Part shown: one piece after another, positions 1 to 64,000 of the stretch
Layout: every line of letters begins with the position of its first letter
How positions within the stretch are numbered: the stretch's first letter is position 1
Assembly: GCA_000092065.1 (NCBI GenBank)
Contig: CP000583.1
Reading direction: 5' to 3' (one strand)
DNA length: 64,000 nucleotides
Source of the DNA: Ostreococcus lucimarinus
Lineage: Eukaryota
The notes under the pieces: model-generated
Seen by the model: the letters and a program-made list of their open reading frames with translations, nothing else
Told to the model about the DNA's origin: nothing
The model's database searches: none
Position numbers and translations under genes: made by a program

Positions 1-1
1 G

Positions 2-601
2 ACGACGTTGGCGTACGGGCAGATCAGTTTGAGTGAAGACGACGGAGGAAAGGCGACGGTCGAGATACGGCAGGCGACGAGCGGTGCGGACGTCGTGGAC
101 GTCGGCAACGTGTTGAGTTACGTCGCCGTCACGGTGCCGTTTGGTCTGCGAGTGTCGCAAATTTACGAGAGCGGCGGCGAATTGTTGTACGGCTTTGGGT
201 TTTTCGATATGCGCTCGCCCGGCGGTATTCCAGTGCGTGGGCAAGTGGCGACTAGACGAGATCCGCTGGAAGTGGTGGCGTTGAACGTAAAGAACGTGCG
301 CGAGGCTGAGAAATTCCTCGTCGCCGAGTACGGCTTTGAATCCGTTAAGCCTCTCGACGCGAATTCTTACGCCCCAAAATCTCCCAACGGCTCGCGTTTG
401 CTTTACTTCACCAGCCCGACGAAAACGTTTACGGTTATTTTACAACCCTGGCGAGAGAAGACGCCCTTGCGTCTCGGCGACACCTTGCGAGGCGTCGTCG
501 TCGCGCGCGGCGGCGATTTCGCCCGCGCCGACGTCGTCGCCGACCCCCGCGTCGCGGGCGTCCCGTTCCAATCTCGCCCGCTCGCCCCAGAATTTATTTA
601 A
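2..601 (+). CDS. 3'-terminal part of a gene entering from upstream of the window; hypothetical protein, function unknown
   Basis: ORF is open to the window edge with no upstream stop. The 197 aa are non-repetitive and protein-like. No confident family assignment. Confidence 0.35.
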   Translation, partial: TTLAYGQISLSEDDGGKATVEIRQATSGADVVDVGNVLSYVAVTVPFGLRVSQIYESGGELLYGFGFFDMRSPGGIPVRGQVATRRDPLEVVALNVKNVREAEKFLVAEYGFESVKPLDANSYAPKSPNGSRLLYFTSPTKTFTVILQPWREKTPLRLGDTLRGVVVARGGDFARADVVADPRVAGVPFQSRPLAPEFI

Positions 602-909
602 TACGCATTGGATCGTCCATCATCGCTTGCCGGCGTGCCGCGCACCATCATCGCGCGCGCGTAGACGCGCTCCCTTCCCGCCTCGCGCGTGGTGCCTTCT
701 CATGGGGGCCATTAAACAGTTTCAACAGTTTCTTCCTACGCGTCGACGTCACCTATATACGAATCGACACATGGAAACCGAACGCACCTCGATTTCACAT
801 ATAACCCCCCCCAAAACGCCATGACGCGTATTTTTGTCTGTCTCGATCCCACATCCGACGCCGCCCGAGCCGACGACATCATTCGTCGACGCGGAACGCA
901 CTCGTCACC

Positions 910-2211
910 ATGTCCACCGAAACCGAACGCAGTTCGTTCGCCGTCAAGGCTGGCTTAGCGCAGGTACGCATCGTCGATAATTCTTACGCGTCGCGTCGTC
1001 GCGAGGTCGAGAGACGCGCGCGCGGGATGCGACGCGGGACGTCGCGAGCGCGACGCCGTCATCGCCCCTAGGTCCTCGACGATGGCGTCGACGGCGCGAT
1101 GGCGACGCACGCGACGCGCGATGGCGCACGACGCCGCGACGACGCGAACGGGGCGTTTTATTTACGCGAACGGCGTCGCGCGTCGCGCGCGGGCGACGCG
1201 TCGTCGGGGCGAAGGCGCGGACGATGCAACCATCGTCCGCGGACGTCATCGGGACGTCACGCTTTTTCGGCGAGGACAGGTTTGGTTTGGCTGTCTGTGT
1301 TTTGGTGTTGTATGCGCGCGAGACGCGGTTGGGTTCGACGACTGACGAGACGTGGTGTGGATACGACGACGCAGATGCTCAAGGGCGGCGTGATCATGGA
1401 CGTCGTGAACGTCGAGCAGGCGCGCATCGCGGAGGAGGCGGGCGCCGTCGCCGTCATGGCGCTCGAGCGCGTGCCGGCGGACATTCGCAAGGATGGCGGC
1501 GTGGCGCGCATGTCTGATCCGACGATGATCAAGGCTATTAAGGAAGCGGTGACGATTCCGGTCATGGCGAAGGCTCGCATTGGGCACTTTGTCGAGGCGC
1601 AAGTGCTCGAGGCGGTGGGGATCGACTACATTGATGAGTCTGAAGTTTTGACGCCGGCGGATGAAATTAACCACTTGAACAAGCACAAGTTCAAGGTGCC
1701 GGTGCTTTGCGGATGCCGCGATCTCGGTGAAGCGCTTCGACGCATCGCCGAGGGTTCTTCCATGATCCGCACCAAGGGTGAAGCTGGTACGGGTAACGTC
1801 GTCGAGGCTGTTCGCCACTGCCGCGCCGTCATGGGCGACATTCGTCGCTTGTGCGCCATGGACGAGGACGAAGTCTTCGTGTACGCCAAGGAGATTCGCG
1901 CCCCGCTCGAACTCGTGCAGCAAACCAGAAAGCTCGGTCGTTTGCCCGTGGTGAACTTCGCCGCCGGTGGTGTCGCCACCCCGGCTGACGCCGCTTTGAT
2001 GATGCAGCTCGGTATGGATGGTGTTTTTGTCGGTTCTGGGATTTTCAAGTCTGGCGATCCCGCCAAGCGCGCGCGCGCTATCGTGCAAGCCGTCACCCAC
2101 TACAACGACCCGAAGATCATTGCCGAAGTTTCGCAAGGATTGGGCGAAGCTATGGTCGGCATTGACTGCAAGGAGCAAAATTTCGTCTCCTACGCGGGCC
2201 GATCCGAATAG
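910..2211 (+). CDS. PDX1: Pyridoxal 5'-phosphate synthase subunit PDX1/SNZ (PdxS); two exons 910..963 and 1375..2211 with a 411-nt intron GTACGC...ACGCAG
   Basis: Exon 2 encodes [38 protein letters not shown]... and the [16 protein letters not shown] motif typical of PdxS. An upstream ATG at 910 encodes [18 protein letters not shown], matching the conserved PDX1 N-terminus (..VKVGLAQMLRGGVIMDV). It joins in frame across GT...AG. Confidence 0.85.
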
Positions 2212-2331
2212 GATACCAGGCGCGGCGACTCTGATTATTTTACGCGACGATAAGGATTTTAGCACTTTAAAATTTCGAAATAAGACAATCTGTACGACAT
2301 GCAATGCTATGTGCGCTAAGAGACTCCCCGA

Positions 2332-3441
2332 CTAGTCGTCGCCGCCGAAAAACGTCCGCGCCATGCCTTTGCGCTTTTGCTTGCGTTCGCTATCGGCGCG
2401 TCTCGGTTTTTTCTTCTTGTTCTTCTGCGCGCTCTCGGTCGGTTGCGGGCGTTTCTTCATGCCTTTTTTCACGAAAGGTTGATTCTTCCCTTCTTTTAAG
2501 AACTTCTGCTTCCTCTCGAGCTGCTTTTCGTTGAAGTGCTTGGCCTTTTTCGTCGCGCTCTTGCCCGCGTCCTTGTTTGTTTTAGAGCTACTCGTCTTGT
2601 TCGTCGCCAACAACGCCTCCGCCGCGCGCCGCGCGCGCTCAATTTTCAAGAAACCGGGAACATCACCTTCGTCGTCATCGCTTTCGTCTTCGCTCGAGGA
2701 GAATCGTCCGCCGAGCGTGTCTTCGTCGTCGCCGCCGCCGGCTTCTCGCATCGCCTTGGCGCGCGCCTTGCGTTCCGCCTTTTCAGTCTGATTTCGCTCC
2801 CTCTTCACGTCCCCGGTCTCCGCTCCGACCTTGACGGCGAGATCTTTCAAATTACCCCTCGACATCGCGTCGTGCTCGAACTGACACTCCTCCCCGAACC
2901 GACACCGTCCCATGTTTAACCAATCCAAGCACGCGCCCGCGCTTCGCGCCTCGTGCACCTTGGTCGCGTACTCCAATCTCGCCTCTTTCCGTTCCTTATC
3001 CCTCGCCTCCCTCGCCTCGCGCTCTTTCCGACTCGCATTTATCCTCTCCTTCGCCTCGCGCTTTCGCAATCGCGCCTCGGCGACGCCCTCCGCCCCTCCG
3101 CTCTTCTCAAACTTGGCGCGTTGCGTCGCCTTTGTCTTCGTCCACGCCTCGCGCACGCGTCGCGCGCGTTCGACCTCATCCTTCGCACCGTCGTCGCCGT
3201 CCTCGACCTCGCACGCGCGGTCGAGCACGTTCAACAGGTGTCCTTTGCTGTCCAGCAATCGCAGCGCGTCGGCGTGCGCGTCGCCCTCGCGTCGTCCGCG
3301 CGCGCGCGCCAGTTTCGCCCACGACGCGTAGTCTCTCGAACTCTCGACGAGCGCGCGGGCGAAGTCGTCCTCCGCGCGCACGGCGCGCCCGAGGAGGGCG
3401 ACGAAGGCGTTCTTCTTGCCCTTACCGACGCCAGCCACCAT
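2332..3441 (-). CDS. Lys/Arg/Glu-rich protein with a CCCH (C-x5-C-x..C-x3-H) zinc finger, nucleic-acid-binding type
   Basis: Contains CLDWLNMGRCRFGEECQFEHD and highly charged K/E tails. First ATG (MVAGVGKGKK) is at 3441. The ORF start at 3531 is a non-ATG extension. Confidence 0.55.
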   Translation of the reverse strand: MVAGVGKGKKNAFVALLGRAVRAEDDFARALVESSRDYASWAKLARARGRREGDAHADALRLLDSKGHLLNVLDRACEVEDGDDGAKDEVERARRVREAWTKTKATQRAKFEKSGGAEGVAEARLRKREAKERINASRKEREAREARDKERKEARLEYATKVHEARSAGACLDWLNMGRCRFGEECQFEHDAMSRGNLKDLAVKVGAETGDVKRERNQTEKAERKARAKAMREAGGGDDEDTLGGRFSSSEDESDDDEGDVPGFLKIERARRAAEALLATNKTSSSKTNKDAGKSATKKAKHFNEKQLERKQKFLKEGKNQPFVKKGMKKRPQPTESAQKNKKKKPRRADSERKQKRKGMARTFFGGDD

Positions 3442-3836
3442 GGCGAGCGACCGCGCGCGTCGCGTCGGCGCGTGACGCGCGCGGTTCGAGGCGCGCGGTG
3501 GACATGACGGCGGCGGTGGGAAAACTGACAAAACTCGCCCTTATTAGGTAACAACCAAAGGAAAAAAATTGAAATTGTATCTCAAAGATAATAAGCACTG
3601 ACATACGAACGAAAGGAACGCGCCGCACCCGTCTCGCATCGCGCGCGCCGTGAGCTTACGGGTTCTTCGGCGCGCCGAACTCGCTGACATTTGATTGAAA
3701 GTCTTCGTCGTCGCGCTACAGTTAACATCGTATACATACTTCGCCGCTACTCGCTAGTGATCGCGCCGCGACCATGCGCGCACACTAATTGTGCGCGCAC
3801 CGATCGCGCGTCGTCGTCGTCACCCTCTACGCGCGC

Positions 3837-4379
3837 TCATCGCGCCGCGGCGCGTCGTCCAGCCTGCATCGCCGCGATCGTCTCGCTCGACGACTTTTTG
3901 TACTCGAACAATTCCTCGATCAGCGCCGACATGTCCACCATCGTCCTGTGTTGCGTGTCTATGATATCGCACAACTGCGCGCGTTCGTTCGCCGCGTCTT
4001 CCCGTCTCTTCTCATCCTTCGCGTTCGATTTTTCCACCTCCCACCACACCGCGCCGCCGGCGACGGCGAACACGAACGCCTCCCCCACGAATTCGCTCGC
4101 CGCCTGCAGCGCCGCGTCTTCGCTCATGTTCGCCTTCGCCATCGCCCGCTTCGCCTCGTTCCTCGCCTTCCTCGACGTCGTTCCGGGTTCACCGCTCACC
4201 GCGCCGCTCGCCGCGTCGTCGCGCGCCAGAAACGCCATCCACTTCGCCGTCGCGCGCGCGCTCTCGATGGCGTACGCGCGCGCCGTCGGCGACTCCTCCA
4301 TCGCCGTTCGCAACCGCTTCGCCAGCGGTTTCGACGCCGTCTTCACGATGAGCGTGAACGCCTTTATGTACAGCGCCAT
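3837..4379 (-). CDS. OPA3: OPA3-like protein (optic atrophy 3 family)
   Basis: [24 protein letters not shown]...[19 protein letters not shown] resembles OPA3 [20 protein letters not shown]...GEATIFIVGGGCLVLEYWR. ATG is at 4379. The longer ORF up to 5186 is antisense to the SF3B1 5' region. Confidence 0.7.
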
Positions 4380-4505
4380 GTCGGCGTCGCTCGCGTCGCG
4401 GCGCGCGCGTGCGCCGCGCGGCGCGCACTGCGGCGGCGTGGAATGCGCCGGCGCGCGCGTCCTTCGCGCTTCAATCCGCGACGCGACGCGACGCCGCGCG
4501 CGCGC

Positions 4506-7500
4506 ATGGGCGCCAACGCGCGCTCGCGATCGCCCGCGTCCGCGTCGCGACGCGCGACGCGCGCGAACGACGCCGAGGGCGACGCCGAGGGCGACGACGA
4601 CGACGCGCGCGAGATCGCGCGATTGCAGCGCGAGCGACGCGCGCTGGACGACGCGACGACGACGTCGCGCGACGCGAGGAAGGGCGATGACGCGCTCGAC
4701 GACGAACGAAACGACGCGCGCGAGGCGACGACGCGCGCGACGCGGACGGTGAAGGCGCCGCCGCGCGCGTACGCGCCGACGGCGGAGACGCTCGCGGGCG
4801 CGCCGCTGGACGCGGAGGAGGACGAAGATCTGGAGAGCGACGAAGCGCTCGGGTTCGGGAAATCGCGACGGGTGATCGATCGAGAGAGCGATTACTCGAA
4901 GCGACGGTTCAAGCGACGGCTGAGTCCGGGGAAAAAGGGGGAGGTGCGCGGCGACGAGACGCGAGGGCGACGAGACGCGCGAGAGGCTAGGTTTTGGGAG
5001 ACGACGACGACGCGCGATCGCGGACGACGCGCGCGATGCGTGAGACTGACGGAAAATGCGACGCAACGCGCGGGTTTTGCCTCGACGCAGGACGGAGACG
5101 AAGGACGAAGCTATGCCGAACGCATGAAGGAGGCGGCGGTGGAGCGAGAGCGCGACAACACGCTGCGAAACATTGAAAAGAAGCAACGAGAAGAGGCGGA
5201 ACGCGCGGCGGACGAGGCGCGACTCGCCGCGGCGCGAGCGAGCGAACCCGCGGCATCGTCGGCGAGGCCAGAGAAGCGCAAGCGACGATGGGACGCGAAA
5301 CCGGACGACAGCGCGGCGCGAAGCGGGCAGGCGCCGGCGCCGGCGCGCGTGAGCGAGTGGGAAAGCGACGACAGCGCGGCGACTGGGACGAAGTGGGACG
5401 ACGCCACGCCGCAGCGCCCATCAGAGTGGGAAACGATGGAAAGCGGCACGCGAGCGGCGGACGTCAAACCGACGCCGCGACGCTCGAGAAGCCGTTGGGA
5501 CGAGACGCCGATGATTCGCGCGGGTGGCGATCCGAGCGCCACGCCGGCGTGGACGGGTGGCGAGACGCCCGTCATCGCCGCCGGTGGGGAGACGCCGAAA
5601 ATCACGGCTGGTATGGCGACGCCATCTGCAGCGCAAATCGCCGCGCACGCCGCCATGCAATCGAACGTTCCTTTGACGCCCGAGCAGTATCAGCAGATGC
5701 GTTTTCAACGGGAAATCGAAGAGCGCAACCGACCGCAGACGGATGAGGAACTCGACGAGTTGTTGCCGTCCGAAGGGTACAAGATTCTCGAGCCACCGGC
5801 GAGCTACGTGCCCATTCGCACGCCTGCGCGTAAGCTCATGCAAACGCCGATGCCGTACGGCTCAAACGCCGGCTTTTTCAGCATTCCCGAGGAGGATCGC
5901 GGGCAAAAATTTGACGTCGCCCTCGTCCCCGAAGGTTTGCCGGAGATGAAACCCGAGGACGTGCAGTACTTTGCACCTTTGTTGAAAGAAACGGACGAGG
6001 AAGCCTTGACGATCGAAGAGCAGAAGGAGCGCAAGATTATGCGTTTGTTACTTCGAGTCAAGAACGGGACGCCGCAGCAGCGCAAGACGTCGCTTCGTCA
6101 AATCACCGATCGCGCCAAAGAGTTCGGCGCCGGACCGTTGTTCAACCAGATTTTACCTTTGCTCATGTCGCCGACGTTGGAAGATCAAGAGCGTCACTTA
6201 CTCGTCAAGGTGATTGATCGCATCTTGTACAAGCTCGACGACTTGGTGCGCCCCTACGTGCACAAGATTCTCGTCGTCATCGAACCTTTGTTGATTGATG
6301 AGGACTACTACGCCCGCGTCGAGGGGCGGGAAATCATTAGTAACGTCGCAAAGGCTGCAGGATTAGCGACGATGATCGCCGCTATGCGCCCTGACATTGA
6401 TAACGTGGATGAGTACGTGCGGAACACGACGGCGAGAGCGTTCGCCGTCGTCGCGCAAGCGCTCGGCGTGCAGTCTTTGCTTCCTTTCTTGAAGGCGGTG
6501 TGCCAAAGTAAGAAGAGTTGGCAAGCGCGTCACACGGGCATCAAAATCGTTCAGCAAATCGCAATCCTTCACGGGTGCGCCGTGCTGCCGCACCTCAAAT
6601 CTTTGGTGGACATCATTGAAAACGGTTTGGGCGATGAAAACCAAAAGGTGCGCACCATCACCGCGCTTTCCATCGCCGCGCTCGCTGAGGCTGCGACGCC
6701 GTACGGTATCGAGTCGTTCGATAACGTTCTCAAACCGTTGTGGAAAGGCATTCGCGCACACCGAGGGAAAGTGTTAGCCGCGTTCCTCAAGGCCATCGGT
6801 TTCATCATTCCGCTCATGGACGCGATGTACGCCAACTATTACACCCGCGAGGTCATGGTGATTCTGATTCGTGAATTCGCTACTGCGGACGAAGAGATGA
6901 AGAAAATTACGTTGAAAGTTGTCAAGCAGTGCGTAGCCACCGACGGGGTCGAGCCAGAGTACATTCGAGCCGAAGTCATGCCTGAATTCTTCAAACATTT
7001 CTGGGTTCGACGCATGGCTCTCGATCGACGCAACTATCAACAGCTCGTGGAGACGACGTTGGAGGTTTCCTTAAAAGTCGGTGCCGCGGAAATCATCGGG
7101 CGAATCGTGGAAGATTTGAAGGATGAGTCCGAGCCTTATCGCCGTATGGTGATGGAAACAATCACCAAGGTGATTGAAGAGCTTGGTACGGCGGACGTGG
7201 ACACTCGCATGGAGGAACTCCTGATTGACGGCATGCTGTACGCCTTTCAAGAGCAAACGTCGGATGAGAATGATATCATGCTCAAGGGCGTCGGTACCAT
7301 CGTCAACGCCCTTGGACTTCGTGCGAAGCCGTACTTGCCCCAAATTTGCGGTACGATCAAATGGCGCATGAACAACAAAAGCGCCGACATTCGCGAACAA
7401 GCGGCTGATTTGATCAGCGCCATCGCTCCCGTGATGCGCAAGTGCGAAGAAGAGCAACTTCTCGGGCACTTGGGGGTCGTTTTGTACGAGTACCTCGGTG

Positions 7501-8465
7501 AAGAATATCCCGAAGTTTTGGGTTCGATTCTTGGCGCGTTGAAGGCGATCGTGAGCGTGCAAGGAATGACGCGAATGACGCCGCCGATTAAGGATCTTCT
7601 CCCGCGATTGACGCCAATTTTGAAGAATAGGCACGAGAAGGTGCAAGAGAACACGATCGATTTGATCGGTCGAATTGCCGATCGAGGTGCGGAGTACGTC
7701 GCCGCGCGCGAGTGGATGCGAATTTGCTTTGAACTTTTAGAATTGTTGAAGGCGCCGAAGAAGGCGATTCGCCGCGCGACGGTGAACACGTTTGGTTACA
7801 TCGCCAAGGCGATTGGTCCGCAAGACGTGCTCGCGACGCTTTTGAACAACCTCAAGGTACAAGAGCGTCAAATGCGCGTGTGTACGACTGTGGCGATCGC
7901 AATCGTTGCGGAAACGTGCGCGCCGTTTACCGTGCTACCGGCGCTCATGAATGAGTACCGCGTGCCCGAGCTCAACGTGCAAAACGGCGTGCTGAAATCG
8001 TTGGCGTTTTTGTTCGAGTACATTGGAGAGATGGGAAAGGATTACATCTACGCCGTCACGCCGCTGCTCGAAGACGCGCTCATGGATCGAGATCTGGTAC
8101 ACCGCCAAACTGCGGCGGTGACGGTAAAGCATCTCGCCTTGGGATGCGCTGGTCTTGGATGCGAAGACGCCGTGACGCATCTGATCAATTACACTTGGCC
8201 CAACGTATTTGAGCCGTCGCCGCACGTCATCAACGCTGTGACGGAGGCGATCGAAGCCGCACGAGTGGCGCTCGGACCACATTTCGTACTCGCATACACG
8301 TTGCAAGGGCTATTCCATCCCGCACGCAAGGTTCGCGACATTTACTGGAAGATTTACAACACGCTGTACATTTCATCCGAGGATGCTCTCGTGCCGGCAT
8401 ACCCGGCGCTCGACGACGACGGACCGAACACGTACCGTCGCGTCGAGCTTGACTGTTTCGTGTAG
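4506..8465 (+). CDS. SF3B1: Splicing factor 3B subunit 1 (SF3B1/SAP155), single exon
   Basis: N-terminal [19 protein letters not shown] aligns to human residues 8-27. TP-dipeptide repeats ([16 protein letters not shown]) are followed by a long run of HEAT repeats that is near-identical in character to SF3B1 (..[35 protein letters not shown]..). An alternative ATG lies at 4443. The ORF-track start 3789 is antisense-overlap junk. Confidence 0.9.
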
Positions 8466-8533
8466 AGAAGTATATAGAAATTAGAAGTTCTTCATTACAC
8501 AACACACCGATTTTCCCACCGCAAGCGTCGCCG

Positions 8534-9434
8534 TCAATCGAAATCGCTGTCTTCGTCGTCACTATTCGCTTTGAATCCGCCCGTCCGCATCATGCGCGAC
8601 ATCGCTTCTCTACGTATCTCCTCCACCTCATCCTCGCTATCGCTCTCGTTCTTCTCCGGCTGCACCACCGCATCCGCTTTCAACAATATTCGCTCTAGTT
8701 TCGCCGTGGGGTAATCGTCCTTACCCCCGAGTTCCTCGAACCCAACCAAGCGATCGAACGCGACGCCGTCTTTGAAAAAAATCAAACACGGCAATACCTT
8801 CACTTGCAACTTGGTCACAAAGAACGGCGCGTCCGGTGCCGATATCTTGATAAACTTTGTATCGAAAAACTTCTTCGCCAGCGCGCTTAAATGCTTATCC
8901 ATGATCCTACACCGCTCAAACTCTTGATGATAAAAATGCGCCACGACGCGATGCGTCGTCGTCACCTCTGGCAGGAACTCCTTCTCATCTACCTCGGTCA
9001 GCGTTCCGTGCCCCGTGCGCTCCATCGTCATCCGTCGCTCTTGCGCCTCTTTCATCGCCTGCACGCGCTCGCGATGAATGTCCTCTAAATCAGGATCCTA
9101 CGCGCGACGCGAAAAGTCAACGCGAAAAGTCAGTCTTCCTGTCCTCGCGTCGCGACCACACGACCGCTCCCACCGCGCGTCTGTCGCCTCCAGTCCCGCC
9201 GCGCGTCCGTCGCGTCGCGTCCCACGCGATCGCACTCGCAACCGCGCGCGCGCGCGCGTCGTCGCGCACCTCGCACAACTCCTTGGCGTCTAAAACTCGC
9301 GCCCGCGCCCGCGCTTTCGCGTGCGCATCTTCCCGCGTTTTCTCCTCCATGTAGTTCCTCGCCGCCGCCTCCATCACCGTGCCGTAATTCAGCGAGTGCA
9401 TCGTGTCCCGGAACTTGCCGCCGTCCATGTTCAT
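8534..9434 (-). CDS. TXNDC9: Thioredoxin domain-containing protein 9 / phosducin-like protein (TXNDC9, APACD); two exons 9434..9243 and 9058..8534, intron about 9242..9059
   Basis: Exon 2 carries VVAHFYHQEFERCRIMDKHLSALAKKF...VLPCLIFFKDG, a thioredoxin-fold PhLP, and an acidic SDSEDE tail. Upstream exon MNMDGGKF...DAKELCEVRDDARARA joins to AMKEAQERRMTMERTGHG. This reproduces the human DEDELERLKEKRLQALRKAQQQKQEWLSKGHGEY block length and order. The donor is an unusual GTTGCG and the acceptor is GTGCAG. Confidence 0.7.
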
Positions 9435-9686
9435 CGCGCTCGTTCGCCTCGCGCGTCCGCGAGTGCGGCCGCGTCGCCGCGCGATTGATGACTTTAAACT
9501 TTTGACGCGCGCGCGCGCGCGACACACCTCGACGCGGACGAAGCGCGCGAACGAACGCGCGAACGCGCGAACGCGCGAACGGACGGTCGTCCCCTGACGC
9601 TCGGTCGCGCGCGACGTCGTCGTCGCGTCGTCGTCGTTTCGCATCTTTTTTGGCGTCGAATCGACTTTGGTGTTGCGTCGAGAAGG

Positions 9687-11063
9687 ATGATGTCGGAGGA
9701 GAACGATGCGGGCGCGGAGGACGCGCCGCCGCCGGCGTACGAAAGCATTCACTTCGCCGAGGATGCCGACGCGCTGCCGGAGGTGCCGCGGGATGGATAC
9801 GTGAAAACGAAGACGATCGAGGTGAGCGTGACGAATCCGACCAAAGTCGGCGACGGGTTGACGGCGTACGCGGTGTACACGGTGAGCACCAAGAATAAAG
9901 ATCCGGCGTATAAAAAGGATGAATCCATCGTGGTGAGAAGGTATTCCGACTTTCAGTGGTTGCGCGGACGCTTGTCGACGCTGTACCCAGGCATCGTGTT
10001 GTTTCCGCTGCCGGAGAAGACGGTGACGACGAATCCGTTTCAGAGCGATTTCTTGGAGCATCGTCGAAGCGGTTTGGAGGCGTTCATGAAGAAAGTGGTG
10101 GAACATCCGGGACTCGGAACGTGCGAAGACGTGGTGATGTTCTTAGAGGAACAGGGGGGGAGTTCGTGGGACCAGCGCGCCCCGTGGTATTCGCGCGGCG
10201 CGGTTGGCACCGCGCTCGGAGCCGTGGATTCTTGGTTTCAGTCCATCGGTACGGCGACGGAGACGTGGAGCACGGGCGCGGGGATGGAAAGTGTCATGAT
10301 GGAGGAAGATCCCAAATATCTCGAAGCTACGGAATATTTGTTGCTCCTCGAAGAGCGCCTGAAGCGAGCGCTGAAGAGCGGGGGTGAAATCGTCAACGCG
10401 GTGCAGAATCTCGGCATTTTAACCGGTACGTTTGGAGAAAACGCGCATCACTTAGGCGACTGCGAGGAAAAAGGGGCGAAGATGTTGCTCGGCGATGAGG
10501 CCGGGGGATTAGGGCAAGCGTTCAGACAGGTTGGTTCCGCCGCGTGCACGATGCGGGCGCCGACGGAGGCGCAAGCGGAGCGCTTGGCGAAAGAGTTCCG
10601 CGCGCCGTTGAAACAAGCGCTGCAATACGTGCGCGCGGCGAAAGAATCAATAGACGCGCGCCTCGACGCGTTGTTGAAGCTGCAAGCGTGCCGCGCCAAG
10701 GTGCAGTCCAAGCGCGCCAAGCTTGAACACGCGTTGCACGCGCCGCCGCCGCCGCCGCCGCCGCAACCGACGACAATTTTTGAGCGCCTCTCCGCTGCCG
10801 TCACATCCCCGACGCCCGTCACCGTGGAAGAATTACAGCGCGATGTCGGCCTCGCTGAATCCGCGGTGAACGACGCGCAAGCAAAGTACGACGACATCAA
10901 ATCTCGCATGACCAACGAGCTCCCGCGCGTGCACGCCGAATTAGAACAAGTCATCAACGCCGCCTTCGCGAACTGCGCCGTCACCATGAAGGCGCTCGCC
11001 GAGACGCACGTCGAGGCTTGGGAATCCGTCTTCCCCGGGTGCACCGCCGACGCCGCGGCGTGA
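9687..11063 (+). CDS. PX-BAR sorting nexin (Vps5/SNX1-2-like retromer subunit)
   Basis: PX domain signature RRYSDFQWLRGRLSTLYPGIVLFPLPEK is followed by a long helical BAR-like C-terminus and a poly-Pro linker. Confidence 0.8.
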   Translation: MMSEENDAGAEDAPPPAYESIHFAEDADALPEVPRDGYVKTKTIEVSVTNPTKVGDGLTAYAVYTVSTKNKDPAYKKDESIVVRRYSDFQWLRGRLSTLYPGIVLFPLPEKTVTTNPFQSDFLEHRRSGLEAFMKKVVEHPGLGTCEDVVMFLEEQGGSSWDQRAPWYSRGAVGTALGAVDSWFQSIGTATETWSTGAGMESVMMEEDPKYLEATEYLLLLEERLKRALKSGGEIVNAVQNLGILTGTFGENAHHLGDCEEKGAKMLLGDEAGGLGQAFRQVGSAACTMRAPTEAQAERLAKEFRAPLKQALQYVRAAKESIDARLDALLKLQACRAKVQSKRAKLEHALHAPPPPPPPQPTTIFERLSAAVTSPTPVTVEELQRDVGLAESAVNDAQAKYDDIKSRMTNELPRVHAELEQVINAAFANCAVTMKALAETHVEAWESVFPGCTADAAA

Positions 11064-11180
11064 CCCGGCGCATCCATCAAACGCGTGTAAAAATTACATT
11101 TCGATACGATTTCGCCAAGCGTCTCGCCGCGCTTTGACTGCTCGAGCGCCACGCAATCGTCATTGACGACCGCGTCGCGA

Positions 11181-12568
11181 ATGGCTCGCGCGTCCGCGCA
11201 ACGCGCGCTCGCCCTGCTCGACGCAGAACGCGACGAAGACCCTCTCGCGTACATCGCGCGCGGTAACGCACGCGTCGTGCGCGAAAACTTTCTCGATCTC
11301 ATCACGGTGCGCACGCACGATTCCAATCCAAGTTGGTTACCTTTTACTGACGTAAAGCGCAGCGGTTTCCCTCGCTCACGGTGCGAGACGACGATTATTA
11401 TCACAACGATGGCTCGCGCGAGCGATTGCTGTGCGCGGAAGGGACGATACCGATCGAATACAACGGTGCGAGGTATAACATTCCGGTGAAGATGTACGCG
11501 CCCAGCGACTATCCGACGACGCCGCCGACGTGTTTCGTGACGCCGACGAGAGATATGGTAGTAAAACCGAATCACGGGTGCGTGGAATCAGATGGAATGG
11601 TGGTGATCGAACGCGTGTTTCGATGGGATCGTCGGCGGAAGATGAGCGATGTGGCGCGGGCGCTGAGCGACGTGTTTAGCGCGGAGCCGCCGCTGTTTTC
11701 GAAACCGGCGCGCGGGGTAGGGAACGCGGGAGAGGCGACGCAGCGCACGGCGACGGCGTCGACGGCGGAGACGAGACCAGAACGAGTCCCGTTTAGCGTG
11801 TCTGTCGAACGACGACCGAGTTTGAACGAGCGTTTCGCGCAAGGGCAGCGAGCAACGACGAGTCCGCGCGCCGACGACGCGACGGCGGCGCAGGCGTGGT
11901 TTCGTCAAACAGCGATACAGTCTTTGACGGATCGCTTGAAGTCTGGCACCGAACATCATTTAGATGCAAACGCACAGCTCATCGAAACGCTCTTGGCGCA
12001 TCAAACCGAGCTTTACGCGAGAAAGATTAATCTAGAACAGGAAAAGGGCGTGTTGCGATCGATGTGCGATCAGTTTGAACGCGACGCGCAGGAGCTCAGA
12101 GGGGCGACGGCGACCATGGAACGGTGGCTTGAAGCGCACCCAGACACAGGAGAAGTGTCGTTCGATCCCGAAACCGCGATCGAAGCCGCCGACGCGATGA
12201 GTCGTCAGCTCTTAAACGCGCACGCCAAGGATGCAGCCATCGAAGACGCGCTCGACGCGTTGGACGAACTCCTCAACGACGGCAAAGTCCAACTCGAAGA
12301 CTACATGCGTCAGGTGAACAAACTGTGCAAAGAACAATTCATCGCTCGCGCTGAGATACTCGTCGTGTCGAGGATGCAGCAAGAGCGCGGTGTGACGAAT
12401 GGCTTGGCGCCGCGCGACGACGGCGCCGAATCGCCGCGAGACGTCGATTTCGATTTTCTTCGCCCGCGACCGCCGCAATCATCGCCGCCACCGCGCGAGA
12501 CGCGCAAACCACCGCCATCGTGGAATTCAAATTCAAATTCGAATCCGACCGGGTGGTGGGATTGTTAG
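11181..12568 (+). CDS. TSG101: ESCRT-I subunit TSG101/Vps23 (UEV domain, coiled coil, C-terminal steadiness-box region); exons 11181..11306 and 11363..12568 with a 56-nt intron
   Basis: UEV core NDGSRERLLCAEGTIPIEYNGARYNIPVKMYAPSDYPTTPPTCFVTPT matches TSG101 [48 protein letters not shown]. Exon 1 ..ENFLDLIT joins RFPSLTVRDDDYYHNDGS in frame. The intron is GTGCGC...tactgac...GCGCAG with a branch-point-like TACTGAC. Confidence 0.8.
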
Positions 12569-12637
12569 ATTGTTAGATTGTAGAAACTTACGAGTCGCGC
12601 GACTCGTAACCGCCGCTCGAGCGCCACACCGCGCCTG

Positions 12638-13405
12638 ATGGACAGCGGCTCGTTCACGCACGCCGCGCCCTCGCACGTGGACACGAGCACGGAGTGGGAC
12701 GACGCGCAGGCGCGGTTAGGGAACGTCAAACCCAAGCCCAAGCCCGCGAAACCGGAAAAGTTTACCGCATCGTTCGACGACGCTGGCGCTTTGGCGTCGC
12801 GACGAAACGACGCCGTCGACGCGTCGACGAGCGATGGCGATGACTTTGACGACGACGACGACGACGCGTACGTTCGCGAGTACCGCGCGCGGCGAATGAA
12901 GGAACTCACCGCGGAGGCGACGGCGAAGGCGCACGGCGAAGTGCGCGAGGCGACGCGAGCGACCTTCGTCGCCGAGGTGACGCGACCGAGCGCCGACGCG
13001 TACGTCGTCGTCCTCATGACGCGAGCGGGATGTCGCGATTGCGAGAAAATGGAGCGCGCGTTTGAAATTTTGGCCGCCAAGTTTCCGCGCACGAAATTCG
13101 TGAAAATCGCGCACCGCGAGTGCGTTCCGAATTATCCCGACCGTCTCGCGCCGACGGTTTTGGTGTATCGCGACGAGGACGTGGCGAGGACGTACGCCAC
13201 GCTCGCCCCGTTCGGGGGCGAGCACATGACTCCCGAGGGCGTGGAGCTCGCGCTGAGAGAGACGAGCGCGGACGTGTGTCCGAGCGCGTCGGACGAGAGC
13301 GAGGCGGACGTCGCGCGTCGTCGCGCGGCGTACGTCGCCGGCGTGCTCGAGCGCGCCGTCGACGCGGCGAGACGCGAGGCGAGCGCGGACGCCGTCGACG
13401 ATTAG
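12638..13405 (+). CDS. Phosducin-like protein (PhLP3/PDCL3-type, thioredoxin fold)
   Basis: Has TEWDDAQARLG, an acidic D-rich stretch and the thioredoxin-like core VVVLMTRAGCRDCEKMERAFEILAAKFPRTKFVKI...TVLVYRDEDV. A clean ATG is at 12638. Confidence 0.7.
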   Translation: MDSGSFTHAAPSHVDTSTEWDDAQARLGNVKPKPKPAKPEKFTASFDDAGALASRRNDAVDASTSDGDDFDDDDDDAYVREYRARRMKELTAEATAKAHGEVREATRATFVAEVTRPSADAYVVVLMTRAGCRDCEKMERAFEILAAKFPRTKFVKIAHRECVPNYPDRLAPTVLVYRDEDVARTYATLAPFGGEHMTPEGVELALRETSADVCPSASDESEADVARRRAAYVAGVLERAVDAARREASADAVDD

Positions 13406-13543
13406 CGAGCGCGTCGACCGTCGGCATCTTGTACGTATACGTAGCAGCACGCATCGACGCGTCGCTTCGTCGCGCTCGTCGTCTCGCGTCGCCGTCGCCG
13501 CGCGACCGACCGCACACCGCGCCCCGCCGCGCGCTCGGGGACG

Positions 13544-14050
13544 ATGCGGCGCGTCTCGCCTCCTCCGACGCGCGTCGTCGCCCGCGCCCGCGCCCGCGTC
13601 CCGCCCTCGCCGAACGCGGCGCTCGTCGAGCGCGTCTGCGTCGCCGCGCTCGCGTCCTTCGTCGTCGCCTCGTCGTGCGCGCTCGACGCCGACGCGGCGA
13701 GCGCGACGCGGTTCGCGGGCGACTACGCCGATCCCAACCATCCGGGGTGTCCGCGCGCGATCGACGCGCGAGGAAACGTCTCGGGCCTCGACCCCGTGCC
13801 GTTCGCGCGCGGTCGAGGATGTCGAGGCGTGAAGAAGACGGACGCGAACAGGGCGGCGTCCAAGTTCAAGGCGTGGACGATCAAGGGCAAAATAAACAAG
13901 GCGGACGACGAGATCACGATCGATTTCGATCAAAAAGACGGCTCGGGCGAGCGGGTCGTGGGGAAGTTGACGCCCAAGGGCGACGTCGCGCTGCCGGACG
14001 GAACGATTTGGAGACGAAAGAGCGACGCCGACGCGTGGACGCCGCGATAG
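13544..14050 (+). CDS. Hypothetical small secreted protein (signal-peptide-like N-terminus)
   Basis: ATG at 13544. Hydrophobic VCVAALASFVVASSCALDA is followed by a non-repetitive 120-aa domain. The surrounding antisense ORFs are Arg-rich junk. Confidence 0.4.
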   Translation: MRRVSPPPTRVVARARARVPPSPNAALVERVCVAALASFVVASSCALDADAASATRFAGDYADPNHPGCPRAIDARGNVSGLDPVPFARGRGCRGVKKTDANRAASKFKAWTIKGKINKADDEITIDFDQKDGSGERVVGKLTPKGDVALPDGTIWRRKSDADAWTPR

Positions 14051-14257
14051 GCGCGCGCGTCTCGATCTGTGACCGATTTGTGACCGATTTGTGAAGCGTT
14101 TCGTTTCTTTTCGTTTCGCGCGTCGTTCGCTTTCGTCTTCGCTCGATCGCTCCTTCGTCGTCGTCGCCTTCGTCGTCGTCGCGTCCGGTCCGAGTCCAAT
14201 CCGGATTCGTAACCGACCGAGACGACGACGCTCGTGGACCGCACTCTCGCGCGCGCG

Positions 14258-17200
14258 ATGTTCACGTCCGCGCGCGAGGTCCTGGCGAAACAGACGGAAA
14301 CCGACGCGTCGTCGCGCGGCGACGACTCGACGCGCGCGCGCGACGCGAACGCGCCGAAACCGTCGTTCGACGTCGACGCCCAAGATGCCAAAAACATCGC
14401 GCGCGCCGAAGCGAAAGCCGAACGCATCGCGCGCGCCGAGGCGAAGCGCAAGCGAAGAGACGACGAACCGAAGCAAACGTCTTTAATCGACGCGTGGCGA
14501 CGCGGTGGGGCGCGAGCGTCGACGTCGGACGTCGGCGTCGGCGGCGATGTCATCCGACGGTTGTTGAGCTGCGCGCCGACGAGTTTCTACGCCGACGCGC
14601 GATTGGTGTGCAAGGCGTGGCGAGACGCCGTGGACGATCCGAAGTTCATGCCGTGCGTGAAACTCAATCGAGCGCTCGCGTTGGGTGGCGCGCGCGCGGA
14701 TGCGGCGGAGGCGTACTTGAATGAGGTCACGGGACGCGAGCCGGGAGACGCGGGCGTCGGGCCGTTGGCGAGACACGCGGCGACGACGAAGACGCTGTTC
14801 AAATCGCGATTGGACGTCGAGACGTTTTGTCGATTCGTGGAGGAGGATGAACACTTATCGGGGGCGAGAGATATACGTGGGGAAGTGCAACCGGGGTACG
14901 ACGAACCCGATGATTTGACGAAGATTGATGATTTTTGGCAGTCGCTCGGTACGGCGGCGTCGCGTTCGTTTCTAGGCACCGTCGGCGACGTCGCGGCGAC
15001 GATTCGGGTGATCGCGAAATTTGCGTGCGTTCAAGAGCCGATCACGCGCGGCGGCGAGCGCGAGGCGGACAACACGCGAGCGAACGGCTGGGCGGTGTTG
15101 GTTATCGCGATGACGCACGTCGCCGAAAACGAATGGATCGCTTCTCGGTTGCTTCGAGCGGCTCGACGCGCACTTCGAAGCGACGCGAGCGCGGAATTCG
15201 TTGAAGAAGACTTGACCGAGTTTGTCAATTTGCTCATCGCGTACGTGCGCTTGGAATCGAGATCATACGCAGACGCATCCGAGCCGGCGAAAGTCCACGC
15301 ATGCCGACGTATGAAGGCGCGATTATCGGCCGCGTACGATTACGCCAATCTTCACGACGAACGGGAACAAAACTCAAGCGACGCAGATTTGAAAAATGTC
15401 GTGGGGAATTCGAGCGCCGCAACGCGTCCGACGGATACGATGCGAAAAACATCGAGATTGACACACGAACAGGAAGCCATCGTCTCGACGAGTTTGCGAC
15501 CACCGCAATGGATGGTCGTGCACGCGTTCGCGGGATCGGGCAAGACGACGACTTTGGTCGAGTACGCGAAGAGAAATCCTTCGAAACGATTTCTTTATCT
15601 CGCGTTCAATCGTGCCATCACGGAAGAAGCCAAGACAAAGTTTCCAGCGAATACGGACGCGAAGACGTTTCACGGATTAGCGTACGGGCTCGCCACGTGG
15701 TACAAGGCGGGAGGTAAAAAACTACACTTCGGCGACAAGCTTCGATCGTCCGAAGTCTGCAAAGCGCTCGGAAAATCAATCAGCGATCGGGCTGTGGGCA
15801 AAGGTTTGGTGACGCTCCAAAACTTTCTAGTTTCTGCCGATGAAAATATTTCAAAGGAGCACGTGCCCACGGAAGGTGTTAAACCTGCGTCTGTGGACGA
15901 AATCATTCAAGTTGCCGAGACGTTGTGGCGTATGATGAAGGACCGATCGAGCAACGATGTGCCGTTGACGCACGCCGGCTACATGAAGCTCTACCAACTG
16001 CAACGTCCGCGTCTGGATATCGACATGAGTAGAAATAAAAACAAGACGGGATATGACGTCATTTTGCTGGACGAAGCGCAAGATATCGCACCTGTGATGT
16101 TTGATATCGTTCTTCGGCAAACGAAATGCGCAAAGATTCTCGTCGGAGACGTACATCAACAAATTTACAACTTCACCGGAGCTATGAATGTGATGGATAA
16201 AATCGATGATCTCGTGGCTAGCCATCAAGTGACGCACAGGCGGCTTGTGAGAAGTTTTCGTTTCGGTGTGGAAATCGCCAATGTCGCAAACGCTATCTTG
16301 AACATAAAGCGCGAGAGCGCATTCCTTGTCGGCGCGCGATTGAGCGAGCTGGATCAAACGTGCGTGTTCTCAACGGAAAACGTTGCGTCTAGCGACCCGA
16401 GATTGAAGACAGTACGAGGTCCGCCGCCCTTATCTACTGTGATCGTAGGAGACGGGCGACGCGAGCAACTGGCGGTTCTGGTTCGATCGAATTACAATCT
16501 CATTTCGGCTTTGATGTATCTCGAATCCTCGCGTTCGAAAGTGCACGTCATCGGTGGCGTCGACGCGCTCAAGCTCGACCAAGTGTGTGATTTCGTGCGT
16601 TTGATACTCGACGAAGATCTAGGATCCATCAGCGACCGATACATCAAAATGTTCGTCACGTACGGCGGCGGCGATCTGGCTAGGTTTGATCAACGGCAAG
16701 ACCAAGAGAGTTTTGTTGAGCGCAACGCGCTGACGAGGATATATGAAATCGCTGAGAACCAAGACGACGCGGACACTCTCAATCGAATACGCATCGCGCA
16801 AAGTTACCGCGAGAAGATGTTCAAACTCGTCAAGCGATTGAAAGATAGCTCATTCCTTTCGAACGAGCCCAACGCAAACTTCATCGTCGCCACGGCGCAC
16901 AAGTCCAAGGGGTTGGAGTTTGATAACGTGATGATATGGGACGATTTTGAAGACGTCGATCGGGTCTGGCGCAGAGGGGACAAGTACGTATCGATCAGTA
17001 CAGATCCGGTTTTCGGCGACGCAGACACCTTGGTCCCCGTCGATGAAATCAATTTGACGTACGTGGCCGTGACGCGGGCGAAGAAACGCGTTTTCTTGAA
17101 CAAAAGCATCGCCACCCTCTTGGCGTTCCCGTCGCATGGAAACGTCCCGATGTACGACGAAATCGCGAACGGTTTCGCGCTCTTTCCAGAGAGATTTCCA

Positions 17201-17893
17201 CTTCGGCAACATCGCGCCGCAGATAGAGGCCTCTCTCCGTACGTGCTTCGACGCGTCGAGTTTCATCCGAACGACCTCCAGGCGACGCATGAAAGCGTCC
17301 TGAATGCGCTGAGCTGGAATCCCTTGTTTAACGGGTTCCATGCGTCGATGGGCACCGTGCAAGTGCCCGGCGAGGGCGCGAGGCCAGTTCGCATAGAAAG
17401 GCCAGTCGATGGGAACGTGTGTCAGTGTTGTATCCATCGCGTTGGCGATCTTGAAGACATGCCATTATTGTTGGGCACCTTCGTCTGGCAAGTCGACCTC
17501 AAGAGTGGTCTCGTGTGCGTTTCCGACCGCGGCGTCGAGCAACGAGTCTGTACCGCCGATTCCGGCGTGCGCTTCGCGACCGCCGACGGCGACGCCAAAG
17601 ACGCGCCGCGGTTCCGACGCCCCGTCGACGATTACGGCGATGCAAACCACCACGATCCCGCGCATCCGAGAATTTACGCGCTCCAAAATCCTCCGTATCT
17701 CTTCCGCACGCGACGCTGCGCCGGATGCGTGGATCCCGCGCGAGCGCGCGAGAAGCTGCGCGCGTTAGAGTTCGACGCGTACGAACGCGACGAGTTCTCT
17801 CGCCTGCCGCTGTTTCACACCATGCGGTACGAGAATCAACTCCGGCACGACGTCGCGATCAGCCGTAGAGAAAAGTTCATCACAGTGAAATGA
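14258..17893 (+). CDS. FBH1: F-box DNA helicase, FBH1/FBXO18-like (F-box plus UvrD/PcrA-family SF1 helicase), with an additional about 300-aa C-terminal domain of unknown function
   Basis: F-box-like VIRRLLSCAPTSFYADARLVCKAWRDAV. Helicase motif I MVVHAFAGSGKTTTLVEYA, motif II ILLDEAQDIAPVMFDIV, and the UvrD-like C-terminal half (IVATAHKSKGLEFDNVMIW...YVAVTRAKKRVF). First ATG is at 14258. The track start 14234 is GTG. Confidence 0.75.
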   Translation: MFTSAREVLAKQTETDASSRGDDSTRARDANAPKPSFDVDAQDAKNIARAEAKAERIARAEAKRKRRDDEPKQTSLIDAWRRGGARASTSDVGVGGDVIRRLLSCAPTSFYADARLVCKAWRDAVDDPKFMPCVKLNRALALGGARADAAEAYLNEVTGREPGDAGVGPLARHAATTKTLFKSRLDVETFCRFVEEDEHLSGARDIRGEVQPGYDEPDDLTKIDDFWQSLGTAASRSFLGTVGDVAATIRVIAKFACVQEPITRGGEREADNTRANGWAVLVIAMTHVAENEWIASRLLRAARRALRSDASAEFVEEDLTEFVNLLIAYVRLESRSYADASEPAKVHACRRMKARLSAAYDYANLHDEREQNSSDADLKNVVGNSSAATRPTDTMRKTSRLTHEQEAIVSTSLRPPQWMVVHAFAGSGKTTTLVEYAKRNPSKRFLYLAFNRAITEEAKTKFPANTDAKTFHGLAYGLATWYKAGGKKLHFGDKLRSSEVCKALGKSISDRAVGKGLVTLQNFLVSADENISKEHVPTEGVKPASVDEIIQVAETLWRMMKDRSSNDVPLTHAGYMKLYQLQRPRLDIDMSRNKNKTGYDVILLDEAQDIAPVMFDIVLRQTKCAKILVGDVHQQIYNFTGAMNVMDKIDDLVASHQVTHRRLVRSFRFGVEIANVANAILNIKRESAFLVGARLSELDQTCVFSTENVASSDPRLKTVRGPPPLSTVIVGDGRREQLAVLVRSNYNLISALMYLESSRSKVHVIGGVDALKLDQVCDFVRLILDEDLGSISDRYIKMFVTYGGGDLARFDQRQDQESFVERNALTRIYEIAENQDDADTLNRIRIAQSYREKMFKLVKRLKDSSFLSNEPNANFIVATAHKSKGLEFDNVMIWDDFEDVDRVWRRGDKYVSISTDPVFGDADTLVPVDEINLTYVAVTRAKKRVFLNKSIATLLAFPSHGNVPMYDEIANGFALFPERFPLRQHRAADRGLSPYVLRRVEFHPNDLQATHESVLNALSWNPLFNGFHASMGTVQVPGEGARPVRIERPVDGNVCQCCIHRVGDLEDMPLLLGTFVWQVDLKSGLVCVSDRGVEQRVCTADSGVRFATADGDAKDAPRFRRPVDDYGDANHHDPAHPRIYALQNPPYLFRTRRCAGCVDPARAREKLRALEFDAYERDEFSRLPLFHTMRYENQLRHDVAISRREKFITVK

Positions 17894-17973
17894 AACGCAG
17901 AAGAGTCGCCGCCGCGCCGTCGCGACAGCCACGCCCGCCGTGCAAACCGCGCCACATCTCGGCGCGTCGCGCG

Positions 17974-19470
17974 ATGCCCGCCGCCCGATCGAACGCCCGC
18001 GGCGCGTCCGCGACGACGACGAATACCGTCGACGACGCCGTGACGCGCGCGTTCGGCGCGAGCGGCGCCGCGCGATCGAACGCCGCGCGCGCGAAGCGAA
18101 AGAATTTCGCATCGGGAACCGCGGGCGCGTCGCGGACGGTCGCGGCGGAGCGCGAACGCGCGATCCCGAAGGGCGAGGCGTGCGACGCGCTGCCGATGGA
18201 CTGGACGATCAAGTCGAGCGTGCGGTTGAGCTCGCGGGCGAGGTCGTTCCGATGGGGGACGTGCGCGGGGGCGAACGCGACGTCGGAGGGACTGCGGGCG
18301 TACTCGGGCGGCGACGCGTCCTCGTTGAGCATCGACGGTGGAGAAAGCGGCGACGGCGGCGACGACGACGAGGCGAGGTTGGAGAAGAAACAGAAATTGC
18401 TGACGCGGGCGATGTATTCGTGCGCGTATCCGGAGCTCGGGCTTTCGGATGAACAGCTGGCGTCGATGCGGGCGACGCCGAGCGGAAACGAGTGGGTGCG
18501 GAAACGCGAGTCCATGTGGGTGGATGCCTTGGTGAGTCTGTACGGGTTGCTCAAAGTGAGGCAATGCTATGCGTTTTACGTCGTCTATCGCGAGCGGAGC
18601 ATCTTGTTCTGCGCGCCGGGCGTGGGAGGGGTGACGGATGGCGGATACGCCGTGGTGACGAATAGCAACGCGAAGATTCGAGCGGCATTGAAGGACGCGG
18701 CGGTAGATTTCACGAGCGCGGACGAAGAGGCGCTGGCGATCGGCAAAGCGAAAACTGTGTGGGCACAGAAATGGCGACCCGAGGACGAGACGCAAGGGTT
18801 GCTAGACAACCTGGCCGGCGACGACGCGAGCCGAGCGGAAATCACGGCGCATTTGGCCAAGATGGATAACCCAAGCAACGCTCGTCGCCGAGCCGCGGAT
18901 ACGATCATATGCCGCGGCGCGATCGCGGTGAATGGACTGTTGAACGTTCTAGTCGAAGCCTCCGGGGGTGATCCCGGAAGTTCCGACGGCGCGCAGCACG
19001 ACGTACCGATATTGTTGGCACCCGTACCGTTCGCGCACAGCTCGATGAAACCTTTGGAGCTCAAGGCACAAACGAACACGATGTTGTCTCGCAAAGACGG
19101 CAAGAATGCAAACGCACTGTACCAATCATCCAACGCGACGTCGATGCAAACGGTGTACACGGCGGAGACGGATCGCGACGAACTCATTCCGCCGTGGACG
19201 CTCGCGCGCGTTTGCGCGGCGTTGGCGCTCAACCATGAAGACATATCTGCCACGTGCATGACCCACAAGCCTACGCACGGCTTGAACGTTGGCGTCTTAG
19301 CGGCGCGCGATATGTCGGATTCCAACACCAAGCATCGCGAAGCCGTCTTGGTTCGCGAGTGCGCGTATTACGACGAAGCCGAGACGTCGCGCATCATGGC
19401 GCCGCCGCCGCTCGGTTCGTCCGTGCTCTCGCGCATCGAGTACGTCAACGGGACGTATTATATCCCTTAG
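17974..19470 (+). CDS. Hypothetical conserved protein, unknown function (start uncertain; the ORF is open from 17890)
   Basis: 526-aa ORF with non-repetitive segments (WVDALVSLYGLLKVRQCYAFYVVYRERSILFCAPGVGG...). The first in-frame ATG at 17890 overlaps the FBH1 stop (ATGA), so a downstream ATG at 17974 was chosen. Confidence 0.4.
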   Translation: MPAARSNARGASATTTNTVDDAVTRAFGASGAARSNAARAKRKNFASGTAGASRTVAAERERAIPKGEACDALPMDWTIKSSVRLSSRARSFRWGTCAGANATSEGLRAYSGGDASSLSIDGGESGDGGDDDEARLEKKQKLLTRAMYSCAYPELGLSDEQLASMRATPSGNEWVRKRESMWVDALVSLYGLLKVRQCYAFYVVYRERSILFCAPGVGGVTDGGYAVVTNSNAKIRAALKDAAVDFTSADEEALAIGKAKTVWAQKWRPEDETQGLLDNLAGDDASRAEITAHLAKMDNPSNARRRAADTIICRGAIAVNGLLNVLVEASGGDPGSSDGAQHDVPILLAPVPFAHSSMKPLELKAQTNTMLSRKDGKNANALYQSSNATSMQTVYTAETDRDELIPPWTLARVCAALALNHEDISATCMTHKPTHGLNVGVLAARDMSDSNTKHREAVLVRECAYYDEAETSRIMAPPPLGSSVLSRIEYVNGTYYIP

Positions 19471-19595
19471 TGAAAAAGTAGTGGATCAGAGAAGCGATGT
19501 AACGGCCGCACGCGCGAATGTCGCTAAAGTCTTTCGTCTGAACGTTGAGAAAACTCGGGCTATTTCGCGCTACGAGACGAACCGACCACCCGTCG

Positions 19596-20078
19596 TCACA
19601 TCATCATCTCCGCGTCCTCATCCGCGCGCACCAAATCCTCTCCCTCCTCCTCATCCGCGCCCCCCGCGTTCGCGCACACGCTCGCTCGCTCGCGCGTCAA
19701 CCTCTTAATCTCCTCTGTCAATTTTTTCCGCTCGAGAGACTTTCCAAAATTTTTCTTCCCAATCTTCCCTCGCTTACTCATCAACTCCGCGATCCGCTCT
19801 CGAAGTTCGCGCTTCCGCGCCGTGATCGCGCTCTGTTTCATCCGTCCCGCGCCTCCGCCGCCGCCGCCGCCGTCGCCGCCTCGCGTCGCGCGCCCGTCGT
19901 CGCCGTCGTCCTCGTCCTCGCCGCCGCCCCCCCCCGTCGTCGCGAGCGCGCCGTCGATCGCCATCGCCGTCGCCGCATCGCTCGCCGCGCGCGCCGCGCG
20001 TCGTTTTTTCTTATCCTTCGCCCGCTTCCGCTTCGTCTTCAGCTGCTTCAGCTCCGCCTTCGACCGCGCCGCCTTCAT
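19596..20078 (-). CDS. Hypothetical small Lys/Arg-rich coiled-coil protein
   Basis: Encodes MKAARSKAELKQLKTKRKRAKDKKKRR...MKQSAITARKRELRERIAELMSKRGKIGKK...acidic tail. The longer ORF to 20771 overlaps the FBPase 5' region and is low-complexity (IDAR repeats). Confidence 0.4.
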   Translation of the reverse strand: MKAARSKAELKQLKTKRKRAKDKKKRRAARAASDAATAMAIDGALATTGGGGGEDEDDGDDGRATRGGDGGGGGGGAGRMKQSAITARKRELRERIAELMSKRGKIGKKNFGKSLERKKLTEEIKRLTRERASVCANAGGADEEEGEDLVRADEDAEMMM

Positions 20079-20544
20079 CGCGTCGCCGTCTCGCGCGGCG
20101 TCGCGCGCGCGGTCGCGGTCGATCGACGCGTCGATCGCTCGATCGCGCGTCGAACCTCGCGTCGAGGTCGATCTCGCGTCGATCGAACCTCGCGCGTCGA
20201 TCGGCGTTCGCGCGCGATCGCGGGTCGCCGCGATCGCGCCGATCGCGCGTCGCCGATGGATAACGCGCGCGCGATCGCGACGCGCGTCCGCACTCCACGC
20301 ACACGGTGCGCGCGATCGGCGACGCGCGATGACGCGCGATGACGCCGATGACGCGCCGCGCGCGACGCGCGGGCGAGCGCGGGCCCGGGCGAGGGACGGG
20401 CGCGCCGCGCGACGCGATGGATGGGGCGATAACGCCGGCCGATGGATGGGACGGCGCGTCTCGAGACGGAGGACGGTGACGCGAACGAACGGTGACTGAC
20501 GAACGCGCGCGCGCGAACGCGATGATAGGTAAAGAACGCACACG

Positions 20545-21687
20545 ATGTCTGCCGCCACCTCCGCCTGCGCTCGCGCGATCGTCGCGACGAAGAAGACCAC
20601 CGCGGCGCGCCGCGCGGGCAAGTCGGCGACGCGGGCGACGCCGCGATCCGTCGCGGCGCGCGCGGGGGGCGCGGGCACGCCGTTCACGACGTGGATCTTG
20701 CAACAAGAGATGGAAGAAAAGATCGACGGCGAACTCGCGGTCGTGTTGTCGAGCATCGGCTTGGCGTGCAAGCAAATCGCGAGCTTGGTGCAACGCGCCG
20801 GGCTTCAAGGCATGACGGGTTTGGCGGGCGAGACGAACGTGCAAGGTGAAGACCAAAAGAAGCTCGACGTCATCTCCAACGATGTGTTCTGCGATGTCTT
20901 GCGTCAAACCGGCCGCACGGGCGTGATTGCGTCCGAGGAAGAAGACGTGCCGGTCGCCGTCGAAGAAACCTTCGGCGGTAACTACGTCGTCGTCTTCGAT
21001 CCGCTCGATGGCTCTTCCAACATCGACGCCGCCGTTTCCACGGGTTCCATCTGGGGCATCTACGAGTCCGACTCCACGTGCATCCCGGATTTTGGCACCG
21101 AAGATGCGGCCAAGATTGAAGAGAAGTGCGTCATGAACGTGTGCCAACCGGGGAACAACTTGTTGTGCGCGGGCTACTGCATGTACTCCTCTTCCACCAT
21201 CCTCGTCTTGACCCTCGGTGAGGGTGTGTACGGTTTCACCCTCGACCCGACCGTCGGCGAGTTCATCATGTCCCACGACAACATCAAGGTTCCGGAATCT
21301 GGTAAGATTTACTCCTTCAACGAAGGCAACTACGACATGTGGACTCCGGGCTTGAAGAAGTACATGGACTCCCTCAAGACTGGCGGCGCGGAACAAGGCA
21401 CCAAGCCGTACAGCGCCCGTTACATCGGTTCCCTCGTCGGTGACTTCCACAGAACCATCTTGTACGGAGGCATCTACGGCTACCCGGGCGACTCCAAGAA
21501 CCCGAACGGTAAGCTTCGCCTCTTGTACGAGTGCGCGCCGATGTCCTTCATCGCCGAACAAGCCGGCGGTATGGGTTCCACCGGTAAGGAGCGCGTCCTT
21601 GACGTTGTCCCGGAAAAGTTTCACCAACGTGTGCCGTTCTTCACCGGCTCCAAGAAGGAAGTGCAGTACTTGGAATCCTTCATGTAG
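20545..21687 (+). CDS. FBP: Fructose-1,6-bisphosphatase, probably plastid-targeted
   Basis: FBPase signatures DPLDGSSNIDAAVSTGSIWGIY and GGIYGYPGDSKNPNGKLRLLYECAPMSFIAEQAGG. The 60-aa N-terminal extension is rich in A/R/S/T (transit-peptide-like). Confidence 0.9.
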   Translation: MSAATSACARAIVATKKTTAARRAGKSATRATPRSVAARAGGAGTPFTTWILQQEMEEKIDGELAVVLSSIGLACKQIASLVQRAGLQGMTGLAGETNVQGEDQKKLDVISNDVFCDVLRQTGRTGVIASEEEDVPVAVEETFGGNYVVVFDPLDGSSNIDAAVSTGSIWGIYESDSTCIPDFGTEDAAKIEEKCVMNVCQPGNNLLCAGYCMYSSSTILVLTLGEGVYGFTLDPTVGEFIMSHDNIKVPESGKIYSFNEGNYDMWTPGLKKYMDSLKTGGAEQGTKPYSARYIGSLVGDFHRTILYGGIYGYPGDSKNPNGKLRLLYECAPMSFIAEQAGGMGSTGKERVLDVVPEKFHQRVPFFTGSKKEVQYLESFM

Positions 21688-21852
21688 ACGCCGCATATTT
21701 TTCACAACCTAGACGGAGATTTGTTTGTTAATACGACGAATTTTTGATTCGACACCGCTCGCGAGACGACCGCGCGACTTAAATAATCATCAAGGTGATG
21801 GATATTGATAATTTTCTACAGCGAAAAAAATGACTGACGACAATAAATCACT

Positions 21853-22929
21853 TTACTGAGACTTGGCCACGCTCGTGGCGCGCTTGATGGCGCGCTTGAT
21901 GGCGTCTCTGTCGAGACGCGTGACGACGTGAATTTCTTGGACTTGGCGTCCCGCGCGCGCGAGCAGGTTGTAACCATCTTCAACAAACACATTCGTGAGC
22001 CAAAGCTCGAGGTCTTGGCTCACGACGCGTTGTTCCATCGCTTGGCGACCCGGGATGACGGCTTCGATGCCATCCTCCTTGAGCAGGGAGCTACAGATGT
22101 CCGGCAATCCCGGAAGCGGAATCTCGCTCAAATCGTCCTCATCGATCGATGGTTCCGGCATCGTCACCGGCATGATGGTTTCCAACGTCTCCATCAACGG
22201 ATCAGCTTGCGTTTGCTTGATGCTGAAGTTGATGCGACCGGTTTCGTCGTTCACCTCTAAAACCTTGACAAACTCGCGTTGTCCAACCTTGACCGCGTCT
22301 CTCGGGTGACTAATTCTATTCCACGAGATCTCAGAGATGTGCACCAATCCCTCCAACCCGCTCGCTTCGCCTTGACCGTCGCACACCTCCACGAACGCCC
22401 CAAAATCGCTCAACGAGGTGACGACGACCTCCTTGACGTCGCCCACGGGTAACTTTTCGCTCGCCCGTTCCTGCAACAACGCTCGCTCGCTCACCACGAT
22501 CCGCTTCGACGAGTGATCGACCAACTTCACGTCGATCAATTTCCCGATCTGCGCCTCGAGCATCTTCGTCTCGTCCGCCTCCTCGGCCCCCCCCCTGAAG
22601 TCGCCCCGCAGGCGACTCGATCGCATTTGGCTCTTCGGCAAAAACGCCCGAAAGCGTCCCTTGGTCACCCTGAGCACCACCCCGCCGCGATTCACCACCT
22701 CCACCTTCCCCGTGAGTCGCCCTCCGTCGCGTTCGATCGCCTCGATCGCCGCGCGCACGTCCTGTTCGCGCGCGTTCTTCGCGTCGCCGCCCGCCTCCGC
22801 GTTCGCCCTCGCCCGCGTCGTCCCTCGTCGCTTCGTCGCGCGCGCGCCTCGTCGCGCCCGCGTCGTCGTCGTCGTCGTCGTCGTCACCGTCGCCGCGCCG
22901 CGACGCGCCATCGTCGCCGTCGTCGCCAT
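21853..22929 (-). CDS. S1 RNA-binding domain protein (two S1 domains), possibly organellar
   Basis: GDVKEVVVTSLSDFGAFVEV...GLVHISEISWNRISHPRDAVKVGQREFVKVLEV is an S1 fold. The N-terminus is Thr/Arg-rich and presequence-like. Confidence 0.7.
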   Translation of the reverse strand: MATTATMARRGAATVTTTTTTTTRARRGARATKRRGTTRARANAEAGGDAKNAREQDVRAAIEAIERDGGRLTGKVEVVNRGGVVLRVTKGRFRAFLPKSQMRSSRLRGDFRGGAEEADETKMLEAQIGKLIDVKLVDHSSKRIVVSERALLQERASEKLPVGDVKEVVVTSLSDFGAFVEVCDGQGEASGLEGLVHISEISWNRISHPRDAVKVGQREFVKVLEVNDETGRINFSIKQTQADPLMETLETIMPVTMPEPSIDEDDLSEIPLPGLPDICSSLLKEDGIEAVIPGRQAMEQRVVSQDLELWLTNVFVEDGYNLLARAGRQVQEIHVVTRLDRDAIKRAIKRATSVAKSQ

Positions 22930-23188
22930 CGTCGTCGTCGTGTGCCGACGCGTGCGCGCCGGCGGATAGCGTCGACGTCACGCGCCGGGCGTCGCCAGAC
23001 GAGGGCGAACGTCGCGTTTCGCCACACGAGGGCGAACGTCGCGTTTCGCCGAACGAGGGCGAACGTCGCGTTTCGCCGAACGAGGGCGAACGTCGCGTCG
23101 CCGCCCGACGGTTCTGGTCGTCGACGCGCGACGCGTCGGCGCTCGCGGATCGCGTCGACAGACGCCGACGACGGGGGAGCGCGCGACG

Positions 23189-24109
23189 ATGGGACGCGCG
23201 ACGGACGCGACGCGCGCGGTGACGCAGAGCGCGAACTCGATCGCGGCGCTGCGCGCGGTGGAGAGCGAACGGGCGGATGGATTGATGAAAGATCCGTGGG
23301 CGCGCGAACTCGCGGGCGCGCGCGCGATGGCGCGCGCGGACGCGCGGCGGCGCGAGGACGGGGATAAGGGGAGAATCGCGGTGCGCACGAAGTTTTTCGA
23401 CGATTTCGTGACGGCGGCGGCGGGGAAGATGGCGAGCGCGCGGGGGGAGACGACGCAGGTGGTGCTTCTGGGCGCGGGGTACGACACGCGGAGCTGGCGA
23501 TTGCGCGCGGCGAGCGAAGAGGCGCGAGAACGAACGAGCGTGTACGAGGTCGACGTCGAGGAGGTGTTGGCGCGAAAGCGCGAAGTCGTGAGCGACGCGC
23601 CGTTGACGCTCGGCGCGGAGCGACGCGAGGTGGCGAGCGATATCGCCAAAGACGATTGGGTCGCCGCGCTCAAAGCCGCGGGAATGTCCACGGAGTTGCC
23701 CACGGTGTGGGTTCTCGAAGGGTTGCTCTATTACCTGTCGCCGCGATGCGCCAAAAAGACGCTCGCGCTGTGTCATCGGTCGTGCGGGCCCGGGAGCGTC
23801 GTCGCCGTCTCCGTCGTCAACGCGCCGTCGCTCCGACGCGCGCGTCGCGAGCCGTTCAAGAGCAAGTTTCTTCGCGTTTTCGGTCGCGCCGCACCGAAGA
23901 CCGCGCGTCAGTGCTGGAAATCGTCCTGCGACGTGCCGCCCGAGGCGTACTTTGCGCCGTGGCGTCTCGACGCGTGCGCCCAACTCGGCGACGGCGCGCT
24001 CCATTACGGACGTTGGACCGGCGCGCCGCCGACGCCTTTCGCCACCGACAGAAAATCCTATCGTCGCGATCCCACTCCTAGGACGTTTTACGTCGCCGCG
24101 TCGAAATAG
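23189..24109 (+). CDS. SAM-dependent methyltransferase of the LCMT / TcmP-like O-methyltransferase family (PF04072-like)
   Basis: VVLLGAGYDTRSWRL and WVLEGLLYYLSP resemble the bacterial 'putative S-adenosyl-L-methionine-dependent methyltransferase' / leucine carboxyl methyltransferase family. Confidence 0.6.
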   Translation: MGRATDATRAVTQSANSIAALRAVESERADGLMKDPWARELAGARAMARADARRREDGDKGRIAVRTKFFDDFVTAAAGKMASARGETTQVVLLGAGYDTRSWRLRAASEEARERTSVYEVDVEEVLARKREVVSDAPLTLGAERREVASDIAKDDWVAALKAAGMSTELPTVWVLEGLLYYLSPRCAKKTLALCHRSCGPGSVVAVSVVNAPSLRRARREPFKSKFLRVFGRAAPKTARQCWKSSCDVPPEAYFAPWRLDACAQLGDGALHYGRWTGAPPTPFATDRKSYRRDPTPRTFYVAASK

Positions 24110-24275
24110 CGTGTAGCTTAGAATTTCCCGCGGTCGGCCGCGGCATATTCTCGGTCGGCCGCCCAACACTAAATCCATCTTCTTCGGCTTTTTCCCCGAA
24201 ATCCCGACGTAATACTTGACGATCGCCCGCGTCGCGAACCCATCGCCACCTTTCCGCGATACTTGGCGACAAGGC

Positions 24276-24301
24276 CACGTGGCAACGGCACGTGGCAACG
24301 G
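24276..24301 (+). promoter_or_regulatory. Tandem 13-bp repeat containing two G-box/E-box CACGTG cores (CACGTGGCAACGG x2), about 210 bp upstream of the SERP1/RAMP4 ATG
   Basis: Read directly: ggcCACGTGGCAACGGCACGTGGCAACGGcac. Function is inferred only. Confidence 0.3.
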
Positions 24302-24506
24302 CACTCGCCGACGCGCCCGAACCCCGTGTTCGCGCACGGAATCGCTCGGAACGAAGATGGTGCGTAGAAAAACATCACTCGACGCGTCGCGCGCGGTTGA
24401 ACGCGCGTCGCGCGCGCGCGCGTCGCGATCGCGTCGCGATCGCGTTCGATCTCCCGGTTTTTCACACTGACGATGGATCGCGCGCGCACAGGCTGTCTCG
24501 CACCGC

Positions 24507-24704
24507 ATGATGGCGCACAAGTCGCGAAAGTTCCATGGGAACATCCACCGACGCGGTTTAGTGGATTCCGGCAGCGCGAAGAAGAAGGATTTCAGCGTCG
24601 GTCCGGTGATGCTGGGATTCTTCGTCTTCGTCGTCATCGGCTCGAGCATTTTGCAAGTGCTCAAGTCTGCGTCTTCGGGACCTCTCGCCTCGCAAGCGAT
24701 GTAA
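24507..24704 (+). CDS. SERP1: Stress-associated ER protein / ribosome-associated membrane protein RAMP4 (SERP1 family)
   Basis: 65 aa: MMAHKSRKFHGNIHRRG...SVGPVMLGFFVFVVIGSSILQVL matches RAMP4 [22 protein letters not shown]...[23 protein letters not shown]. Confidence 0.75.
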   Translation: MMAHKSRKFHGNIHRRGLVDSGSAKKKDFSVGPVMLGFFVFVVIGSSILQVLKSASSGPLASQAM

Positions 24705-24832
24705 ACTATTCCGCGCGAACGTTGAACGCAGATAGCCGCACTGAGTGATCATCATCGCGTTTAGACACGCCACCGTAGTTTTGTACATTAACAAACATCT
24801 CTGGTCACTCACCCGACCGACTCGGCCAAGTT

Positions 24833-26341
24833 TTAACCGCCGTTGGTGTCTCTAGTCACCGCTAATTCTACTCTAGTGCCTCGATCTTCGTGCTCGGACG
24901 AGGCGTGAATCTCGGCGTATCCCGAAAGGCCGGATTTCATCGCGCTCTGGATTTCCTTCAACGGCTTGCGCGCCGTCTCGGGAATGTAAAGATAGACAAA
25001 AGTCGTCGACGCAAAGCACACGATGGCGTACACGACGAACGTGCCGGCGCCGATGGTGGAGATCATCGACGGGAAGATTGAATCAGAGAGCGCGCCCGAC
25101 GCGAAAAGCGTCGCCGTGACGAGCGCGATGGCTGACGACTTCGCCCGCATGGAGAACAGCTCGGAGACGAGAACCCAAAACACGCTCGCGAACGACGAAG
25201 AGAACGCCAAGATGAACGCGCAGAGACCGAAAAGAGTCCATCCGACGCTTTTGGCGGCGTAGCCGAAACACGCAACGCACAGCCCGAACCCGGAAGCGGC
25301 TGAACCGAACAACAACAACGGTCGCCGGCCGACGGAATCAACCATGGCGATGGACGCCGCCACTCCAACCGTTTTGCAGAGAATGATGACGCCCGTGTAC
25401 ATGTTGTACACGTCCATATCGCCGTTCGACGCCGACGCATCGTTCGCCAATCTGCGAAACACGCTCGAGCCGTAATTGATCACGCTCGTCGACGCGCACA
25501 TTTGGTTGAGCACCGCCATCGCGAGCGCCAGTCGAACCGCTCGTCTCTCGTCTCCCGACATCGCCTCGCGGACGCCTCCGACCGTGCTTTCGACGAATGA
25601 ACGCCAGAATCCGGCATCGTCACCCGCGCCGCCGTCAAATCCGATCCCCAACGCGCGCTCCTCCGCTAAAATCTCCCCGATTTCTTCCTCGACCGTCGCC
25701 GCGTCCGCGCCCGTCGCGCGAAGCGCGTCCCTCGCCCCGTTTTCGTCCCCACGCCTGAAAAGCCACCTCGGACTCTCCACCGACATCGCGAACACGATCG
25801 CGCTCCAAAATCCGAGCACCGCGGGCGAGAAAAGCACCAATCCGAGCGTCTTCTGCGGCGAGAACCACGTCAACGCGTTCGCCAACGCCATCCCCGCGCA
25901 CACGCTCAACTCGAAGCACGCCCCCACGCTCCCTCGCGCGCCGACCTCGCTCGTCTCCCCGCAGTACGCCGGCGCAATCACCGCCACCCCTCCCACGCCG
26001 ACGCCCAGCGCGACGCGCCCGAGCGCCATCCCGGTCGCGTCGCCCGCCTCCGCGCTCGCCCACGTCGCCGCGCTTCCGCACGCCGAGCACGCCAGCGTCA
26101 TCGCCGACGCCGATCTCCCCCGTCCGTGGCTCCGCATCAGCGCCGCGCCGACGAACGCACCGAGCGCGCCGCCGAGCTTGGCGCTCGCGACGACGACGCC
26201 TCGCGCCGCGGCGCTCAGCGCCAGCGTCCTTTCGAGCGTCGGCAGGATCCCACCGACGAGCGCGACGTCGTACCCGAGCGACAGCCCGCCGAGCAGGGCG
26301 AACCGATACGCGTGCGCGTTTCCGCGTCGACCGGGCGCCAT
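24833..26341 (-). CDS. Major facilitator superfamily sugar/polyol-type transporter
   Basis: 12-TM-like profile with MFS sugar-porter motifs (GRRPLLLFGSAASGFG, PETARKP near the C-terminus). ATG chosen at 26341 (MAPGRRGNAHAYRFALLGG). The 5' region carries a 13-bp tandem duplication. Confidence 0.7.
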   Translation of the reverse strand: MAPGRRGNAHAYRFALLGGLSLGYDVALVGGILPTLERTLALSAAARGVVVASAKLGGALGAFVGAALMRSHGRGRSASAMTLACSACGSAATWASAEAGDATGMALGRVALGVGVGGVAVIAPAYCGETSEVGARGSVGACFELSVCAGMALANALTWFSPQKTLGLVLFSPAVLGFWSAIVFAMSVESPRWLFRRGDENGARDALRATGADAATVEEEIGEILAEERALGIGFDGGAGDDAGFWRSFVESTVGGVREAMSGDERRAVRLALAMAVLNQMCASTSVINYGSSVFRRLANDASASNGDMDVYNMYTGVIILCKTVGVAASIAMVDSVGRRPLLLFGSAASGFGLCVACFGYAAKSVGWTLFGLCAFILAFSSSFASVFWVLVSELFSMRAKSSAIALVTATLFASGALSDSIFPSMISTIGAGTFVVYAIVCFASTTFVYLYIPETARKPLKEIQSAMKSGLSGYAEIHASSEHEDRGTRVELAVTRDTNGG

Positions 26342-26677
26342 CGCGCGGGTTTCGCGTCGCGCGCCGCGGCGCGAAACGACGCGCGACCGTCGGAACGTCG
26401 ACGCATTCGATTGATGAATTCGATTGATGAATTCGATTAACATCCGACGCCGTCGCCGCGCGCGACGCGTGAACCGCGCTACGCCGCGCCTCCGCTGTCG
26501 ACCGCGTCCATCTCTCGTTGCGTCAGCGCGCGCCTGGCGCGGCGCAGCGCCTCGGGCACGCGATCGGCGTCGAGCGCGCGCGGCGGTCGTCGGCGCGGCG
26601 CCGGCGTCGTCGTCGACGCGTCCGAGCGCGCGAGCGCCAGGCGCGCGAGCTCGCGCGCGTGCGCGGCGGCGGGGAGC

Positions 26678-27940
26678 GTGCTGAGGACGACGCCGTCCTC
26701 GCGCACGCGCGGCGGGAAGCGCATGCGCAGGAGCGAGGCGGACGCGCGCAGGGCGCCGCGTCGAAGCATGCGCGACGGCGCGGCGCGGAGTGAGACCGCG
26801 ACGCGCGACGCCGACGACGCGAGCGCCATGGCGACGCGCGCGCGGACGACGGCGACGACGGCGACGCGCGCGACGACGCGAACGACGCGGACGGCGCGGA
26901 CGGCGCGGACGACGCGACGCGCGGGGACGATGGCGATGACGTCGTCTCGCGTGACGTTCGCGACGCGAAAGCCGCGCGAGACGACGCGCGCGCGCGATGG
27001 CGACGGCGCGATATCGCGCGGACGACGCGCGATGACGCGCGCGCGGGCGCGCGGACGCGAGGACGAGACGCGAGACCCGAGATTGATCTCGCGAAGGGAC
27101 AAGGCGGCGAATCGAGAAAACGCGAAGACGTGGGTCGTCGTCGGGGGATTGGCGGTCGCGATGACGGCGGTGATCGCGCTGGTGTACGAAAATTCAACGG
27201 ATGGGTTCTTGTACGGGGTGGATTCGATCGAGTCGTACGCGGATTGGACCGGGGGGGGGGACGGGGAGTTTGACTTCGCGAGCGGGCGCGGCGCGGGCGG
27301 GGCGATGGATTTTTTGAGCGGGTCGGCGATTTTCGGCGCCGTGGTCTGGGCGTTGGGCTTATACTACGCGAGTCCGGTGTCGGTGGTGATGTTGTTTCTC
27401 GGGAGAACCGACAGCGAGCGGCCGAGCGATTGGTTACTGCGCAAAGCCACGGGGACGGCGCAGATGGAGGACGCGTCTTCGGCGAGCAAGGCGCTCATCG
27501 CGTGTTGGTTCTTGTTATCGGGCGTCGCCGTGTCGCAGCTCGGCGACGCCGCGTTCGGTGATGCGACGTGGCAAATTTCGAGCGGATTGGGGTTCGCCGT
27601 CATCGCCGGCGTGAGCGAACTCGGCAGACCGAAGCGCGTCGACGAGGCGACGATGGCGAAATTGGAGGCGCAGTACGCCGATTTCTGCGCCTTTGGAGAA
27701 AAGCGGCTGTCGCGCTCGGGGCGGTGTCATCAGAGCGAAATCTCAAAGGCGTTCCGAGCGGCCTATCCGCAGCACGCCGGCGAGGACGTGCTCGACGAGA
27801 TGGAGCTCCGCTCGCTCATAGCCAACTACTGGCCGGGCGCGGAGCGTTCGCCGAGAGGGTACTACAAAAATTTGTCGCTGCTCGATCGTGACGGCGCCCC
27901 GCTCACCGACCGCGTCTCCGTCAAGGATCTCGGATTGTAA
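26678..27940 (+). CDS. Hypothetical multi-pass membrane protein with an R/T-rich presequence-like N-terminus (start uncertain)
   Basis: The N-terminal 150 aa are low-complexity R/T/A. Then come 4 hydrophobic segments and a non-repetitive soluble C-terminus. No family recognised. Confidence 0.4.
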   Translation: MLRTTPSSRTRGGKRMRRSEADARRAPRRSMRDGAARSETATRDADDASAMATRARTTATTATRATTRTTRTARTARTTRRAGTMAMTSSRVTFATRKPRETTRARDGDGAISRGRRAMTRARARGREDETRDPRLISRRDKAANRENAKTWVVVGGLAVAMTAVIALVYENSTDGFLYGVDSIESYADWTGGGDGEFDFASGRGAGGAMDFLSGSAIFGAVVWALGLYYASPVSVVMLFLGRTDSERPSDWLLRKATGTAQMEDASSASKALIACWFLLSGVAVSQLGDAAFGDATWQISSGLGFAVIAGVSELGRPKRVDEATMAKLEAQYADFCAFGEKRLSRSGRCHQSEISKAFRAAYPQHAGEDVLDEMELRSLIANYWPGAERSPRGYYKNLSLLDRDGAPLTDRVSVKDLGL

Positions 27941-28074
27941 TATTTTATGCGCCGCGCGTTATCGTCGATCGCTCACTTTAGTCGCGGCGTCTTCGTCGCG
28001 TCTTCGTCGCTCATTCGTTCATCTTGTGACTGCTGCACCGCACCTCGCGTCGCGCGTCGCGCGGGACCGCCGCC

Positions 28075-29199
28075 ATGGCGCGGCGCAACCGAGCGTTGCG
28101 TCTCGCCCGCGGTCTCGCGGTGTGCGCGGCGCTCGTCGTCGTCGTGTGGGCGCTGCAGAGTGCGATGGGTTCTTTGAACATGGGTTCCGAAAACGCGCGT
28201 TCGGCGTCGATGCGCGGATCGTGGCCTCGCCGTGGACGCCCGAACGACGATTCGCATTCGTCGTCGTCGTCGACGAGCGCCTTCGCCGCGGGTCAGGCGT
28301 CGGTCGGGCCGCGCGTGTTCGAAGACGCGCACGCGGCGTGCGCGGCACCGAGCGTTCGAGCGGCGGCGCCGTCGGAACGCTCGAGAAAGGTGGCGGTGGA
28401 AAAGGCGAGAGACATAGCGAATGGAGGGTACGAAAAAGTGAGACAAGGCAGCGGAGACGTGCTGGTGCACGGGATGGTGACGGCGATGTTGTCGAATTAT
28501 CAGCACGACGACATGAGCTTGTTCGGCGCCGTCGGCGAGTTGGGAGTCCACCACGGTCGGTTCACGAGCTGCTTATTTATCACCGCAGACGCGAGCGAGG
28601 CGCTAGTGGCGGTGGATGTCTTTGAAAAGCAAAATTTGAACGTCGACGGCAGCGGTCATGGCAGTTATCATCGATTCATGCAAGCCATGTCGCACCTCGG
28701 GCTGCGATTCCGCGACTTTGCGCTTTTACACAAAGGATCGACGACAGATCTCGCGACGGATTGGCTTTCGAAGCACCACATCGATCCATTCCGCTTAGTA
28801 TCGGTCGATGCCGGACATACGGCGGAGTTAACGTTTCGAGACTTGGGCGCGGTGGCGTGTAATTTGGCGCCCGGCGGCGTCATCGTCGTGGACGATTTTT
28901 TCCACCCGCACTGGACCGGCGTGACCGAAGGCTTGTTCCAATACCTCACGCGTGGTGCTGTGCGTCTCTACCCCTTCCTCGTCTGCGCTGGGAAGGTTTA
29001 TCTCACGAACGACGCGTCGGCGCACGAGGCGTACGCGCGTCGTCTCCAATCCGACGCCGCCGTGGGCGAATTCTTCAAATCCGACAGCGCTGAGTTTCAC
29101 GGTTCGACGTACCACGAAATGGCGGGCGTTCACTTCCTCAACTGTCCCAACGTCGATCGCGCGCGCGTCACCGCGCGTTGGCTCGACGAGATACGTTAG
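28075..29199 (+). CDS. Type II membrane protein with a C-terminal class I SAM-methyltransferase-like (Methyltransf_24 / TylF-like) domain
   Basis: N-terminal signal anchor LAVCAALVVVVWAL. C-terminal LVSVDAGHTAELTFRDLGAVACNLAPGGVIVVDDFFHPHW resembles the ..PGGIIIVDDY macrocin-O-MTase-type fold. Low specificity. Confidence 0.4.
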   Translation: MARRNRALRLARGLAVCAALVVVVWALQSAMGSLNMGSENARSASMRGSWPRRGRPNDDSHSSSSSTSAFAAGQASVGPRVFEDAHAACAAPSVRAAAPSERSRKVAVEKARDIANGGYEKVRQGSGDVLVHGMVTAMLSNYQHDDMSLFGAVGELGVHHGRFTSCLFITADASEALVAVDVFEKQNLNVDGSGHGSYHRFMQAMSHLGLRFRDFALLHKGSTTDLATDWLSKHHIDPFRLVSVDAGHTAELTFRDLGAVACNLAPGGVIVVDDFFHPHWTGVTEGLFQYLTRGAVRLYPFLVCAGKVYLTNDASAHEAYARRLQSDAAVGEFFKSDSAEFHGSTYHEMAGVHFLNCPNVDRARVTARWLDEIR

Positions 29200-29273
29200 C
29201 GATCGTTTAGACGAATTGTAAGCCGCGCGCGCGGAAAAGCTCTGCTTCGTCCGCACTTCATCGCTCGTTCACG

Positions 29274-30753
29274 ATGTACGGCCGCGACCGCGACCCTCCT
29301 CCGCGGCGTCGGGACGACAGCAGGGACCGATACGACCGTCGCGATCGCCGCAGGGACTCGCGATCGCCCCCGCGCGGGCGCCGCGAGCGGTACGGCGGCG
29401 GCGGCGGCGGCCGCGGTCGCGATCCTCGACGAGGATTTCGACCCGAACGCGAGCGAAGCATGAGCCCGGGGCCGTGGGAACCGCAACCGAGGATGCGCAA
29501 GACGCTATTCGATGTTTTGCCCGAGGGTGGTGCGTCGACGCGCGCGCGCGCGCGCGATCCGTGGGCGACGAAGCGAGAGGGGCGCGAGAACGAGGACTGA
29601 CGAAGCGAAATCGCCGCGCGACGCAGTGGACCCGAATAATTTACCGCCCGTCGGGAGCGGGTACGCGCCGCCGCCGGGAATGGGATACGGCGGCAGAGGC
29701 TTGAACGCGACGGCGCAGGCGACGCGGCACGCGAGACGGATTTATGTCGGTGGAATCCCGCTCACGACGAACGAGGCGGACGTGAACGCGTTCTTTAACA
29801 ACGCGTTGCTCGCCGTCGGTGGCACGAACGGGGCGGAGGGACAACCGGTGGTGAACGTGTACATCAACGTGGAGAAAAAGTTCGCGTTCGTTGAGTTTCG
29901 TAGCGTGGAGGAGGCGTCAAACGCGCTCGCGTTGGACGGAATCGTTCTGGACGGCGTCCCGGTTCGCATTCGCAGACCGAATGATTACAACCCGTCGCTC
30001 GCACATGATTTAGGGCCGTCGATGCCCAACCCGGCGTTGAATCTCGCGGCGATCGGATTGGATCCTTCGGCTTTGCAACGCGCGGGCGTGGGTGGGAACC
30101 TTTTGCATGAACACGAGGATCGCATCTTCATCGGTGGTTTGCCGTACTTTTTAGACGAAGCCCAGATCCGGGAGTTGCTCGAAGCGTTCGGGCCGATTCG
30201 TCAATTTGATTTAGTGCGCGACAAGGAGACTGGAAATAGTAAAGGATACGGCTTCGTCGTTTACGAAGACGTCTCCGTCACGGACATCGCGTGTCAAGGG
30301 TTGAACGGCATGACGATGGGCGATAAAACGCTCACCGTGCGCCGCGCCGAGCAAAGTAACGCTCCCGGCGGCGTGCAACCTGGGATGATGAACGTGCCAC
30401 CACCGCCGCCCGCGATCGCGGCGCCTCCCACAAACCCACCGTCAACTGTGGTTTCCTTTGACAACATGGGCCTCACGGAAGAAGAATTGGCTGACGACGA
30501 AGAGTACGAAAACATCATGGAGGACATGCAAGAGGAATGTGGAAAGCACGGAGAGATTGTCTCCGTGGTCATTCCTAGACCGGGCAAGGATACAGACGAA
30601 AAGACTCCTGGAATCGGGAAGGTTTTCGTGCAGTATGCCTCTGTCGACGCCGCGACAAAGGCGCGAGATGCTCTCAACGGGAAGAAATTCGGCGGCGCCA
30701 CTGTCGTAGCGGATTTCTTGGATGAAGACGACTTCCGCGCGCGTAAATTCTAA
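29274..30753 (+). CDS. U2AF2: Splicing factor U2AF large subunit (U2AF65); exons 29274..29529 and 29627..30753 with a 97-nt intron GTGCGT...ACGCAG
   Basis: RS domain (RDRYDRRDRRRDSRSPPRGRRERY) followed by RRMs (RRIYVGGIPLTTNEADVNAFFN.., IFIGGLPYFLDEAQIRELLEAFGPIRQFDLVRDKETGNSKGYGFVVYED, C-terminal UHM KVFVQYASVDAATKARDALNGKKFGG). The two ORFs are in different frames and are reconciled by the intron. Confidence 0.85.
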
Positions 30754-30828
30754 ATTCTGAATCGTTTAGACTTCTAGGCATGACGTTGAGATAAAACTAT
30801 TAGCTACGATAAAAACTGAAAGAACGCA

Positions 30829-32412
30829 CTAGCATAAGAACTTCCAGTACAAGTACACCCCGTACCAGCCAATCAAACCGGCACCTGCGAGCGAGACGAC
30901 AGAGAGCACGATCGCGAACGCGATGGTCCAAACGACCTCGGATCGCTGCAAACGCGTCTTACGACTCTTGCGCTTCAAGCGCACCGTGCCCACAGCTTCA
31001 CTATCACCGCGTTTTAGTGTTTTACCACCTTTCATGATCACAGTGCCGCCCTCTTCTTCGTCAGCGCCTGCGTCGACGGTCGCGCTGACGTCGAACACTT
31101 CGGCGTCCAAGTCGAGCGTCATGTCGATGGGCGCCGGATAACTCGCCGTCGACCGCGAGCGCGGAACGGCAATCGTGGGATCACCCGTGAGCGTGTTCCA
31201 CACGACGCCTTGCGAGCGTTGCAAAACGCGCATGTCGCTTCGCTCGAGCGTCGATTTTGCGGCGGCAAAAATGCTCCCAACCAAGATGAGCGTCGACGCA
31301 AACGCGTCGCGCGCGAGTACGGCGCCCCCTATGCCGGCAGACATGATCAATCCGGCAAAAATCGGCTGCAGTGACCCGTAACACGCGGTGACAACCGGCG
31401 TCGTGTCCGCTTCCGCGCGCGTAGTCAACGCGTACGCCGCCGAGGCAAGCACGCCGACGGCGGCGACGGCGGCCCACGCGTTCGATTGCGTCACCAAAGC
31501 AATCGGCGCCTCCGCGGTGACGTGCTCGCGCAACACGAGAGGAACGGTGATGGCGATCCCCATGAGTGCACCCATAGTTTGCGAAACCACGGCCACGGTG
31601 ATGGGATTGTACTCGCGCAAGATGGATTCTTGAAACGCCAAGTACGCCGCGAAGAGCGCGCTTCGAAATAGCAACAGAATATTACCCGAGCTCAGCCACA
31701 TTCGCGCCGGATCGAGGAGTAATATCGTCCCGATCACGCTCAACGCGATCGCGGAGAATTTACCCACGCTCGGCCTCTCGATTCCTTGAAACACGGCGAT
31801 CGTGCACGAATACACCGGCACCAATTGCCCCAGGACGACGGCGTTTCCGAGCGACGCCCGCTTCAATCCGTACGCCAAACATATTTGCGCCAAACAAACG
31901 CACGCCGCGAGCAGAATCATCACGGTCGACGTGCACAGCGCGTTCCTTTTCTTCACATTATTCAACTCCCGCATCGTCTCCCCTCGCACGCGCGCCAACA
32001 AGTAAATGAACGGCAACGAAATCGCGCACCTCGCCAACGTAAACTGCGCCGCGCTAAAGTAATTCATCGACTGCGCGCTCATGCACATCGCCCCCACGAA
32101 GCACGCCTGCGCGCACGTCAGCAACAACGCGCTCTGCGACGCGCGTTTCACGTCGTCCCTCACCTTTCTCCGCATCTCATCCAACTCCTCGGGAAACGTC
32201 TCGCTCAGCGTCTCCAGAAACGCCGCGAGCTCCGTCTTATTCCTCCATCTCTTCCGCCCCGCGCTCGCCGCCGTCGCGCGCGCGTCCGCGACGCCGTCGT
32301 TCGCGTCCTCCGTCTCGCCCGCGCCGTCCCGTCCGCTTCGCGCGCGCGCGCGTCCCCACCCGCGGCCGTCGTCGCGATCGACGCGCGTCGTCAACATCGT
32401 TCGCATCGTCAT
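30829..32412 (-). CDS. Drug/metabolite transporter (DMT/EamA-like) family membrane protein with a C-terminal TM anchor
   Basis: Ten hydrophobic helices in an EamA-like arrangement (..LGQLVPVYSCTIAVFQG.., ..LQPIFAGLIMSAGIGG..). The ORF's first 240 aa are antisense to the HD gene and are discarded. ATG at 32412. Confidence 0.55.
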   Translation of the reverse strand: MTMRTMLTTRVDRDDGRGWGRARARSGRDGAGETEDANDGVADARATAASAGRKRWRNKTELAAFLETLSETFPEELDEMRRKVRDDVKRASQSALLLTCAQACFVGAMCMSAQSMNYFSAAQFTLARCAISLPFIYLLARVRGETMRELNNVKKRNALCTSTVMILLAACVCLAQICLAYGLKRASLGNAVVLGQLVPVYSCTIAVFQGIERPSVGKFSAIALSVIGTILLLDPARMWLSSGNILLLFRSALFAAYLAFQESILREYNPITVAVVSQTMGALMGIAITVPLVLREHVTAEAPIALVTQSNAWAAVAAVGVLASAAYALTTRAEADTTPVVTACYGSLQPIFAGLIMSAGIGGAVLARDAFASTLILVGSIFAAAKSTLERSDMRVLQRSQGVVWNTLTGDPTIAVPRSRSTASYPAPIDMTLDLDAEVFDVSATVDAGADEEEGGTVIMKGGKTLKRGDSEAVGTVRLKRKSRKTRLQRSEVVWTIAFAIVLSVVSLAGAGLIGWYGVYLYWKFLC

Positions 32413-32566
32413 CGTTCGCGCCTTCTCGTCGCCGCGCGCGCGCGTCGCGCGTCGCCCGCACCGCGTCGACGTCGTCGCGCGCGCGCTCGACGCCGCGCGC
32501 GCCGTCGCCGTCGTCGCCATCGCCGACGGTGCGTCGTCGACTGTCGTCAATCCGCGCCGCGTCGCG

Positions 32567-33280
32567 ATGCCCGCGACCGACCGCGCATCGTTCGAGCGCG
32601 ACGTCGTCGCGCGCGCCGAGCGCTTCGCGCGCGACGCCCTGGCCTCGAACGACGGCTCGCACGATCTCTGGCACGTCGAGCGCGTGCGCGCGAGCGCGGT
32701 GGCGCTCGCGAGGCTCGAGGGCGCGAACGCGTTCGTCTGCGAGCTCGCCGCGCTGCTGCACGACGTCGACGATTGGAAGTACGCGCGCGGCGACGGCGCG
32801 AAGGGCCGGGCGAGGACGTTTCTGGAAGACTCGTGCGCGGACGTCGACGCGGCGACGCGCGAGACGGTGCTGGACGTGTGCGCGCGGATCGGGTTCAAGA
32901 GCGAACTCGAAAAAGCTGAAAAATCGCGCGCCGACGACGACGAGGAGAGCGTCGAGTTTCGATGCGTGCAAGACGCCGATCGATTGGACGCGATCGGCGC
33001 GATCGGCATCGGGCGGACGTTTTGTTTCGGCGGCGCGCGCGGGAATCCGATGCACGTGCCCGGCGTGCCGCCGATGGTGGACGTGACGGCGGCGCGGTAC
33101 GAGGCGGCGCATCGCGACGAGACGCGGCCGAACACGACGATTAATCATTTCCACGAAAAGTTGTTCAGGCTGAGGGGTCTGATGAAGACGGCGTCGGGGC
33201 GCGCGCGCGCCGAGCGCAGGCACGCGACGATGGTCGAGTTCGTCGAGCGGTTTCACCGCGAGTGGGACGGCGACGAGTAG
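32567..33280 (+). CDS. HD-domain metal-dependent phosphohydrolase (YedJ/HD superfamily)
   Basis: HDLWHVERVRASAVALARL...LHDVDDWKY...DADRLDAIGAIGIGRTFCFGG is an HD motif. ATG at 32567. The 5' extension of the ORF is antisense to the DMT gene. Confidence 0.75.
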   Translation: MPATDRASFERDVVARAERFARDALASNDGSHDLWHVERVRASAVALARLEGANAFVCELAALLHDVDDWKYARGDGAKGRARTFLEDSCADVDAATRETVLDVCARIGFKSELEKAEKSRADDDEESVEFRCVQDADRLDAIGAIGIGRTFCFGGARGNPMHVPGVPPMVDVTAARYEAAHRDETRPNTTINHFHEKLFRLRGLMKTASGRARAERRHATMVEFVERFHREWDGDE

Positions 33281-33300
33281 CGGCGGCGCAAAGTTTAGTA

Positions 33301-33325
33301 TTCATTCATTCATTCATTCATTCGT
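33301..33325 (+). repeat. (TTCA)n microsatellite, about 6 units, in the 5' region of the ROK/EF/TRX gene
   Basis: ttcattcattcattcattcattc read directly. Confidence 0.8.
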
Positions 33326-33363
33326 TCCTTCACTCACTCGCGCGCGCGCGCCGACGCCGGGCG

Positions 33364-35007
33364 ATGGCCGCCGCGTCTTCGTCGCTCGCCGCGCGCGCGT
33401 CGCGCGTCGGCGCCGCGGCGTCCGCGCGCGGCGTCGCGCGGCGTCGAGCGACGAAGACGCGTCGCGTCGACGCGGCGACGTCGCGTCGGCGCGGCGGCGG
33501 CGCGCGCCCGCGGGCGCTCGCGAGCGACGCGGACGCGGACGAGATCCTGGGCGTGTACGTCACGGCGTCGGCGGAGGACATACGCGCGGCGCCGGTGAGG
33601 GCGAGCGATGGGACGTTCCTGCGCGCGGGGGCGAGCACGAAGCTCGAGGCGGCGACGGCGAGCGGCGTCGCGGCGGCGGTGAAGCGATTGGTCGAGCAGA
33701 TGGAGTGGACGGGGGCGATCGGGATATCGCTGCCGGGATTAGTGACGCGCGTGGAGGGCGAGAGAGGCGATGGGGCGAGAGGGACGATGGCGAGGACGGA
33801 CATCGAACGCGCGGTGAAGCAGGCGACGGGGTGCGAGACGTCGATTTCGAGCGGCGCCGAGGCGTGCGGGGCGGCGGAACTGGCGTACGGTGCGGGCGTG
33901 GAACTTTCGGGCGGAGAGGCGAAGGGATTAGTGATGTTTTGCATGATCGGTGGGCGGTTCAGCACCAGTCTGTACGATGGAGGGAAGGTTGTGAAGAACT
34001 TTGCGGGCGAAAAGTTGAGCGACGGCGACGGCGACGTCTCGGGAATATCGACTTTACCCGACATCGGTGGCGCAAACGATACCGACGAGGCGTGGACGGC
34101 GTTTGGTGAACGCGTGCGCGAGTACTTGAGCGAGCTCGAGCGAAAGTATAAGCCGGACGTCATCATTCTCGGTGGTAAAGCTGGTCAAAATGCCGACAAA
34201 ATTATGGACAAGTTGACCGCGCTTAACACGAAAGTCGTGCCGGGGACTCTGGGCTTCGTCGCCGGTGTCAAGGGTGCGGCGTTACTAGCGAAACAGCAAA
34301 TTGGCTTGCGCGAAACGCTCGCGCAAGTGCGCGAAGCCGTAGGCGTCCAGACTGGCGTGAGCCCTCAATTCGTCTCGGATGAACAGTTGAAGAGCGTCTT
34401 CGACACATTCGACACGTCGAAGAACGGCGTTTTGGAACTCAATGAACTCGTCGACGCGACGCTCGCGCTCAACGTAAAAGTGAACGACGTGCAGTCGTTG
34501 ATGGATTCCTTGGATTTGGACGCGAACGGTGTCGTCACTTTCGATGAATGGTGCAGGTGGTGGAAGAGCGAAGTGTCGACTGAAGCCGTCACGACTATTG
34601 TCTCGCAAGACGAGTGGCGCCGCGTGCTGAAAATGGAAAGCAAAAGACTCATTTGCCTCGAAGTCGGTTTTACGTTTTGCCGACCGTGCAAAGCGTTCGC
34701 GCGCAAGTATCATCAAATCTCCGAGCAATTCCCGAGCGTCAAGTTCGTCTACATGAATGGGAACGAAAACGGGAGTACTACGATTCTCGCGCGCGACGAT
34801 CTCGGTGTGAAGTCGACGCCTTCCTTTTTCTTGTTTCGAGCGGGCGAAAAGTTGCATTTCCACTCCGGTGCGAAAGAAGAGCGCTTGCGCAACGCGATTA
34901 ATCGCCACATGCGCGACGGAGAATGGCCAGCGTTGGCCGGACCTCGACCGCCTGTGATTTCAGAAGACGAGGAGTTGCGCGCAGCGGCGGCGGCGGAAGC
35001 GACTTGA
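33364..35007 (+). CDS. Fusion protein: ROK/polyphosphate-glucokinase-like sugar-kinase domain + two EF-hands + thioredoxin-like domain, with a transit-peptide-like N-terminus (calredoxin-like C-terminal half)
   Basis: ROK-like glycine loops (AIGISLPGLV, MIGGRFSTSLYDGGKV, VIILGGKAGQNADKI). EF-hands FDTFDTSKNGVLELNELVDATL and LDLDANGVVTFDEWCRWW. TRX-like LICLEVGFTFCRPCKAFARKYHQISEQFPSVKFVYMN. ATG at 33364 follows the HD gene stop. Confidence 0.6.
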   Translation: MAAASSSLAARASRVGAAASARGVARRRATKTRRVDAATSRRRGGGARPRALASDADADEILGVYVTASAEDIRAAPVRASDGTFLRAGASTKLEAATASGVAAAVKRLVEQMEWTGAIGISLPGLVTRVEGERGDGARGTMARTDIERAVKQATGCETSISSGAEACGAAELAYGAGVELSGGEAKGLVMFCMIGGRFSTSLYDGGKVVKNFAGEKLSDGDGDVSGISTLPDIGGANDTDEAWTAFGERVREYLSELERKYKPDVIILGGKAGQNADKIMDKLTALNTKVVPGTLGFVAGVKGAALLAKQQIGLRETLAQVREAVGVQTGVSPQFVSDEQLKSVFDTFDTSKNGVLELNELVDATLALNVKVNDVQSLMDSLDLDANGVVTFDEWCRWWKSEVSTEAVTTIVSQDEWRRVLKMESKRLICLEVGFTFCRPCKAFARKYHQISEQFPSVKFVYMNGNENGSTTILARDDLGVKSTPSFFLFRAGEKLHFHSGAKEERLRNAINRHMRDGEWPALAGPRPPVISEDEELRAAAAAEAT

Positions 35008-35076
35008 TTCGCATTCATTTTTTGTTTGTACGCATTTCAGCTATTTGTAGAACGCGGCAGCGTTGTAATCTAACGG

Positions 35077-36643
35077 CTAAGTTGACGTTCCCGCGTCCTT
35101 TTTATAATAAGTCGGCGCGTCGGCTTCGACGGCGGGCTTGCGCGTCGTGCGCTCTTGTAACGCTCGCACCGCGTCTTTGCCCGCTGCCGCCGCCGCTGTC
35201 GCCGCGGCCGTCGCTGCCGCCGTGGCTGCAGATGCGCGTTCTGCCGCCGCCGCCGTCGAAGCTGACGCGCTTTCCCAAATACCGCCCATGCTGAAATTCT
35301 TCAGCGTATCGCTCACTTGATGGCTCACGCTCTTCGCCTCGATCACGATTCGTCGCGGGCTTTGCGCTTCTTCCAAAGGTCCATCTTGCGCGCCACCTTT
35401 AGGCGGTGGCGGGCGCAAGTTCACCCCGTGCATGTCTTCGTCCGCGATCCCGAGCGCCTCTTTTCTCGCCAGTGCGATGCGTTCTGCTTCGCCGACGTCC
35501 ATGGACTTTTCCGACTTGATTTCGTGCGGCTGGTTGAGAATTGCCCCCTTCGTCTGGTCCGCACGCGCGCGAACACCGTAAAGCGTGTACATTTTTCCGC
35601 TCGACGCGTCACGTTCGTCGCCATCAGCGTCCGCGTTGAAGAAATCGTCCAAATCGCTCGTCATCTTTGAGGACATGGTCGACGCGACGTCGAGCGACGA
35701 AGCGATGTCCTTCAGGGACTCATCCTTCGAGAGAACCGAGACGTCCTTACTCTTCTTCTTCGCCAAACTCGCGAGTTTCTTCTTAAGTTCTTGCTCGGCT
35801 GCGATTTCCTCCGTCGTCCTCGAACTCACTTGGTTCGTCATCGCGTCGTTCACCAACATGTCGTGCAACTGAAGCACGTGTGCGACTTCCTCCTGGAACG
35901 CCGCCTCTGCCTCCGCATCCTTCGCCTCTGCATCGTCTCGTCGTTTATACAACGCATCCAACTCGGCTCCGATCTCCGCTTCGAGTAACATCTCCTCCAC
36001 CTCGGACAGCAGCTCCACCGTTCGGTTGAGCGACTCGCTCTGTTCCCAAACCTTCGCCGTCATCCCCGAAACTTCCGCGAGTTCGCGCTCGAGCGCCACC
36101 CACGACTCCTCTTGCTTCCGTATCGTCGATTCCAGCGTCGCGCTGTGCCGCAGCGCGATCCTCGCGCGCGCGTCCACGTGCGCGTGTCGCACGTCGTACG
36201 CCTCCATCGTTTCCTCCACCGCGCGCGCGTACGCCGCCAAACCTCCATCCACTCGCGTATCCTCCTGTCGCGTTCGACCGCAATCATCCTCTTCGTCAGT
36301 CCATCGAATCGGCGTCTCCGCGCGCGTCTCCGGTCGTCCCTCGTCCGCGCGAACACCAAACGCGCGTCGCCGCTCGTCGTCGTCGTCTCTCGTCCCATCG
36401 CTCGCGTCGTTCGCGCACCGTCTCCGCGCGCCTCGCGCGCAGCATCGTCTCCAACACGCCCTCGCGCACGCTCGTCGAGCGTTCGAGCGCGTCCCGCGCG
36501 TCCCGCGCGCCCCGTCCGATCGTCTCCGTCATCGCCTCGACCGCGGACGTCCCGGCGCTGTGCACGCGCGCGACCGTCTCGCTCTTCGCGATCGCGCTCG
36601 ACGCGCGTCCGTACGCGTCGCGCAAGAACTCGTGCGTCGTCAT
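35077..36643 (-). CDS. Hypothetical coiled-coil protein; exons 36643..36419 and 36264..35077 with a 154-nt intron (GTGCGC...GACTGAC...CGACAG)
   Basis: Exon 1 MTTHEFLRDAYGRASSAIAKSETVARVHSAGTSAVEAMTETIGRGARDARDALERSTSVREGVLETMLRARRAET joins in frame to EDTRVDGGLAAYARAVEETMEAYDV... This gives a long helical protein with an acidic middle and an Ala-rich C-terminus. Confidence 0.5.
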
Positions 36644-36708
36644 CGCGCGTCCGCGACGCGTTCGTCGGCGCGCGGCGCTCTGCCGCCGCACTTCGCGACG
36701 CGACGACG

Positions 36709-37527
36709 ATGCTGACGCGACGCGCGACGATTCATCCACCGCGCGTCGCGATCCGGTCGCGACGCGCGACGCGCGCGCGCGATGGACGGCGGCGCCGCGA
36801 CGCGCGCGTCCGCGCGAGCGCGCGGATCACGCTCGTGCGCTGCGACGTCAAGGCGGAGGCGATGGATGATTTTCTGCGATTGACGGAGGAAAACGCGCGC
36901 GCGAGCGTTCGCGAGGCGGGGAACGTGCGCTTCGACGTGCTCCGGGACGAGAAGGATAGAAATTTAGTGACGCTGGTCGAGATATACGCCGACGACGCGT
37001 CGGCGGCGAAGCACAAGGAGACGAAGCATTACGAGACGTGGCGAGACGAAGTCGCGGATATGATGGCGGCGCCGCGGAGCGCGGAGACGTATCTGGCGAT
37101 CGAACCGAACGACGACGCGTGGACGTACGCGAACGCCGTGACGTGGAACGAAGACGATGATCAGAGCGAGATGGTGAACGCGAGTTGCGTGCACGTGCAC
37201 TGCGAATGCGCGGCGGGCGACGAGGCGGCGTTTGCCTCGGCGTGCGCGAAGAACGCGAGCGAATCCGCGTTAGAGGATGGGAATTTGCGCTTTGACGTGT
37301 TCCAGAGCGCCGAGAGCGCGCGAAAGTTTTTATTGGTTGAGGTGTACGACGGCGCGGCGAGCGCGGTGGCGCATAAATCGACGCCGCATTACGAGGCGTG
37401 GCGAGAGGAAGTCGCGAACATGATGGCCCGGCCTCGCCAGGCGCGCGCGTACGACGTCGTGTTTCCGCCCACGAAAATCAGTTGGCGCGGCGACGCGTGC
37501 GGCGACGCGTGCGACACGACGTGGTGA
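36709..37527 (+). CDS. Tandem ABM-domain (antibiotic-biosynthesis-monooxygenase / Dabb-like) protein with a presequence-like N-terminus
   Basis: Two repeats of NVRFDVLRDEKDRNLVTLVEIYADDASAAKHKETKHYETWRDEV / NLRFDVFQSAESARKFLLVEVYDGAASAVAHKSTPHYEAWREEV (ABM fold signature). ATG at 36709. Upstream ORF sequence is Arg/Ser low-complexity. Confidence 0.7.
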   Translation: MLTRRATIHPPRVAIRSRRATRARDGRRRRDARVRASARITLVRCDVKAEAMDDFLRLTEENARASVREAGNVRFDVLRDEKDRNLVTLVEIYADDASAAKHKETKHYETWRDEVADMMAAPRSAETYLAIEPNDDAWTYANAVTWNEDDDQSEMVNASCVHVHCECAAGDEAAFASACAKNASESALEDGNLRFDVFQSAESARKFLLVEVYDGAASAVAHKSTPHYEAWREEVANMMARPRQARAYDVVFPPTKISWRGDACGDACDTTW

Positions 37528-37605
37528 CCCGAATTCCCGCCGCTAGACTGTAATCCATATCCAAATCCCGAATCCCGCGCGACGCGCCGCACTCCGCGAC
37601 TCGCG

Positions 37606-38100
37606 ATGCCGACCGCCGCCGACGCCGACGCCGAACCGCGCTTCGACGACGTCACGGGCGAAGCCCTCAACGTCGCCGCGCTCGAACTCCAGCGTCGCGC
37701 GACGCAGAACGACTACGTCGCCGCGCACGCACCGAGCGAAGATTCACCGTTACGTCGCGTCCCCGCCGTCGACGTCGCGCCTGGACGGCACAAGTACGTC
37801 CTCACGCAGCTCGCGATCGGCGACGAAGCCGCGCTCGTCGTTCGCGCGTACGCCGGATGCGCGTACCACGCGAATAATTTTGAGCTGTTGACGCGCGAGT
37901 TGGCGCGACTCGGCGTCGACGCGACCGGCCGCGTCGTCGGCGGCGGTCGATGCGAACGCGACGACGCGGCGAAGACGATCAAGGTGTACGGGTACAGTAA
38001 AACGTTCGGGCGCACGCCGGGGTGTAACGAACGCGCGTGCGCGATGATTCAAGAGGCGTTTACTGGATACCAGGCGACGTGGAGCGACGACGGGTACTGA
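37606..38100 (+). CDS. PHPT1: Phosphohistidine phosphatase (Janus/Ocnus family, PHPT1-like)
   Basis: KYVLTQLAIGD...AYHANNFELLTRELARLG...VVGGGRCERDDAAKTIKVYGYSKTFG matches PHPT1 [44 protein letters not shown]. Confidence 0.7.
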   Translation: MPTAADADAEPRFDDVTGEALNVAALELQRRATQNDYVAAHAPSEDSPLRRVPAVDVAPGRHKYVLTQLAIGDEAALVVRAYAGCAYHANNFELLTRELARLGVDATGRVVGGGRCERDDAAKTIKVYGYSKTFGRTPGCNERACAMIQEAFTGYQATWSDDGY

Positions 38101-38435
38101 GTTCGCGCGACGCGGAAGAGCGCCGACGTTTGATTTCGAGTTGTTCCGACGACGCGATCGTTCGACTGTTAGTTACGCTTTTATAGCCCCATCGATAGCG
38201 ATTTCGCTCGACGTCGCGTCGTCGTCGACGCCGCGCGCGTGCGATTCGATTCGACGCGCGATGGTGCCCGCATTGGCATCGCGCGCCGAAGCGCGGCACA
38301 CACCGACGCGCGCGATGCCCGCTCGCGCGCGCCGCTCGATCGAAACCTCTCGCGCGCGCGAACTCCTCCTCGCGATCGACGAATCGTTCGCGAGCCCCGA
38401 GGCCTTCGCGACCGCGCGCTTCGATCCTCGCGAAG

Positions 38436-40229
38436 ATGCTGAATGGTAAAGGGCGTTCGCCGCGCGCGCGCGCGGCGCGAGCATTGACGACGTCGTCGCA
38501 CGCGCGCAGGCTCCTCGTGAAGCGCGCGTTCAACAGACGCGCGTTGGAGACGCACCCAGACAAAGGAGGCGACGCGGACGCGTTCCAAGCGATGTACGAG
38601 GCGTTTCAAGAGCTCAAACAAGCGTTTCTCGATGGCTTCTCGGAATTCGCGAAGTGCATCGAATCGGCGCCGGCGAAGGCGAAGGCGAAGGCGAAGGCGA
38701 AACGAACGATGGTAGACGCGCCAGAACTCATGGGTAAGCGACGGACGATTCCACCGTACGAGTTCTTTCAAACCGCCGCTGAACGAGACATTCCGTTCTG
38801 GAAAATTGAGTTGGCGGCGTCGGGCAGAGCTCGCTGCACCGGCTCGCGCAAGTCCCTCGGCAGCGTCGGTCGCTGTCGAAACACCAATGAAGGATCGAAG
38901 GTGGATCAGCCGAGAAGCGTGGGTCCCGGTCCCGGTCCCGGTCCCGGGTCATCGAGAGCGCTCGTCGCCGACGTGTTCGGAATCATCAAGAAGAACGCTG
39001 TGCGCGTGGGCTTAATGGATCCAGAATCTGGCGCGTACTGCCGATTCGTTCATTTGCGATGTTGGCGTGTGCCTCAGGCGGTGTGGTACAATCTTCCGCA
39101 GTACCCCGACGATACGACTGAGTATAGCGTCGATGAGTTCAAAAGACGCTTGGTCGATATGGACGGCGTCGTCTTCGTCGGGTTGAACAAACTTTGCGAT
39201 GAAGACATCACGCTCGTCGCCGAACACGCGATGAATCAGGAGGCGTGGGCGGCGTTCAATCAGAAGAAATATGTCGCCGCTCGAGCTGCTGGCCTTCCGT
39301 CATCGCGGGTTCAACTTCTTTCGAAAGACGAAATCAAAGTACTGCAGAAACTAATGTCGAAGGCGACGTCTTTAGTGCAAGAACCAGAGCAAGACGAACC
39401 GCTCGCCGCGGTGACGAAGCAGGAATCAAAACCGGAACCAAAACGAACGGACCACGATGAGTACGACGTCGTGACTGATGACGACGAACACGAAGATGGC
39501 TTGCAAGTGGCGCCGAATGTCGGCACCGCGATCGCCGTGCAGAAACCAAAAGAGGAGAAGCCACCACCGAAGATTTTGATTCCCGTCCCTGGCGAAAACG
39601 GCGCAATCGCCAACTCACTTCTTCGCGACAATTCCAAACCCATGACGTTCGTGCTGACGGGAATTTTTCCGGATCTCGGAGGCGATCGAATCGGTCTGAT
39701 GCAAGGCAAAGACATGGCGGAAAAGCTGATTCAGCGGTTTGGAGGCGTCGTGCGGAGCGCGGTTTCAGGCGCAACTGATGTTTTGCTCGTCGGCGAAGAG
39801 CCAGGCGTTTCGAAACTATCAGCTGCGCGCACGAAAGCGAACTGCAAAGTTCTCAATCTCGAACACATCCTCGACATGATTCACGGGCGCTCCATTGAAG
39901 GGAAACGGTTGCAAATTGAAAGATTCAGCACAGGTTTTCATGGAAATTCGTTAGCGTACGATATGACGCGAGCCGAATTGGAAGAGCTACGGACGGGAGC
40001 CAAAGCGCTTCCTTCGACGATGAAAACAGAGGAGCCACAACTTCTACCATCGTCCAAGTCGACAACGCGTAAGCGCAAAGCTCTTCCTTTGTCCACGAAA
40101 GACGAAGCGCAAAAGAATTTGACGTTACCCGCACCTGATAAGCCGCCGCGAAATAAGAAGCCAAAACGCTCGCCGAAAGCGCCCGTGCGAAGCTCGCGTC
40201 GTCTCGCCGCACTGACGAACGCCGCGTGA
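38436..40229 (+). CDS. Protein combining a J-domain (HPD) segment, a PARP-type zinc finger and a BRCT domain; candidate DNA-damage factor
   Basis: J-domain helix II/III ..RRALETHPDKGGDADAFQAMYEAFQEL. zf-PARP: KIELAASGRARCTGSRKSLGSVGRC...YCRFVHLRCWRV, compared with PARP1 RVEYAKSGRASCKKCSESI...HWYHFSCFWKV. BRCT: MTFVLTGIFPDLGGDRIGLMQGKDMAEKLIQRFGGVVRSAVSGATDVLLVGEEPG. K/P-rich tail. Confidence 0.65.
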   Translation: MLNGKGRSPRARAARALTTSSHARRLLVKRAFNRRALETHPDKGGDADAFQAMYEAFQELKQAFLDGFSEFAKCIESAPAKAKAKAKAKRTMVDAPELMGKRRTIPPYEFFQTAAERDIPFWKIELAASGRARCTGSRKSLGSVGRCRNTNEGSKVDQPRSVGPGPGPGPGSSRALVADVFGIIKKNAVRVGLMDPESGAYCRFVHLRCWRVPQAVWYNLPQYPDDTTEYSVDEFKRRLVDMDGVVFVGLNKLCDEDITLVAEHAMNQEAWAAFNQKKYVAARAAGLPSSRVQLLSKDEIKVLQKLMSKATSLVQEPEQDEPLAAVTKQESKPEPKRTDHDEYDVVTDDDEHEDGLQVAPNVGTAIAVQKPKEEKPPPKILIPVPGENGAIANSLLRDNSKPMTFVLTGIFPDLGGDRIGLMQGKDMAEKLIQRFGGVVRSAVSGATDVLLVGEEPGVSKLSAARTKANCKVLNLEHILDMIHGRSIEGKRLQIERFSTGFHGNSLAYDMTRAELEELRTGAKALPSTMKTEEPQLLPSSKSTTRKRKALPLSTKDEAQKNLTLPAPDKPPRNKKPKRSPKAPVRSSRRLAALTNAA

Positions 40230-40303
40230 GAAGTTCATCACATGATATGATTGCCTCGTTCGCTACGAATCAATGTGTAATTTACAAATGTCTCTCTATT
40301 TAG

Positions 40304-42145
40304 CTACCACGCATCAAAGTTGCCGAAACCGCCCGTCTTCGCCTTCTTCGGCGGCGGCGCGCTCGCAGCCGGCGCACTCGTGGATGCCGAGGCGACGTAT
40401 TTTCCCACGCCATCGGATGCTTTAGCCGCTGGTAATGCCGAGGCGTCCTTCGCTAGCGCTGCCGCGGGATCACTCCACCACGACCCGCGCTGACCTTGAC
40501 CGGTGCCATTCTTGACGTCTGCCGCCTTGGCTTTGGCTTCCGCTTCTGCGCGTTCCTTCTTGTCGTCTTCTTCGCGCAGTTCGTCGTATGGATTGGTGAA
40601 AATCGTGCATGAAGTGATTTTAATCGTCTTCAAAGGACGATCGGCGGCGTCGCATTCAACCTCTTCGATACGCGCGAGAGTTTCCATCCCGCCCACGACG
40701 CGTCCGAACACCGTGTGCTTGTTGTCCAAATGCGGCGCAGCATTGTACGTGATGAAAAATTGCGAACCATTCGTGTTCTTGCCGCTGTTTGCCATGCTCA
40801 ACACGCCGCGTTCGTCGTGTCTATGAGGGTTGCCCTTGATTTCATCCGCAAACTTCTCGCCCCATATGCAGTGTCCGCCTCTTCCAGTGCCCGTGGGATC
40901 GCCACCCTGAAGCATGAATCTTTTAATGCTTCGGTGAAACTTGACTCCGTCGTAAAATCCCTTTTCTGCGAGCGTGATGAAATTTTCGCACGTTCTCGGC
41001 GTCTTGTCGCAATGCAGCTCGATGTTCAAATCACCAAAGTTTGTGTGTAATCGAACGTATCCCTTCTTCGTCGGATTGTACCACACGATTTCCTCGGCGC
41101 GATGGTTCTTTGTGTGCGCCTCCATCGTCGTCGACGTGAACCCCATCGCACTGTGCCCAGTCGTGCGCATGTCGTTCGTTTTCGTCTTAAGAGTTACGAG
41201 ATACGGCGCCATTTCCGCCCGCCTTTTCGCCTTTTCCTTCTCCGTGCGTGTATCCAGGTCCACTCGTCCCGTCTCGTTTGTGTCCCAGGTGGAAGAACCG
41301 GGCTTGAACGTAATGTTATCCACCGGCGCCACGTACGCGGGTCCTCGCAGCAAGTGACTGTTGTCGACTGTGTCTGGCTTGGTTTCGATCCCGTGCTTCT
41401 TATTCTCCTCCGCATCTTTAGCCTTGGCGAGATTTAAAACCTCCTGCGCCTGCGCCGCCGCCGAACTCCCGCCTCGCGCGCCGATTTTTGCCGCCTCCTC
41501 GCTCCCGAGCGACGCCAACACACGACGCATGTCTTCGCTCACCTGCGTCTTGTTGATGCTTCCATCGTCTCCTTGTCCTTCTTTCCCCAATCCCTTCACG
41601 TCTAACCCGCGTTTCACGTGATCAAAGTTATCCAACGTTCGCGCCTTCAAATCCAACGGGTCCTGCAGCGTCACCACGTCGCTTCTCTTAAACGCCTCAT
41701 CCGTCAACAAATCCTTCCAGTTCTTCGTCTTAAAGCACAACTCTTCGATCGCATCGGTGCAATACACGTTTCCAGTCGTCTTCACCGCGCATATCCGCGT
41801 CGCGTCCGTAAACGTCTTATTCAGCACCGGGCACTCGTACTCGCCGTCTTTATTCTTGTACCAATTCAACCGCACCAAATCCTTCACCGCCAGCGCCTCA
41901 CCGCTCACGGGGTGCTTCTTATGTTTCATCACGTACGGCACCGCGTTCGAGATGTCCATCACCGTCCCATCCGGCGCGCACACCGCGTTTTTAAACGGCA
42001 GAAACGAGATTGCGCAGCAGTGAAACGGCAATCGTCGAAACGGCGCGTCCGCGCCGCGATCCCTCCCACCGCCGCCGCCCTCGGCCGCCCACTCGCTCGC
42101 GGTGACGTACCCTCGGTCCTTCTTCGCCGTCTTGTTCCGTCCCAT
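40304..42145 (-). CDS. PPIL2: Peptidyl-prolyl isomerase-like 2 (PPIL2/Cyp60: U-box + cyclophilin)
   Basis: N-terminal U-box-like (RLPFHCCAISFLPFKNAVCAPDGTVMD) and cyclophilin core (GYVRLHTNFGDLNIELHCDKTPRTCENFITLAEKGFYDGVKFHRSIKRFMLQGGDPTGTGRGG...FGRVVGGMETL). Confidence 0.85.
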   Translation of the reverse strand: MGRNKTAKKDRGYVTASEWAAEGGGGGRDRGADAPFRRLPFHCCAISFLPFKNAVCAPDGTVMDISNAVPYVMKHKKHPVSGEALAVKDLVRLNWYKNKDGEYECPVLNKTFTDATRICAVKTTGNVYCTDAIEELCFKTKNWKDLLTDEAFKRSDVVTLQDPLDLKARTLDNFDHVKRGLDVKGLGKEGQGDDGSINKTQVSEDMRRVLASLGSEEAAKIGARGGSSAAAQAQEVLNLAKAKDAEENKKHGIETKPDTVDNSHLLRGPAYVAPVDNITFKPGSSTWDTNETGRVDLDTRTEKEKAKRRAEMAPYLVTLKTKTNDMRTTGHSAMGFTSTTMEAHTKNHRAEEIVWYNPTKKGYVRLHTNFGDLNIELHCDKTPRTCENFITLAEKGFYDGVKFHRSIKRFMLQGGDPTGTGRGGHCIWGEKFADEIKGNPHRHDERGVLSMANSGKNTNGSQFFITYNAAPHLDNKHTVFGRVVGGMETLARIEEVECDAADRPLKTIKITSCTIFTNPYDELREEDDKKERAEAEAKAKAADVKNGTGQGQRGSWWSDPAAALAKDASALPAAKASDGVGKYVASASTSAPAASAPPPKKAKTGGFGNFDAW

Positions 42146-42240
42146 CGTCGGCGCGTCGCGTTTTCACGCCGCTCGTCGCTCGCCGCCGCCGCACTCATCG
42201 ACGACGACGACGTCGCGAGAATCGCGCGACGCGAGCCGCG

Positions 42241-42848
42241 ATGGTGGGGCTCGGCAAGGGCGTCGGCGTGCCGGTGAAGCTGCTGCACGAGAGCGAGGGA
42301 CACGTCGTGACGGTGCGTTCGCTCGACGTCGATGCGCGACGACGACGTTCGATGCGCGATTGCGCGATGTTTTCGAGGAATGCGCGCGCGCGCGACGCGC
42401 GACGGCGACGCGCGCGACGCCGCGACGCGCGGGCGGCGTCGATCGACGCGCGCGCGGGCGAGACGCGCGAACGACGCGCGAGAAGCGCGCGCGGGCGAGG
42501 ATCGCGAGGGGGAGGAATCAACCCTAACGCCTCGAACGCGCGCGAAGGACGGTTTCGCGAAGACGAGGAAAGCGACTGACGACGACGCGCGGTTCGCGAA
42601 CGATGACGCAGGTGGAGCTTAAGACTGGGGAAACGTACCGAGGGCAGCTCGTGGAGAGCGAGGATAATTGGAATTGTCAAATGACGGATGTCACGCACGT
42701 CGGTCGCGACGGGAAGGAGAGTAAGATGGAACACGTGTACATTCGTGGGTCGAAAGTGCGAATGATGGTGATTCCGGACATGCTGAAGCACGCGCCGATG
42801 TTCAAGAGAATCGATCCGAAGTTTGATCCGAAGGGCGGGAAGAAGTAG
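42241..42848 (+). CDS. SNRPD3: Small nuclear ribonucleoprotein Sm D3; exons 42241..42312 and 42612..42848 with a 299-nt intron GTGCGT...ACGCAG
   Basis: Exon 1 [24 protein letters not shown] plus exon 2 [64 protein letters not shown] reproduce SmD3 ([41 protein letters not shown]...[20 protein letters not shown]). Confidence 0.85.
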
Positions 42849-42915
42849 GCGATGCGGCGGCGTTTGTTTTTAATAAAGAATTCCGTGTACAAGACGAGAC
42901 GCGCGGCGAGCCGCG

Positions 42916-44004
42916 CTATTTGCCAAATCTTTGCGCAGTCTTCGCGTACTTGTCTATGACTCGCGCGAGATCGCGACGACTAAATCTATCTAATGATTCC
43001 TCGTGGAACAACTCCGCGGCGTGCAGTTGCCACGGTGGGTAGCCCTGAAGATGAAACGTCGCGCCGAAGACGACGGCGACGTCGGCGGGCGGAAGGAAAG
43101 TCCCTCGCTCGCGCATCCAACGCTCCAAACGCACGACGTCGGGTTTATATTTGAACTTTGCCCACTCCACGCCGTCACCATCCCGCGCGCTCGCGATGGC
43201 ACCCTCGAGCGAATCGTCGCCTTCATCTAATTCCGCGTGTCTCGCCGCGTCCAGCAGCGCCGCGCACGCGTCCCTCGGTCCCAACGCGTCGACATCGATC
43301 GACGCCTCCCCGCGCCCCGCGCTCGCCCCACGCGCGCACTCTCGAATCTTACCACCGTCATCGGCGTCCACGACGCGCAAGACGTACCCCACGCCCTCGC
43401 GATCTCGCCTCGAGGTCTCCAGCGCCTCGCGCAGCGCCTCGATTCCGCGCGTCGTCGTCGCGCGTCCGCCGCCATCGTACACGCTCACGCGTTCCACCCC
43501 ACACCGCGCGCACCACCGCGCGACGTTCACCGCGCGTTCGACGAACCTCTCCAGATCGCCGTCTCCCTCTCCACACGTCGCGATCACGCTCAGCGTCCTC
43601 GGCGGTCGTCTCGGCGCGTCGCCGCCCAACCCTTCGTATCCGCCCACCCTTCGTCGCAGCTCCGCGTTCATCGCGCGCATCGCGTGCCGCAGCCCTCGCC
43701 GCGGTTCGAATCGTTCGCATCCCAGCGCGCGAAACGTCGCGTCGACGACGCGTCGCGCCCACGCGCGCGCGACGAAGAACCAGTGCGTGCACGCGAGCAA
43801 CCACTCGTGCGCCGCGCGCGTCGCCGCGCGCGCCTCGCTCGCGCGCGCGCGCATGCGTCGTCGCGTCGCGCGTCGTCGCGCGTCGCGCGTCGTCGCGCTC
43901 GCGGCGCGCGCCGCGCGAGGCGCGTTCTGACGCCGTCGATGCGTCGACGCGTCAAAAAAGTGCCATCGAACGAATCGTCGCGCCAGACCGACGCGCGCCG
44001 GCAT
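42916..44004 (-). CDS. NUS1: NUS1/Nogo-B-receptor-like subunit of cis-prenyltransferase (dehydrodolichyl diphosphate synthase complex)
   Basis: UPP-synthase-like fold (LSVIATCGEGDGDLERF..VSVYD) with the family-typical C-terminal ..YAKTAQRFGK (RxG motif, cf. NgBR ..YAKCHQRLGK). First ATG at 44004. The ORF start 44163 is GTG. Confidence 0.6.
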   Translation of the reverse strand: MPARVGLARRFVRWHFFDASTHRRRQNAPRAARAASATTRDARRRATRRRMRARASEARAATRAAHEWLLACTHWFFVARAWARRVVDATFRALGCERFEPRRGLRHAMRAMNAELRRRVGGYEGLGGDAPRRPPRTLSVIATCGEGDGDLERFVERAVNVARWCARCGVERVSVYDGGGRATTTRGIEALREALETSRRDREGVGYVLRVVDADDGGKIRECARGASAGRGEASIDVDALGPRDACAALLDAARHAELDEGDDSLEGAIASARDGDGVEWAKFKYKPDVVRLERWMRERGTFLPPADVAVVFGATFHLQGYPPWQLHAAELFHEESLDRFSRRDLARVIDKYAKTAQRFGK

Positions 44005-44412
44005 GTTCGGCGACGCGGTCGCGGTGAGCGGCGCGATCGATCCGACCGCGACGATCGGCGCGCGCGCGGCGCGGGCGAACGCGCGAGACGGGACGGAAGG
44101 GACAAAACTTGAGCTCCCGCGATTGGATGATTTTCGCGACGAAGAGAGCGCGCGGCGGTTCACGCGCGCGAACCGATGGTTGAGCGTGGACTTGCTGGCG
44201 TTTCCGGTGCGTGGGCGCTCGGCGGTGCGACGTCGCGCGCGAACGAAGGCGAAAGAGGTGGACGAAGGAAGGAAGACGACGGATGGATGGATGCAATCGG
44301 CAATCGAGGTTGTTACAGAGCGCGAAGAAGGGGGGGACGAGCGCGAGAACGACGACTGACGAAACGGTGCGCGACGCGATAGGTGGTGCGAATAAATTGG
44401 GTGGTGGCGCTC

Positions 44413-46671
44413 ATGGCGACGACGACGCTGTGGGGATTCACGATCGGCGTGTTGTCTCGTGAAGAGGCGGCGGAGGAATTTTTCGGCAAGGCGACGCTTT
44501 GGATTTCCAACAACTTTACGTGGTTTTACACCTTGACGCAGAACGCGTGGATTTTCGTGGTGATTTTCGTGCTGTTTCGGAAAAGGTACGCAAACATCAA
44601 GCTCGGACAGCCGGATGATAGGCCTGATTATTCCGATCTCGTGTGGTTCACGTTGATTTTCACCACGGGGCTCGGGACGGGGATATTTTACTTTGGAGTG
44701 AGCGAGCCGATGTACTACTATCGTGATGATTCCAAACTTTTAGGAACAGCAACCAACTATATAGCGAAGATCCCGTTCATGAACGATGATCAAAGGGCGA
44801 ACATGGCGATGTTTGTCACTTTTTTGCATTGGGGTTTGCACGGTTGGGCGACGTACATCTTGGTCGCGCTGACGCTCGGCGTCGTGCATTACCGACTGGG
44901 CAGGCCGCTGACGCTTCGCAGTGCGTTTTATCCCATCGTAGGCGATTACGTCAACGGGCTGTTCGGCGACTTGATTGACTCGATGTCCATCGCTTGTACG
45001 ACGTTTGGGTTGTGCACGTCGCTCGGTTTGGGGGCGAGCAGTATCAATACCATCTTGCACCGCATGAGCGCTTCGATTCCTGACGACGACGACAACACGA
45101 AGTCGGCCATCATTTGGGGCATCACCGCGCTCACTACGGGTGCACTCGTAAGCGGGCTCCACCGCGGGGTTATCACTTTCGCCATTGTCGCCTTCTCAAT
45201 TCTACTTGCGCTGATTATGATTTTGTTCATGCTTGACAACACGTGGTACCTTGCAAATTCGTTTACGCAGCAAATCGGAACATACTTGCAGTACGTGATT
45301 CTCGGCGGATTCGACAATGACGCCATAGCGCAGCTGAACATAGAGTTTACGCAGAACGACACGCACTTGTGGGGTGCGCAAGGGATAAAACAATTAGTGG
45401 AAACGGCCTTGAACAAGACGCTTGCCGATCCGACGACGTATTACTCGAGCTCGCCGACTTCGTTCATGGATACGTGGACGGTATTTTACTGGGCTTGGTG
45501 GATCACTTGGGCGCCGTTCGTAGGAATGTTTTACGCTAAAATTTCACGTGGTCGCACCATAAGATCGCTTATTCTGGTCGGTATGTTTGCGCCGATGTTT
45601 TTGGGTTTCTTTGCTATTTCCGTCCTCGGATCGCTTGGTATTCGAATGCAACGCATCGCGGAATTGGCGCTCGGCGCTGCACCAGATTGGCAGAAAGGAG
45701 TTGTGAACTGCGGTGCCCTCGGGTATTTAGAAAACACACCCGTGAGTGCGGACGCAAAAAAGTTGGCCTCGGAGCTCGGAGTCTACGCCTTGGCGTGTCG
45801 AAAATCGACGGATAGAATTTTGGACATTCTTGAGCCTTACAAAAACTTGACGACGCTTTTACAAACCTTAGTTCTTTTGGGTGTGATTTTGTTCTTCGTC
45901 ACCTCTGCGGATGCGGGCGCGTTCGTGGACGACAAAATCGCCGCGAACGGCATGGAAAATCCTCCTGTTCTTCAAAAGGTGTGGTGGAGCATCACGCAAG
46001 GCGCCACCGCGCAGGCGTTGCTAAGCTCCACTAAAAACGGTTTGTCCACGCTTCAATCGGTGAGCATTTGTGCCGCTCTGCCGTACACGTTCGCGCTGAA
46101 TTACATGTGTGTAGCACTCTTTCGCGCTATGGACGAAACGAATGAGGATCCAACATACATGAAAATGCGGAAAGGTTTCAGCACATCCATCGTCGACGTG
46201 TTTGAGAATTTCCACAAGGCTGACGGAACGATGGCGACGAAACAAGCGTCGACAAAGGATCGCTTGCTGTTACTATTGCGCACAATTTTAAATCCGAGAA
46301 GGTCCTTAACGACGGCGGGCTTGGAACTCTTCAAGCCTCTCAGGCTGAGCGTGTTAAGTTTCGGTTACGGGCTGGTGCATCTTTTGTGGATCTTGCTCCT
46401 CGCGTTGTCGCCGTTGGACAAAGGCACGCACACGTTGGCGTGGTTGATGTACTTGATTTTCACATCAATCACGGCGGCCGTGCGTTATAATCTTAGGAAA
46501 AAGTGGTACATCATCGGTAACTTGATGGATGACTTTTTCGTGTGCTTTTTCTTTTATCCATTCGCGTTGGCGCAAATGCAGCTAGAGGTCGAGAGTCACA
46601 CGGGACGCGCCGTCGAGCACGGAAGAGCCAACTTTGTTCCGGCAAACACGATGAAAGCCGCCGACGACTAG
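44413..46671 (+). CDS. BCCT-family transporter (betaine/carnitine/choline type), bacterial-like, with a long C-terminal extension
   Basis: Hallmark BCCT motif WTVFYWAWWITWAPFVGMFYAKISRGRTIRS plus GLHGWATYILVALTLGVVHYRLGRPLTLRSAFYPI. First ATG at 44413 (track start 44383 is GTG). Confidence 0.8.
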   Translation: MATTTLWGFTIGVLSREEAAEEFFGKATLWISNNFTWFYTLTQNAWIFVVIFVLFRKRYANIKLGQPDDRPDYSDLVWFTLIFTTGLGTGIFYFGVSEPMYYYRDDSKLLGTATNYIAKIPFMNDDQRANMAMFVTFLHWGLHGWATYILVALTLGVVHYRLGRPLTLRSAFYPIVGDYVNGLFGDLIDSMSIACTTFGLCTSLGLGASSINTILHRMSASIPDDDDNTKSAIIWGITALTTGALVSGLHRGVITFAIVAFSILLALIMILFMLDNTWYLANSFTQQIGTYLQYVILGGFDNDAIAQLNIEFTQNDTHLWGAQGIKQLVETALNKTLADPTTYYSSSPTSFMDTWTVFYWAWWITWAPFVGMFYAKISRGRTIRSLILVGMFAPMFLGFFAISVLGSLGIRMQRIAELALGAAPDWQKGVVNCGALGYLENTPVSADAKKLASELGVYALACRKSTDRILDILEPYKNLTTLLQTLVLLGVILFFVTSADAGAFVDDKIAANGMENPPVLQKVWWSITQGATAQALLSSTKNGLSTLQSVSICAALPYTFALNYMCVALFRAMDETNEDPTYMKMRKGFSTSIVDVFENFHKADGTMATKQASTKDRLLLLLRTILNPRRSLTTAGLELFKPLRLSVLSFGYGLVHLLWILLLALSPLDKGTHTLAWLMYLIFTSITAAVRYNLRKKWYIIGNLMDDFFVCFFFYPFALAQMQLEVESHTGRAVEHGRANFVPANTMKAADD

Positions 46672-46745
46672 TCATCGTGCAGCGCCACTTTGTAAAATTA
46701 TGCTGCAAACAAATAATATGTGTAACTACATCGTTCCGGTACAAT

Positions 46746-48671
46746 TTAAGCAGCGACGGAGACCCGACGCGACGACCTGCTTGGCGTTCGAGACGGGGTC
46801 TTTTTCGGCGTACGAGACGGGGTCTTTTTCGGCGTTCGAGACGGGCTCTTTTTCGGCGTTCGCGATGTCGCCGACTTGTTAGATATCTTTCGCGCGGGAG
46901 TTCGCGCACGCGCCGCAACTTTCGCCTTGACGTCCGCCGAACTTCCCCAGTTGGCGGCGTAAATGTCGTTGAACTGTTCCTGGCACATGTGCACGAAATA
47001 CATCGCGCAGTGCACTGGAATGGCGTACGGCAGCGCGGCGCGGAAACCCGCCATTTTGTGGAAACCCAGAAGTCCGACCATACTGCCAATGATCATCGGA
47101 TGCGGCACCACGTTGTAAGGGAACCCGTGCACGAAGTTGGGTTTGACTTTTCCGAGTTCGACGCCAAAGTACGTCTGGTCGATGCCCAGCGCCACCGTGG
47201 CGGCGGTGCTCAGACCGTATCCACACACGATCATCGCGATGGAGACGATGTCAAACTCGAAATGCTTCAGGTACGTCAGCCCGAGATGGGTCAAAGCCAG
47301 CGATTTCCAAAACATCACGTTGCGCTTGAACATCCCAAAGTTGATTCCCTCGCGCACGTGATAGGTGGCGATGTACATGCAATAGTGCGTGTACGACGTG
47401 ACGGCGAAGAAAAAATACGGGTGAATGTACTTGCCCGCGGCGTAAATCGCAGCAACGCTTGCGATGTTATTGATGCCAGCGTATTTGGATACGAGAAATG
47501 CACCATTAGTGACGGCGAGGACCATGAACGCCATAAATCTCCAGAAACCAGTCGGCTTGATGGTGTTCAAAAACAGCTTGCGCGCGACGGTGTTGTACAT
47601 CACGGACAAGTGTAACAGCGCCTCGCCGAACGGTCCAAAGCACTTGGGATAGACGCAGTAATGTAACTTCATGGTAATGCGTCGATCGGGATTCGCCACC
47701 GGTCGATCAGCGATGACGTGGATCTCGCGATGGAAATCAAAGCCGACGACGTCGCCGTCGGATAAGCACCCGCCGCTTCCTTCTTGGGTGAAAATAGTTT
47801 CAACCTTGACGTTTTCATTCACCGCGAGCATGCAGCGGTACAAGAAGCAGAACGGATACACCGCCCACGGGCCATCGATGTGTTCCATGTAAAATACCGT
47901 GTCGGAATTATTGTTGTGATGGGACGAGGCGACGTAAATCTCATTCATCCCGTACACGGGTTTGACGACCCACGCGTCCGGGCGGAAGCGCTCGGCAAAC
48001 ATCTTCTCCACCGGCGCCGAGTGCGCGATGTGCGTGAACGCGTCTTTCTCCTTCGGAGCCAATCGCGTGTGCCACCAGTGCGCGGTGCAACTGCGATCCG
48101 GGTCCTCCTCGGTGACGAAGCGTTCGATGGTTTTCATCGCCGCCCGATCCTCCGCACTCGTCAGCTTTCCCCGCACCACGTAATTATGCGCCACGATCCA
48201 CGACAAGAAGCTCTCGTCCATGTGCATCACCGCGTCCAGGCACAGCGGCAGCAAATAAAACGTGTGTTCGACGAGCAGCGCCGGCCAATTCGTAAACTTC
48301 ATGTACGACGCCTGATACGTCTTCTCCCCCGTCGCCGCGTGCGCCGCCTCCTGCCCCGCGTACGCCGCCGCGAACACCCCCATCATCCCCCACATCGTCA
48401 TCCCGCTCGCGCACATCGCCCCCGCCGCGCGCGCGATCATCGCCCACGCCACCGTCGTCGCCACTTTCACTCCCTCGCCCGCGTTCGTCGCCATCGTCGC
48501 CGCCGCGTACGCCCAAAACGCGCCTCGCGCGCTCGCCGCGCCCCATCGCGTCTCCAGCATCGCCATCGCGCTCGCCATCGCCACCGGCGTCGTCACCAGG
48601 TGCAGCGCGACGTTGAACGAGTTCGAGTGGTACCTTCGGAACTCCGTCGCCGTCGCCGCGAACGTCTTCAT
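46746..48671 (-). CDS. Polytopic membrane protein with a C-terminal phospholipid N-methyltransferase (PEMT/PEM) domain, CHO2-like phosphatidylethanolamine N-methyltransferase candidate, ending in an S/TPKK-repeat tail
   Basis: C-terminal GIDQTYFGVELGKVKPNFVHGFPYNVVPHPMIIGSMVGLLG matches the PEMT family (..YFG.E.G..V..GPY..VRHPMY.G). Many TM segments upstream. Tail TPKKSPSRTPKKTPSRTPKKTPSRTPSR is encoded by a 24-bp tandem repeat. Confidence 0.6.
   Translation of the reverse strand: MKTFAATATEFRRYHSNSFNVALHLVTTPVAMASAMAMLETRWGAASARGAFWAYAAATMATNAGEGVKVATTVAWAMIARAAGAMCASGMTMWGMMGVFAAAYAGQEAAHAATGEKTYQASYMKFTNWPALLVEHTFYLLPLCLDAVMHMDESFLSWIVAHNYVVRGKLTSAEDRAAMKTIERFVTEEDPDRSCTAHWWHTRLAPKEKDAFTHIAHSAPVEKMFAERFRPDAWVVKPVYGMNEIYVASSHHNNNSDTVFYMEHIDGPWAVYPFCFLYRCMLAVNENVKVETIFTQEGSGGCLSDGDVVGFDFHREIHVIADRPVANPDRRITMKLHYCVYPKCFGPFGEALLHLSVMYNTVARKLFLNTIKPTGFWRFMAFMVLAVTNGAFLVSKYAGINNIASVAAIYAAGKYIHPYFFFAVTSYTHYCMYIATYHVREGINFGMFKRNVMFWKSLALTHLGLTYLKHFEFDIVSIAMIVCGYGLSTAATVALGIDQTYFGVELGKVKPNFVHGFPYNVVPHPMIIGSMVGLLGFHKMAGFRAALPYAIPVHCAMYFVHMCQEQFNDIYAANWGSSADVKAKVAARARTPARKISNKSATSRTPKKSPSRTPKKTPSRTPKKTPSRTPSRSSRRVSVAA
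46783..46870 (+). repeat. 24-bp tandem repeat (3.6 units: ggcgt[t/a]cgagacggg[g/c]tctttttc) encoding the SRTPKK(S/T)P tail on the minus strand
   Basis: Read directly from 46783 to 46870. Confidence 0.8.
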
Positions 48672-49024
48672 GGCGTCTTCGCGTTCGCGTTCGCGTTCGC
48701 GAGCGATCGTTTTCGCGCGATGAATATTCCAGTCGCGTCGACGCGCGCGCGGATCCAGCGCGCGCGCGAGCGCTCGCGGCGCGGCGTCGCGCGGTCGGCG
48801 TTCGCTCGCCGTTCGCTCGGCGTTCGCTCGCGCGTCGCGGAGTGGCGAAAAACGCGACGCGATTCGGATCGAAAAATCGCATCGTGACGTGGTCGAGCGC
48901 GGGGCGACGACGCGTCGGAGCCGAGGCGCGCGGATGATTGATTACAAGCGAACGCGCGCGCGCGAACGCGACGGCGCGCGCGTCGAAGCGTCGCACGCGC
49001 GCGCGTCGAACGATGGACGCGCGT

Positions 49025-51064
49025 CTACATCTTTTTATCAGCCTTGCTGGCTTTTAAAAAGTCGTCGTACGCGCGCTGGAGCGCGGCGCGATCGTCGAGG
49101 GTGGCGACGTCGGCGTCGGCGGGATCGGCGGTGGAGACGTCGGCCTCGGCGACGCGCTCGGCGCGCTTGGCGACTTCTTCACTGACGACGTCGATGTCGA
49201 TGGCGGCGGCCCAGCGGTCTTTTTGTTTGAGCTTGTCGGACTCGAGACGAGCGCGGCGCTCGGCGCGACGGCGAGCGCGCTTGCGGCGCGACGCGCGGAC
49301 GCCGACGGACAACACCGAGGCGAGGGCGAGTGAGGTGACGAAACCCGCGGTGGCGTACCCACCGGCGTCGAACGCGCCGGGGAGTCTGGGCATCTGCCAA
49401 GACACGGATTGCGACGCCGACGTCGCGCCGCGCTTGGCGGATTTCGCCGGTTTCTTCGCCGCCGGTTTCGCCTTGACCACCGCCTTGGTCTTCGTCTTCT
49501 CCACAACCTTTTTGCTCGGTTTCGCGACGACGACTGGCTTTTTCGGCGCCGGTTTTGCGACTTCCTTCTTCGGCGCGACGACCGCCTTCTTCACCGGCTT
49601 CGGCGCCGCCTTTGCCTTTGGTCTCGAAGTCGTTTCGCCGCGCCAAAAAAATCTCCGAACGCCGCGCGCGCCGTCGATGACGCCACCGAGCGCGTTGTCG
49701 AGCGAATCCGCCGTGCGATACTTTAAGTCATCAATGAATTCCGCGCGCTGCTGCGCCTTCAATTCCTTCACGCGCGCCACTTCTTGTGCCTTCAACTCCT
49801 TTTCCCGAGCGACTATTTGCGCCTCTCTCGCTCGCTCGAGAGCCTTGGCCTCTTTCGCGGCGTCATCTTTAATCTTTTTCGCCGCCTCCGCGAGCTTCCG
49901 CTGGTTCTCTTGCGCGATTTTCTCGGTTTCCGCCGCGCGAGCTTCCAAGGCTTTGCGTTTCGCCGCCAGCGCGCGTTCACGCGCCTCTTCTAACTCTCGC
50001 GCAGCCTCTTCCCGCTGCCTGGCCTGTTCTCTCGCCCGCTTCTCGGCGATTTCTCGCGCCTGCTCTTGTGCGCGCGCCCGCGCGCGAGCTTGTTCTTGAG
50101 CTCGCTTTTCCTCGCGCACGACTTCCTCTTCCGCTCTCTTGAGCGCGCGCGCCTGCTCCTTGACGCGTTCGCGCTCTCGCGCCGCGACTTCCTCTTCGAC
50201 GCGTCGCTCGCGTTCGAGCGCCGCGCGCAACTGCGCCTCCGCCTCCGCCGCGCGCGCTTGCTCTCTCTTTAATCGCGTCAACTCCGCGATCCGATCGCGT
50301 CGCTCGATGCGTCGAGCTTCGATGACGCTATAAAGCTTATCTGCCGCTTCGTTCCGCACCGGTTGCCACCCGACGGGTCGGCGTTCCGCCACGTATCTGC
50401 GAAACGTCGGCGCGGCGTTCGCGACGGCTGTCTTGGACGACTGCTCACTCGCCGCCTTCTTCGCCGCGATCTCAGCGGCTTGCTTCGCTTCCGCGCGCTC
50501 GCGCTCGGCTTTCTCGCGCTCCGCTTGCAATCGCTCTTTATCCGCCTTCACGCGAATTTCCGCCGCCAGCTTCGCGTCGATGCGCTCGTCGTGCACCTCG
50601 GCGACTTCCACGCGCATCATCGGATTAAACCCCGCACCGCTCGCCGTCGACGCCTCGCCGCTCGCCGTCTTCGCTCGTCGAGGCGCGACCGTCGCGGAGT
50701 CCGCGCTCTCTTCCCCCCCAGCCCTCGTCCCCGCGCTCGCCGTCGCGTCGCGCGTCGCCGTCGACTTATCCCTCCGCGCGCGTCGCCCCCCCTCGCCTCG
50801 TCTCTCTCGTTTCCCATCCTTCACGCGCTTCGCGTACGCGCACCACGCCAAAAACACCCCGAGCGTCACGATTTCCCGCTGCGTCGCGCCGTTCCCGCGT
50901 TTACTCGCGCTCGCCGTCGTCGCCCCGCGTCTCGTCGTCTTCGCCGTCGTCGTCGTCGCCGCGATCTTCCCTCCCTCCACTCGCACCGCGCCTCGTCCGC
51001 GTCTCGCGCGCGTCCCGCCCTCCGCGCGCGCCGTCGCGACGTTCGCGGCCGTCACCGCGCGCAT
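49025..51064 (-). CDS. Hypothetical Ala/Glu/Lys/Arg-rich coiled-coil protein with two hydrophobic segments
   Basis: 679-aa ORF with a long charged helical region (EREKAERERAEAKQAAEIAAKKA...), a TM-like IVTLGVFLAWCAY near the N-terminus and another near the C-terminus. The opposite-strand ORFs are Arg-rich artefacts. Confidence 0.45.
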   Translation of the reverse strand: MRAVTAANVATARAEGGTRARRGRGAVRVEGGKIAATTTTAKTTRRGATTASASKRGNGATQREIVTLGVFLAWCAYAKRVKDGKRERRGEGGRRARRDKSTATRDATASAGTRAGGEESADSATVAPRRAKTASGEASTASGAGFNPMMRVEVAEVHDERIDAKLAAEIRVKADKERLQAEREKAERERAEAKQAAEIAAKKAASEQSSKTAVANAAPTFRRYVAERRPVGWQPVRNEAADKLYSVIEARRIERRDRIAELTRLKREQARAAEAEAQLRAALERERRVEEEVAARERERVKEQARALKRAEEEVVREEKRAQEQARARARAQEQAREIAEKRAREQARQREEAARELEEARERALAAKRKALEARAAETEKIAQENQRKLAEAAKKIKDDAAKEAKALERAREAQIVAREKELKAQEVARVKELKAQQRAEFIDDLKYRTADSLDNALGGVIDGARGVRRFFWRGETTSRPKAKAAPKPVKKAVVAPKKEVAKPAPKKPVVVAKPSKKVVEKTKTKAVVKAKPAAKKPAKSAKRGATSASQSVSWQMPRLPGAFDAGGYATAGFVTSLALASVLSVGVRASRRKRARRRAERRARLESDKLKQKDRWAAAIDIDVVSEEVAKRAERVAEADVSTADPADADVATLDDRAALQRAYDDFLKASKADKKM

Positions 51065-51374
51065 CGCGGCCCCTCCGCCGCCCCCCGCGCCCGTCGACCG
51101 CGATCTACGCCGAAATCAGGCGTCGCCGATGAATCGATTCGAGATCGTCGCGCGTCGCGATTGCGTCGCGCTTTCGCGTCCCGCGACGCCCGCGTCGTCG
51201 TCGCGATTGCGTCGCGAATGCTTCTCGCGCGCGCGCGCGCTCGCGCGTCGTCGGACGCCGTCGACGCGTCGCGCGCGTCGCGAATGCGTCGCGGATTGAC
51301 GCCGAGCGAATTAACGTTCGCGCGCGCGACGCGTCGCGATTGAATCGCCACCGCGCCGCGCGCGACGCGCCTCG

Positions 51375-52229
51375 ATGCGCGCCGACGCGCATCAAGGCGC
51401 GCGAAAATTCGCACCGTCGACGCGTCGCGCGTCTCGGCGCGGACGCGCGTCGACGCGTCCGCGAGCGTCGCGCGATGCGCCGCCGTTCGTCGACGCGCGC
51501 GCGGTGAGCTACGCGCCCGCGGGCGCCGGCGCGCCGGTGCTGCGCGACGTCGCGCTCGCGCTCCCGCGACGAGGGCTGACGCTGATCGTCGGACGGTCGG
51601 GCACGGGGAAGAGCACGCTGCTGACGCTGATCGCGGGGCTGAGCGAACCGACGACGGGGCGGGTGACGCTGGGCGGCGACGGCGCGGAGGACGCGCGGGC
51701 GACGACGGCGGCGGACCGACTGGCGAAGGTGGGGATCGTGTTTCAGTTTCCGGAGCGACACTTCTTGGGGAAGACGGTGCTGCAGGAGCTGACGTTCGGG
51801 TGGCCGACGTCGGCGAACGCGTTCGCGAGACGAAGGGCGCTGGCGTACAGGATGCACGACGCGCTGCACGCGGTGGGGATGGAGGGCGTGCCGCTGGACA
51901 CGGAGGTGCGGACGCTGAGCGGGGGGTATAAGCGACGGTTGGCGCTCGCGATACAACTCGTGCGCGATCCCGCGGTGCTGTGCCTGGATGAACCGCTGGC
52001 GGGGTTGGATTGGAGCACGCGCGCGGAGGTGACGGCGCTGCTCGACGACTTGAAGCGCGACAGAGCGGTGGTGGTGGTGTCGCACGACGTGGAGGAGATT
52101 CAACCGATCACCGATCGTGCGTTTAGAATGGAGCAGATGGGTAAGCTCACGGACGTCAGCGCCGAGCTCGCGGGGGCGAGAGCGAACGCGTTCGGGCGCG
52201 CCGAGGAATCGTTTCCGGCGTTTGATTGA
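51375..52229 (+). CDS. ABC transporter ATP-binding protein (ECF/CbiO-like ATPase), presequence-like N-terminus
   Basis: Walker A LIVGRSGTGKSTLL, signature LSGGYKRRLALAIQL, Walker B VLCLDEPLAGLD. Confidence 0.8.
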   Translation: MRADAHQGARKFAPSTRRASRRGRASTRPRASRDAPPFVDARAVSYAPAGAGAPVLRDVALALPRRGLTLIVGRSGTGKSTLLTLIAGLSEPTTGRVTLGGDGAEDARATTAADRLAKVGIVFQFPERHFLGKTVLQELTFGWPTSANAFARRRALAYRMHDALHAVGMEGVPLDTEVRTLSGGYKRRLALAIQLVRDPAVLCLDEPLAGLDWSTRAEVTALLDDLKRDRAVVVVSHDVEEIQPITDRAFRMEQMGKLTDVSAELAGARANAFGRAEESFPAFD

Positions 52230-52290
52230 ATCGTAGCGACGAATAGACGAGATTGTAGAAATTGTGATGCGGTACCGCGCGAAACTGTTA

Positions 52291-52331
52291 GAACGAACGA
52301 ACGAACGAACGAACGAACGAACGAACGAACG
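52291..52331 (+). repeat. (GAAC)n microsatellite of about 10 units, followed by a (CGTCG)n run
   Basis: gaacgaacgaacgaac... read directly. It lies between the convergent 3' ends of the ABC and phosphatase genes. Confidence 0.8.
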
Positions 52332-52482
52332 CTCGCGTCCCGTCGCGTCGCGTCGCGTCGCGTCGTCGCGCGTCGTTTCGGTCGTTGTCGGGGTTTTGTC
52401 TTTTACAACGCGCCGTCGCGGCGTCCGCCCCGCGCGCGCTCTTCTCCGTTCGGCGCGACGACGTCGGCGTCGTCCGTCTCGC

Positions 52483-53064
52483 CTAGATTTGAATAATACC
52501 CTCCGGTGTCGCGACCGCGACGAGCGTCCACGACCCCGCGTCCGCCATCGCGCTCGCCCACGTATCACCCTCGCCTCGCGCGCGCTCGAGCAGCGCCGCC
52601 GTGGCCACTTGCAAGCGCACGTCTCTTCCGCAATACTCGCTCGCCGCCTCCTCCATCCCTTTGTTATGCCCGACCGCCATGATCGTCCTCGCGTCCGTGA
52701 CGATCTCACACTCCACCACGTCCCCCTCCTCGCCATCCGCGCCGTCTCCCGCCGTCGTCTGCTTCACCACGCACTCGCTCAGGTGTTGTCGCATCACGCC
52801 GTCCAGCGACGCGTAGTGATACAGCGACCCGAGATACATCACTCGTCCCTTCGTCCCGAACGCCTCGTTCACCTCGTCCCGCATTATCTCCAGCGTCTCT
52901 TTCGATCGTCGCGAGTTCGAGCACAGCGTGAGATCGGGCGTCCATCCCGCGTCGTCGACGCGCGTCGCCACGCTCTTCGCCAGCGCGCGACCCTCTCGCG
53001 TGAGCGGTCGATCCGCGTCCTTCGTCTCGCCGTCCGCCCCCGAGGACGCGCTGTGTCGAAGCAT
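52483..53064 (-). CDS. Histidine phosphatase superfamily protein (SixA/phosphoglycerate-mutase-like)
   Basis: RHG motif: LIMLRHSASSGADGETKDADRPLTREGRALAKSV...MAVGHNKGMEEAAS. ATG at 53064. The upstream 277 codons of the ORF are antisense to NADK. Confidence 0.65.
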   Translation of the reverse strand: MLRHSASSGADGETKDADRPLTREGRALAKSVATRVDDAGWTPDLTLCSNSRRSKETLEIMRDEVNEAFGTKGRVMYLGSLYHYASLDGVMRQHLSECVVKQTTAGDGADGEEGDVVECEIVTDARTIMAVGHNKGMEEAASEYCGRDVRLQVATAALLERARGEGDTWASAMADAGSWTLVAVATPEGIIQI

Positions 53065-53248
53065 GATGAGTCTGTACGTCGGCGCGTCGCTCGCGCGCGC
53101 GCTTTCGAGCGCGCGCGGCGCGACGCGCGTCGATCGTTCCGCGACGCGTCGCGGTCGGTCGGTCGCGCGTCGCGCCGTCGCGCCGCGCCGCGTCGTCGCG
53201 CGCGTCGCGGACGCGACGCGTGGCGTCGCGCGCGTCGTCGCGCGCGTC

Positions 53249-54442
53249 ATGCGCGCGTCGTGCGCGCCGTGCGTCGAGCGCGCGCGCGTGTGCGGCGTCG
53301 AGCCGTCGCGGTCGTTGCGCGCCATCGGACGCGCGACGCCACACGTCGGCGCGTCGCGCGCGATGGCCCGCGTCGCGCGCGCGGCGACGACGGCGTCGTC
53401 GTCGCTGTACAGGAACGCGCTGCTCGTCGTCAAGACGACGCCGATGACGGAGTACACGTCGCTCATCGGGTCGGGAGAATTGTACGACACGCCGCGGTAC
53501 GAACGCGTGAAAACGCGACACGAAACGCACAAGAGCGGCGTCAAGGCGGTGAAACGCATGCTGGAACAGCGCGGCGTGGCGTTCGAGTGCGTGGAGAGGC
53601 ACGCGCTGACGGAGGAGTCGGTGAGAGGGCACGATTTGATCGTCGCGCTGGGCGGAGACGGGACGACGCTGATATCGGCGCACCACGTGAGGGACGCGAA
53701 AGTGCCGATACTGGGGATAAACACCGATCCGGCGACGAAGGATGAATTGACGAAGATGTATCTGACGAACGCGTGCGTGGACGAGCGACGGTCGACGGGA
53801 CATCTGTGCGCGGCGAATAGGTTCGACGCGGAGACGGTGCTGGACGGCGCGCTGCGGGGAACGCTGAAACCGACGAGATTGGCGAGGATACGCACGGTGC
53901 TGAACGGTAAGGTCTTAGAACCGGCGTTGAACGATGTGCTGATCGCCCATCCGAGCCCGGCGGCGGTGAGTCGGTACAGCGTGCGATTACCGCCGACGGC
54001 GCGCGGGGGCGACGGCTACGACGAGTCCGCGAAGAGATTTTTTCACGTGCGCAGCTCGGGCGTGCGCACGTGCACGGCGAGCGGGTCCACCGCGGCGATG
54101 TACAGCGCCGGTGGGGAGATCATGCCGCACGACTCGATGTCCATGCAATACATGGATCGCGAGCCGATTTATTACGACCACGCGCCGCCGCCGAGCGTCG
54201 GGCACGGATATTACGAGCGAGGCGACGCGCTGTCGTTCCGATGGAACTCGCGCGTGGGGACGATTTACATCGACGGCGCGCACGTCAAACACGACGTCGT
54301 TCTGGGAGATGATGTCGAGATGTCCACGGACGCGCCCGAGTTGTCGCTCTTCGTCTCGAAATGGTTCGTCGAGGCCCGACGCGTGCGCACGGGCCTCGAC
54401 CGCGTCTTCAAAACGCGCGAGAACTGGGGTCGACGCAAGTAG
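53249..54442 (+). CDS. NADK: NAD kinase (ATP-NAD kinase, NADK2/POS5-like), presequence-like N-terminus (start uncertain; alternatives 53063 and 53363)
   Basis: GGDGT motif (DLIVALGGDGTTLISAHH), NDVLI (LNDVLIAHPSPAAV) and ASGSTAAMYSAGGEIM. Confidence 0.75.
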   Translation: MRASCAPCVERARVCGVEPSRSLRAIGRATPHVGASRAMARVARAATTASSSLYRNALLVVKTTPMTEYTSLIGSGELYDTPRYERVKTRHETHKSGVKAVKRMLEQRGVAFECVERHALTEESVRGHDLIVALGGDGTTLISAHHVRDAKVPILGINTDPATKDELTKMYLTNACVDERRSTGHLCAANRFDAETVLDGALRGTLKPTRLARIRTVLNGKVLEPALNDVLIAHPSPAAVSRYSVRLPPTARGGDGYDESAKRFFHVRSSGVRTCTASGSTAAMYSAGGEIMPHDSMSMQYMDREPIYYDHAPPPSVGHGYYERGDALSFRWNSRVGTIYIDGAHVKHDVVLGDDVEMSTDAPELSLFVSKWFVEARRVRTGLDRVFKTRENWGRRK

Positions 54443-54534
54443 ATGATCGTCATGATAGAATAGAGTGCTAGAATTTGTTGTATTCCATCGTTGTTGCCGA
54501 TACGTGTGCGCGTCCTTCGCGCCGCGCCTAACTT

Positions 54535-55236
54535 CTAACCGTCGACGCGCTCTAGCGCGTGGCCAACAACCTCGCGCGCCGTGCTCTCGAGCGTCGACGT
54601 CTCCGACGATACCGTCATCGTCGACGCTAATAAATCCCCGTTCGCGTCGACGAATCCGCACGACGCCATCTGCTCCTCCAACTCGTCGTATTCTAAATCG
54701 CACGTCCCGAACGCCGTCGTCGAGCACCGCTCCGCTCGCGCTCGCGATCCGTTCCCGTACGTCTTCACGAACGCCCGCACGTTCACGCAATCTTCCAGCG
54801 TGAACGCACCCACGGTCGCGCACGTCGCGATGTCGCAACTCAGGCAATCTCGCGCCGTGGTCGAATCCGTCGTCGGCCCGAAGACGAACACGCAGCGCTT
54901 GCAGTCGAGCACGTTCACCTCTTTCACGGCGCAGCAGATCACGAAGACGCAATCCTCGCAGCCCTGGGCGAAGAACTTCGTCACGTACGCCGACCGTTCC
55001 ATCGCGATCGTCTCCGATTTCCTGCACTTGTACGACACGTCGCGCGACGCGCCGAGCGGTTTCGCGCGGAATGACGGTTTGCGTCGCTCGATCGGCGAGT
55101 ACGACAGGATGGACGTCGGTGACGGCGGACGCTCGGTCTTGGGCGACGCGGAGGATAGAATTTTACGCGCGATCGCCTTGGGCGACGGCGTCGCGGCCCA
55201 GAGCGCGGCGGTGGGTTTGGTGAAGTAGCATCCCAT
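54535..55236 (-). CDS. Hypothetical Cys-rich protein with an N-terminal MGC (myristoylation/palmitoylation-like) motif
   Basis: MGCYFTKP... then about 20 cysteines in CxxC/CC patterns (GCEDCVFVICCAVKEVNVLDCKRC...). No family assigned. Confidence 0.4.
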   Translation of the reverse strand: MGCYFTKPTAALWAATPSPKAIARKILSSASPKTERPPSPTSILSYSPIERRKPSFRAKPLGASRDVSYKCRKSETIAMERSAYVTKFFAQGCEDCVFVICCAVKEVNVLDCKRCVFVFGPTTDSTTARDCLSCDIATCATVGAFTLEDCVNVRAFVKTYGNGSRARAERCSTTAFGTCDLEYDELEEQMASCGFVDANGDLLASTMTVSSETSTLESTAREVVGHALERVDG

Positions 55237-55401
55237 CGCGACGTTCGGCGCAAAGTGCGGTGTTCCTTCCCCTCTGCGCGAGAGCGAGACGACGTCGAGT
55301 CGCGGTGAAGTTCTGAATCGGATGGATTAAAATATGTCTCTACGCGGGACGCACGCCGTCCCAGTGAATAAAAAAATCTTTTTTACGTATGGTACTGCGC
55401 T

Positions 55402-56265
55402 CTACGCGGCGACGAGGTCGCGCTCGCCTTCGTCGGCGGGCGCGTCGGCTTGCAGCGCGCCTTCGATGGCGGCGGCGGCGGCCTTGGCGGCCAAGTTGCG
55501 CGCGTATTCGCCAGCCGGGTAGAACTCGCGGTGTTCCTTACCGAACGGCACGCGAGTCTTCTTCATCCAAACCTCCGGCTCGACGTAGGTGCCCAACACG
55601 TGGTCGACGAGCGGGCAGCACACGTTGTAGTTGCACTGGCCGGACAACACGTGGTGACCGCTGTGGTTCAGGTACAAGTAATCGTAATACTTGGATTCGC
55701 GGTATCGCGCGAGCCACAACGACGGGATCCCATCTTGAAGCGGAACCTCGTTCAAGCCGTGCATGGCCGGATGCAACGAGTTCCAAATCAACGCGTGCGC
55801 GAGCGTGGACCCGCCGATGAGCGCCGCCATCGGCCCCGCGGAGAACCCCATGAGCGCCAGCACCGGCACGCACGTGATCACCATTTGCATCGTCATCAAA
55901 CCCGTGACATCCCACTCGAACGCCGTTCCGCGGTAGGTGTTCCCTTCCAAAACCGCCGCCGGTTCGCTCTTCATCCACTTGTCGTCCACGCGAAGCGACA
56001 TGTCGTCCAGCGTCTCCGCGTGGTGTTCGATGTGTCCGCCGCCGCCAACCTTCGGCGCTTCCTTCTGTCTCGTGAAGAAGCACCACACCCTTTTCAAGGT
56101 TTCGTTCTTGTTGAACTCGGCGTGTTGGTAGTAACGATGGGTGATGTATTCGTTGATGGACACCATCGCGTACATGGTCGGGACGCTCAGCGTCCACCGC
56201 GCGACGTCCACCGCGAGGCTCGCGCGCGGCGTCACCGCGCGCGCGTCTCGCGTCGACGCGCGCAT
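55402..56265 (-). CDS. Fatty acid hydroxylase superfamily (di-iron His-box) membrane oxidase; sterol desaturase/hydroxylase-like
   Basis: Four His clusters HRYYQH, HIEHH, HPAMH and HSGHH, with intervening hydrophobic helices. Confidence 0.55.
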   Translation of the reverse strand: MRASTRDARAVTPRASLAVDVARWTLSVPTMYAMVSINEYITHRYYQHAEFNKNETLKRVWCFFTRQKEAPKVGGGGHIEHHAETLDDMSLRVDDKWMKSEPAAVLEGNTYRGTAFEWDVTGLMTMQMVITCVPVLALMGFSAGPMAALIGGSTLAHALIWNSLHPAMHGLNEVPLQDGIPSLWLARYRESKYYDYLYLNHSGHHVLSGQCNYNVCCPLVDHVLGTYVEPEVWMKKTRVPFGKEHREFYPAGEYARNLAAKAAAAAIEGALQADAPADEGERDLVAA

Positions 56266-56542
56266 CGCGCGTCTCTTTTGAATCGCTGTTTTCGCGTGTT
56301 CGCGCGCGCGCTTTCGTCAGTCTCGCGCGCGTTCGGGCTCGTTTCGAGTCGTCGCGTCGACGTCGACGGCGGCGGCGTTTCGAGTCGGCGCGTCGCGTCG
56401 CGTCGCGCACGCACGTTTCGCGCTCGAGATCGCGCGCATGGCGGACAGCGCGTTGGTTTGCATCATCTCGCGCGTCGAGGGATGGTCGCGTGCGGTGGAG
56501 TGACGCGCGCGCGCGACGCGAGCGTTTGGTGGATTACTTATC

Positions 56543-57391
56543 CTACTCGCGCATCTCGGCGCTTTTCGCGCAACCACAGTCGTCCGAGTCGCCGAAGTCG
56601 CGCCTCGACGTCGCGTCGCGCTCGGTGACGGTGATTCGCGACAGCAGCGCGTCTAAGGGAGATAAAGTCGGGGAATACGCGCGCGAGGGAACGCGCGTCG
56701 GCGACGACGGCGACGACGGCGACGGCGGCGACGGCGGCGACGCGCGTTCTAAATCGTCATCCGCTACGTCGTCCGCCGCTCGTTCGCGCGCGTCCGCCTC
56801 GCGCGCGCGCCTCGCGTCGGCGGCGCGCAGACGCTCGATTTCCTCGATCAACGATTCGACTTTTTGTTCGAACGCCGCGAGCGACGCGACGTGATACTCG
56901 AACGACACGACTTCGGGCGAACCGTCGCCGCGCGTCGCCGCCGGCGCCGACCGCCGCGCCGCGCCGCGCGTCGCGCGCGTCGTCCCCAACAGCCGTCGCA
57001 GCTTGTGTAACTCCACGTCCTGCGTCTTCGCCCTGCCGAGCAACCGCTCGCACTTGCGCGCGAGGTCCGCGCGAGACCGTCTCGCCTCGTCGCGCTCGCG
57101 CGTCAGCCTCGCGCACCGTCCTCGCAGCGCGTCCATCGCCTTCGCGTCCGACGCGCGCGACGACGACGCGTTCTCATCGTTCGCCGCGAGCGCGTCGCGC
57201 GCGTCCCGCGGTCTCGTCTTCGCCGTCGTCTTCGCCGTCGTCTTCGACGCCGACGTCGTCGAATTCAAAGCCATCGCGCGTCTCGCCTCGAGCTGTCCCA
57301 GGAGCTGTCGCGCCACCGCGCGCGCGTGTCGCTCCTCGGCGTCCATCGCCTCGGCGCGCGCGAGCGCCGCGCCCGTCGGCGACGCCGCCAT
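56543..57391 (-). CDS. Hypothetical coiled-coil protein
   Basis: 282-aa helical, charged ORF (..LTRERDEARRSRADLARKCERLLGRAKTQDVELHKLRRLLG..). Confidence 0.35.
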   Translation of the reverse strand: MAASPTGAALARAEAMDAEERHARAVARQLLGQLEARRAMALNSTTSASKTTAKTTAKTRPRDARDALAANDENASSSRASDAKAMDALRGRCARLTRERDEARRSRADLARKCERLLGRAKTQDVELHKLRRLLGTTRATRGAARRSAPAATRGDGSPEVVSFEYHVASLAAFEQKVESLIEEIERLRAADARRAREADARERAADDVADDDLERASPPSPPSPSSPSSPTRVPSRAYSPTLSPLDALLSRITVTERDATSRRDFGDSDDCGCAKSAEMRE

Positions 57392-57617
57392 GTCGACGCG
57401 TGCGGCGTTCGCGCGCGGCGACGGACGACGGACGACGGACGACGGGTCGCGCGCGCGTCGATCGCGCGATCGAAAAAACCGTAACCTTGCGCGCGTGCCG
57501 TAGAATCGATGGCCTCCTCGAAATTTAGCGGTTTTAACGCCATATAATCGTGCGGTTGTGACCGAGTGTTTCTCCGTCTCCGCGGCGAAGGAAGCGAATG
57601 GACGCAGACAACCCAGA

Positions 57618-57716
57618 GCGTTCGTGACCGAGTGGTTTTAAGGTGCTCGCCTGCTATTGATGAGAGCAGTGAGTGAGTGTGCTCTGCACGCCCAGGTTCG
57701 AATCCTGGCGAACGCG
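57618..57716 (+). tRNA. tRNA-Ser (anticodon GCU) with a 15-nt intron 3' of position 37; copy 1 of a tandem array
   Basis: Acceptor GCGTTCG/CGAACGC, D-arm ACCGAGTGGTTTTAAGGT, anticodon loop CUGCUA + intron TTGATGAGAGCAGTG (its AGC pairs with the anticodon), 3' stem GTGAG, long variable arm GTGCTCTGCACGC (identical to the human tRNA-Ser-GCT variable arm), T-arm CCAGGTTCGAATCCTGG, discriminator G. An oligo-T (T6) terminator follows immediately. Confidence 0.75.
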
Positions 57717-57766
57717 TTTTTTATTTTACAGTTTTACGGCGCCATCGCGACGCCATCGTGCCGCTA

Positions 57767-57866
57767 TCGTTCGTGACCGAGTGGTTTTAAGGTGCTCGCC
57801 TGCTATTGATCGAGAGCAGTGAGTGAGTGTGCTCTGCACGCCCAGGTTCGAATCCTGGCGAACGCG
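57767..57866 (+). tRNA. tRNA-Ser (GCU) copy 2, 16-nt intron; position 1 is U (U1:C72 mismatch)
   Basis: Same structure as copy 1, 150 bp downstream. The intron has one extra C (TTGATCGAGAGCAGTG). Followed by T6. It may be less functional because of the acceptor mismatch. Confidence 0.6.
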
Positions 57867-57916
57867 TTTTTTATTTTACAGTTTTACGGCGCCATCGCGA
57901 CGCCATCGTGCCGCTA

Positions 57917-58016
57917 TCGTTCGTGACCGAGTGGTTTTAAGGTGCTCGCCTGCTATTGATCGAGAGCAGTGAGTGAGTGTGCTCTGCACGCCCAGGTTCG
58001 AATCCTGGCGAACGCG
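57917..58016 (+). tRNA. tRNA-Ser (GCU) copy 3, identical to copy 2
   Basis: Identical 150-bp unit. Followed by T6. Confidence 0.6.
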
Positions 58017-58100
58017 TTTTTTATTTTACAGTTTTACGGCGCCATCGCGACGCCATCGTGCCGCTATCGCGATGGTACAGACGCCGCCTCGGCCTTCTTC

Positions 58101-58637
58101 TCAGTCGAGAACGATGGGCGCGTCGTCGTCCGCCTCCGCGTCCAACACCACCACCGCATCGTCCCCCCCAGGCGCCGCCAACAACCGACTCTCATCACGC
58201 GCCGTCCCTCCCAATCGCCGTCCGCCGCCGCGCAGACCGACCTCGGCGAGTCGCGCGCGTCTCGCCGCCGCGTCTCGCGCGTTCGTCCGCGGCGACCGCG
58301 CGCGTCTCGCGCCGCCGTCCCCGCCCACGCACCGTCCGCACACCACGAAATCGCTCGCCATCATCACCGCCGCCTCGCGCTCGAGCGTTCGCAGCAGCGC
58401 GTAGAACGTCGCGTCGTGCGGTCCGATCTCCACGTGCGTCAGCTCGTGCAGCATCACCGCGAACACTTGCTCCTCGTCGATCCATCGATACGCCGCCTCG
58501 CCGCGCCCTCGTCGCTGTCGCACCAGCACCCGCACGCGCCTGCCTCGGTCGAGATTGTCCCCCCAGAGCGCGATCTCGCCCGGCGGCGCCGGCGGGAGCT
58601 CGGTGAGCTCGCCGACGCGCCATCCGCGACGCTTCAT
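58101..58637 (-). CDS. WLM-domain (Wss1-like) zinc metalloprotease
   Basis: HExxH in VFAVMLHELTHVEIGPHDATFYALLRTLERE, typical of the WLM domain. Confidence 0.6.
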   Translation of the reverse strand: MKRRGWRVGELTELPPAPPGEIALWGDNLDRGRRVRVLVRQRRGRGEAAYRWIDEEQVFAVMLHELTHVEIGPHDATFYALLRTLEREAAVMMASDFVVCGRCVGGDGGARRARSPRTNARDAAARRARLAEVGLRGGGRRLGGTARDESRLLAAPGGDDAVVVLDAEADDDAPIVLD

Positions 58638-58800
58638 GAGACCGTGCGCGCGCCTCGCGACGCGATGGAGCGTCGCGAGCGCTCGCGCGCGCTCGACGGC
58701 ATCGCCCGCGGCGTGCGCGACGACGCCGTCGAACGCGTCGACCGGGTACGGGCGGTCCAGCGCGCGCGTCGTCGTCCGCGCGACGGCAGCGCGCGACGCG

Positions 58801-59595
58801 ATGTCGAGCGCGCGCGTCGTCGTCGCGGCGCGACGCGGCGTCGCGTCGCGCCGCGGCGCGCGGACGACGACGCGCGGGGCGACGCCGAACGACGCGCGGT
58901 CGGACGAGCTCGTGCGCGCGTCGGCGCGCGCGGCGGCGGACGCGAAGGCGGCGGTGACGCGGCGAAACGTCAGGGCGACGGTCGAGGCGCGGAAGCGCGC
59001 GGACGAGGACCGCGAGGCGGCGGCGCGCGAAGAAGCGGCGGCGGAGAAGCGGGCGCGCGCGGAGGCGCGCGCGGCGGCGATCGGGGGACGACGGCCGTTT
59101 CATCGAAAGGCGGGACCGATCGCGGCGGCGGGCGCGGCGTGCTTGGCGGCGACGGCGGGGTGCTTCGAGGCGACGGTGCACGCGGGGGATTGGATAAACG
59201 CGCTGGCGGTGCCGGGAGACGCGCTGGTGGGGGCGAGCGGGGCGCCGGCGAAGAGCGGGCTGTTGACGCTGACGATCGGGGTGGGATTGACGGTGACGTC
59301 GACGCTCGCGTTTTCGACGGCGATTTTGTTCGCGTTGGCGTTTCAGGAGGGGAAGGGCGTGATAAAGAACGAACCGATCGTTTATTACCGATGCGACGGC
59401 GCCGATCCGACGTGTTGCGTGAACGGGCCGCACAACAAGGGGTATCACGAGCGGTTCGTGTACATGAATCACGGGCGCGGGTTCGAGACGCGACGGGCGG
59501 GGTGCATGCAAAGACATCTTCGCGTGTCGCGCGGGTGCTCGGCGCTCAAACCGTTGATCGTGTACCCGAAAGACGAGGACTGGGGATTCTGGTAA
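58801..59595 (+). CDS. Hypothetical membrane protein with a Cys-rich C-terminus (start uncertain)
   Basis: Charged helical N-terminus, hydrophobic segments (LLTLTIGVGLTVTSTLAFSTAILFALAF) and a C-terminal YYRCDGADPTCCVNGPHNKGYHERFVYMNHGRGFETRRAGCMQRHLRVSRGC. Confidence 0.35.
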   Translation: MSSARVVVAARRGVASRRGARTTTRGATPNDARSDELVRASARAAADAKAAVTRRNVRATVEARKRADEDREAAAREEAAAEKRARAEARAAAIGGRRPFHRKAGPIAAAGAACLAATAGCFEATVHAGDWINALAVPGDALVGASGAPAKSGLLTLTIGVGLTVTSTLAFSTAILFALAFQEGKGVIKNEPIVYYRCDGADPTCCVNGPHNKGYHERFVYMNHGRGFETRRAGCMQRHLRVSRGCSALKPLIVYPKDEDWGFW

Positions 59596-59660
59596 ATCTA
59601 CCGTCGCCACTAGATTTTAGCGTAATTTGTACAAACAACAGCGTCGGCGGGCGACTTTCT

Positions 59661-60887
59661 CTAAGACGACGCGCGCACGAAGAACGTTTGCGCGTCGAGC
59701 GCCGCGAGCGCGGGCGCGTCGCCGCCGTCTTCCCGCAACACGACTTCCCCGGCGCGCGTGGTGAGCTCGAACGTGGGCATCGACAACACCGCGTCGTCTA
59801 AACTGCGCGCGTAATCGAACACGTCGCGAATCGTAGACGCGTTCGCGTCGAACTTGCGCGTCTTCACCGCGCCGTTCGGCAAACTAAATCGAAGCGCCAC
59901 TACGCCCGGCGTTCCGCGCGCGGCGCTCGGCTCGGGCGCTATGGACGCGCGCAACGTCGCTTTACGAGTCTCGAACGCCTCTTGTTCGGCTAATTTAGCT
60001 CGCTCGCGCTCGGCGAGCGCCTCTTTCGCCTTTAAGAATTCCTCCTTGCGCCGGCGCTCGCGAGCGGCGATCTCATCCATCACGCGCTCGTACTCCTCGC
60101 TCGGTTCGAGCTCGACCTCTACGTCGGTCTCGAGTAAAGACACCGCGCCGAAACCGTCGTCCGGTTCCACCGCCGTCACCTTGAGCTCGTACGTCTTGCT
60201 CGGATCCGTCGTCGACGCGACGACGACTTCGTCGCCCACCGTCGCCGCGCTTCGCCCCATCATCACGCGCTCCAGCACCTCGCGCACGTCCTGATCCACG
60301 AAATCCCGCGCGAAATCATTCATACGAGGTTTCAGCGTCATCTTCGTCCCAAGCGGTAGCGCCGCGTACGTCACTCGCACCAGTCTCGCGTCGGCGTCCG
60401 CGCCGTCCTCGCGCGCCGCGTCCCCCGTCAACCCGAGCGTCCGCATCACCGGCTCCGGCAGCCCGATCGTCCCCGAATCCACGCTCCCGTAATCCAACAC
60501 CCCAACGTGCGTCTTCCTCTCTCCTCTCGACACGCAAAAGTGCGCGCGTCCGCTTCGATTCGCCCCCACGCTCGCCGCCGCGCTCGCCGGCAGTTGCGCC
60601 TTGTCCTCGCCCCGCGCGCGAATCCCCCGCCTCCTCGCCGCATCGCTCGATTGCGCGAACAAGCGCGCGTCGTACGACACGCCTTCGTTTTGCACCATCA
60701 TCGCCTCCTCGGCGCGCCGCTGTTCGCGCTCTCGCGCTCTCGCGCGCATTTTTTCATCGTCGAGCTGTTTTCGTAACGCTTCTTTCCGCGCGTTTTCCGC
60801 GCGCTCGACCGCGATCTTGTCCCGCAGCCTTCCCTGTTCGCGCGCGTTCTCCCGTTCGAGCTTCTTCGCCGCGTCGCGGAGGAACAT
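59661..60887 (-). CDS. UFD1-domain protein with a C-terminal UBX/ubiquitin-like domain and an N-terminal coiled coil (p97/Cdc48 cofactor-like)
   Basis: UFD1 N-domain THVGVLDYGSVDSGTIGLPEPVMRTLGL...KTYELKVTAVEPDDGFGAVSLLETDVEVELEP matches UFD1 [27 protein letters not shown]...[30 protein letters not shown]. The C-terminal VVALRFSLPNGAVKTRKFDANASTIRDVFDYARSL... is UBX-like. ATG at 60887. Confidence 0.6.
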   Translation of the reverse strand: MFLRDAAKKLERENAREQGRLRDKIAVERAENARKEALRKQLDDEKMRARAREREQRRAEEAMMVQNEGVSYDARLFAQSSDAARRRGIRARGEDKAQLPASAAASVGANRSGRAHFCVSRGERKTHVGVLDYGSVDSGTIGLPEPVMRTLGLTGDAAREDGADADARLVRVTYAALPLGTKMTLKPRMNDFARDFVDQDVREVLERVMMGRSAATVGDEVVVASTTDPSKTYELKVTAVEPDDGFGAVSLLETDVEVELEPSEEYERVMDEIAARERRRKEEFLKAKEALAERERAKLAEQEAFETRKATLRASIAPEPSAARGTPGVVALRFSLPNGAVKTRKFDANASTIRDVFDYARSLDDAVLSMPTFELTTRAGEVVLREDGGDAPALAALDAQTFFVRASS

Positions 60888-61026
60888 GGCGCGCGTCGCG
60901 CGTCGCCGCCTCGTCGTTCGCGCGCGTCGCTTTTTGACGCGATTCCGGAATCCGCACTCCGCGCCGCGCGTGCGTCCGCGCGCCCGTCGCGCGTCGCCTC
61001 GAAGCGCGTCGACGACGTCGATCGCG

Positions 61027-61809
61027 ATGTCCGCGAAGCGCGCGCTCGGCGCGTTGGCGACTCTGGCGACGCACGAGGCGCGCGCGGGGTCGATGAAGTT
61101 GATGACGATGTCGGGACATCGATGCGGCGCGACCGCGGCGACGACGGCGCGCGCGACGGTCGCCGGACCGACGCGCGCGCGTCTCGCGCGCGATGCGATG
61201 TCGCGCGATCGCGCGTACGCGACGCGACGAGGGACGAAGTCGAGCTCGAGCGCGGATGAGGCGGCGAGCGGGACGCGCGGCGACCTGGCGTCGACGCCGG
61301 AGAGCGGACGGTACGACGAAATCACCGATAAGTGGATCCCGGAGAAGCCGGTGAGCGTGGTCGAGGGCGCGTCGTACGGCGCGGTGGGGCTGATCGGGCT
61401 CGGGATCGCGGCGGGAGCGGTGTGGTACGGGGCGTCGGAGTTGTTGGTGACGCCGCGAGAGCAAAAGGTGTTCAACGCGGCTATGGATAAATTACACGAT
61501 GACGTGCGCGTCACCGTCGCGCTTGGATCGCCGATGACGGGATATGGGAGCGAAAGCCGCAGTCGGAGCGCGAGACACAGGATCGCGCACAGAGTGGTGA
61601 TCGATGAGAGAGGACGCGAGCGGTTGCGCGTGCAGTTTCACGCGCGCGGCGCGAGAGGAAGCGCCGTGGTGCACGCTGAGGCGGGCTTAGACGAGTCGAC
61701 GGGGAAGTGGGAGTTTCAATACATCATCGTGGACGTGCAAGGCGCGAACCCGACGCGGATTCACGTCGTTTCGCCGCAAGCGCAGCCACGGCGTCTGGTC
61801 GCGTTGTAG
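61027..61809 (+). CDS. TIM21: Mitochondrial import inner membrane translocase subunit TIM21
   Basis: Presequence-like N-terminus, one TM (AVGLIGLGIAAGAVWYG) and the IMS domain ..VRVTVALGSPMTGYGSESRSRSARHRIAHRVVIDERGRERLRVQFHARG...GKWEFQYIIVDVQ matching TIM21 ..VIGVFGESVKGYGEVTRRGRRQHVRFTEY...GEYDFRYIFVEIE. Confidence 0.75.
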   Translation: MSAKRALGALATLATHEARAGSMKLMTMSGHRCGATAATTARATVAGPTRARLARDAMSRDRAYATRRGTKSSSSADEAASGTRGDLASTPESGRYDEITDKWIPEKPVSVVEGASYGAVGLIGLGIAAGAVWYGASELLVTPREQKVFNAAMDKLHDDVRVTVALGSPMTGYGSESRSRSARHRIAHRVVIDERGRERLRVQFHARGARGSAVVHAEAGLDESTGKWEFQYIIVDVQGANPTRIHVVSPQAQPRRLVAL

Positions 61810-61866
61810 AAAGAATCGCTTCGATAAATTTACAATCATGAATATCATCAACACACGCGCGCGCGC

Positions 61867-63156
61867 CTACGTCGTCGAGCGCTCGCTCGACTGCCGTATC
61901 TTTTCTTCTCGTTCTAATTTTTCGCGCTTCCCCAGCCACACGGTGTACGGTATGGTGGCGCAAAGCATCGCGCACGCCAACAAATTTGCCCCCGTCGCGT
62001 CGTTCGAGTCCACCGCCCAGGCGAGCATAGGGTACTGCAACAAGCTCCACACCGCGGATATCAAAAGTCCAAGACCGCAGAGCGTACCGTAGTGCTCGAA
62101 TCCGAAGCGTCGACCGATGTTGCTAAAGTACATCGCGAACACAAACAGTCGGCCCAACGAATAGAGCGTCATGCCGAGAACGTGCACTCCCATACCCGCG
62201 CTCTTCGGCAGCGTCAGCAGCGCGAACGAGATCGCAGTGGAGATCGTCGCGAACGCCTGACACGCCCCACAACCGATCACATCCGCCACGCGACCGCCGT
62301 AGGCGGCGAATATCGCCACCGAACCGTACGCGGCGGAGAAGATGCTCGAGTATTCGCCCGCGGCGTCGCCCTTGAGTTCGAGTTGGTACCCTATGGCGGA
62401 TATGTAAAACTGTAGCGGACACACGACGACGGTGAACCACCCGACGAGTCCGATGTACTCTACCGATCGCATTTGCTCGCTTCGACTGAACCCATTCGCT
62501 AAACCTTCCGACCGCGCGTGTAAATCTCGCCGCGACTCCGCGCCGTCGCCGCCGTCGCCGCCGTCGCCGCCGCCGCCGTCGAAATCCACGTTCGCCGTCT
62601 CGTGAAAGTCCTGTCCCTTGGGCAACATCACTAAACACGCCGCGAACAACACCGCCGCGCACGCCGCGAACGCGTAAAACCCAACTTCTCGATCGTCGCC
62701 CGCCGTCAACGCCAAAAATACCACGCCGCTCACCTGAAACGCTCCGCTCAGCGACGACATCACCGTGCTCGCGCTTTCCGGAAACAACGCCGCCACCGGC
62801 TGCACGCACAACTGCACTCCGCTCCCTAACCCCAATCCAAACATCCCCAGCGTCAGCGCCGCGTCGTTCGTCGCCTCGCTCGCGCCGAGCGCCAGCGCGC
62901 CGCCGACGACGAACGCCAGGCACGCGCAGCACGTGAACCGCGTCCCCACGCGGTCCCGCGACACGCCCGCGACGAACCGACCGCCCTGAACGCTCCACGA
63001 CCCCGCGGTGAAGTGTCGCGCGAGGCGTTTCTCGCTCAGCTCGCCGCGCTCGCGCAGTAAAAGCGCGCGCAGCGGCGGCCATCCGTACACGGTACCCGCG
63101 ACGAGCGAGGACGCGACGAACGCGAGCGCGAACAGCGCGATTCGCGGGTACTTCAT
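61867..63156 (-). CDS. Major facilitator superfamily transporter (SLC43/LAT3-like or unknown-substrate MFS)
   Basis: 12 hydrophobic segments in an MFS layout. ATG at 63156 ([18 protein letters not shown]). The preceding 239 codons of the ORF are antisense to the GNL3 5' region. Confidence 0.6.
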
Positions 63157-63444
63157 CGTCGCCCTCGGTTCGCGCGCGCGCGCGCGCGTCGGGCGCGCGC
63201 GCGCGGGTGTGCGGCGATTCGTATTCGCGCCGCCGCCGCCGCCACGCGACGCGACACAATCGCGCGCGGTTCTCGACGTCACGCGCGCGCGCGCGCACGA
63301 CGACGCGACCGAGGCTCGAAAGCGCGCGCGCGCGAACGCTCGTCCGTCGCGCGTCGTCGACGCGACGTCGCCGACGCGCGACGCGCGCGAAGACGCCGAC
63401 GCGGCGACGCTCTCGACGCCGACGCCCGACGACGACGCGCCACC

Positions 63445-64000
63445 ATGCCGAAGAAGAGCACGAAGTCGAAGTCGAAGCGCACGACGCTGAAACAAAAGTA
63501 CAAGGTGATTCGCAAGGTGAAGGAGCATCACAAGAAGAAGCGGAAGGAGGAGAACCGGTTGAAGCGATTGGGCATCAAGAAGAAGGGGCCGAAGGATCCG
63601 GGGGTGCCGAACGCGTGGCCGCACAAGGATGAGTTGATGAGGGAGATTGATCACGAACACGAGAAAATTGAGACGAAGAAGGAGGAACTGATGGAGGCGA
63701 AACGGGCGCGACGGACGGAGAATAAGAGAATCGCGAAGGAGATGATGGAGTCGGGGGCGCCGGCGCCGACGCTGGAGGAACTGCGAGCGATCGCGGATCG
63801 AAAAGAAACGAATTATGAAGAGAAGAAGAAGGCGAAGTTGGCGGAAGAGCTCGAGAGGGAGGATGAAGATCAAGATTCGAGTCGACGGGCGTATTATAAG
63901 GAGTTTGTTAAGGTTGTGGAGCTTTCGGATGTCATCATACAGGTTTTGGACGCGCGGGATCCGTTGTCGTGTCGATCGCCAGAGGTCGAGCGGTTCGTGC
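63445..64000 (+). CDS. GNL3: Nucleostemin/GNL3-family nucleolar GTPase, 5' part (continues beyond the window)
   Basis: [64 protein letters not shown]...[29 protein letters not shown] matches GNL3 ..MTCHKRYKIQKKVREHHRKLRKEAKK..KKPRKDPGVPNSAPFKE...[26 protein letters not shown]. It is absent from the ORF track because no stop lies in the window. Confidence 0.8.

Follow-up and report, generated by a model that had tools for sequence, protein, structure and literature searches.

The closest described systems are the human F-box helicase FBH1 (FBXO18; KO K10300) and Fbh1 of fission yeast, and these are the only proteins of the kind for which SKP1 binding, SCF E3 activity on RAD51, 3'-5' helicase activity and fork reversal are known. 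A 2026 cryo-EM study of human FBH1 (PMC12946210) reported a 'unique alpha-helical NTD' as well as a zinc ribbon at the C-terminus, directly after the helicase, which packs on subdomain 2A and the NTD and which its authors considered unique to FBH1; a PIP box, QRCIPEFF, lies upstream of the human F-box (PMC3711418). A 2025 review lists FBH1 only in S. pombe and vertebrates. A reading of the present DNA made from its sequence only, hereafter the sequence-only reading, had remarked on the same restricted distribution, in agreement with this literature, but database sequences extend the range of FBH1 across Metazoa. An SRS2 homologue has been reported from Ostreococcus (PMC2790887), and our literature search found no papers on FBH1 in Ostreococcus or other algae. 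FBH1 has been studied almost solely in human cells and fission yeast; an algal orthologue widens the range of the family.

The window analyzed here is a stretch of 64,000 nucleotides, recognized beforehand as alga-like and indeed derived from Ostreococcus lucimarinus CCE9901. The ORF list contains a single unbroken plus-strand frame at 14258..17893, running from an ATG at 14258 to a stop codon at 17891-17893 and encoding 1211 residues. All Mamiellales orthologues begin with MF[ST]SA, seen here in the motif MFTSAREVL (14258..14284, plus strand) with an invariant F2, and this common start supports the ATG at 14258. The frame is colinear with the Mamiellales orthologues, with a coverage of 96-99% for the close Ostreococcus- and Bathycoccus-type proteins. 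Near-identical copies already carry the automated label "F-box protein 18 (helicase)"; one of them (P0027) is found on genomic metagenome contigs only, and a look-up in assemblies returned no exact copy of the window protein. We are reasonably confident that this gene encodes the O. lucimarinus FBH1/FBXO18 orthologue, with the module order of the human protein and a tail that corresponds to an enlarged zinc ribbon. It extends a known family and does not constitute a new kind of protein or system. The GC content of the gene (0.567; GC3 0.667) is lower than that of its two immediate neighbors (0.60-0.64), as the sequence-only reading had noted, but this is not distinctive within the window, where three other long ORFs have equal or lower values (38436-40229, 0.564; 40304-42145, 0.567; 44413-46671, 0.514). 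We accordingly discarded a foreign origin on the grounds of low GC, as several other window genes are equal or lower in both GC and GC3.

The SF1A UvrD-type helicase core, with subdomains 1A/1B/2A/2B, spans residues 396-957 (15443..17128, plus strand) and is matched by the Pfam profiles PF00580 (9e-10), PF13361 (1.9e-09) and PF13245 (3.6e-11). The catalytic motifs (I, II, III, V and VI) do not vary, as judged from the orthologue alignment and an alignment of 98 sequences. These include the Walker A motif (motif I) AFAGSGKTT (15524..15550, plus strand), with G426, G428, K429 and T430 present in all 16 orthologues and conserved in the larger alignment, the Walker B motif (motif II) LDEAQD (16067..16084, plus strand), with invariant D605, E606, Q608 and D609, and motif VI, TYVAVTRAKK (17057..17086, plus strand), with invariant R940 and A941. 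In a phmmer search against the PDB, human FBH1 (9xzj_F) was recovered as the sole significant match (E 7e-68), aligned over the stretches 95-179, 396-685 and 729-957; HelD came next with E 0.47, and among the chains listed at E<=1 there were none of UvrD, Rep, PcrA or Srs2. Human FBH1 was also the top structural match, with those of UvrD, Rep, PcrA and Srs2 being clearly weaker, and these helicases were accordingly rejected as nearest neighbors. Likewise, the NCBIfam models for uvrD (26.5 against a threshold of 1144), pcrA (24.1 against 911) and rep (20.1 against 951) scored far below their thresholds. Hence, the designation of the protein as an FBH1-like F-box/UvrD helicase in the sequence-only reading is well supported, and the grouping with UvrD or Rep that would have spoken against it appears in neither profile scores nor PDB sequence or structure matches. 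By these comparisons the core is closest to that of FBH1, with its ATPase/translocase motifs intact.

Residues 94-133 (14537..14656, plus strand; VGGDVIRRLL...LVCKAWRDAVDDPKFMPC) are predicted to form an F-box N-terminal to the helicase, as in FBH1, with the caveat that VG replaces the canonical LP. Taken alone, this segment falls below both Pfam cut-offs, a weakness that had been anticipated: it scores 20.2 bits with PF00646, 0.3 below the gathering score of 20.5, and 15.6 bits with the F-box-like PF12937, for which the cut-off is 24.3. It is nevertheless backed by evidence at the family level, as 15 of the 16 orthologues match PF00646 at E<=0.01 and the segment aligns to the human FBH1 F-box within the first phmmer stretch. 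Furthermore, a profile-to-profile comparison of the Mamiellales and metazoan FBH1 pre-helicase regions with hhalign gave a probability of 97.3% and an E-value of 2.6e-11 over 115 columns, also bearing out the likeness to FBH1. This match covers the F-box and about 70 further residues, up to residue 203, and so reaches into the region between F-box and helicase (14657..15442, plus strand). AF2 models this region mostly as helices, with pLDDT mostly of 80-96, and a MAFFT alignment is colinear with the metazoan NTD over its whole length, with E321 (E254 of alignment A4) being invariant. A profile of F-box plus NTD retrieves full-length FBH1 from metazoa and Mamiellales-type sequences, with named FBH1 proteins from vertebrates, hemichordates, echinoderms, molluscs, tunicates and crustaceans. 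The segment between F-box and helicase is the FBH1-specific alpha-helical NTD.

In all Mamiellales orthologues a Q-x-[ST]-[LI]-x-x-[AMV]-[FWY] pattern is present 20-40 residues upstream of the F-box. In O. lucimarinus it takes the form of QTSLIDAW (14474..14497, plus strand), which has an invariant Q73, lies in the disordered N-terminus and constitutes a candidate PIP-box-like PCNA-binding site. Within subdomain 2B the segment RYIKMFV (16637..16657, plus strand) aligns with the human 'dkfirrw' and occupies the position of the human APIM. Relatives have KYIRR at this position, and the departure of RYIKM from the APIM consensus makes PCNA binding through it uncertain.

The tail beyond the helicase (residues 958-1211; 17129..17890, plus strand) is conserved and colinear across Mamiellales. 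The sequence-only reading had described it as an extra uncharacterized domain of about 300 residues; its length is 254, no Pfam family is found in it, in line with the remark that it had no obvious family, and the Cys motifs quoted from it are present as two CxxC pairs. The four cysteines concerned are all invariant in a 13-sequence tail alignment. The putative zinc knuckle 1, CQCC (C1055 and C1058; 17420..17431, plus strand), has its first Cys in 16/16 orthologues, and a Mamiellales subgroup (P0016-P0023) lacks the second; the putative knuckle 2, CAGC (C1154 and C1157; 17717..17728, plus strand; block pLDDT 77), is invariant in 16/16 and is preceded by an invariant F1149. Between them lies a conserved beta segment, TFVWQVDLKSGLVCVSDRG (17477..17533, plus strand), modeled by AF2 with a strand at 1083-1089 and a block pLDDT of 86; conservation reaches at least 90% for G1084 among the 16 orthologues, and for G1084, L1085 and V1088 in the tail alignment. 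The protein ends in a helix with a PL..T...E motif (17792..17890, plus strand), with an invariant T1188, E1192 conserved at 90% or more and pLDDT of 87-94 in the full-length model.

The position of the knuckles relative to motif VI suggests an origin for this tail. In human FBH1 a CCVGQC motif occurs about 37 residues after motif VI, and CHSC (C925/C928) about 35 residues later. Knuckle 1 is found at +36 to +41 in metazoa, in the protist protein P0025 and in the short-tailed Mamiellales-type proteins P0010-P0014, and at +72 to +118 in proteins of the Bathycoccus and Ostreococcus types, while the spacing between the knuckles forms a series of 31-36, 66-69 and 89-104 residues. Since shorter orthologues bridge the spacing in this way, the tail most likely represents the zinc ribbon of FBH1, enlarged by two insertions particular to the lineage and followed by a terminal helix. 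The insertions, short or missing in related orthologues and modeled mostly at low confidence, would comprise about 75 residues before knuckle 1 and about 65 between the knuckles. In the full-length AF2 model the conserved tail elements have pLDDT of 62-94 and the insertions fall below 50, whereas a model of the tail only (pLDDT 43) was too poor for a fold search; such folding within the whole protein only is what would be expected of a ribbon packed on 2A and the NTD. The notion of an extra domain thus appears to be wrong in spirit, as the Cys4 pattern is located like that of the human ribbon, to which it is probably equivalent.

We consider it unlikely that the tail is instead a separate Mamiellales-specific Cys-containing domain unrelated to the human ribbon, as the sequence-only reading would have it. 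Comparisons limited to the tail do speak in its favor: Mamiellales and metazoan tails compared with hhalign reached probabilities of only 0.5-1%, the best such comparison being P0025 against metazoa (11.6%, E 0.0026), and the tail HMM found nothing relevant in the PDB. A tail match at E 9.6e-13 was discarded, being driven only by helicase motif VI included in the query. Moreover, in the full-length MAFFT alignment knuckle 1 of the algae falls opposite knuckle 2 of metazoa, and the strand PYVLRRV and the terminal helix are without clear metazoan counterparts. Against this, the same two-knuckle Cys4 pattern occurs at the same position right after motif VI, graded spacings run through P0025 and P0010-P0015, and the poorly modeled segments coincide with the insertions. 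The reading of the tail as an FBH1 ribbon draws on two CxxC knuckles that are positioned as expected and connected by intermediate forms, and tail-only hhalign, HMM and AF2 lend it no support. A second alternative concerns the F-box. Of the F-box elements that contact SKP1, the LP dipeptide is generally the best conserved. In its place O. lucimarinus and a relative 89% identical to it have VG, and the other Ostreococcus orthologues have [LV]S; all other Mamiellales-type and metazoan sequences with a locatable F-box start keep LP, with the exception of VP in P0025. A degenerate F-box might thus no longer bind SKP1, leaving an FBH1-derived translocase and anti-recombinase, cut off from SCF, with helicase and zinc module still working. 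The marginal Pfam scores fit this proposal, as does the fact that human fork reversal requires the helicase activity of FBH1 and not its ligase activity. However, the remainder of the F-box (LVCKAWRDAVDDPKFMP) shows strong conservation among Mamiellales and can be aligned to human LVCHLWREIISDPLFIP, and its three helices are modeled at pLDDT 72-92 in the full-length protein; such purifying selection is not expected of a non-functional F-box, and we regard a loss of SCF coupling as rather improbable.

The remaining alternatives concern the origin and the extent of the protein. Bacteria have stand-alone UvrD-like helicases of about 480-510 residues (e.g. in Allochromatium, Propionivibrio, Chromobacterium and Desulfobacterales), themselves often auto-labeled 'F-box protein 18 (helicase)', with cores 31-38% identical to the algal core, as close as metazoan FBH1 and without large indel differences. 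An ancestor of the Mamiellales could have taken up such a helicase, and an independent fusion to an F-box would then make the protein an analog of FBH1 and not an orthologue. The mean core identity is about 36.7% in all three pairings of algal, metazoan and bacterial sequences, and a search of the alignment recovered no eukaryote-specific shared indels in the core. In a neighbor-joining tree of the core, built from 461 columns with 200 bootstraps, support was 100% for Mamiellales and for Metazoa, but every deeper grouping at most 24%, and the union of algal and metazoan FBH1 to the exclusion of bacterial relatives was not recovered (23%). Given that metazoan FBH1 is equally distant from the bacterial proteins, this star-like tree is uninformative about the alga specifically. 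On the other hand, the N-terminal homology runs past the F-box into the NTD, in the hhalign match and the colinear alignment alike, the F-box plus NTD profile finds full-length FBH1 on both sides, and the PIP-like box and the Cys4 tail follow in the same order. These elements are absent from the 62 sampled bacterial relatives of the core, which have neither F-box nor NTD and, where motif VI is locatable, lack CxxC in their tails; their medians of 27 residues before Walker A and about 30 in the tail, against about 395 before and 254 after the algal core, also led us to reject assignment to the compact class of about 490 residues. Convergence is therefore very unlikely. With respect to extent, RefSeq offers a 1658-residue model, XP_001416537.1, which is fully identical to the window protein over residues 1-1190 and then spliced in frame to a downstream DONSON homolog. 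Its intron, GT(17827)...AG(18062), is bounded by GT-AG and leaves the frame intact, the stop codon of FBH1 and the ATG of DONSON overlap in O. lucimarinus, and between two Ostreococcus species the DONSON ORF is conserved from residue 62 onwards, beside the proposed acceptor at residue 59. However, the intron would remove the stop and the conserved Y-E-x-x-L tail containing E1192, all orthologues end 10-25 residues past T1188, the donor is missing at the orthologous locus L001, and in two other lineages the two genes, in conserved head-to-tail linkage, lie about 280 nt apart. The fusion is probably a mis-annotation, and we give it hardly any chance of being the true product; left uncorrected it would mislead surveys of domain architecture.

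The FBH1 orthologue proposed here would, in order, consist of a disordered N-terminus with a PIP-like box, the F-box, the alpha-helical NTD, the SF1A UvrD-type helicase, the Cys4 (CxxC...CxxC) zinc module and a short C-terminal helix. By analogy with the human and fission-yeast proteins, it may be an ATP-driven 3'-5' single-strand DNA translocase acting at stalled replication forks and RAD51 filaments, where it would remove RAD51 and reverse forks; the F-box would probably tether it to SKP1-CUL1-RBX1 and thereby confer an E3 ligase role too. On a more speculative reading, which we hold to be less likely than not, the complete architecture in a prasinophyte green alga would mean that FBH1 is older than the split of Archaeplastida and Opisthokonta. 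We tentatively raise the possibility that it was then lost repeatedly, e.g. in land plants and budding yeast, and that the enlarged Mamiellales tail together with the DONSON linkage could reflect a lineage-specific coupling of fork reversal to the replisome. If true, an ancient FBH1 would contrast with the view of it as a speciality of fission yeast and vertebrates, and the algal orthologue bears on the timing of the F-box-helicase fusion. The hosts are the smallest eukaryotes that live freely; their genome is compact, a genetic system is available for the sister species O. tauri, and their proteins offer natural variants, in which the F-box lacks LP and long insertions interrupt the putative zinc module, for probing which parts of FBH1 are essential.

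Among known systems, classical SF1A helicases such as UvrD, Rep, PcrA and Srs2 share the superfamily fold with its four subdomains. According to the literature, S. pombe Fbh1 combines an F-box with a UvrD-type helicase, restrains recombination that depends on Rad51 and occurs alongside Srs2; no fungal sequences were among the matches listed in our searches. The best match in both sequence and structure is human FBH1 (PDB 9xzj, 9xzl, 9xzm; PMC12946210), with which the algal protein shares the order of a candidate PIP-type motif, F-box, alpha-helical NTD, SF1A helicase, putative Cys4 module and short tail, all helicase motifs, and the type of segment at the APIM position. The two differ in several respects, being only about 25-32% identical: the algal F-box has VG for LP, its NTD carries extra loops, the PIP-like motif has Ala at the aromatic position 7, and RYIKM stands in place of human KFIRR. 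The algal tail measures 254 residues against about 95-120 in metazoa, with knuckle 1 displaced by about 75 residues, a gap of about 95 residues between the knuckles against about 35, and an additional conserved terminal helix.

The FBH1-type gene is an uninterrupted ORF of 1211 aa in the ORF listing of the window, running on the forward strand from an ATG at 14258 to a stop codon at 17891-17893. An in-frame GTG at 14234 would lengthen it by 8 residues; we favor ATG 14258 as the start because MF[ST]SA opens all Mamiellales orthologues. The longer N-terminal motif MFTSAREVL (14258-14284) is conserved in all of these, with F2 invariant. The protein recovers UvrD-helicase, AAA_19 and UvrD_C above the Pfam thresholds, and matches the bacterial helicase equivalogs of NCBIfam only weakly and partially, far under their cut-offs. 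Human FBH1 (FBXO18; chain 9xzj_F) is its sole significant match among all PDB sequences (E 7e-68, with HelD as the runner-up at E 0.47), the aligned stretches being the F-box region (95-179) and the two helicase halves (396-685 and 729-957). An AlphaFold2 model of aa 90-1211, fed by an alignment of 98 sequences, gave a pLDDT of 80.9 and a pTM of 0.87, and in Foldseek searches with this model 9xzj_F again ranked first (E 2.7e-38, 919 alignment columns, target TM 0.62), followed by UvrD, Rep and PcrA at about 1e-16. The FBH1-like UvrD helicase proposed in the sequence-only reading is thus borne out by both types of search. All orthologues keep Walker A, motif II (DEAQD) and motifs III, V and VI unchanged, so the enzyme appears competent for catalysis.

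The F-box proposed in the same reading falls just short of the Pfam cut-off when the window protein is taken alone (20.2 versus 20.5 bits), and is supported by its relatives, 15 of 16 family members matching PF00646 at E<=0.01. Comparison of the pre-helicase profiles of Mamiellales and metazoan FBH1 gave a probability of 97.3% (E 2.6e-11) over 115 columns spanning the F-box and about 70 residues past it, and the joint alignment of the two groups is colinear along the entire α-helical region between the F-box and the helicase core (NTD). A search of 1.84 billion representatives with an F-box+NTD HMM retrieved 244 proteins at E<=1e-10; the named full-length proteins among them are FBH1 of vertebrates, hemichordates, echinoderms, molluscs, tunicates and crustaceans, and the unnamed marine sequences are similar to the Mamiellales proteins. 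The F-box opens with VG in O. lucimarinus, with [LV]S in other Ostreococcus and with VP in the protist-like protein P0025; the remaining Mamiellales-type orthologues, and those metazoan sequences with a locatable F-box start, all keep LP. SKP1 binding by the window protein therefore cannot be taken for granted. Between 20 and 40 aa before the F-box all orthologues conserve a segment, QTSLIDAW in the window protein (aa 73-80), that fits Q-x-[ST]-[LI]-x-x-[AMV]-[FWY] and lies where human FBH1 has its PCNA-interacting PIP box (PMC3711418). Given that position 7 of the motif is non-aromatic, PCNA binding through it is only a hypothesis. The second PCNA-interacting motif of human FBH1, the APIM KFIRR, aligns with RYIKM in the window protein and KYIRR in relatives.

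The C-terminal tail, residues 958-1211, had been read as an extra Cys-containing domain. No Pfam family was found for this region, which aligns colinearly and is conserved throughout the Mamiellales orthologues, and its two CxxC pairs (C1055/C1058, knuckle 1, and C1154/C1157, knuckle 2) are, along with F1149 and T1188, invariant in the tail alignment (n=13). The Ala/Arg-rich orthologues of about 1385 aa (P0016-P0023) retain C1055 and knuckle 2 and have C-G-A-L in place of the first CxxC, without C1058, so the predicted Cys4 site is not universal in the family. It is the term 'extra' that is in doubt, since human FBH1 itself bears a C-terminal zinc ribbon. A structure of human SCF-FBH1 solved by cryo-EM (2026; PMC12946210) shows this ribbon, called 'unique to FBH1', sitting against subdomain 2A and the interface of SKP1 with the NTD; in the same study, ATPase and helicase activity were both lost on C925A/C928A mutation.

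In the human sequence CCVGQC lies about 37 aa past motif VI and is followed, after about 35 aa, by CHSC. The spacing from motif VI to knuckle 1 is graded, from +36 to +41 in metazoa, P0025 and the short-tailed orthologues P0010-P0014, through +46 in the orthologue P0015, to +72 to +118 in the Bathycoccus- and Ostreococcus-type proteins; the distance between the knuckles likewise rises from 31-36 to 66-69 to 89-104 aa. In the full-length model the conserved elements (the PYVLRRV strand, both knuckles, the GLVCVSD strand and the terminal helix) have block pLDDT values of 62-94, and the segments between them fall under 50. The sampled bacterial relatives of the helicase core have tails of about 30 aa with no CxxC. 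Together with the cysteine conservation and the position of the human ribbon, these features suggest that the tail is the FBH1 zinc ribbon, enlarged by two insertions (about aa 958-1040 and 1095-1140) and followed by a conserved terminal helix. Neither tail-only profile comparisons of Mamiellales and metazoan tails, nor a search of the PDB with the tail HMM, nor a tail-only AF2 run gave support for ribbon homology, and MAFFT pairs the knuckles differently from the enlarged-ribbon reading.

The FBH1 stop codon overlaps (ATGA) the start of a 526-aa DONSON homologue on the same strand (17890-19470), which has 50% identity (E 5e-115) to an orthologous ORF with PF27662; the window ORF itself has no match in the local Pfam copy, and its near-identical environmental copies do match PF27662. 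DONSON is a factor for replisome assembly and fork protection. The 1658-aa RefSeq model XP_001416537.1 (O. lucimarinus CCE9901) joins FBH1 aa 1-1190, identical to the window protein, to aa 59-526 of the DONSON ORF through a predicted intron, GT(17827)...AG(18062). This fusion is probably an annotation artefact, because the intron would excise conserved FBH1 tail residues along with the stop codon, the orthologous locus L001 lacks the donor, and the two genes lie about 280 nt apart in two other lineages. Upstream of FBH1 are further ordinary nuclear genes, namely those for Vps23/UEV and a phosducin-like protein, and a small ORF. The same-strand order Vps5/PX, Vps23/UEV, thioredoxin/phosducin-like, small ORFs, FBH1 and DONSON is kept in four Mamiellales lineages (window 11381-19470 and the related loci L001, L003 and L004), with FBH1-DONSON distances from a 4-nt overlap to ~280 nt. 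Long Arg/Ala-rich reverse-strand ORFs, for example 12716-14476 (-), overlie real genes on the opposite strand and are most likely artefacts of high GC rather than genes. The base composition of the FBH1 gene (GC 0.567, GC3 0.667), noted earlier for a GC lower than that of its neighbours, is at the low end and is matched or undercut by three other long ORFs of the window; compared with these ORFs, GC and GC3 give no sign of a foreign origin.

Outside Mamiellales, identity of the core over 461 columns is about 36.7% to metazoan FBH1 and equally to stand-alone bacterial helicases of ~490 aa. Bootstrapped NJ of the core recovered Mamiellales and Metazoa at 100% each and eukaryote monophyly at 23%; as this tree is star-like, descent from a common FBH1 ancestor is argued from the shared accessory modules. 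The stand-alone bacterial helicases form a large set (P0135-P0243, about 480-510 aa), as near the FBH1 core as is metazoan FBH1, and many are auto-labelled 'F-box protein 18 (helicase)' by JGI despite having no F-box. A HIRAN domain (PF08797, E 2.5e-07) occurs in two FBH1-type helicases, P0153 (646 aa) and P0025 (1299 aa, marine metagenome), in the latter alongside the F-box and a CxxC...CxxC tail. This combination is suggestive, as the HIRAN of the fork-reversal enzyme HLTF binds 3' DNA ends.

Near-identical environmental copies of the window protein already carry the automated label 'F-box protein 18 (helicase)'. Our literature search found no paper on FBH1 in algae, and a 2025 review confines FBH1 to S. 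pombe and vertebrates. The window protein is a previously undescribed member of the FBH1 family with lineage-specific elaborations, of modest interest. No Viridiplantae beyond the Mamiellales group were among the best 120 matches of the core search, which is weak evidence for the absence of FBH1 elsewhere in green plants. Given that an SRS2 homologue has been reported from Ostreococcus (PMC2790887), both helicases would coexist in this alga, as do Fbh1 and Srs2 in S. pombe.

What the first reader, a model, noticed from the sequence alone, without database searches (positions are those of the whole stretch)
33364..35007. Presumed plastid-targeted ROK-kinase-like + EF-hand + thioredoxin fusion (calredoxin-like with an added sugar-kinase-like domain)
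The C-terminal half (2 EF-hands followed by a thioredoxin-like domain) resembles algal calredoxin-type Ca-dependent redox proteins. The N-terminal half looks like a ROK/polyphosphate-glucokinase-type ASKHA fold with glycine-rich loops. A kinase-like sensor fused to a Ca/redox module, together with a transit-peptide-like N-terminus, is an unusual combination worth checking. The putative TRX active site reads CRPC rather than the classic CGPC.
Basis: inference. Interest (0 to 1): 0.6.

Follow-up and report, generated by a model that had tools for sequence, protein, structure and literature searches.

The report
Calredoxin-like thioredoxin with dead kinase domain
This Ostreococcus gene encodes one protein that joins an inactivated bacterial-type sugar-kinase fold to a calcium-binding module and a calredoxin-type thioredoxin. 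The same layout is conserved from early-branching green algae to dinoflagellates but is not described in any paper I could search.

Summary
Window 33364-35007 (+) is one intact 547-codon ORF, and an identical 547-aa gene is called in public assemblies.

It has four parts:
- An Ala/Arg/Ser-rich, disordered presequence (about 1-55).
- A polyphosphate-glucokinase (PPGK)-type ROK/ASKHA domain (59-326).
- Two canonical EF-hands (338-402).
- A thioredoxin domain (408-516) with active site FCRPCK.

The best solved-structure match is Chlamydomonas calredoxin (5E37), whose active site is also WCRPCK. The EF pair aligns with calredoxin EF3-EF4. Four calredoxin inter-domain network residues (T236, K242, N267, N269) are conserved.

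All five catalytic motifs of the kinase-like domain are degenerate here and in all 32 relatives aligned. The domain is still under purifying selection (dN/dS about 0.18, against 0.70 for the presequence). I read it as an ancient pseudoenzyme.

The three-domain layout occurs in Ostreococcus, Micromonas, Cymbomonas, Tetraselmis, Prasinoderma, Mesostigma and dinoflagellates. Some members carry an extra N-terminal DCC1-like domain.

The most likely function is an organelle-targeted, Ca2+-gated disulfide reductase, with the dead kinase fold acting as scaffold or sensor. Ca2+ dependence, localisation and the N-domain's role are inferred. I rate it a new variant of a known kind, of moderate interest.

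The parts
33364..35007 (+). Complete coding sequence: 547 aa plus stop, no intron needed.
   Evidence: ORF list and translation. No upstream in-frame ATG. An identical 547-aa gene is called in Logan assembly SRR1179203. The order EamA / HD / target / 391-aa ORF is the same in an O. tauri-like contig.
33364..33528 (+). Presumed organellar presequence (residues 1-55).
   Evidence: 80% A/S/T/R/G, 14 K+R, first acidic residue at position 36. pLDDT about 30, no secondary structure. dN/dS 0.70 against O. tauri, versus 0.10-0.18 for the folded domains. Targeting itself is inferred.
33538..34341 (+). PPGK-type ROK/ASKHA domain, catalytically degenerate (residues 59-326).
   Evidence: NF045942 covers 72-309, 75.5 bits. 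The family profile hits 1WOQ at 3e-32 over 73-311. Foldseek's best hit is 1WOQ, E 1e-15, TMt 0.75. dN/dS 0.18.
33547..33573 (+). Remnant of the phosphate-1 motif: LGVYVTASA where PPGKs have LGIDIGGTG.
   Evidence: Alignment with three bona fide PPGKs. Asp becomes Tyr65 and GGT is lost in all family members.
33847..33864 (+). Remnant of the catalytic ND-A-D motif: SSGAEA where PPGKs have NDADAA. The catalytic-base Asp is Gly164.
   Evidence: No family member keeps ND.
33943..33966 (+). Remnant of the phosphate-2 motif: MIGGRFST where PPGKs have TFGTGIGT.
33994..34017 (+). Remnant of the sugar-binding N-x-E-x-G-H motif: KNFAGEKL where PPGKs have PNTELGHL.
   Evidence: Only Asn212 is kept.
34168..34182 (+). 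Remnant of the adenosine motif: LGGKA where PPGKs have IGGGV/A.
34375..34569 (+). EF-hand pair (residues 338-402), aligned with calredoxin EF3-EF4.
   Evidence: Pfam EF-hand_7, 3.6e-10. The family profile aligns 341-414 to calredoxin 114-188.
34411..34446 (+). EF-hand 1 Ca2+ loop: DTSKNGVLELNE. D, S, N, G, L and E sit at positions 1, 3, 5, 6, 8 and 12.
   Evidence: It follows the same D-x-S-x-N-G pattern as the calredoxin Ca3 loop DKSGNGTIGATE.
34513..34548 (+). EF-hand 2 Ca2+ loop: DLDANGVVTFDE (canonical). It corresponds to calredoxin EF4, which gates TRX activity.
   Evidence: D384 and E395 are invariant in the 15-sequence green-lineage alignment A1.
34585..34911 (+). Thioredoxin domain (residues 408-516), calredoxin type.
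   Evidence: Pfam PF00085, 2.9e-9. The family TRX profile hits 5E37 best, 86.9 bits. pLDDT above 90.
34678..34689 (+). Redox-active CRPC (C439, C442), followed by K443.
   Evidence: C439 and C442 are invariant in 30 of 30 members. Calredoxin has WCRPCK, with C238, C241 and K242 (PMC4911631).
34759..34770 (+). GNEN loop (G466-N469), the equivalent of calredoxin G266-N267-A268-N269.
   Evidence: N467 and N469 are invariant in A1. The stretch aligns without gaps to calredoxin but with two 2-residue gaps to a classical thioredoxin. Calredoxin N267 and N269 lie on the Ca4-to-Cys238 hydrogen-bond path (PMC4911631).
34819..34821 (+). Pro486, at the position of the thioredoxin-fold cis-proline.
   Evidence: Invariant in 30 of 30 members.

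Best explanation
The gene encodes an organelle-targeted, calredoxin-type Ca2+-regulated thioredoxin. In place of calredoxin's first EF-hand pair it has a catalytically dead domain derived from polyphosphate glucokinase.

Proposed mechanism:
1. The presequence delivers the protein to an organelle. The plastid is most likely, by analogy with calredoxin.
2. Ca2+ binds the two canonical EF-hands, above all the one next to the TRX domain.
3. Binding is relayed through conserved contacts (T437, K443, N467, N469) to the C439-x-x-C442 site and switches on disulfide-reductase activity. Likely clients are 2-Cys peroxiredoxin and related proteins.
4. The ASKHA domain cannot phosphorylate sugars. It is retained as a non-catalytic module, either for docking or oligomerisation or for binding a ligand.

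Shown here: the gene model, the domain identities, the loss of the kinase motifs, purifying selection, and conservation of the architecture.
Inferred: Ca2+ gating, the clients, the compartment and the role of the N-domain.
For: Gene model:
- One ORF and one called gene, with conserved gene order in an O. tauri-like contig.

Link to calredoxin:
- 5E37 is the top PDB hit for the full family profile (6e-37), for the TRX-only profile (86.9 bits), for the dinoflagellate subgroup profile (82.8 bits against 56.6 for the next hit, a calmodulin) and for the EF-TRX model by Foldseek (E 1.8e-13).
- The calredoxin TRX domain scores 54.7-81.3 bits against the 16 members that outscore human TRX1 (53.5 bits), among them the window protein and every named green-lineage member; the named dinoflagellate members score lower, 46.6-47.8 bits.
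- The CRPCK motif, the GNxN loop and the ungapped alignment are shared.
- T236, K242, N267 and N269 of the published inter-domain network are conserved.
- Both EF loops are canonical.
- In calredoxin the TRX domain alone is inactive and the EF3/EF4 lobe forms the interface (PMC4911631).

Pseudokinase:
- Homology to PPGK is firm (hhalign probability 99.1% for the dinoflagellate subgroup).
- DxGGT, ND, GTG, ExGH and GGG are all lost, here and in the 32 relatives aligned.

The domain is still functional:
- dN/dS is 0.18 against 0.70 for the presequence.
- Its identity across the green lineage matches that of the EF pair.
- The whole-protein AlphaFold model is confident: pLDDT 80.6, pTM 0.75.
Against: - No biochemical data exist for any member.
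- The margin of calredoxin over human TRX1 for the TRX-only profile is small (86.9 against 82.3 bits). With the single window sequence an ancestral thioredoxin scores slightly higher.
- Two experimentally probed calredoxin network residues are not conserved: Q154 is D381 and K263 is Y463.
- The AlphaFold EF-TRX model does not reproduce the inter-domain geometry of the calredoxin crystal (TMq 0.56, rmsd 12.8 A over 201 columns).
- The linker between EF2 and TRX is about 17 residues shorter than in calredoxin.
- Relatives carry an N-terminal DCC1-like domain. From my own recollection, not checked here, Arabidopsis DCC1 is mitochondrial, so a mitochondrial location is not excluded.
Confidence: 0.62

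Rival explanations
1. The N-terminal domain is a non-catalytic metabolite sensor. It would bind a sugar phosphate, a nucleotide or polyphosphate and allosterically tune the thioredoxin. The protein would then integrate metabolic state with Ca2+ and redox signals, much as ROK repressors use the same fold to sense sugars.
For: ROK repressors (Mlc, Lmo0178) are among the structural neighbours. The domain is under purifying selection. The replaced motifs are themselves conserved, for example GAEA at 164-167 and an Arg or Lys in the phosphate-2 loop of most green-lineage members.
Against: The residues that bind the hexose in ROK proteins are lost (N and D of ND, E and H of ExGH), and so are all three nucleotide-binding glycine motifs. 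Any ligand would therefore have to bind in a new way. No ligand-binding test was possible.
Confidence: 0.2
2. The N-terminal domain is still an active polyphosphate- or ATP-dependent sugar kinase, regulated by Ca2+ and redox through the C-terminal module.
For: The Pfam ROK score is just above the gathering threshold. The PPGK model aligns over its full length. The fold is well predicted.
Against: The Asp of DxGGT is Tyr65 and the catalytic-base Asp is Gly164. GTG, ExGH and GGG are all changed, in every member examined. The NCBIfam score of 75.5 is far below the cut-off of 250.
Confidence: 0.04
3. The thioredoxin is constitutively active. The EF-hands are only structural, or they mediate Ca2+-dependent docking rather than gating of catalysis. 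The calredoxin analogy would then hold for architecture but not for mechanism.
For: The TRX domain is nearly as similar to classical TRX h and f types as to calredoxin. Q154 and K263 of calredoxin are not conserved. The predicted EF-TRX orientation differs from 5E37. EF2 is degenerate in some distant members.
Against: Both loops are canonical in this protein. The residues linking Ca4 to Cys238 in calredoxin (T236, K242, N267, N269) are invariant in the green-lineage alignment. The EF pair directly precedes the TRX domain in all members.
Confidence: 0.15
4. The fusion is an artefact: two adjacent genes read as one ORF, or an unrecognised intron, as the truncated 266-aa RefSeq model of O. lucimarinus would suggest.
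For: XP_001416545.1 begins at Met113 and diverges after EF-hand 1, so it lacks the TRX domain. GC-rich DNA produces long spurious ORFs.
Against: The reading frame is continuous and conserved at protein level across all three domains in more than 30 lineages. These include transcriptome-derived sequences (Tetraselmis MMETSP0491, MMETSP 'type:complete' ORFs, Trinity). The O. tauri model is 535 aa. dN/dS is below 0.2 along the folded regions.
Confidence: 0.02

Closest known systems
Calredoxin (CRX, Cre03.g202950, PDB 5E37) of Chlamydomonas reinhardtii
   Same: An EF-hand pair directly precedes a thioredoxin domain with a (W/F)CRPCK active site and a GNxN loop. T236, K242, N267 and N269 of the Ca4-to-active-site network are conserved. 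Both have an N-terminal presequence. 5E37 is the best PDB match by sequence profile and by fold.
   Different: This protein has two EF-hands, not four. The calredoxin N-lobe (EF1-EF2) is absent and a 270-residue pseudo-PPGK domain sits in its place. The EF-TRX linker is about 17 residues shorter. Q154 and K263 are not conserved. The predicted inter-domain geometry does not superimpose. Reviews describe calredoxin orthologs as limited to green algae (PMC8491031), whereas this architecture also occurs in Mesostigma and dinoflagellates.
Polyphosphate/ATP glucokinases: PPGK (NCBIfam NF045942) and Arthrobacter PPGMK (PDB 1WOQ), the zinc-motif-less branch of the ROK family
   Same: Same fold and domain length. 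Alignment is end to end (72-309 against 11-241 of 242; TMt 0.75). About 30-34% identity to bacterial PPGKs.
   Different: All catalytic and substrate-binding motifs are replaced. The score is far below the family cut-off. The domain is eukaryotic and fused to other domains, and no activity is expected.
Non-enzymatic ROK proteins (Mlc, NagC-type repressors, Listeria Lmo0178)
   Same: They set a precedent for a ROK sugar-kinase fold kept as a regulatory, non-catalytic module. They are structural neighbours.
   Different: They carry a DNA-binding domain and, from my own recollection rather than a test here, generally keep a sugar-binding pocket. This protein has no DNA-binding domain and its pocket residues are lost.
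DCC1-like thiol-disulfide oxidoreductases (PF04134)
   Same: This domain is present at the N-terminus of 6 of the 30 members scanned, among them Micromonas, Cymbomonas and Tetraselmis. The long form of the family therefore has two redox domains flanking the pseudokinase.
   Different: It is absent from the Ostreococcus protein and from the whole window (tblastn).

Membership tests
Calredoxin (CRX) | Thioredoxin domain with a redox-active (W)CRPC motif followed by Lys | tested here: met
   FCRPCK at residues 438-443. The two cysteines are invariant in 30 of 30 relatives. Calredoxin has WCRPCK.
Calredoxin (CRX) | Four EF-hands forming a calmodulin-like domain | tested here: not met
   There are only two EF-hands. 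They align with calredoxin EF3-EF4 (26.1 bits) better than with EF1-EF2 (16.3 bits).
Calredoxin (CRX) | Residues of the Ca4-to-disulfide communication network (Q154, T236, K242, K263, N267, N269; PMC4911631) | tested here: inconclusive
   T437, K443, N467 and N469 are conserved and invariant in A1. Q154 is D381 and K263 is Y463 (mapping).
Calredoxin (CRX) | EF-lobe/TRX packing as in crystal structure 5E37 | tested here: inconclusive
   The AlphaFold model of residues 328-522 (pLDDT 89, pTM 0.65) has 5E37 as its top Foldseek hit, but with TMq 0.56 and rmsd 12.8 A. The domains match individually; their relative orientation does not.
Calredoxin (CRX) | Ca2+-dependent thioredoxin activity; reduction of 2-Cys peroxiredoxin | not testable with these tools
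   Needs enzyme assays.
Calredoxin (CRX) | Chloroplast stroma localisation | not testable with these tools
   The only evidence is a presequence-like N-terminus. No targeting predictor was available.
ROK / polyphosphate glucokinase | ASKHA two-lobe fold with PPGK-like length and no ROK zinc motif | tested here: met
   1WOQ is the best match by profile (3e-32) and by fold (TMt 0.75). NF045942 is covered end to end.
ROK / polyphosphate glucokinase | Phosphate-1 motif DxGG(T/S) | tested here: not met
   YVTAS aligns with DIGGT.
ROK / polyphosphate glucokinase | Catalytic-base Asp in the N-D motif | tested here: not met
   S163-G164 aligns with N-D.
ROK / polyphosphate glucokinase | Phosphate-2 G-T-G-x-G, sugar-binding E-x-G-H and adenosine G-G-G motifs | tested here: not met
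   The corresponding stretches read GGRFS, AGEK and GGK.
ROK / polyphosphate glucokinase | Curated score thresholds | tested here: inconclusive
   Pfam ROK scores 24.3 against a cut-off of 22.9 and passes marginally. NCBIfam PPGK scores 75.5 against 250 and fails.
Thioredoxin fold (PF00085) | CxxC at the start of helix 2, plus the cis-proline loop | tested here: met
   C439, C442 and P486 are invariant. The TRX part superimposes on human TRX with TMt 0.94-0.95 and rmsd 1.0-1.2 A.
EF-hand | Canonical 12-residue loops with acidic or polar ligands at positions 1, 3, 5 and 12 and Gly at 6 | tested here: met
   DTSKNGVLELNE and DLDANGVVTFDE. Pfam EF-hand_7, EF-hand_1 and EF-hand_6 all score above their cut-offs.
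DCC1-like (PF04134) | N-terminal DCC domain as in the Micromonas, Cymbomonas and Tetraselmis orthologues | tested here: not met
   No Pfam hit in this protein. No tblastn hit in the window better than E 0.5.

The most novel reading that the evidence does not exclude
The pseudo-PPGK + EF-pair + CRPC-thioredoxin protein, with or without an N-terminal DCC domain, is the ancestral form of calredoxin. On this reading it was already present in the common ancestor of Viridiplantae, since it occurs in Prasinoderma, Mesostigma and the prasinophytes, and it was passed to or shared with dinoflagellates. Chlamydomonas calredoxin would be a derived version that lost the dead kinase and duplicated the EF pair. 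The retained pseudokinase would act as a real metabolite or polyphosphate sensor, or as a client adaptor, making the protein a three-input hub for metabolic state, Ca2+ and redox in the plastid.
Probability: 0.2. Interest if true: 0.75.

Novelty: new variant of a known kind. Interest (0 to 1): 0.55.

Why it matters
Calredoxin is the only characterised protein that couples Ca2+ sensing directly to thioredoxin activity in a chloroplast. Reviews describe it as unique, with putative orthologs limited to green algae (PMC13351737, PMC8491031).

This locus changes that picture in four ways:
- The Ca2+-responsive core (one EF pair plus a CRPC thioredoxin) is much more widespread. It occurs in ecologically dominant picoplankton (Ostreococcus, Micromonas), in the deep-branching lineages Prasinoderma and Mesostigma, and in dinoflagellates including coral-symbiont relatives.
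- In these organisms the core is always tied to a conserved, catalytically dead polyphosphate-glucokinase fold, a module with no assigned role in redox or Ca2+ signalling.
- It gives a concrete hypothesis for the origin of calredoxin.
- It offers a tractable model, since O. tauri is, to my knowledge, transformable, for asking what a pseudo-sugar-kinase does in a redox relay.

It also flags a wrong reference gene model in O. lucimarinus that hides the architecture.

Tried and rejected
- DCC domain in the window: I searched with the Micromonas and Cymbomonas DCC segments by tblastn. Nothing scored better than E 0.5. The domain is absent here rather than encoded next door.
- Calredoxin inter-domain packing: I modelled residues 328-522 alone and searched PDB. 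The two domains match individually, but the orientation does not (TMq 0.56, rmsd 12.8 A). This cannot be used as support.
- TRX-only comparisons: calredoxin is top for the family profile, but only 4-5 bits above human TRX1. It is second for the single sequence. The claim of a specific relationship therefore rests on motifs, indels, architecture and pairwise scores, not on this margin.
- Population-level dN/dS against a 99%-identical allele (L002): only 5 differences, so uninformative. I used the O. tauri-like orthologue instead. There dS is near saturation (pS 0.62-0.79), so the ratios are approximate.
- Word-indexed homologue searches with each half returned few hits. The exhaustive profile search was needed.
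- The afdb50 fold library was unavailable.
- Six literature searches and one supplement search found no description of the fusion. Two relevant papers were not held (PMC3790290, PMC6952598).
- Active kinase: considered and rejected because the motifs are lost.
- Two-gene artefact: considered and rejected because of cross-lineage and transcriptome conservation.
Full report
**Observation**

The + strand carries an uninterrupted ORF from 33262 to 35007. Its first in-frame ATG is at 33364, and no ATG lies upstream in frame. Translation gives 547 residues plus a stop. Exactly this protein is called as a single gene in a public assembly (Logan SRR1179203). It belongs to a 90%-identity cluster of 83 members that includes an Ostreococcus lucimarinus CCE9901 entry, so the window comes from O. 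lucimarinus or a very close strain.

The RefSeq model in that cluster, XP_001416545.1, is only 266 aa. It starts at Met113 of this ORF and diverges after the first EF-hand, so it lacks both the N-terminus and the thioredoxin domain. The O. tauri model is 535 aa. Gene order is the same in an O. tauri-like contig: EamA transporter on the minus strand, HD-domain gene, target gene, then a convergent ORF with no Pfam match.

**Domain content**

- Pfam finds an EF-hand pair (340-400, 3.6e-10), Thioredoxin (411-513, 2.9e-9) and ROK (92-177, 24.3 bits against a cut-off of 22.9).
- NCBIfam's best model is polyphosphate-glucose phosphotransferase (NF045942). It aligns to residues 72-309 over positions 11-241 of 242, but scores only 75.5 bits against a cut-off of 250.
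- A profile of 15 relatives searched against PDB gives two leading hits. Chlamydomonas calredoxin 5E37 comes first (6e-37). Arthrobacter polyphosphate/ATP-glucomannokinase 1WOQ comes second (3e-32, residues 73-311 against 21-263).
- AlphaFold2 on that alignment gives pLDDT 80.6 and pTM 0.75. Only residues 1-55 and 218-228 are disordered.
- By Foldseek the closest fold is 1WOQ (E 1e-15, TMt 0.75). ROK kinases and ROK repressors follow, and 5E37 ranks fourth.

**The kinase-like domain is a pseudoenzyme**

I aligned the domain with three bona fide PPGKs and with 1WOQ. Every functional motif of the ROK/ASKHA kinases is replaced:

| Motif | PPGK | This protein |
|---|---|---|
| Phosphate-1 | DIGGT | YVTAS |
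| Catalytic base | N-D-A-D | S-G-A-E (Asp becomes Gly164) |
| Phosphate-2 | GTGIG | GGRFS |
| Sugar binding | N-T-E-L-G-H | N-F-A-G-E-K |
| Adenosine | GGG | GGK |

The same losses, with lineage-specific replacements, occur in all 32 relatives aligned. The inactivation is therefore ancient.

The domain is not decaying. Against the O. tauri-like orthologue its dN/dS is about 0.18. The EF pair gives 0.10, the thioredoxin domain has dN 0.16 with dS saturated, and the presequence gives 0.70 (dS is near saturation, so the values are approximate). Across the green lineage the domain is as conserved as the EF pair, at 31-39% identity.

**The C-terminal half is calredoxin-type**

- Calredoxin's active site is WCRPCK. 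The 'unusual' CRPC is thus a calredoxin signature and not a deviation from it.
- The EF pair aligns with calredoxin EF3-EF4 (26.1 bits) better than with EF1-EF2 (16.3 bits).
- Both Ca2+ loops are canonical: DTSKNGVLELNE and DLDANGVVTFDE.
- In the calredoxin structure paper the EF3/EF4 lobe forms the interface with the TRX domain, and the TRX domain alone is inactive. A hydrogen-bond path runs from the Ca4 ligand Asp157 through Gln154, Leu235, Thr236, Asn267, Ala268 and Asn269 to Cys238, with Lys242 beneath the disulfide (PMC4911631).
- Mapping through the HMMER alignment gives T236=T437, K242=K443, N267=N467 and N269=N469. All four are invariant in the 15-sequence alignment. Q154 is D381 and K263 is Y463, so these two are not conserved.
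- The GNEN stretch aligns without gaps to calredoxin but needs two 2-residue gaps against a classical thioredoxin.
- In pairwise BLAST the calredoxin TRX domain scores 54.7-81.3 bits against the 16 members that outscore human TRX1. These include the window protein (60.5 bits) and every named green-lineage member. The best is Mesostigma, at 41% identity. Human TRX1 scores 53.5 bits and E. coli TrxA 38.1. The named dinoflagellate members score below human TRX1, at 46.6-47.8 bits.

Three caveats apply:
- A TRX-only family profile ranks calredoxin first by only 4-5 bits over human TRX1.
- An AlphaFold model of residues 328-522 (pLDDT 89) has 5E37 as its top hit, but its inter-domain orientation does not superimpose (TMq 0.56, rmsd 12.8 A).
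- The EF-TRX linker is about 17 residues shorter than in calredoxin.

**Distribution**

An exhaustive profile search of 1.84 billion cluster representatives returned about 35-40 proteins matched in one stretch across all three domains. Those that carry names, with the calls that identified them:
- Ostreococcus.
- Micromonas pusilla, Cymbomonas tetramitiformis and Prasinoderma coloniale.
- Symbiodinium natans (two proteins) and Polarella glacialis.
- Tetraselmis chui (MMETSP transcriptome) and Mesostigma viride (two proteins).
- Further MMETSP and Trinity transcripts.

For the dinoflagellate subgroup on its own:
- Calredoxin is the top PDB hit (82.8 bits, with the next hit, a calmodulin, at 56.6).
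- The N-domain is homologous to PPGK by profile-profile comparison (probability 99.1%, E 1.4e-18).

Pfam on 30 members finds Thioredoxin in 30, EF-hands in 26-28, ROK in 10 and a DCC1-like thiol-disulfide oxidoreductase domain in 6. The DCC domain lies N-terminal to the pseudokinase in Micromonas, Cymbomonas, Tetraselmis and others. It is absent from Ostreococcus and from the window.

The active site is C(R/K)PC in most of the green-lineage and intermediate sequences (one has CNPC). It is mostly CR(T/S/A)C in the dinoflagellate-type members. More divergent proteins of 550-620 aa keep the EF-TRX half after an N-region that Pfam does not recognise. Short EF-pair + TRX proteins of about 270 aa also exist.

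**Mechanism**

My best reading is an organelle-targeted Ca2+-gated disulfide reductase that works like calredoxin. Ca2+ binding to the EF pair, especially the hand adjoining the TRX domain, would enable the CRPC site to reduce clients such as 2-Cys peroxiredoxin. The dead PPGK fold replaces calredoxin's N-lobe. It serves as a selected non-catalytic module for docking or oligomerisation, or possibly for ligand sensing.

- Shown: the gene model, the domain homologies, the motif loss, the selection and the conservation.
- Inferred: Ca2+ gating, the clients, the compartment and the N-domain's role.

The presequence is A/S/T/R-rich, disordered and fast-evolving. That fits organelle import but does not distinguish plastid from mitochondrion.

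**Comparison and novelty**

The protein fails strict calredoxin membership, because it has two EF-hands rather than four and a different N-terminal module. It also fails strict PPGK membership, because all catalytic motifs are lost and its score is below the cut-off. It most plausibly works like the former and is derived from the latter.

Reviews call calredoxin unique, with putative orthologs limited to green algae (PMC13351737; PMC8491031). None of my full-text searches found any mention of a kinase-like domain fused to an EF-hand thioredoxin. The same holds for searches by accession number and of the calredoxin paper's supplements. The sequences are public but carry only generic names ('thioredoxin 1', 'predicted NBD/HSP70 family sugar kinase/thioredoxin', 'Thioredoxin-like fold').

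I rate this a new variant of a known kind.

Noticed in passing
window 57618-58069 (+): Three tandem copies of a 150-bp unit, 99% identical. Each holds a roughly 99-nt tRNA match (Rfam RF00005; 43.9, 35 and 35 bits). ARAGORN reports only the first copy and calls it tRNA-Asn with anticodon 'att'. That looks like a misreading of an intron-containing or long-variable-arm tRNA. A GCT in the anticodon-loop region would suggest tRNA-Ser.
   Followed up: partly
window 33700-34480 (region covered by RefSeq model XP_001416545.1): The O. lucimarinus CCE9901 reference protein for this gene is 266 aa. It starts at Met113 of the real ORF and ends in a divergent 'VEERSVD' after EF-hand 1, so it misses the presequence, the start of the pseudokinase and the whole thioredoxin domain. 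It is a mis-annotation that hides the architecture.
   Followed up: yes
window 30832-33277 and 35077-37524: Neighbouring genes: an EamA-family transporter (minus strand, 30832-32100), an HD-domain protein (32516-33277, +) ending 84 nt before the target ATG, a convergent 391-aa ORF with no Pfam match (35077-36252, minus), and a protein with two ABM monooxygenase domains (36796-37524, +). The order is conserved in an O. tauri-like contig. No functional link to the target is evident.
   Followed up: partly
window 33940-33942 (Cys193): A cysteine just before the degenerate phosphate-2 loop (LVMFCMIGG) is present in about 20 of the 33 family sequences aligned (window included), including many dinoflagellate-type ones. 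Real PPGKs have Thr or Ile there. It could be a regulatory thiol within reach of the fused thioredoxin. This is pure speculation and was not tested.
   Followed up: no
window 33281-33363: The 83-nt spacer upstream of the start codon contains a (TTCA)n-like run (TTCATTCATTCATTCATTCATTCGTTCCTTCACTCACTC) followed by a (GC)n stretch. It may be part of a promoter or 5'UTR.
   Followed up: no
relatives P0109 (266 aa) and P0175 (275 aa): Short proteins consisting only of an EF-hand pair plus the calredoxin-like thioredoxin, with a short N-terminal extension. They may be stand-alone 'mini-calredoxins' or truncated gene models. Their source organisms are unknown.
   Followed up: partly

What the first reader, a model, noticed from the sequence alone, without database searches (positions are those of the whole stretch)
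38436..40229. Unusual J-domain + PARP-type zinc finger + BRCT architecture
One ORF combines an HPD-containing J-domain segment, a PARP1/DNA-ligase-III-type DNA-nick-sensing zinc finger (SGRARC..., YCRFVHLRCWRV) and a BRCT domain. zf-PARP plus BRCT recalls DNA ligase III or XRCC1-associated factors, but there is no catalytic core and a chaperone-recruiting J domain has been added. I do not recognise this combination as a described family. It could be a damage-site adaptor that recruits Hsp70. The J domain looks N-terminally truncated, so an upstream exon encoding helix I may be missing.
Basis: partly seen in the sequence, partly recalled or inferred. Interest (0 to 1): 0.65.

Follow-up and report, generated by a model that had tools for sequence, protein, structure and literature searches.

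The report
J-domain protein with DNA-break-sensor domains
This Ostreococcus gene really encodes one protein that joins an Hsp70-recruiting J-domain to a PARP-type DNA-nick zinc finger and an RFC1/ligase-type BRCT domain, and it belongs to a widespread, conserved family that has not been studied and probably brings Hsp70 to DNA breaks.

Summary

The true gene is exon 1 (38315..38445), a 64-nt GT-AG intron (38446..38509) and exon 2 (38510..40229), giving 616 aa. A ~94% relative supports this: it lacks the 38436 ATG and has non-3n indels only inside the intron.

The organism is Ostreococcus lucimarinus or a near-identical strain. The architecture is not a one-off. At least 423 clusters at 50% identity carry it, in green algae, diatoms and ichthyosporeans, all labelled hypothetical or "J domain-containing". 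I found no paper describing it.

The most likely function is a class-C J-protein that docks on nicks or 5'-phosphate ends and fires Hsp70 there. That function is inferred, not shown.

The parts
38315..38445 (+). Exon 1 (131 nt): start codon plus J-domain helix I (ARELLLAI, 38354..38377), the loop and the start of helix II (EDAEW). An alternative upstream in-frame ATG at 38261 is not conserved.
   Evidence: It is the only GT-AG solution that gives an open frame. In a ~94% relative the 38315 ATG is conserved, the 38261 ATG is TCG, and exon 1 differs only by in-frame substitutions. Splicing adds ~5 bits to a J-domain HMM built without the window and extends the match across the junction. Exon 1 aligns with helix I of the homologues.
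38446..38509 (+). 64-nt intron, GTAAAG...CGCAG, with a branch-like CATTGAC at 38482 and a (CG)n run at 38461..38479.
   Evidence: In the relative it is 63 nt. The only non-3n indels (-2 and +1) lie inside it, and GT, AG and CATTGAC are conserved. The relative has ACG in place of the ORF's ATG at 38436, and its unspliced reading hits a stop.
38510..38666 (+). J-domain helices II-IV. The HPD tripeptide is at 38553..38561, within the invariant HPDKGG(D).
   Evidence: profile hits only J-domains, best E 7.8e-8. HPDKGG is 0.98-1.00 conserved in 88 members. AF2 pLDDT is 87-92. The sequence is identical in the ~94% relative.
38672..38701 (+). (GGCGAA)5 microsatellite encoding the (AK)n linker between the J-domain and the zinc finger.
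   Evidence: Its length and sequence differ in the relative strain.
38748..39269 (+). PARP-type zinc finger with a lineage-specific insertion. Proposed ligands: C1 at 38835..38837, C2 at 38874..38876 (C-x12-C), His at 39051..39053 and C4 at 39060..39062. Equivalents of PARP1 R18 and R34: 38826..38828 and 39003..39005. The C-terminal helical part (GLNKL...) is included.
38877..39002 (+). Insertion inside the zinc finger (about 33 extra residues compared with the family median). It includes the (GGTCCC)n / GPGPGPGPG run at 38922..38948 and is predicted to be a disordered loop.
   Evidence: The C1-to-His distance is 71 residues against a family median of 38. pLDDT is 48-61. Tandem repeat. The insertion explains why Pfam misses the domain.
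39270..39572 (+). Linker: short helices followed by an acidic, disordered stretch. No further domain.
   Evidence: pLDDT is 36-49 over most of it. Pfam finds nothing. It is poorly conserved.
39573..39887 (+). BRCT domain of the RFC1/NAD-ligase class, with the conserved pre-BRCT motif P-x-P-G-x-x-G-A (39573..39620), the T-G plus Gly-rich loop VLTGIFPDLGGDRIGLMQGK (39651..39710) and the G-x-S-K lysine (39798..39830).
   Evidence: PDB sequence hits: RFC1 2ebu/2k6g and LigA 1l7b. Foldseek top hits: RFC1 BRCT, RFC:PCNA on nicked DNA, LigA. pLDDT is 93-98. T 0.99, G 1.00 and K 0.99 conserved. dN/dS is 0.15.
39915..39998 (+). Family-specific C-terminal extension of the BRCT: I-x-x-F-S-x-G-[YF]-x-G-N-x-L-A followed by two short helices. 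Function unknown.
   Evidence: I 0.97, S 0.99 and G 0.99 conserved. pLDDT is 93-96. The motif is present in 125 of 168 members.
39999..40229 (+). Disordered basic tail with NLS-like clusters (RKRK at 40068..40079, KKPKR at 40155..40169) and the stop codon (40227..40229).
   Evidence: Read directly from the sequence. pLDDT is 42-54. Homologues also have basic tails. Nuclear targeting is inferred.

Best explanation
The locus is a two-exon nuclear gene of Ostreococcus lucimarinus that encodes a 616-aa class-C (type III) J-domain protein. Its client- or site-targeting part is a DNA-break-recognition module.

Proposed mechanism:
(a) The PARP-type zinc finger binds a DNA discontinuity (nick, gap or end) through the conserved 'backbone-grip' arginines, as PARP1 Zn1/Zn2 and the Lig3 zinc finger do.
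(b) The RFC1/NAD-ligase-type BRCT, with its conserved T-G...K phosphate pocket, an N-terminal extension and a family-specific Gly-rich loop, binds the 5'-phosphate side of the same break.
(c) The flexibly tethered N-terminal J-domain (invariant HPDKGG) then stimulates ATP hydrolysis by nuclear Hsp70. This clamps Hsp70 onto a protein sitting at the break, so that repair or replication complexes, or trapped or damaged proteins, are remodelled, released or handed over.

Shown here: the gene model, the identity of the three domains, conservation of their key contact residues, purifying selection, and wide phylogenetic conservation of the whole architecture.

Inferred: zinc binding, DNA-break binding, Hsp70 stimulation, nuclear localisation and the identity of the clients.
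For: Gene model.

Organism: the neighbouring gene is 100% identical to XP_001416547.1 of O. lucimarinus CCE9901.

J-domain: the profile hits only J-domains (E 7.8e-8), HPDKGG is invariant, and Pfam DnaJ matches 59 of 88 members.

BRCT: the best sequence and fold matches are RFC1 and LigA, including the RFC1 BRCT-dsDNA model 2k7f and RFC on nicked or 5'-recessed DNA. T-G and K are conserved.

Single polypeptide: complete MMETSP transcripts carry all the domains. The domain order is conserved in 126 of 168 members.

Family size: 423 clusters at 50% identity with E<=1e-30, found in Chloropicon, Tetraselmis, Cymbomonas, diatoms, Sphaeroforma and Chromosphaera.

Extra DNA-binding domain: SAP occurs in 7 of 88 members.

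Constraint: dN/dS is 0.29 overall, 0.11 for the C-terminal half of the zinc finger and 0.15 for the BRCT.

Genomic context: synteny with the orthologue is conserved.

Established knowledge, from memory: J-domains act by stimulating the Hsp70 ATPase through the HPD motif; class-C J-proteins localise Hsp70 through their non-J domains (for example DNAJC9 with histones, PMC11148058); the RFC1 BRCT binds 5'-phosphorylated dsDNA.
Against: There is no functional data for any family member.

On the window protein alone, all three Pfam matches are below the gathering score or absent.

The zinc knuckle is non-canonical (C-x12-C rather than C-x2-C), and a disordered insertion of about 33 residues interrupts the finger. 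Zinc and DNA binding in this species are therefore less certain than in the C-x2-C or C-x8-C members.

BRCT domains can bind phosphopeptides or poly(ADP-ribose) instead of DNA.

The neighbouring genes are unrelated housekeeping genes and give no functional clue.
Confidence: 0.6

Rival explanations
1. A replication-coupled role rather than a repair role. The zinc finger and RFC1-type BRCT would recognise the nicks and 5'-phosphate junctions of Okazaki fragments or primer-template ends. The J-domain, like that of polyomavirus T antigen, would use Hsc70 to assemble or strip replication factors such as clamp, clamp loader or ligase.
For: The BRCT's closest relatives are RFC1 and the replicative NAD-ligase. 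The HPDKGG motif and the high ranking of T-antigen J-domains fit this. The DNA structures recognised would be the same as in the best explanation.
Against: Nothing separates this from the repair reading with the present data. No PIP box or other PCNA-binding motif was recognised by eye, and no systematic motif scan was run. The family is missing from the well-studied model organisms, which argues against a core replication role.
Confidence: 0.15
2. A protein or poly(ADP-ribose) reader scaffold. The BRCT, and possibly the finger, would bind phosphoproteins or PAR rather than DNA, so that Hsp70 is brought to a modified repair factor and not to the DNA lesion itself.
For: Many BRCTs use the same T/S-G...K pocket for phosphoserine peptides, and some BRCTs bind PAR (established knowledge, from memory). 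The near-invariant Gly-rich loop FPExGGGxGLxLGK has no counterpart in RFC1 and could define a different ligand.
Against: It is a single BRCT of the RFC1/LigA class, whereas phosphopeptide readers are usually tandem. The zinc finger keeps both of PARP1's DNA backbone-grip arginines at 0.99-1.00. Some members add SAP, a DNA-binding domain.
Confidence: 0.12
3. In Ostreococcus the zinc finger is a degenerate relic. The displaced second cysteine and the GP-rich insertion would have abolished zinc and DNA binding, so that only the BRCT and J-domain are functional.
For: C-x12-C instead of C-x2-C. The C1-to-His distance is 71 residues against a median of 38. Pfam fails on this sequence. dN/dS is higher in the insertion (0.51) and in the N-terminal part of the finger (0.23).
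Against: C1, C2, His and C4 are all retained, and C2 is conserved in position across three Mamiellales lineages. AF2 models the core confidently around the insertion (pLDDT 85-95) and superposes on PARP1 Zn1 at 1.9 A. The C-terminal half of the finger is the most constrained part of the protein (dN/dS 0.11). Expanded knuckles (C-x8/9-C) are the norm in the family, not the exception.
Confidence: 0.1
4. Annotation artefact: the ORF fuses or misreads separate genes, or the domain resemblances are chance in GC-rich sequence.
For: In this >60% GC genome long spurious ORFs occur on all frames. Single-sequence Pfam scores are sub-threshold.
Against: Hundreds of homologues share the same collinear architecture, including complete transcripts. 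There is purifying selection and synteny. Profile and fold matches are specific to the three expected families.
Confidence: 0.02

Closest known systems
PARP1 N-terminal DNA-break sensor (Zn1/Zn2 zf-PARP fingers plus BRCT)
   Same: The zinc-finger fold and signature are the same (E-x-A-K-S-G-R-x-x-C ... R ... H-x2-C-W/F), including the R18 and R34 equivalents. A single finger module is followed downstream by one BRCT.
   Different: There is one finger, not two, and no Zn3, WGR or ADP-ribosyl-transferase domain. The knuckle is expanded (C-x8-13-C). The BRCT is closer to RFC1/LigA than to any PARP1 entry. The output module is a J-domain, so the signal would be Hsp70 recruitment rather than PAR synthesis.
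DNA ligase III-alpha (N-terminal zf-PARP finger ... C-terminal BRCT)
   Different: There is no DBD, nucleotidyl-transferase or OB core. The Lig3 BRCT is an XRCC1-binding type, and the Lig3/XRCC1 BRCTs score far lower here than RFC1.
RFC1 (p140) N-terminal BRCT region and bacterial NAD+-ligase BRCT
   Same: These are the best sequence and structure matches (2ebu, 2k6g/2k7f, 1l7b, 7u19, 7tfh). The T-G and G-x-S-K lysine are shared, as is a conserved segment N-terminal to the BRCT.
   Different: There are no AAA+ clamp-loader or ligase domains. The family has a Gly-rich insertion after T-G and a conserved C-terminal F-S-x-G-Y-x-G-N extension that RFC1 and LigA lack.
Class-C J-domain proteins that take Hsp70 to nucleic-acid or chromatin contexts: DNAJC9 (histones H3-H4; PMC11148058), DNAJC2/ZRF1 (SANT domains), polyomavirus large T antigen (J plus origin-binding domain), bacterial CbpA (curved-DNA-binding J-protein)
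   Same: An N-terminal J-domain with HPD is joined to a specialised targeting module. T-antigen and CbpA J-domains are among the profile hits, and T antigen shares the exact HPDKGG motif.
   Different: To my knowledge, and in the searched literature, none of them uses a PARP-type finger or an RFC1-type BRCT. The target here would be a DNA lesion structure rather than a protein client or a sequence or curvature feature.
Plant ZDP (zf-PARP fingers fused to a DNA 3'-phosphatase). From memory; not tested here.
   Same: It is another case in which PARP-type fingers deliver a non-PARP effector to strand breaks.
   Different: There the effector is an enzyme acting on DNA. Here it is a co-chaperone domain acting on proteins.

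Membership tests
J-domain (DnaJ, PF00226) | HPD tripeptide in the loop between helices II and III | tested here: met
   HPD lies at 38553..38561 within HPDKGG, 0.98-1.00 conserved in 86-88 members. AF2 places it between helix 2-14 and helix 22-40 of the exon-2 product.
J-domain (DnaJ, PF00226) | Sequence similarity to J-domains above the curated threshold | tested here: inconclusive
   The window protein scores 19.6-20.7 bits, below the gathering score of 27.8. However, the family J-region profile hits only J-domain chains in the PDB (39 hits, best E 7.8e-8). Also, 59 of 88 members match Pfam DnaJ at E<=1e-3, and one of the eight members scanned individually (P0022) exceeds the gathering score at 29.3 bits.
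J-domain (DnaJ, PF00226) | Four-helix J fold including helix I | tested here: inconclusive
   Helices II-IV are modelled at pLDDT 87-92. Helix I is encoded by exon 1 and aligns with helix I of the homologues. The spliced sequence could not be submitted for modelling, and Foldseek on the exon-2 model did not list J-domains in its top 50.
J-domain (DnaJ, PF00226) | Stimulates Hsp70 ATPase | not testable with these tools
   A biochemical assay is needed.
PARP-type zinc finger (zf-PARP, PF00645) | zf-PARP fold | tested here: met
PARP-type zinc finger (zf-PARP, PF00645) | Sequence similarity to zf-PARP | tested here: met
   Single-sequence Pfam gives no hit. The family profile that includes the window sequence hits only PARP1 and Lig3 fingers (E 2.7e-12). 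68 of 88 members match Pfam zf-PARP (best E 4e-12). The window region against the diatom zf-PARP segment gives E 2e-20.
PARP-type zinc finger (zf-PARP, PF00645) | C-x2-C ... H-x2-C zinc ligand pattern | tested here: not met
   C1, His and C4 are present and 0.95-1.00 conserved. The second Cys lies 12 residues after the first (C-x12-C), and the C1-to-His distance is 71 residues rather than ~31. The family mode is C-x8-C, and only 19 members have C-x2-C. Four ligands are available, but the spacing is non-canonical, so this is a divergent variant.
PARP-type zinc finger (zf-PARP, PF00645) | DNA backbone-grip arginines (PARP1 R18 and R34) | tested here: met
   They align and are conserved at 0.99 and 1.00. 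In the window they are SGR (38826..38828) and RVG (39003..39005).
PARP-type zinc finger (zf-PARP, PF00645) | Binds zinc and DNA nicks or ends | not testable with these tools
   Metal analysis and EMSA are needed.
BRCT, RFC1/NAD-ligase class (PF00533) | BRCT fold closest to RFC1/LigA | tested here: met
   Foldseek: 2ebu E 5.5e-5 (probability 1.0), 7u19, 7u1a, 2k7f, 8dr5, 7tfh and LigA 9a6z_B rank ahead of the XRCC1, Lig3 and Lig4 BRCTs. The profile against the PDB gives RFC1 at 1.4e-9 and LigA at 1.1e-8.
BRCT, RFC1/NAD-ligase class (PF00533) | Phosphate-pocket residues T-G (beta1-alpha1) and K (alpha2) | tested here: met
   VLTG and G-V-S-K align with RFC1 and LigA. T 0.99, G 1.00 and K 0.99 in 88 members.
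BRCT, RFC1/NAD-ligase class (PF00533) | Pfam gathering threshold | tested here: inconclusive
   The window protein scores 20.1 bits against 21.3. 87 of 88 members match at E<=1e-3, and the orthologues score 28 bits.
BRCT, RFC1/NAD-ligase class (PF00533) | Binds 5'-phosphorylated DNA ends | not testable with these tools
   A biochemical assay is needed.
PARP, DNA ligase III or RFC1 enzymes proper | Catalytic core (ART/WGR; nucleotidyl-transferase/OB; AAA+) | tested here: not met
   Pfam finds no such domain at E<=10. The rest of the protein is predicted to be disordered. It is therefore not a member of these enzyme families.

The most novel reading that the evidence does not exclude
This family is a previously unrecognised, ancient eukaryotic class of DNA-lesion-targeted Hsp70 co-chaperone. 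It would act as a 'nick-sensing J-protein' that reads strand breaks with a PARP-type finger and an RFC1-type BRCT, and responds by firing Hsp70 to remodel or evict proteins at the break instead of synthesising PAR. Its presence in green algae, diatoms and ichthyosporeans would imply an origin early in eukaryote evolution, with loss from the lineages of the usual model organisms. That loss would explain why it has escaped study.
Probability: 0.45. Interest if true: 0.75.

Novelty: new variant of a known kind. Interest (0 to 1): 0.6.

Why it matters
J-domain proteins determine where Hsp70 acts. A J-protein whose whole targeting part is a DNA-break sensor would be a direct, hard-wired link between the chaperone system and DNA strand-break processing. 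In animals that link is only known indirectly.

The family is large, under purifying selection and spread over distant eukaryotic groups, including ecologically dominant marine picoalgae and diatoms, yet every member is labelled 'hypothetical' or 'J domain-containing'. It therefore offers a tractable and testable entry point, since Ostreococcus and diatoms are transformable. The question it opens is how trapped or spent proteins are cleared from nicks in lineages with reduced repair toolkits.

There is also a practical lesson. The domain that matters most, zf-PARP, is invisible to routine Pfam annotation in Mamiellales because of an insertion. In addition, prokaryote-style gene callers split or truncate the gene.

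Tried and rejected
1. Single-sequence Pfam and PDB searches were too weak to decide: there was no zf-PARP hit. A whole-length family profile also split the finger and gave only E~0.04 to PARP1. This was resolved by trimming to the finger region.

I used exon-2 and fragment translations instead, so helix I was never modelled.

3. BLASTP of the exon-1 peptide alone against an orthologue, and against the J HMM, was not significant, because helix I is too variable. Support for the exon came from the junction extension and the comparative indel pattern.

4. Four metagenomic contigs at 99% identity were identical across the intron and so uninformative, and the L005 contig starts downstream of it. 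L010 gave the decisive comparison.

5. An exact look-up of the 597-aa ORF found no encoding contig.

7. A second word-indexed homologue search with the profile added only one named diatom.

8. Six literature queries on the domain combination returned nothing, and a broader seventh query gave only general J-protein papers.

9. Neighbouring genes were checked for functional linkage, and none was found.

10. I considered and rejected these readings: a gene-fusion artefact, membership of the PARP, Lig3 or RFC1 enzyme families (no catalytic core), and an XRCC1-type BRCT.

11. Model coordinates are not exposed. I therefore could not measure the zinc-site geometry or see what the C-terminal FSxGY segment packs against.
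Full report
**1. What is there.** The + strand carries an ATG-to-stop ORF of 597 aa at exactly 38436..40229. The window is GC-rich (~0.53-0.71) and gene-dense. A neighbouring ORF (37606..38100, a phosphohistidine phosphatase of the Janus/Ocnus family) is 100% identical to XP_001416547.1 of Ostreococcus lucimarinus CCE9901. The window is therefore from that picoalga or a near-identical strain. The flanking order is tandem-ABM, Ocnus, this gene, PPIL2-like cyclophilin on the minus strand, then LSM. The same order occurs around a 41%-identical orthologue in another Mamiellales-like genome and around close relatives.

**2. Single-sequence searches are weak.** Pfam on the ORF gives only DnaJ (E 4.6e-4, 20.7 bits, gathering score 27.8) and BRCT (E 7.6e-4, 20.1 bits, gathering score 21.3). 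It gives no zf-PARP even at E<=10. phmmer against PDB sequences gives RFC1 and NAD-ligase BRCTs, followed by weak J-domains.

**3. The family.** A first homologue search found 26 proteins. Some carry precomputed PF00645 (zf-PARP) with BRCT, and others carry PF00226 (DnaJ) with BRCT.
- An exhaustive HMMER profile search of 1.84 billion cluster representatives found 423 proteins at E<=1e-30. The best 150 (E<=1e-69) mostly span the whole profile.
- In 168 members, HPD occurs in 137, H-x2-C-W in 149 and the C-terminal FS-x-G-[FYW] in 125. HPD lies N-terminal to the finger in 126.
- Pfam run on 88 diverse members calls BRCT in 87, zf-PARP in 68 (best 4e-12), DnaJ in 59 and SAP in 7.
- Named members come from Chloropicon primus, Tetraselmis striata, Cymbomonas tetramitiformis, the diatoms Conticribra weissflogii and Stephanocyclus meneghinianus, and the ichthyosporeans Sphaeroforma arctica and Chromosphaera perkinsii. 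All are labelled 'hypothetical', 'J domain-containing' or 'BRCT domain-containing'.
- Several are complete MMETSP transcripts, so in those species the three domains sit on one mRNA.

**4. The zinc finger.**
- The window region (ORF aa 95-290) aligns with the diatom segment that Pfam calls zf-PARP (39.2 bits, gathering score 39.3) at BLASTP E 2e-20, and with P0020 at 4e-23.
- A trimmed 20-sequence profile that includes the window sequence hits only PARP1 and DNA ligase III fingers in the PDB (best E 2.7e-12). The E-x-A-K-S-G-R-x-x-C signature, the two backbone-grip arginines (PARP1 R18 and R34) and H-x2-C all align.
- The finger is divergent. The family's usual knuckle is C-x8/9-C, and C-x2-C occurs in only 19 members. 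In Ostreococcus it is C-x12-C. A further ~33-residue low-confidence insertion, which includes a (GGTCCC)n-encoded GPGPGPGPG run, stretches the C1-to-His distance to 71 residues against a family median of 38. This explains why Pfam misses it.
- C1, His, C4 and both arginines are 0.95-1.00 conserved. The C-terminal half of the finger is the most constrained part of the protein between two strains (dN/dS 0.11).

**5. The BRCT.**
- Both the whole-family profile (RFC1 1.4e-9, LigA 1.1e-8) and the full-length AF2 model (pLDDT 93-98 over the domain) place it in the RFC1/NAD-ligase class.
- Foldseek's best hits are the RFC1 BRCT (2ebu, E 5.5e-5), RFC:PCNA on nicked or gapped DNA (7u19, 7u1a), the RFC1 BRCT-dsDNA model (2k7f), RFC at a 5'-recessed end (7tfh) and LigA. 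All rank ahead of the XRCC1, Lig3 and Lig4 BRCTs.
- The T-G of beta1-alpha1 and the lysine of G-x-S-K are 0.99-1.00 conserved.
- Three further features are family-specific and unexplained: a near-invariant Gly-rich loop (FPE-x-GGG-x-GL-x-LGK), a pre-BRCT P-x-P-G-x-x-G-A motif, and a confidently modelled C-terminal extension I-x-S-F-S-x-G-Y-x-G-N.

**6. The J-domain and the gene model.**
- A J-region profile hits 39 PDB chains, all of them J-domains (Sis1, DNAJB1, T antigens, DnaJ, CbpA), with a best E of 7.8e-8. HPDKGG is invariant.
- Homologues have a complete helix I, but the ORF does not. Upstream, in another frame, lies '...ARELLLAIDESF...EDAEW' followed by GTAAAG, and CGCAG precedes 'LLVKRAF'. 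The only GT-AG pair that restores an open frame is 38446..38509, 64 nt.
- Splicing extends the match to a J HMM built without the window across the junction (EDAEW|LLVKRAF against leeeFkviKkaY) and adds ~5 bits.
- The decisive comparison is with a ~94% relative (L010). There the ORF's ATG at 38436 is ACG, and the first upstream ATG (38261) is TCG, but the ATG at 38315 is conserved. Exon 1 differs only by in-frame substitutions. The only non-3n indels (-2 and +1) lie inside the intron, which is 63 nt in that strain, while GT, AG and a branch-like CATTGAC are conserved. The unspliced reading hits a stop, and the spliced reading is open for 632 aa.
- The corrected model is therefore exon 1 at 38315..38445, intron at 38446..38509 and exon 2 at 38510..40229, giving 616 aa.
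- No database entry has the joined N-terminus. Prokaryote-style callers report 597-, 586- and 545-aa truncations, plus a separate 62-aa 'hypothetical protein' for exon 1.

**7. The rest of the protein.** Between the domains there are an (AK)n linker encoded by a strain-variable (GGCGAA)5 microsatellite, an acidic disordered linker, and a basic disordered tail with RKRK and KKPKR clusters. Pfam finds no catalytic or other domain.

**8. Mechanism.** Three things are shown: three bona fide domains in a fixed order, conserved contact residues, and purifying selection.

From established knowledge of these domains I infer the following. J-domains stimulate the Hsp70 ATPase through HPD. Class-C J-proteins localise Hsp70 through their other domains. 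PARP-type fingers bind DNA discontinuities. The RFC1 BRCT binds 5'-phosphate dsDNA ends. On that basis, the finger and the BRCT together would dock on a nick, gap or end, and the tethered J-domain would load nuclear Hsp70 onto proteins at that site. I put this at ~0.6.

The rival readings are these: the same recognition used at replication intermediates (0.15); BRCT-mediated reading of phosphoproteins or PAR (0.12); a degenerate finger in Ostreococcus (0.10); and an artefact (0.02).

**9. Comparison and novelty.** The finger-plus-BRCT pairing resembles the sensor half of PARP1 and the two ends of DNA ligase III. There is no catalytic core, so the protein is not a member of those enzyme families. 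The BRCT is of the RFC1/LigA type.

As a J-protein it belongs conceptually with DNAJC9 (PMC11148058), DNAJC2/ZRF1, large T antigen and CbpA, which take Hsp70 to chromatin or DNA contexts. None of these uses such targeting domains.

Six literature queries on the combination found nothing. The library excludes most subscription journals, so absence there is not proof.

I rate it a new variant of a known kind: a class-C J-protein with a new, DNA-lesion-type targeting module. It is represented by a large family that is catalogued but uncharacterised. Interest 0.6.

Noticed in passing
window 38261..38449 (+): The exon-1 reading frame is catalogued in public metagenome gene sets as an independent 62-aa 'hypothetical protein' (P0289, on >400 contigs). 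The main ORF appears as 597-, 586- and 545-aa truncations. Prokaryote-style gene calling on picoeukaryote contigs splits this gene.
   Followed up: yes
window 38672..38701 and 38922..38947: Two perfect hexanucleotide microsatellites lie inside the coding sequence. (GGCGAA)5 encodes the (AK)n linker, and (GGTCCC)4.3 encodes GPGPGPGPG within the zinc-finger insertion. The (AK)n tract differs between the window and the ~94% relative (AKAKAKAKAK against GKGKGKAKAKAKAKGK).
   Followed up: partly
P0240 (MDA9098321.1), member of the P0097 cluster: A family member is deposited in NCBI as 'hypothetical protein [bacterium]'. This is probably a eukaryotic contig binned into a bacterial MAG.
   Followed up: no
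family alignment A6; window 39651..39710 and 39915..39998: Two motifs flank the BRCT core: a near-invariant Gly-rich loop FPE-x-GGG-x-GL-x-LGK after the BRCT T-G, and an invariant C-terminal I-x-S-F-S-x-G-Y-x-G-N segment (pLDDT >93). Neither has a counterpart in RFC1 or LigA, and no explanation is known. The Ostreococcus loop is slightly degenerate (FPDLGGDRIGLMQGK).
   Followed up: partly
homologues P0019/P0055 (diatom), P0216 (Chromosphaera), and 7 of 88 members of A6: The architecture varies. Diatom members carry three BRCT repeats. Seven members add a SAP DNA-binding domain. The 1255-aa Chromosphaera protein has the family region only at residues ~830-1231, with an unexamined N-terminal part.
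   Followed up: no
window 38461..38479: A (CG)10 dinucleotide run lies inside the 64-nt intron. The 2-nt length difference from the relative strain falls in this run.
   Followed up: partly
window 33262..35007 (+), 36112..37527 (+), 44383..46671 (+): Neighbouring ORFs: an EF-hand pair fused to a thioredoxin domain, a protein with two ABM (antibiotic-biosynthesis-monooxygenase-like) domains, and a BCCT betaine/choline transporter. They are ordinary, unrelated genes. The ORFs listed at 36112 and 33262 start at TTG and GTG, so their true starts are probably internal ATGs or lie in upstream exons.
   Followed up: partly
orthologue loci L001-L004 (P0041, 616 aa): The 41%-identical orthologue in another Mamiellales-like genome encodes the complete J-domain in one uninterrupted ORF. 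The 64-nt intron is therefore a lineage-specific gain (or a loss elsewhere) within the Mamiellales.
   Followed up: partly

Follow-up and report, generated by a model that had tools for sequence, protein, structure and literature searches.

A tandem array of three intron-containing tRNA-Ser(GCU) genes at a structurally polymorphic locus of Ostreococcus lucimarinus

The 64-kb window (the whole stretch of DNA that we analysed) carries three head-to-tail tRNA genes, which have very probably arisen by recent segmental tandem duplication of a single-copy nuclear tRNA-Ser(GCU) gene. The array is real and ordinary. It lies in a reference genome that has been published, and it is essentially known, its kind having already been noted for this species. 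The way in which the locus varies between strains may be more interesting than the array itself and may merit specialist attention.

Structure of the array and anatomy of its genes

Tandem Repeats Finder (TRF) recovers the array with a period of 150, 3.0 copies, 99% matches and a score of 895. A separate repeat search gives start-to-start spacings of 149 and 150 for the units, of which the second and third are 100% identical over 150 bp. The arrangement is that of a tandem homocluster, in which two or more copies of one tRNA gene follow each other head to tail with regular spacing (here a period of 150). Its parts are as follows, in coordinates of the window.

57619-58069 (+): tandem array, 3.0 units of 150 bp (TRF); each repeat unit consists of tRNA positions 2-73 and 50 nt of 3' flank
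57618-57716 (+): copy 1, tRNA-Ser(GCU), 99 nt, G1:C72 intact, Rfam 43.9 bits; exon 1 57618-57656, anticodon 57653-57655, intron 57657-57671 (15 nt), exon 2 57672-57716
57625-57635 (+): A-box-like element TGACCGAGTGG of copy 1, 10/11 against TRGCNNAGTGG; also in copies 2 and 3
57695-57705 (+): B box GGTTCGAATCC of copy 1, perfect match to GGTTCGANTCC; also in copies 2 and 3
57717-57722 (+): T6 run directly 3' of G73 of copy 1
57767-57866 (+): copy 2, tRNA-Ser(GCU), 100 nt, U1·C72 mismatch, Rfam 35.0 bits; exon 1 57767-57805, intron 57806-57821 (16 nt), exon 2 57822-57866
57867-57872 (+): T6 run directly 3' of G73 of copy 2
57917-58016 (+): copy 3, tRNA-Ser(GCU), 100 nt, same as copy 2, Rfam 35.0 bits; exon 1 57917-57955, intron 57956-57971 (16 nt), exon 2 57972-58016
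58017-58022 (+): T6 run directly 3' of G73 of copy 3

All three copies score above the gathering score (29) of the Rfam tRNA model RF00005, with E values of 4.8e-6 for copy 1 and 1.3e-3 for each of the others, and they are the only Rfam matches in the window. The same model marks the pair 1:72 as non-standard in copies 2 and 3. With introns allowed, ARAGORN reports three tRNA-Ser(gct) genes, and it gives the same call, tRNA-Ser(gct), for the spliced 84-nt sequence of each copy. TRF, Rfam and ARAGORN thus agree on what the original prediction had read from the letters, namely three complete class II tRNA-Ser(GCU) genes in 150-bp units, and the Rfam model was a check that it had itself proposed. 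Run with its default settings, ARAGORN calls copy 1 as tRNA-Asn(att) and misses the other two copies. We rejected this call, which arises because introns are ignored, in favour of that obtained in intron mode and with the spliced sequences.

The anatomy of the genes is that of a serine tRNA. In copy 1, the acceptor stem is GCGTTCG/CGAACGC, and the anticodon stem CTCGC/GTGAG closes the loop CTGCTA|A with the anticodon GCT, so that GCU occupies positions 34-36 of a 7-nt loop once the intron is removed. The D arm is GAGTGGTTTTAAGG, with a 3-bp D stem and the loop GAGTGGTTTTAA. The variable region, TGTGCTCTGCACGC, has 14 nt and a 4-bp stem, which places the genes in class II. The T arm is CCAGG-TTCGAAT-CCTGG, the discriminator G73 follows the acceptor stem and the CCA 3' end is not encoded in the gene. 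As judged from their sequence, all three copies are class II tRNA-Ser(GCU) genes.

The cloverleaf was assessed in a gap-free alignment of five Ser(GCU) sequences (copy 1, copies 2/3, an intronless paralogue, the orthologue of a sister species and a low-GC orthologue). Standard pairs fill 98.3% of the cells, and 11 of the 24 pairs have changed on both sides among these five homologues. None of 500 shuffles was as good, and slid partners were 29-50% paired. The sole unpaired acceptor-stem cell is the U1·C72 of copies 2/3. A failure of the stems to fold into a cloverleaf had been named beforehand as the outcome that would speak against the genes; the pairing and the 11 compensatory changes show the opposite. 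The other details that had been proposed, i.e., the D arm, the GCU anticodon, the serine variable arm, the TTCGAAT T-loop, the T6 run immediately 3' of each gene, and G1 in copy 1 with T1 and a U1·C72 mismatch in copies 2 and 3, can all be read directly in the sequence, and the mismatch is also flagged by Rfam.

T runs terminate Pol III, and TRGCNNAGTGG and GGTTCGANTCC are the A-box and B-box consensus sequences of Pol III type 2 promoters. Each of the three units has both boxes and a T run of at least four, as a Pol III type 2 unit does by sequence, and the T6 runs are presumably terminators.

The intron follows A37. It reads TTGATGAGAGCAGTG in copy 1 (15 nt) and TTGATCGAGAGCAGTG in copies 2 and 3 (16 nt), with one extra C, and when the gene is aligned, gap-free, with the intronless paralogue and with an orthologue that lacks the intron, the site falls between positions 37 and 38. 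When the anticodon arm is folded in isolation, C32-U36 pair with the intron sequence AGCAG (CUGCU/AGCAG helix); this predicted fold includes the C32:G(-3) anticodon-intron pair and leaves the 3' splice site in a 3-nt bulge, UG|A. Pairing and bulge as predicted are the canonical arrangement of nuclear tRNA introns. The fold and the alignment bear out the intron of 15/16 nt, with an AGC that pairs with the anticodon, that had been claimed for these genes, and the extra C is as first described. ARAGORN prefers an intron of 11/12 nt that has the same 5' site and ends 4 nt earlier, because GTGAG occurs twice, overlapping. The minimum-energy fold of the whole tRNA adopts this alternative GTGAG register, so energy alone leaves the intron boundaries unfixed. 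We rejected the shorter intron because in the paralogue and the orthologues the 14-nt variable region directly follows the anticodon stem, and preferred that of 15/16 nt because it produces the canonical 3-nt bulge.

Across O. lucimarinus alleles the intron has 14, 15, 16 or 18 nt and the exons are invariant. All four variants keep the 3' end AGAGCAGTG and vary at the 5' end only, a pattern that would fit a constraint on splice-site pairing. The sister species has a 39-nt intron at the same position, of unrelated sequence and also with a G at -3. The tRNA-Ser(GCU) of Saccharomyces cerevisiae also contains a short intron at 37/38, and this too pairs with the anticodon loop. Isoacceptor and intron position are the same there, in a different lineage and with an unrelated intron sequence; all that follows from the comparison is that introns in this isoacceptor are nothing unusual among eukaryotes.

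The locus and its states in other strains

The array sits in a gap of 709 bp between the start of one gene and the stop of another, and fills much of it. The features around it are as follows.

56543-57391 (-): gene of a 282-aa hypothetical protein, its start codon facing the array; orthologues are called in related loci
57538-57571 (+): paralogue relic, the 5' flank AACGCCATATAATCGT followed by GCGGTTGTGACCGAGTG, which equals tRNA positions 1-17 and then breaks off
57969-59801 (+): spurious 610-aa ORF, an off-frame open stretch in GC-rich DNA
58101-58637 (-): gene of a WLM-domain metalloprotease, 178 aa, Pfam WLM E 6.4e-25; its stop lies 85 bp after copy 3

The 282-aa protein belongs to a cluster of 125 members. 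The WLM protein has the same sequence as XP_001416842.1 of O. lucimarinus CCE9901, and a 597-aa protein encoded further upstream (38436-40229, +) is identical to XP_001416548.1. The latter sequence occurs in exactly this form only in the CCE9901 reference, and the window is therefore almost certainly that reference chromosome. Eukaryotic housekeeping genes neighbour the array (WLM, UFD1, TIM21, TBCC, NAD kinase and PEMT), a gene content by which, with contigs of ~960 kb, its context is nuclear and housekeeping. These neighbours and the protein matches to O. lucimarinus led us to reject a bacterial or archaeal source. The 610-aa ORF had been dismissed as spurious from the outset, and rightly so: it has no Pfam match, it shares its stretch of DNA with the WLM gene, on the opposite strand, and with a called 264-aa gene in a different frame (58801-59595, +), and the genes called in 10 related loci do not include it. 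Running as it does across the array, this long GC-rich ORF could mislead gene callers.

We compared the locus among assemblies with a WLM protein identical to that of the window and near-identical metagenome contigs. It is structurally polymorphic, and three other states are found beside the triplicated array.

Haplotype A: one intron-containing Ser(GCU) gene (43.6 bits by Rfam in L002)
Haplotype B (L003, L004, L006, L009, L017 and L018): an intronless Ser(GCU) gene on the WLM strand, inverted (53.3 bits)
Haplotype C (L007, a 962-kb contig): haplotype B minus ~445 bp, with only the 3' half of a gene remaining

The intronless gene of haplotype B has an anticodon stem, AGAGC/GTTCT, that differs from that of the array genes and is fully paired. 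About 400 bp past it lies the 3' half of the intron-containing gene on its own, starting inside the intron. In haplotype C a search for tRNAs at E up to 1 gave no match. In the sister species, whose WLM protein is 63% identical, the syntenic Ser(GCU) gene lies on the WLM strand and contains the 39-nt intron. When four loci were searched together in gathering mode, Rfam missed the gene of L002 that it scores at 43.6 bits alone; this is a loss at the filter and not an absence, and the speed filters of Rfam can in practice lose intron-containing tRNA genes. The number of intact Ser(GCU) copies at the locus thus ranges from 0 to 3 across strains, the zero being that of L007, if this contig is correct. 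Strains also switch between the intron-containing gene and the inverted intronless paralogue, which amounts to a polymorphism for intron presence or absence.

The haplotypes bear on the tRNA fragment upstream of the array. The original prediction had noted a tRNA 5' end there and attributed it to repeated unequal crossing-over. The fragment exists: in a repeat search, 57552-57571 are identical to the tRNA 5' end at 17 of 20 positions (GCGGTTGTGACCGAGTG being 57552-57568). Its proposed origin does not hold, because it lies 66 nt before copy 1 and so outside the 150-bp periodicity, is present in all the single-copy alleles (including L001 and L002) and matches the intronless paralogue. Taken with its flank (AACGCCATATAAT), the fragment is 82.5% identical over 40 nt, in inverted orientation, to the 5' flank and 5' end of the haplotype B intronless gene. 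By these similarities, it is what is left of an older, truncated paralogue.

Origin of the array and proposed expression of its genes

The single-copy alleles L001, L002, L014 and L016 have the same flanks as the array locus and give both parental breakpoints. In these alleles the 5' breakpoint reads ...CCCAGAG-CG-TTCG... and the end of the 3' flank reads ...GCCGCTAT-CG-CGATGG... (CTAT-CG-CGAT). The junction of the array, GCCGCTAT-CG-TTCG, joins the two breakpoints, and the 150-bp unit has therefore been duplicated across a CG microhomology. It is because the junction lies at this microhomology that the new copies have a T instead of a G at position 1. Since the two parental breakpoints have CG in common, any placement of the junction from tRNA positions 1/2 to 3/4 fits the sequence; the breakpoint between positions 1 and 2, as originally proposed, lies within this range without being the single solution.

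We infer an order of events from these sequences. A first duplication would have copied the unit (tRNA positions 2-73 and 50 nt), with G1 replaced by T in the new copies. Copy 1 would then have lost one intron C, because its own intron is further than the 16-nt one from the 18-nt form found in the single-copy alleles (TTGATCCGAAGAGCAGTG). A further unequal exchange would have given copies 2 and 3, whose identity over 150 bp suggests that this last step was very recent.

The triplication seems confined to the CCE9901 lineage, since the exact tandem junction (GCCGCTRTCGTTCGTGACCGAGTGG) has no match in the metagenome contig collection, and a search of these contigs with the tRNA 5' half gave 12 loci, all of them single copy. 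A Logan contig from run SRR23274481, whose 282-aa allele is exactly that of the window, stops at 57648, after the first 30 nt of the repeat. In the Logan assembly graph, which has k=31, a break at this position is what one would expect when the contexts G+CGTTCG... and T+CGTTCG... both exist, which hints at the presence of the junction. A look-up of the neighbouring 282-aa and 287-aa proteins gave only two short Logan contigs, the second of which ends before the array. As the junction is unmatched elsewhere, the copy number of three comes from one assembly and, indirectly, from the Logan break.

One could thus ask whether the true genome has one or two copies, with the third unit or the whole array misassembled. 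The unmatched junction would fit such an artefact, as would the N gaps or duplicated flanks that occur at the same spot in L001, L005, L008 and L010 and indicate that the region is hard to assemble. Yet copy 1 differs from copies 2/3 at two positions, which implies at least two real and distinct units; the Logan contig, built from independent reads, breaks where the junction predicts; assemblers usually collapse 150-bp tandem repeats instead of expanding them; and the CCE9901 genome was finished to a high standard. We consider a misassembly very unlikely. The strong rearrangement of the locus between strains could also point to a tRNA-derived mobile element (SINE-like) or a virus-derived tRNA cluster inserted there, and to this we give hardly any credence: the unit is the single-copy gene with its own 3' flank, lacking an A tail and a target-site duplication, a Ser(GCU) gene occupies the syntenic position in the sister species, and the tRNA 5' half has no match in the viral contig collection. 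Recent duplication of the resident gene remains the preferred reading.

Judging by the elements of the units, Pol III would transcribe each of them separately, directed by its internal A and B boxes, with termination at the T6 run that follows G73. End processing would fall to RNase P and tRNase Z, CCA would then be added, and the tRNA splicing endonuclease would excise the 15/16-nt intron at 37/38. After aminoacylation, which is likewise presumed from the sequence along with transcription and splicing, the mature tRNA of 84 nt would decode AGC and AGU; AGY codons make up 30% of the 332 serine codons in 12 ORFs of the window. Copy 1 appears to be fully functional. Copies 2 and 3 retain all promoter, splicing and identity elements; the U1·C72 mismatch costs them 9 bits in Rfam score, probably makes their tRNA less stable, and may make them poor substrates or the source of unstable products.

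If this effect were strong, the array would consist of one working gene (copy 1) and two young pseudogenes, in which U1·C72 disturbs processing by RNase P or exposes the tRNA to decay, and it would add no decoding capacity. The position of the mismatch, at the only non-standard acceptor-stem cell among the five homologues, is in line with this, as are the fall in Rfam score from 43.9 to 35.0 bits, the change in predicted fold energy from -39.9 to -35.3 kcal/mol (z-score -1.3) and the presence of one or no copy at the locus in other strains. However, copies 2 and 3 keep their promoter boxes, terminator, intron pairing, variable arm and G73, they still score above the gathering threshold, and their identity implies that there has been no time for decay or selection. 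We regard the loss of function of these two copies as possible though somewhat doubtful. A different use of the array would be as permuted tRNA genes, in which one transcript would span a 3' half, the 50-nt spacer and the 5' half that follows, be circularised at an intron-derived bulge-helix-bulge and mature from there. O. lucimarinus has four permuted tRNA genes, all with junctions at 37/38, and Micromonas pusilla has a permuted Ser(GCT) gene (PMC3978253, Table 1); the 50-nt spacer is inside the known range of 7-74 nt, and an artificial tandem transcript was processed in this manner in vitro (PMC3978253). Nevertheless, complete canonical genes are present and the acceptor stem of the product would have U1·C72. 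Moreover, every 3' half is separated by a T6 terminator from the 5' half that follows it, and the array is therefore not a permuted gene; such a mode of expression appears extremely unlikely. The array is better read as three canonical genes, each a unit of its own.

Relation to known tRNA gene arrays

Tandem repeats of a single intron-containing tRNA species were described in O. lucimarinus and Chlamydomonas reinhardtii by Maruyama et al. (2010), as related by Soma (2014, PMC3978253), where they are presented as a possible intermediate stage in the origin of permuted tRNA genes. As far as this account describes them, these arrays and the present one share the organism, the head-to-tail arrangement of a single tRNA species and the intron at 37/38. 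Their O. lucimarinus array is probably the present locus, because the window appears to be the CCE9901 reference.

Permuted tRNA genes occur in Ostreococcus, Micromonas and Cyanidioschyzon (Soma et al. 2007; Maruyama et al. 2010), and the array matches the first step of the route proposed for them, to the extent that the route is laid out in the accounts cited here. A further likeness is the 3' half, beginning within the intron, that is retained in other haplotypes of the locus; the difference is that the array genes are canonical, with T6 between the halves. It is conceivable, if improbable, that the locus catches within one species complex both steps of this route, duplication and then loss. 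The loss step would correspond to the state of haplotypes B and C, where the 5' half is lost with a breakpoint inside the intron. The arrangement of 3' half, spacer and 5' half alone was found in none of the haplotypes seen. If read-through of the T6 runs were occasional, the array could already yield permuted pre-tRNAs, and the locus may serve as a test bed for asking whether tandem intron-containing genes are the raw material of permuted tRNA genes.

The genome of O. lucimarinus is reported to contain 44 tRNA genes, four of them permuted (PMC3673656). In this near-minimal set, the only Ser(GCU) locus seen varies between zero and three intact genes and between intron-containing and intronless forms. 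This makes it a convenient natural system for studying the tolerance of tRNA gene dosage and the loss or retention of tRNA introns.

Tandem tRNA clusters are well known in plants (PMC13578239), e.g., the proline homoclusters and the Ser-Tyr-Tyr repeats of Arabidopsis (Hummel et al. 2020, as cited in PMC13578239). Like the present array, they are made of tandem Pol III units with their own terminators and originate by segmental duplication. They differ in scale, with tens of units in Arabidopsis and three here, in a genome of 44 tRNA genes, and in the present array the junction has itself produced the 1:72 mismatch of the new copies.

Two Ser(GCU) paralogues in the same intergenic gap

The gap between the gene for a 282-aa hypothetical protein and the WLM gene, which holds the array of three tandem intron-containing genes in the window, is occupied in other O. 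lucimarinus-like assemblies (loci L003, L004, L006, L009, L015, L017 and L018) by a tRNA-Ser(GCU) gene that lacks an intron, lies on the same strand as WLM and has an anticodon stem of AGAGC/GTTCT. Past this gene lie approximately 400 bp and then the intron-containing gene, present in these assemblies as a 3' half only, which begins within the intron (ATCCGAAGAGCAGTG|A...). The two Ser(GCU) paralogues seem to have undergone reciprocal decay in different haplotypes.

Features of the gap, in the window or in related loci
About 10538-11250 (locus coordinates of L003, L004, L006 and L009): gap with the intronless tRNA-Ser(GCU)
L004 10978-11061, + strand: intronless tRNA-Ser(GCU), Rfam 53.3 bits
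L007 10538-10760 (JGI 3300047157, Ga0494219_00019, 961,940 bp): 3' half fragment, the sole tRNA remnant at the locus
Window 57538-57571: stump of an older tRNA-Ser gene, 5' flank AACGCCATATAAT plus tRNA positions 1-17
Window 57419-57445 (same position in L001-L009): (CGACGGA)n, a short repeat immediately 5' of the start of the 282-aa gene

In L007, only the 3' half fragment is present, and no tRNA match was obtained at the locus at E-values up to 1. Either misassembly produced the 445-bp deletion, or a further Ser(GCU) gene is located at another site in this genome.

The relic upstream of copy 1 (window 57538-57571) is also found in the single-copy alleles, and is homologous, in inverted orientation, to the intronless gene. 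This inverted homology suggests that the locus underwent an old inversion or inverted duplication.

Assembly and detection of the locus

N runs or duplicated flanks occur precisely at the locus (region 10538-11200) in four metagenome scaffolds (L001, L005, L008 and L010); in L005, a head-to-tail fusion links the 3' flanks of two alleles. Since the tRNA-Ser(GCU) locus defeats short-read assemblers, not finding the array in assemblies of this kind is weak evidence.

The tRNA at L002 10622-10723 (- strand) went unreported by Rfam in gathering mode when four loci were searched together (73 kb), and scored 43.6 bits when searched singly; speed filters can drop intron-containing tRNAs. At window 28094-28339 (+ strand), ARAGORN in intron mode called a tRNA-Glu(ctc) whose intron would measure 149 nt. 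This call, which lies within a coding ORF (28075-29199, methyltransferase-like protein) and has no Rfam match, is probably a false positive.

Indels and intron variation

The entire gap is prone to indels. The copy number of (CGACGGA)n differs among the alleles (window and L001-L009), and in L016 the stretch that separates the tRNA from the relic contains an additional duplication of approximately 30 nt (GTCTCCGCGGCGAAGGAAGCG...).

We compared the introns of the window (57657-57671, 57806-57821 and 57956-57971) with those of the single-copy alleles (L001, L002, L014 and L016) and of L012, L021 and L022. Four intron lengths occur among the O. lucimarinus sequences (14, 15, 16 and 18 nt); the differences are confined to the 5' part, and the 3' end (AGAGCAGTG) is identical throughout the variants of this species. 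The syntenic gene of the sister species, in the opposite orientation, has a 39-nt intron at the same position, with a sequence unrelated to that of the O. lucimarinus intron.
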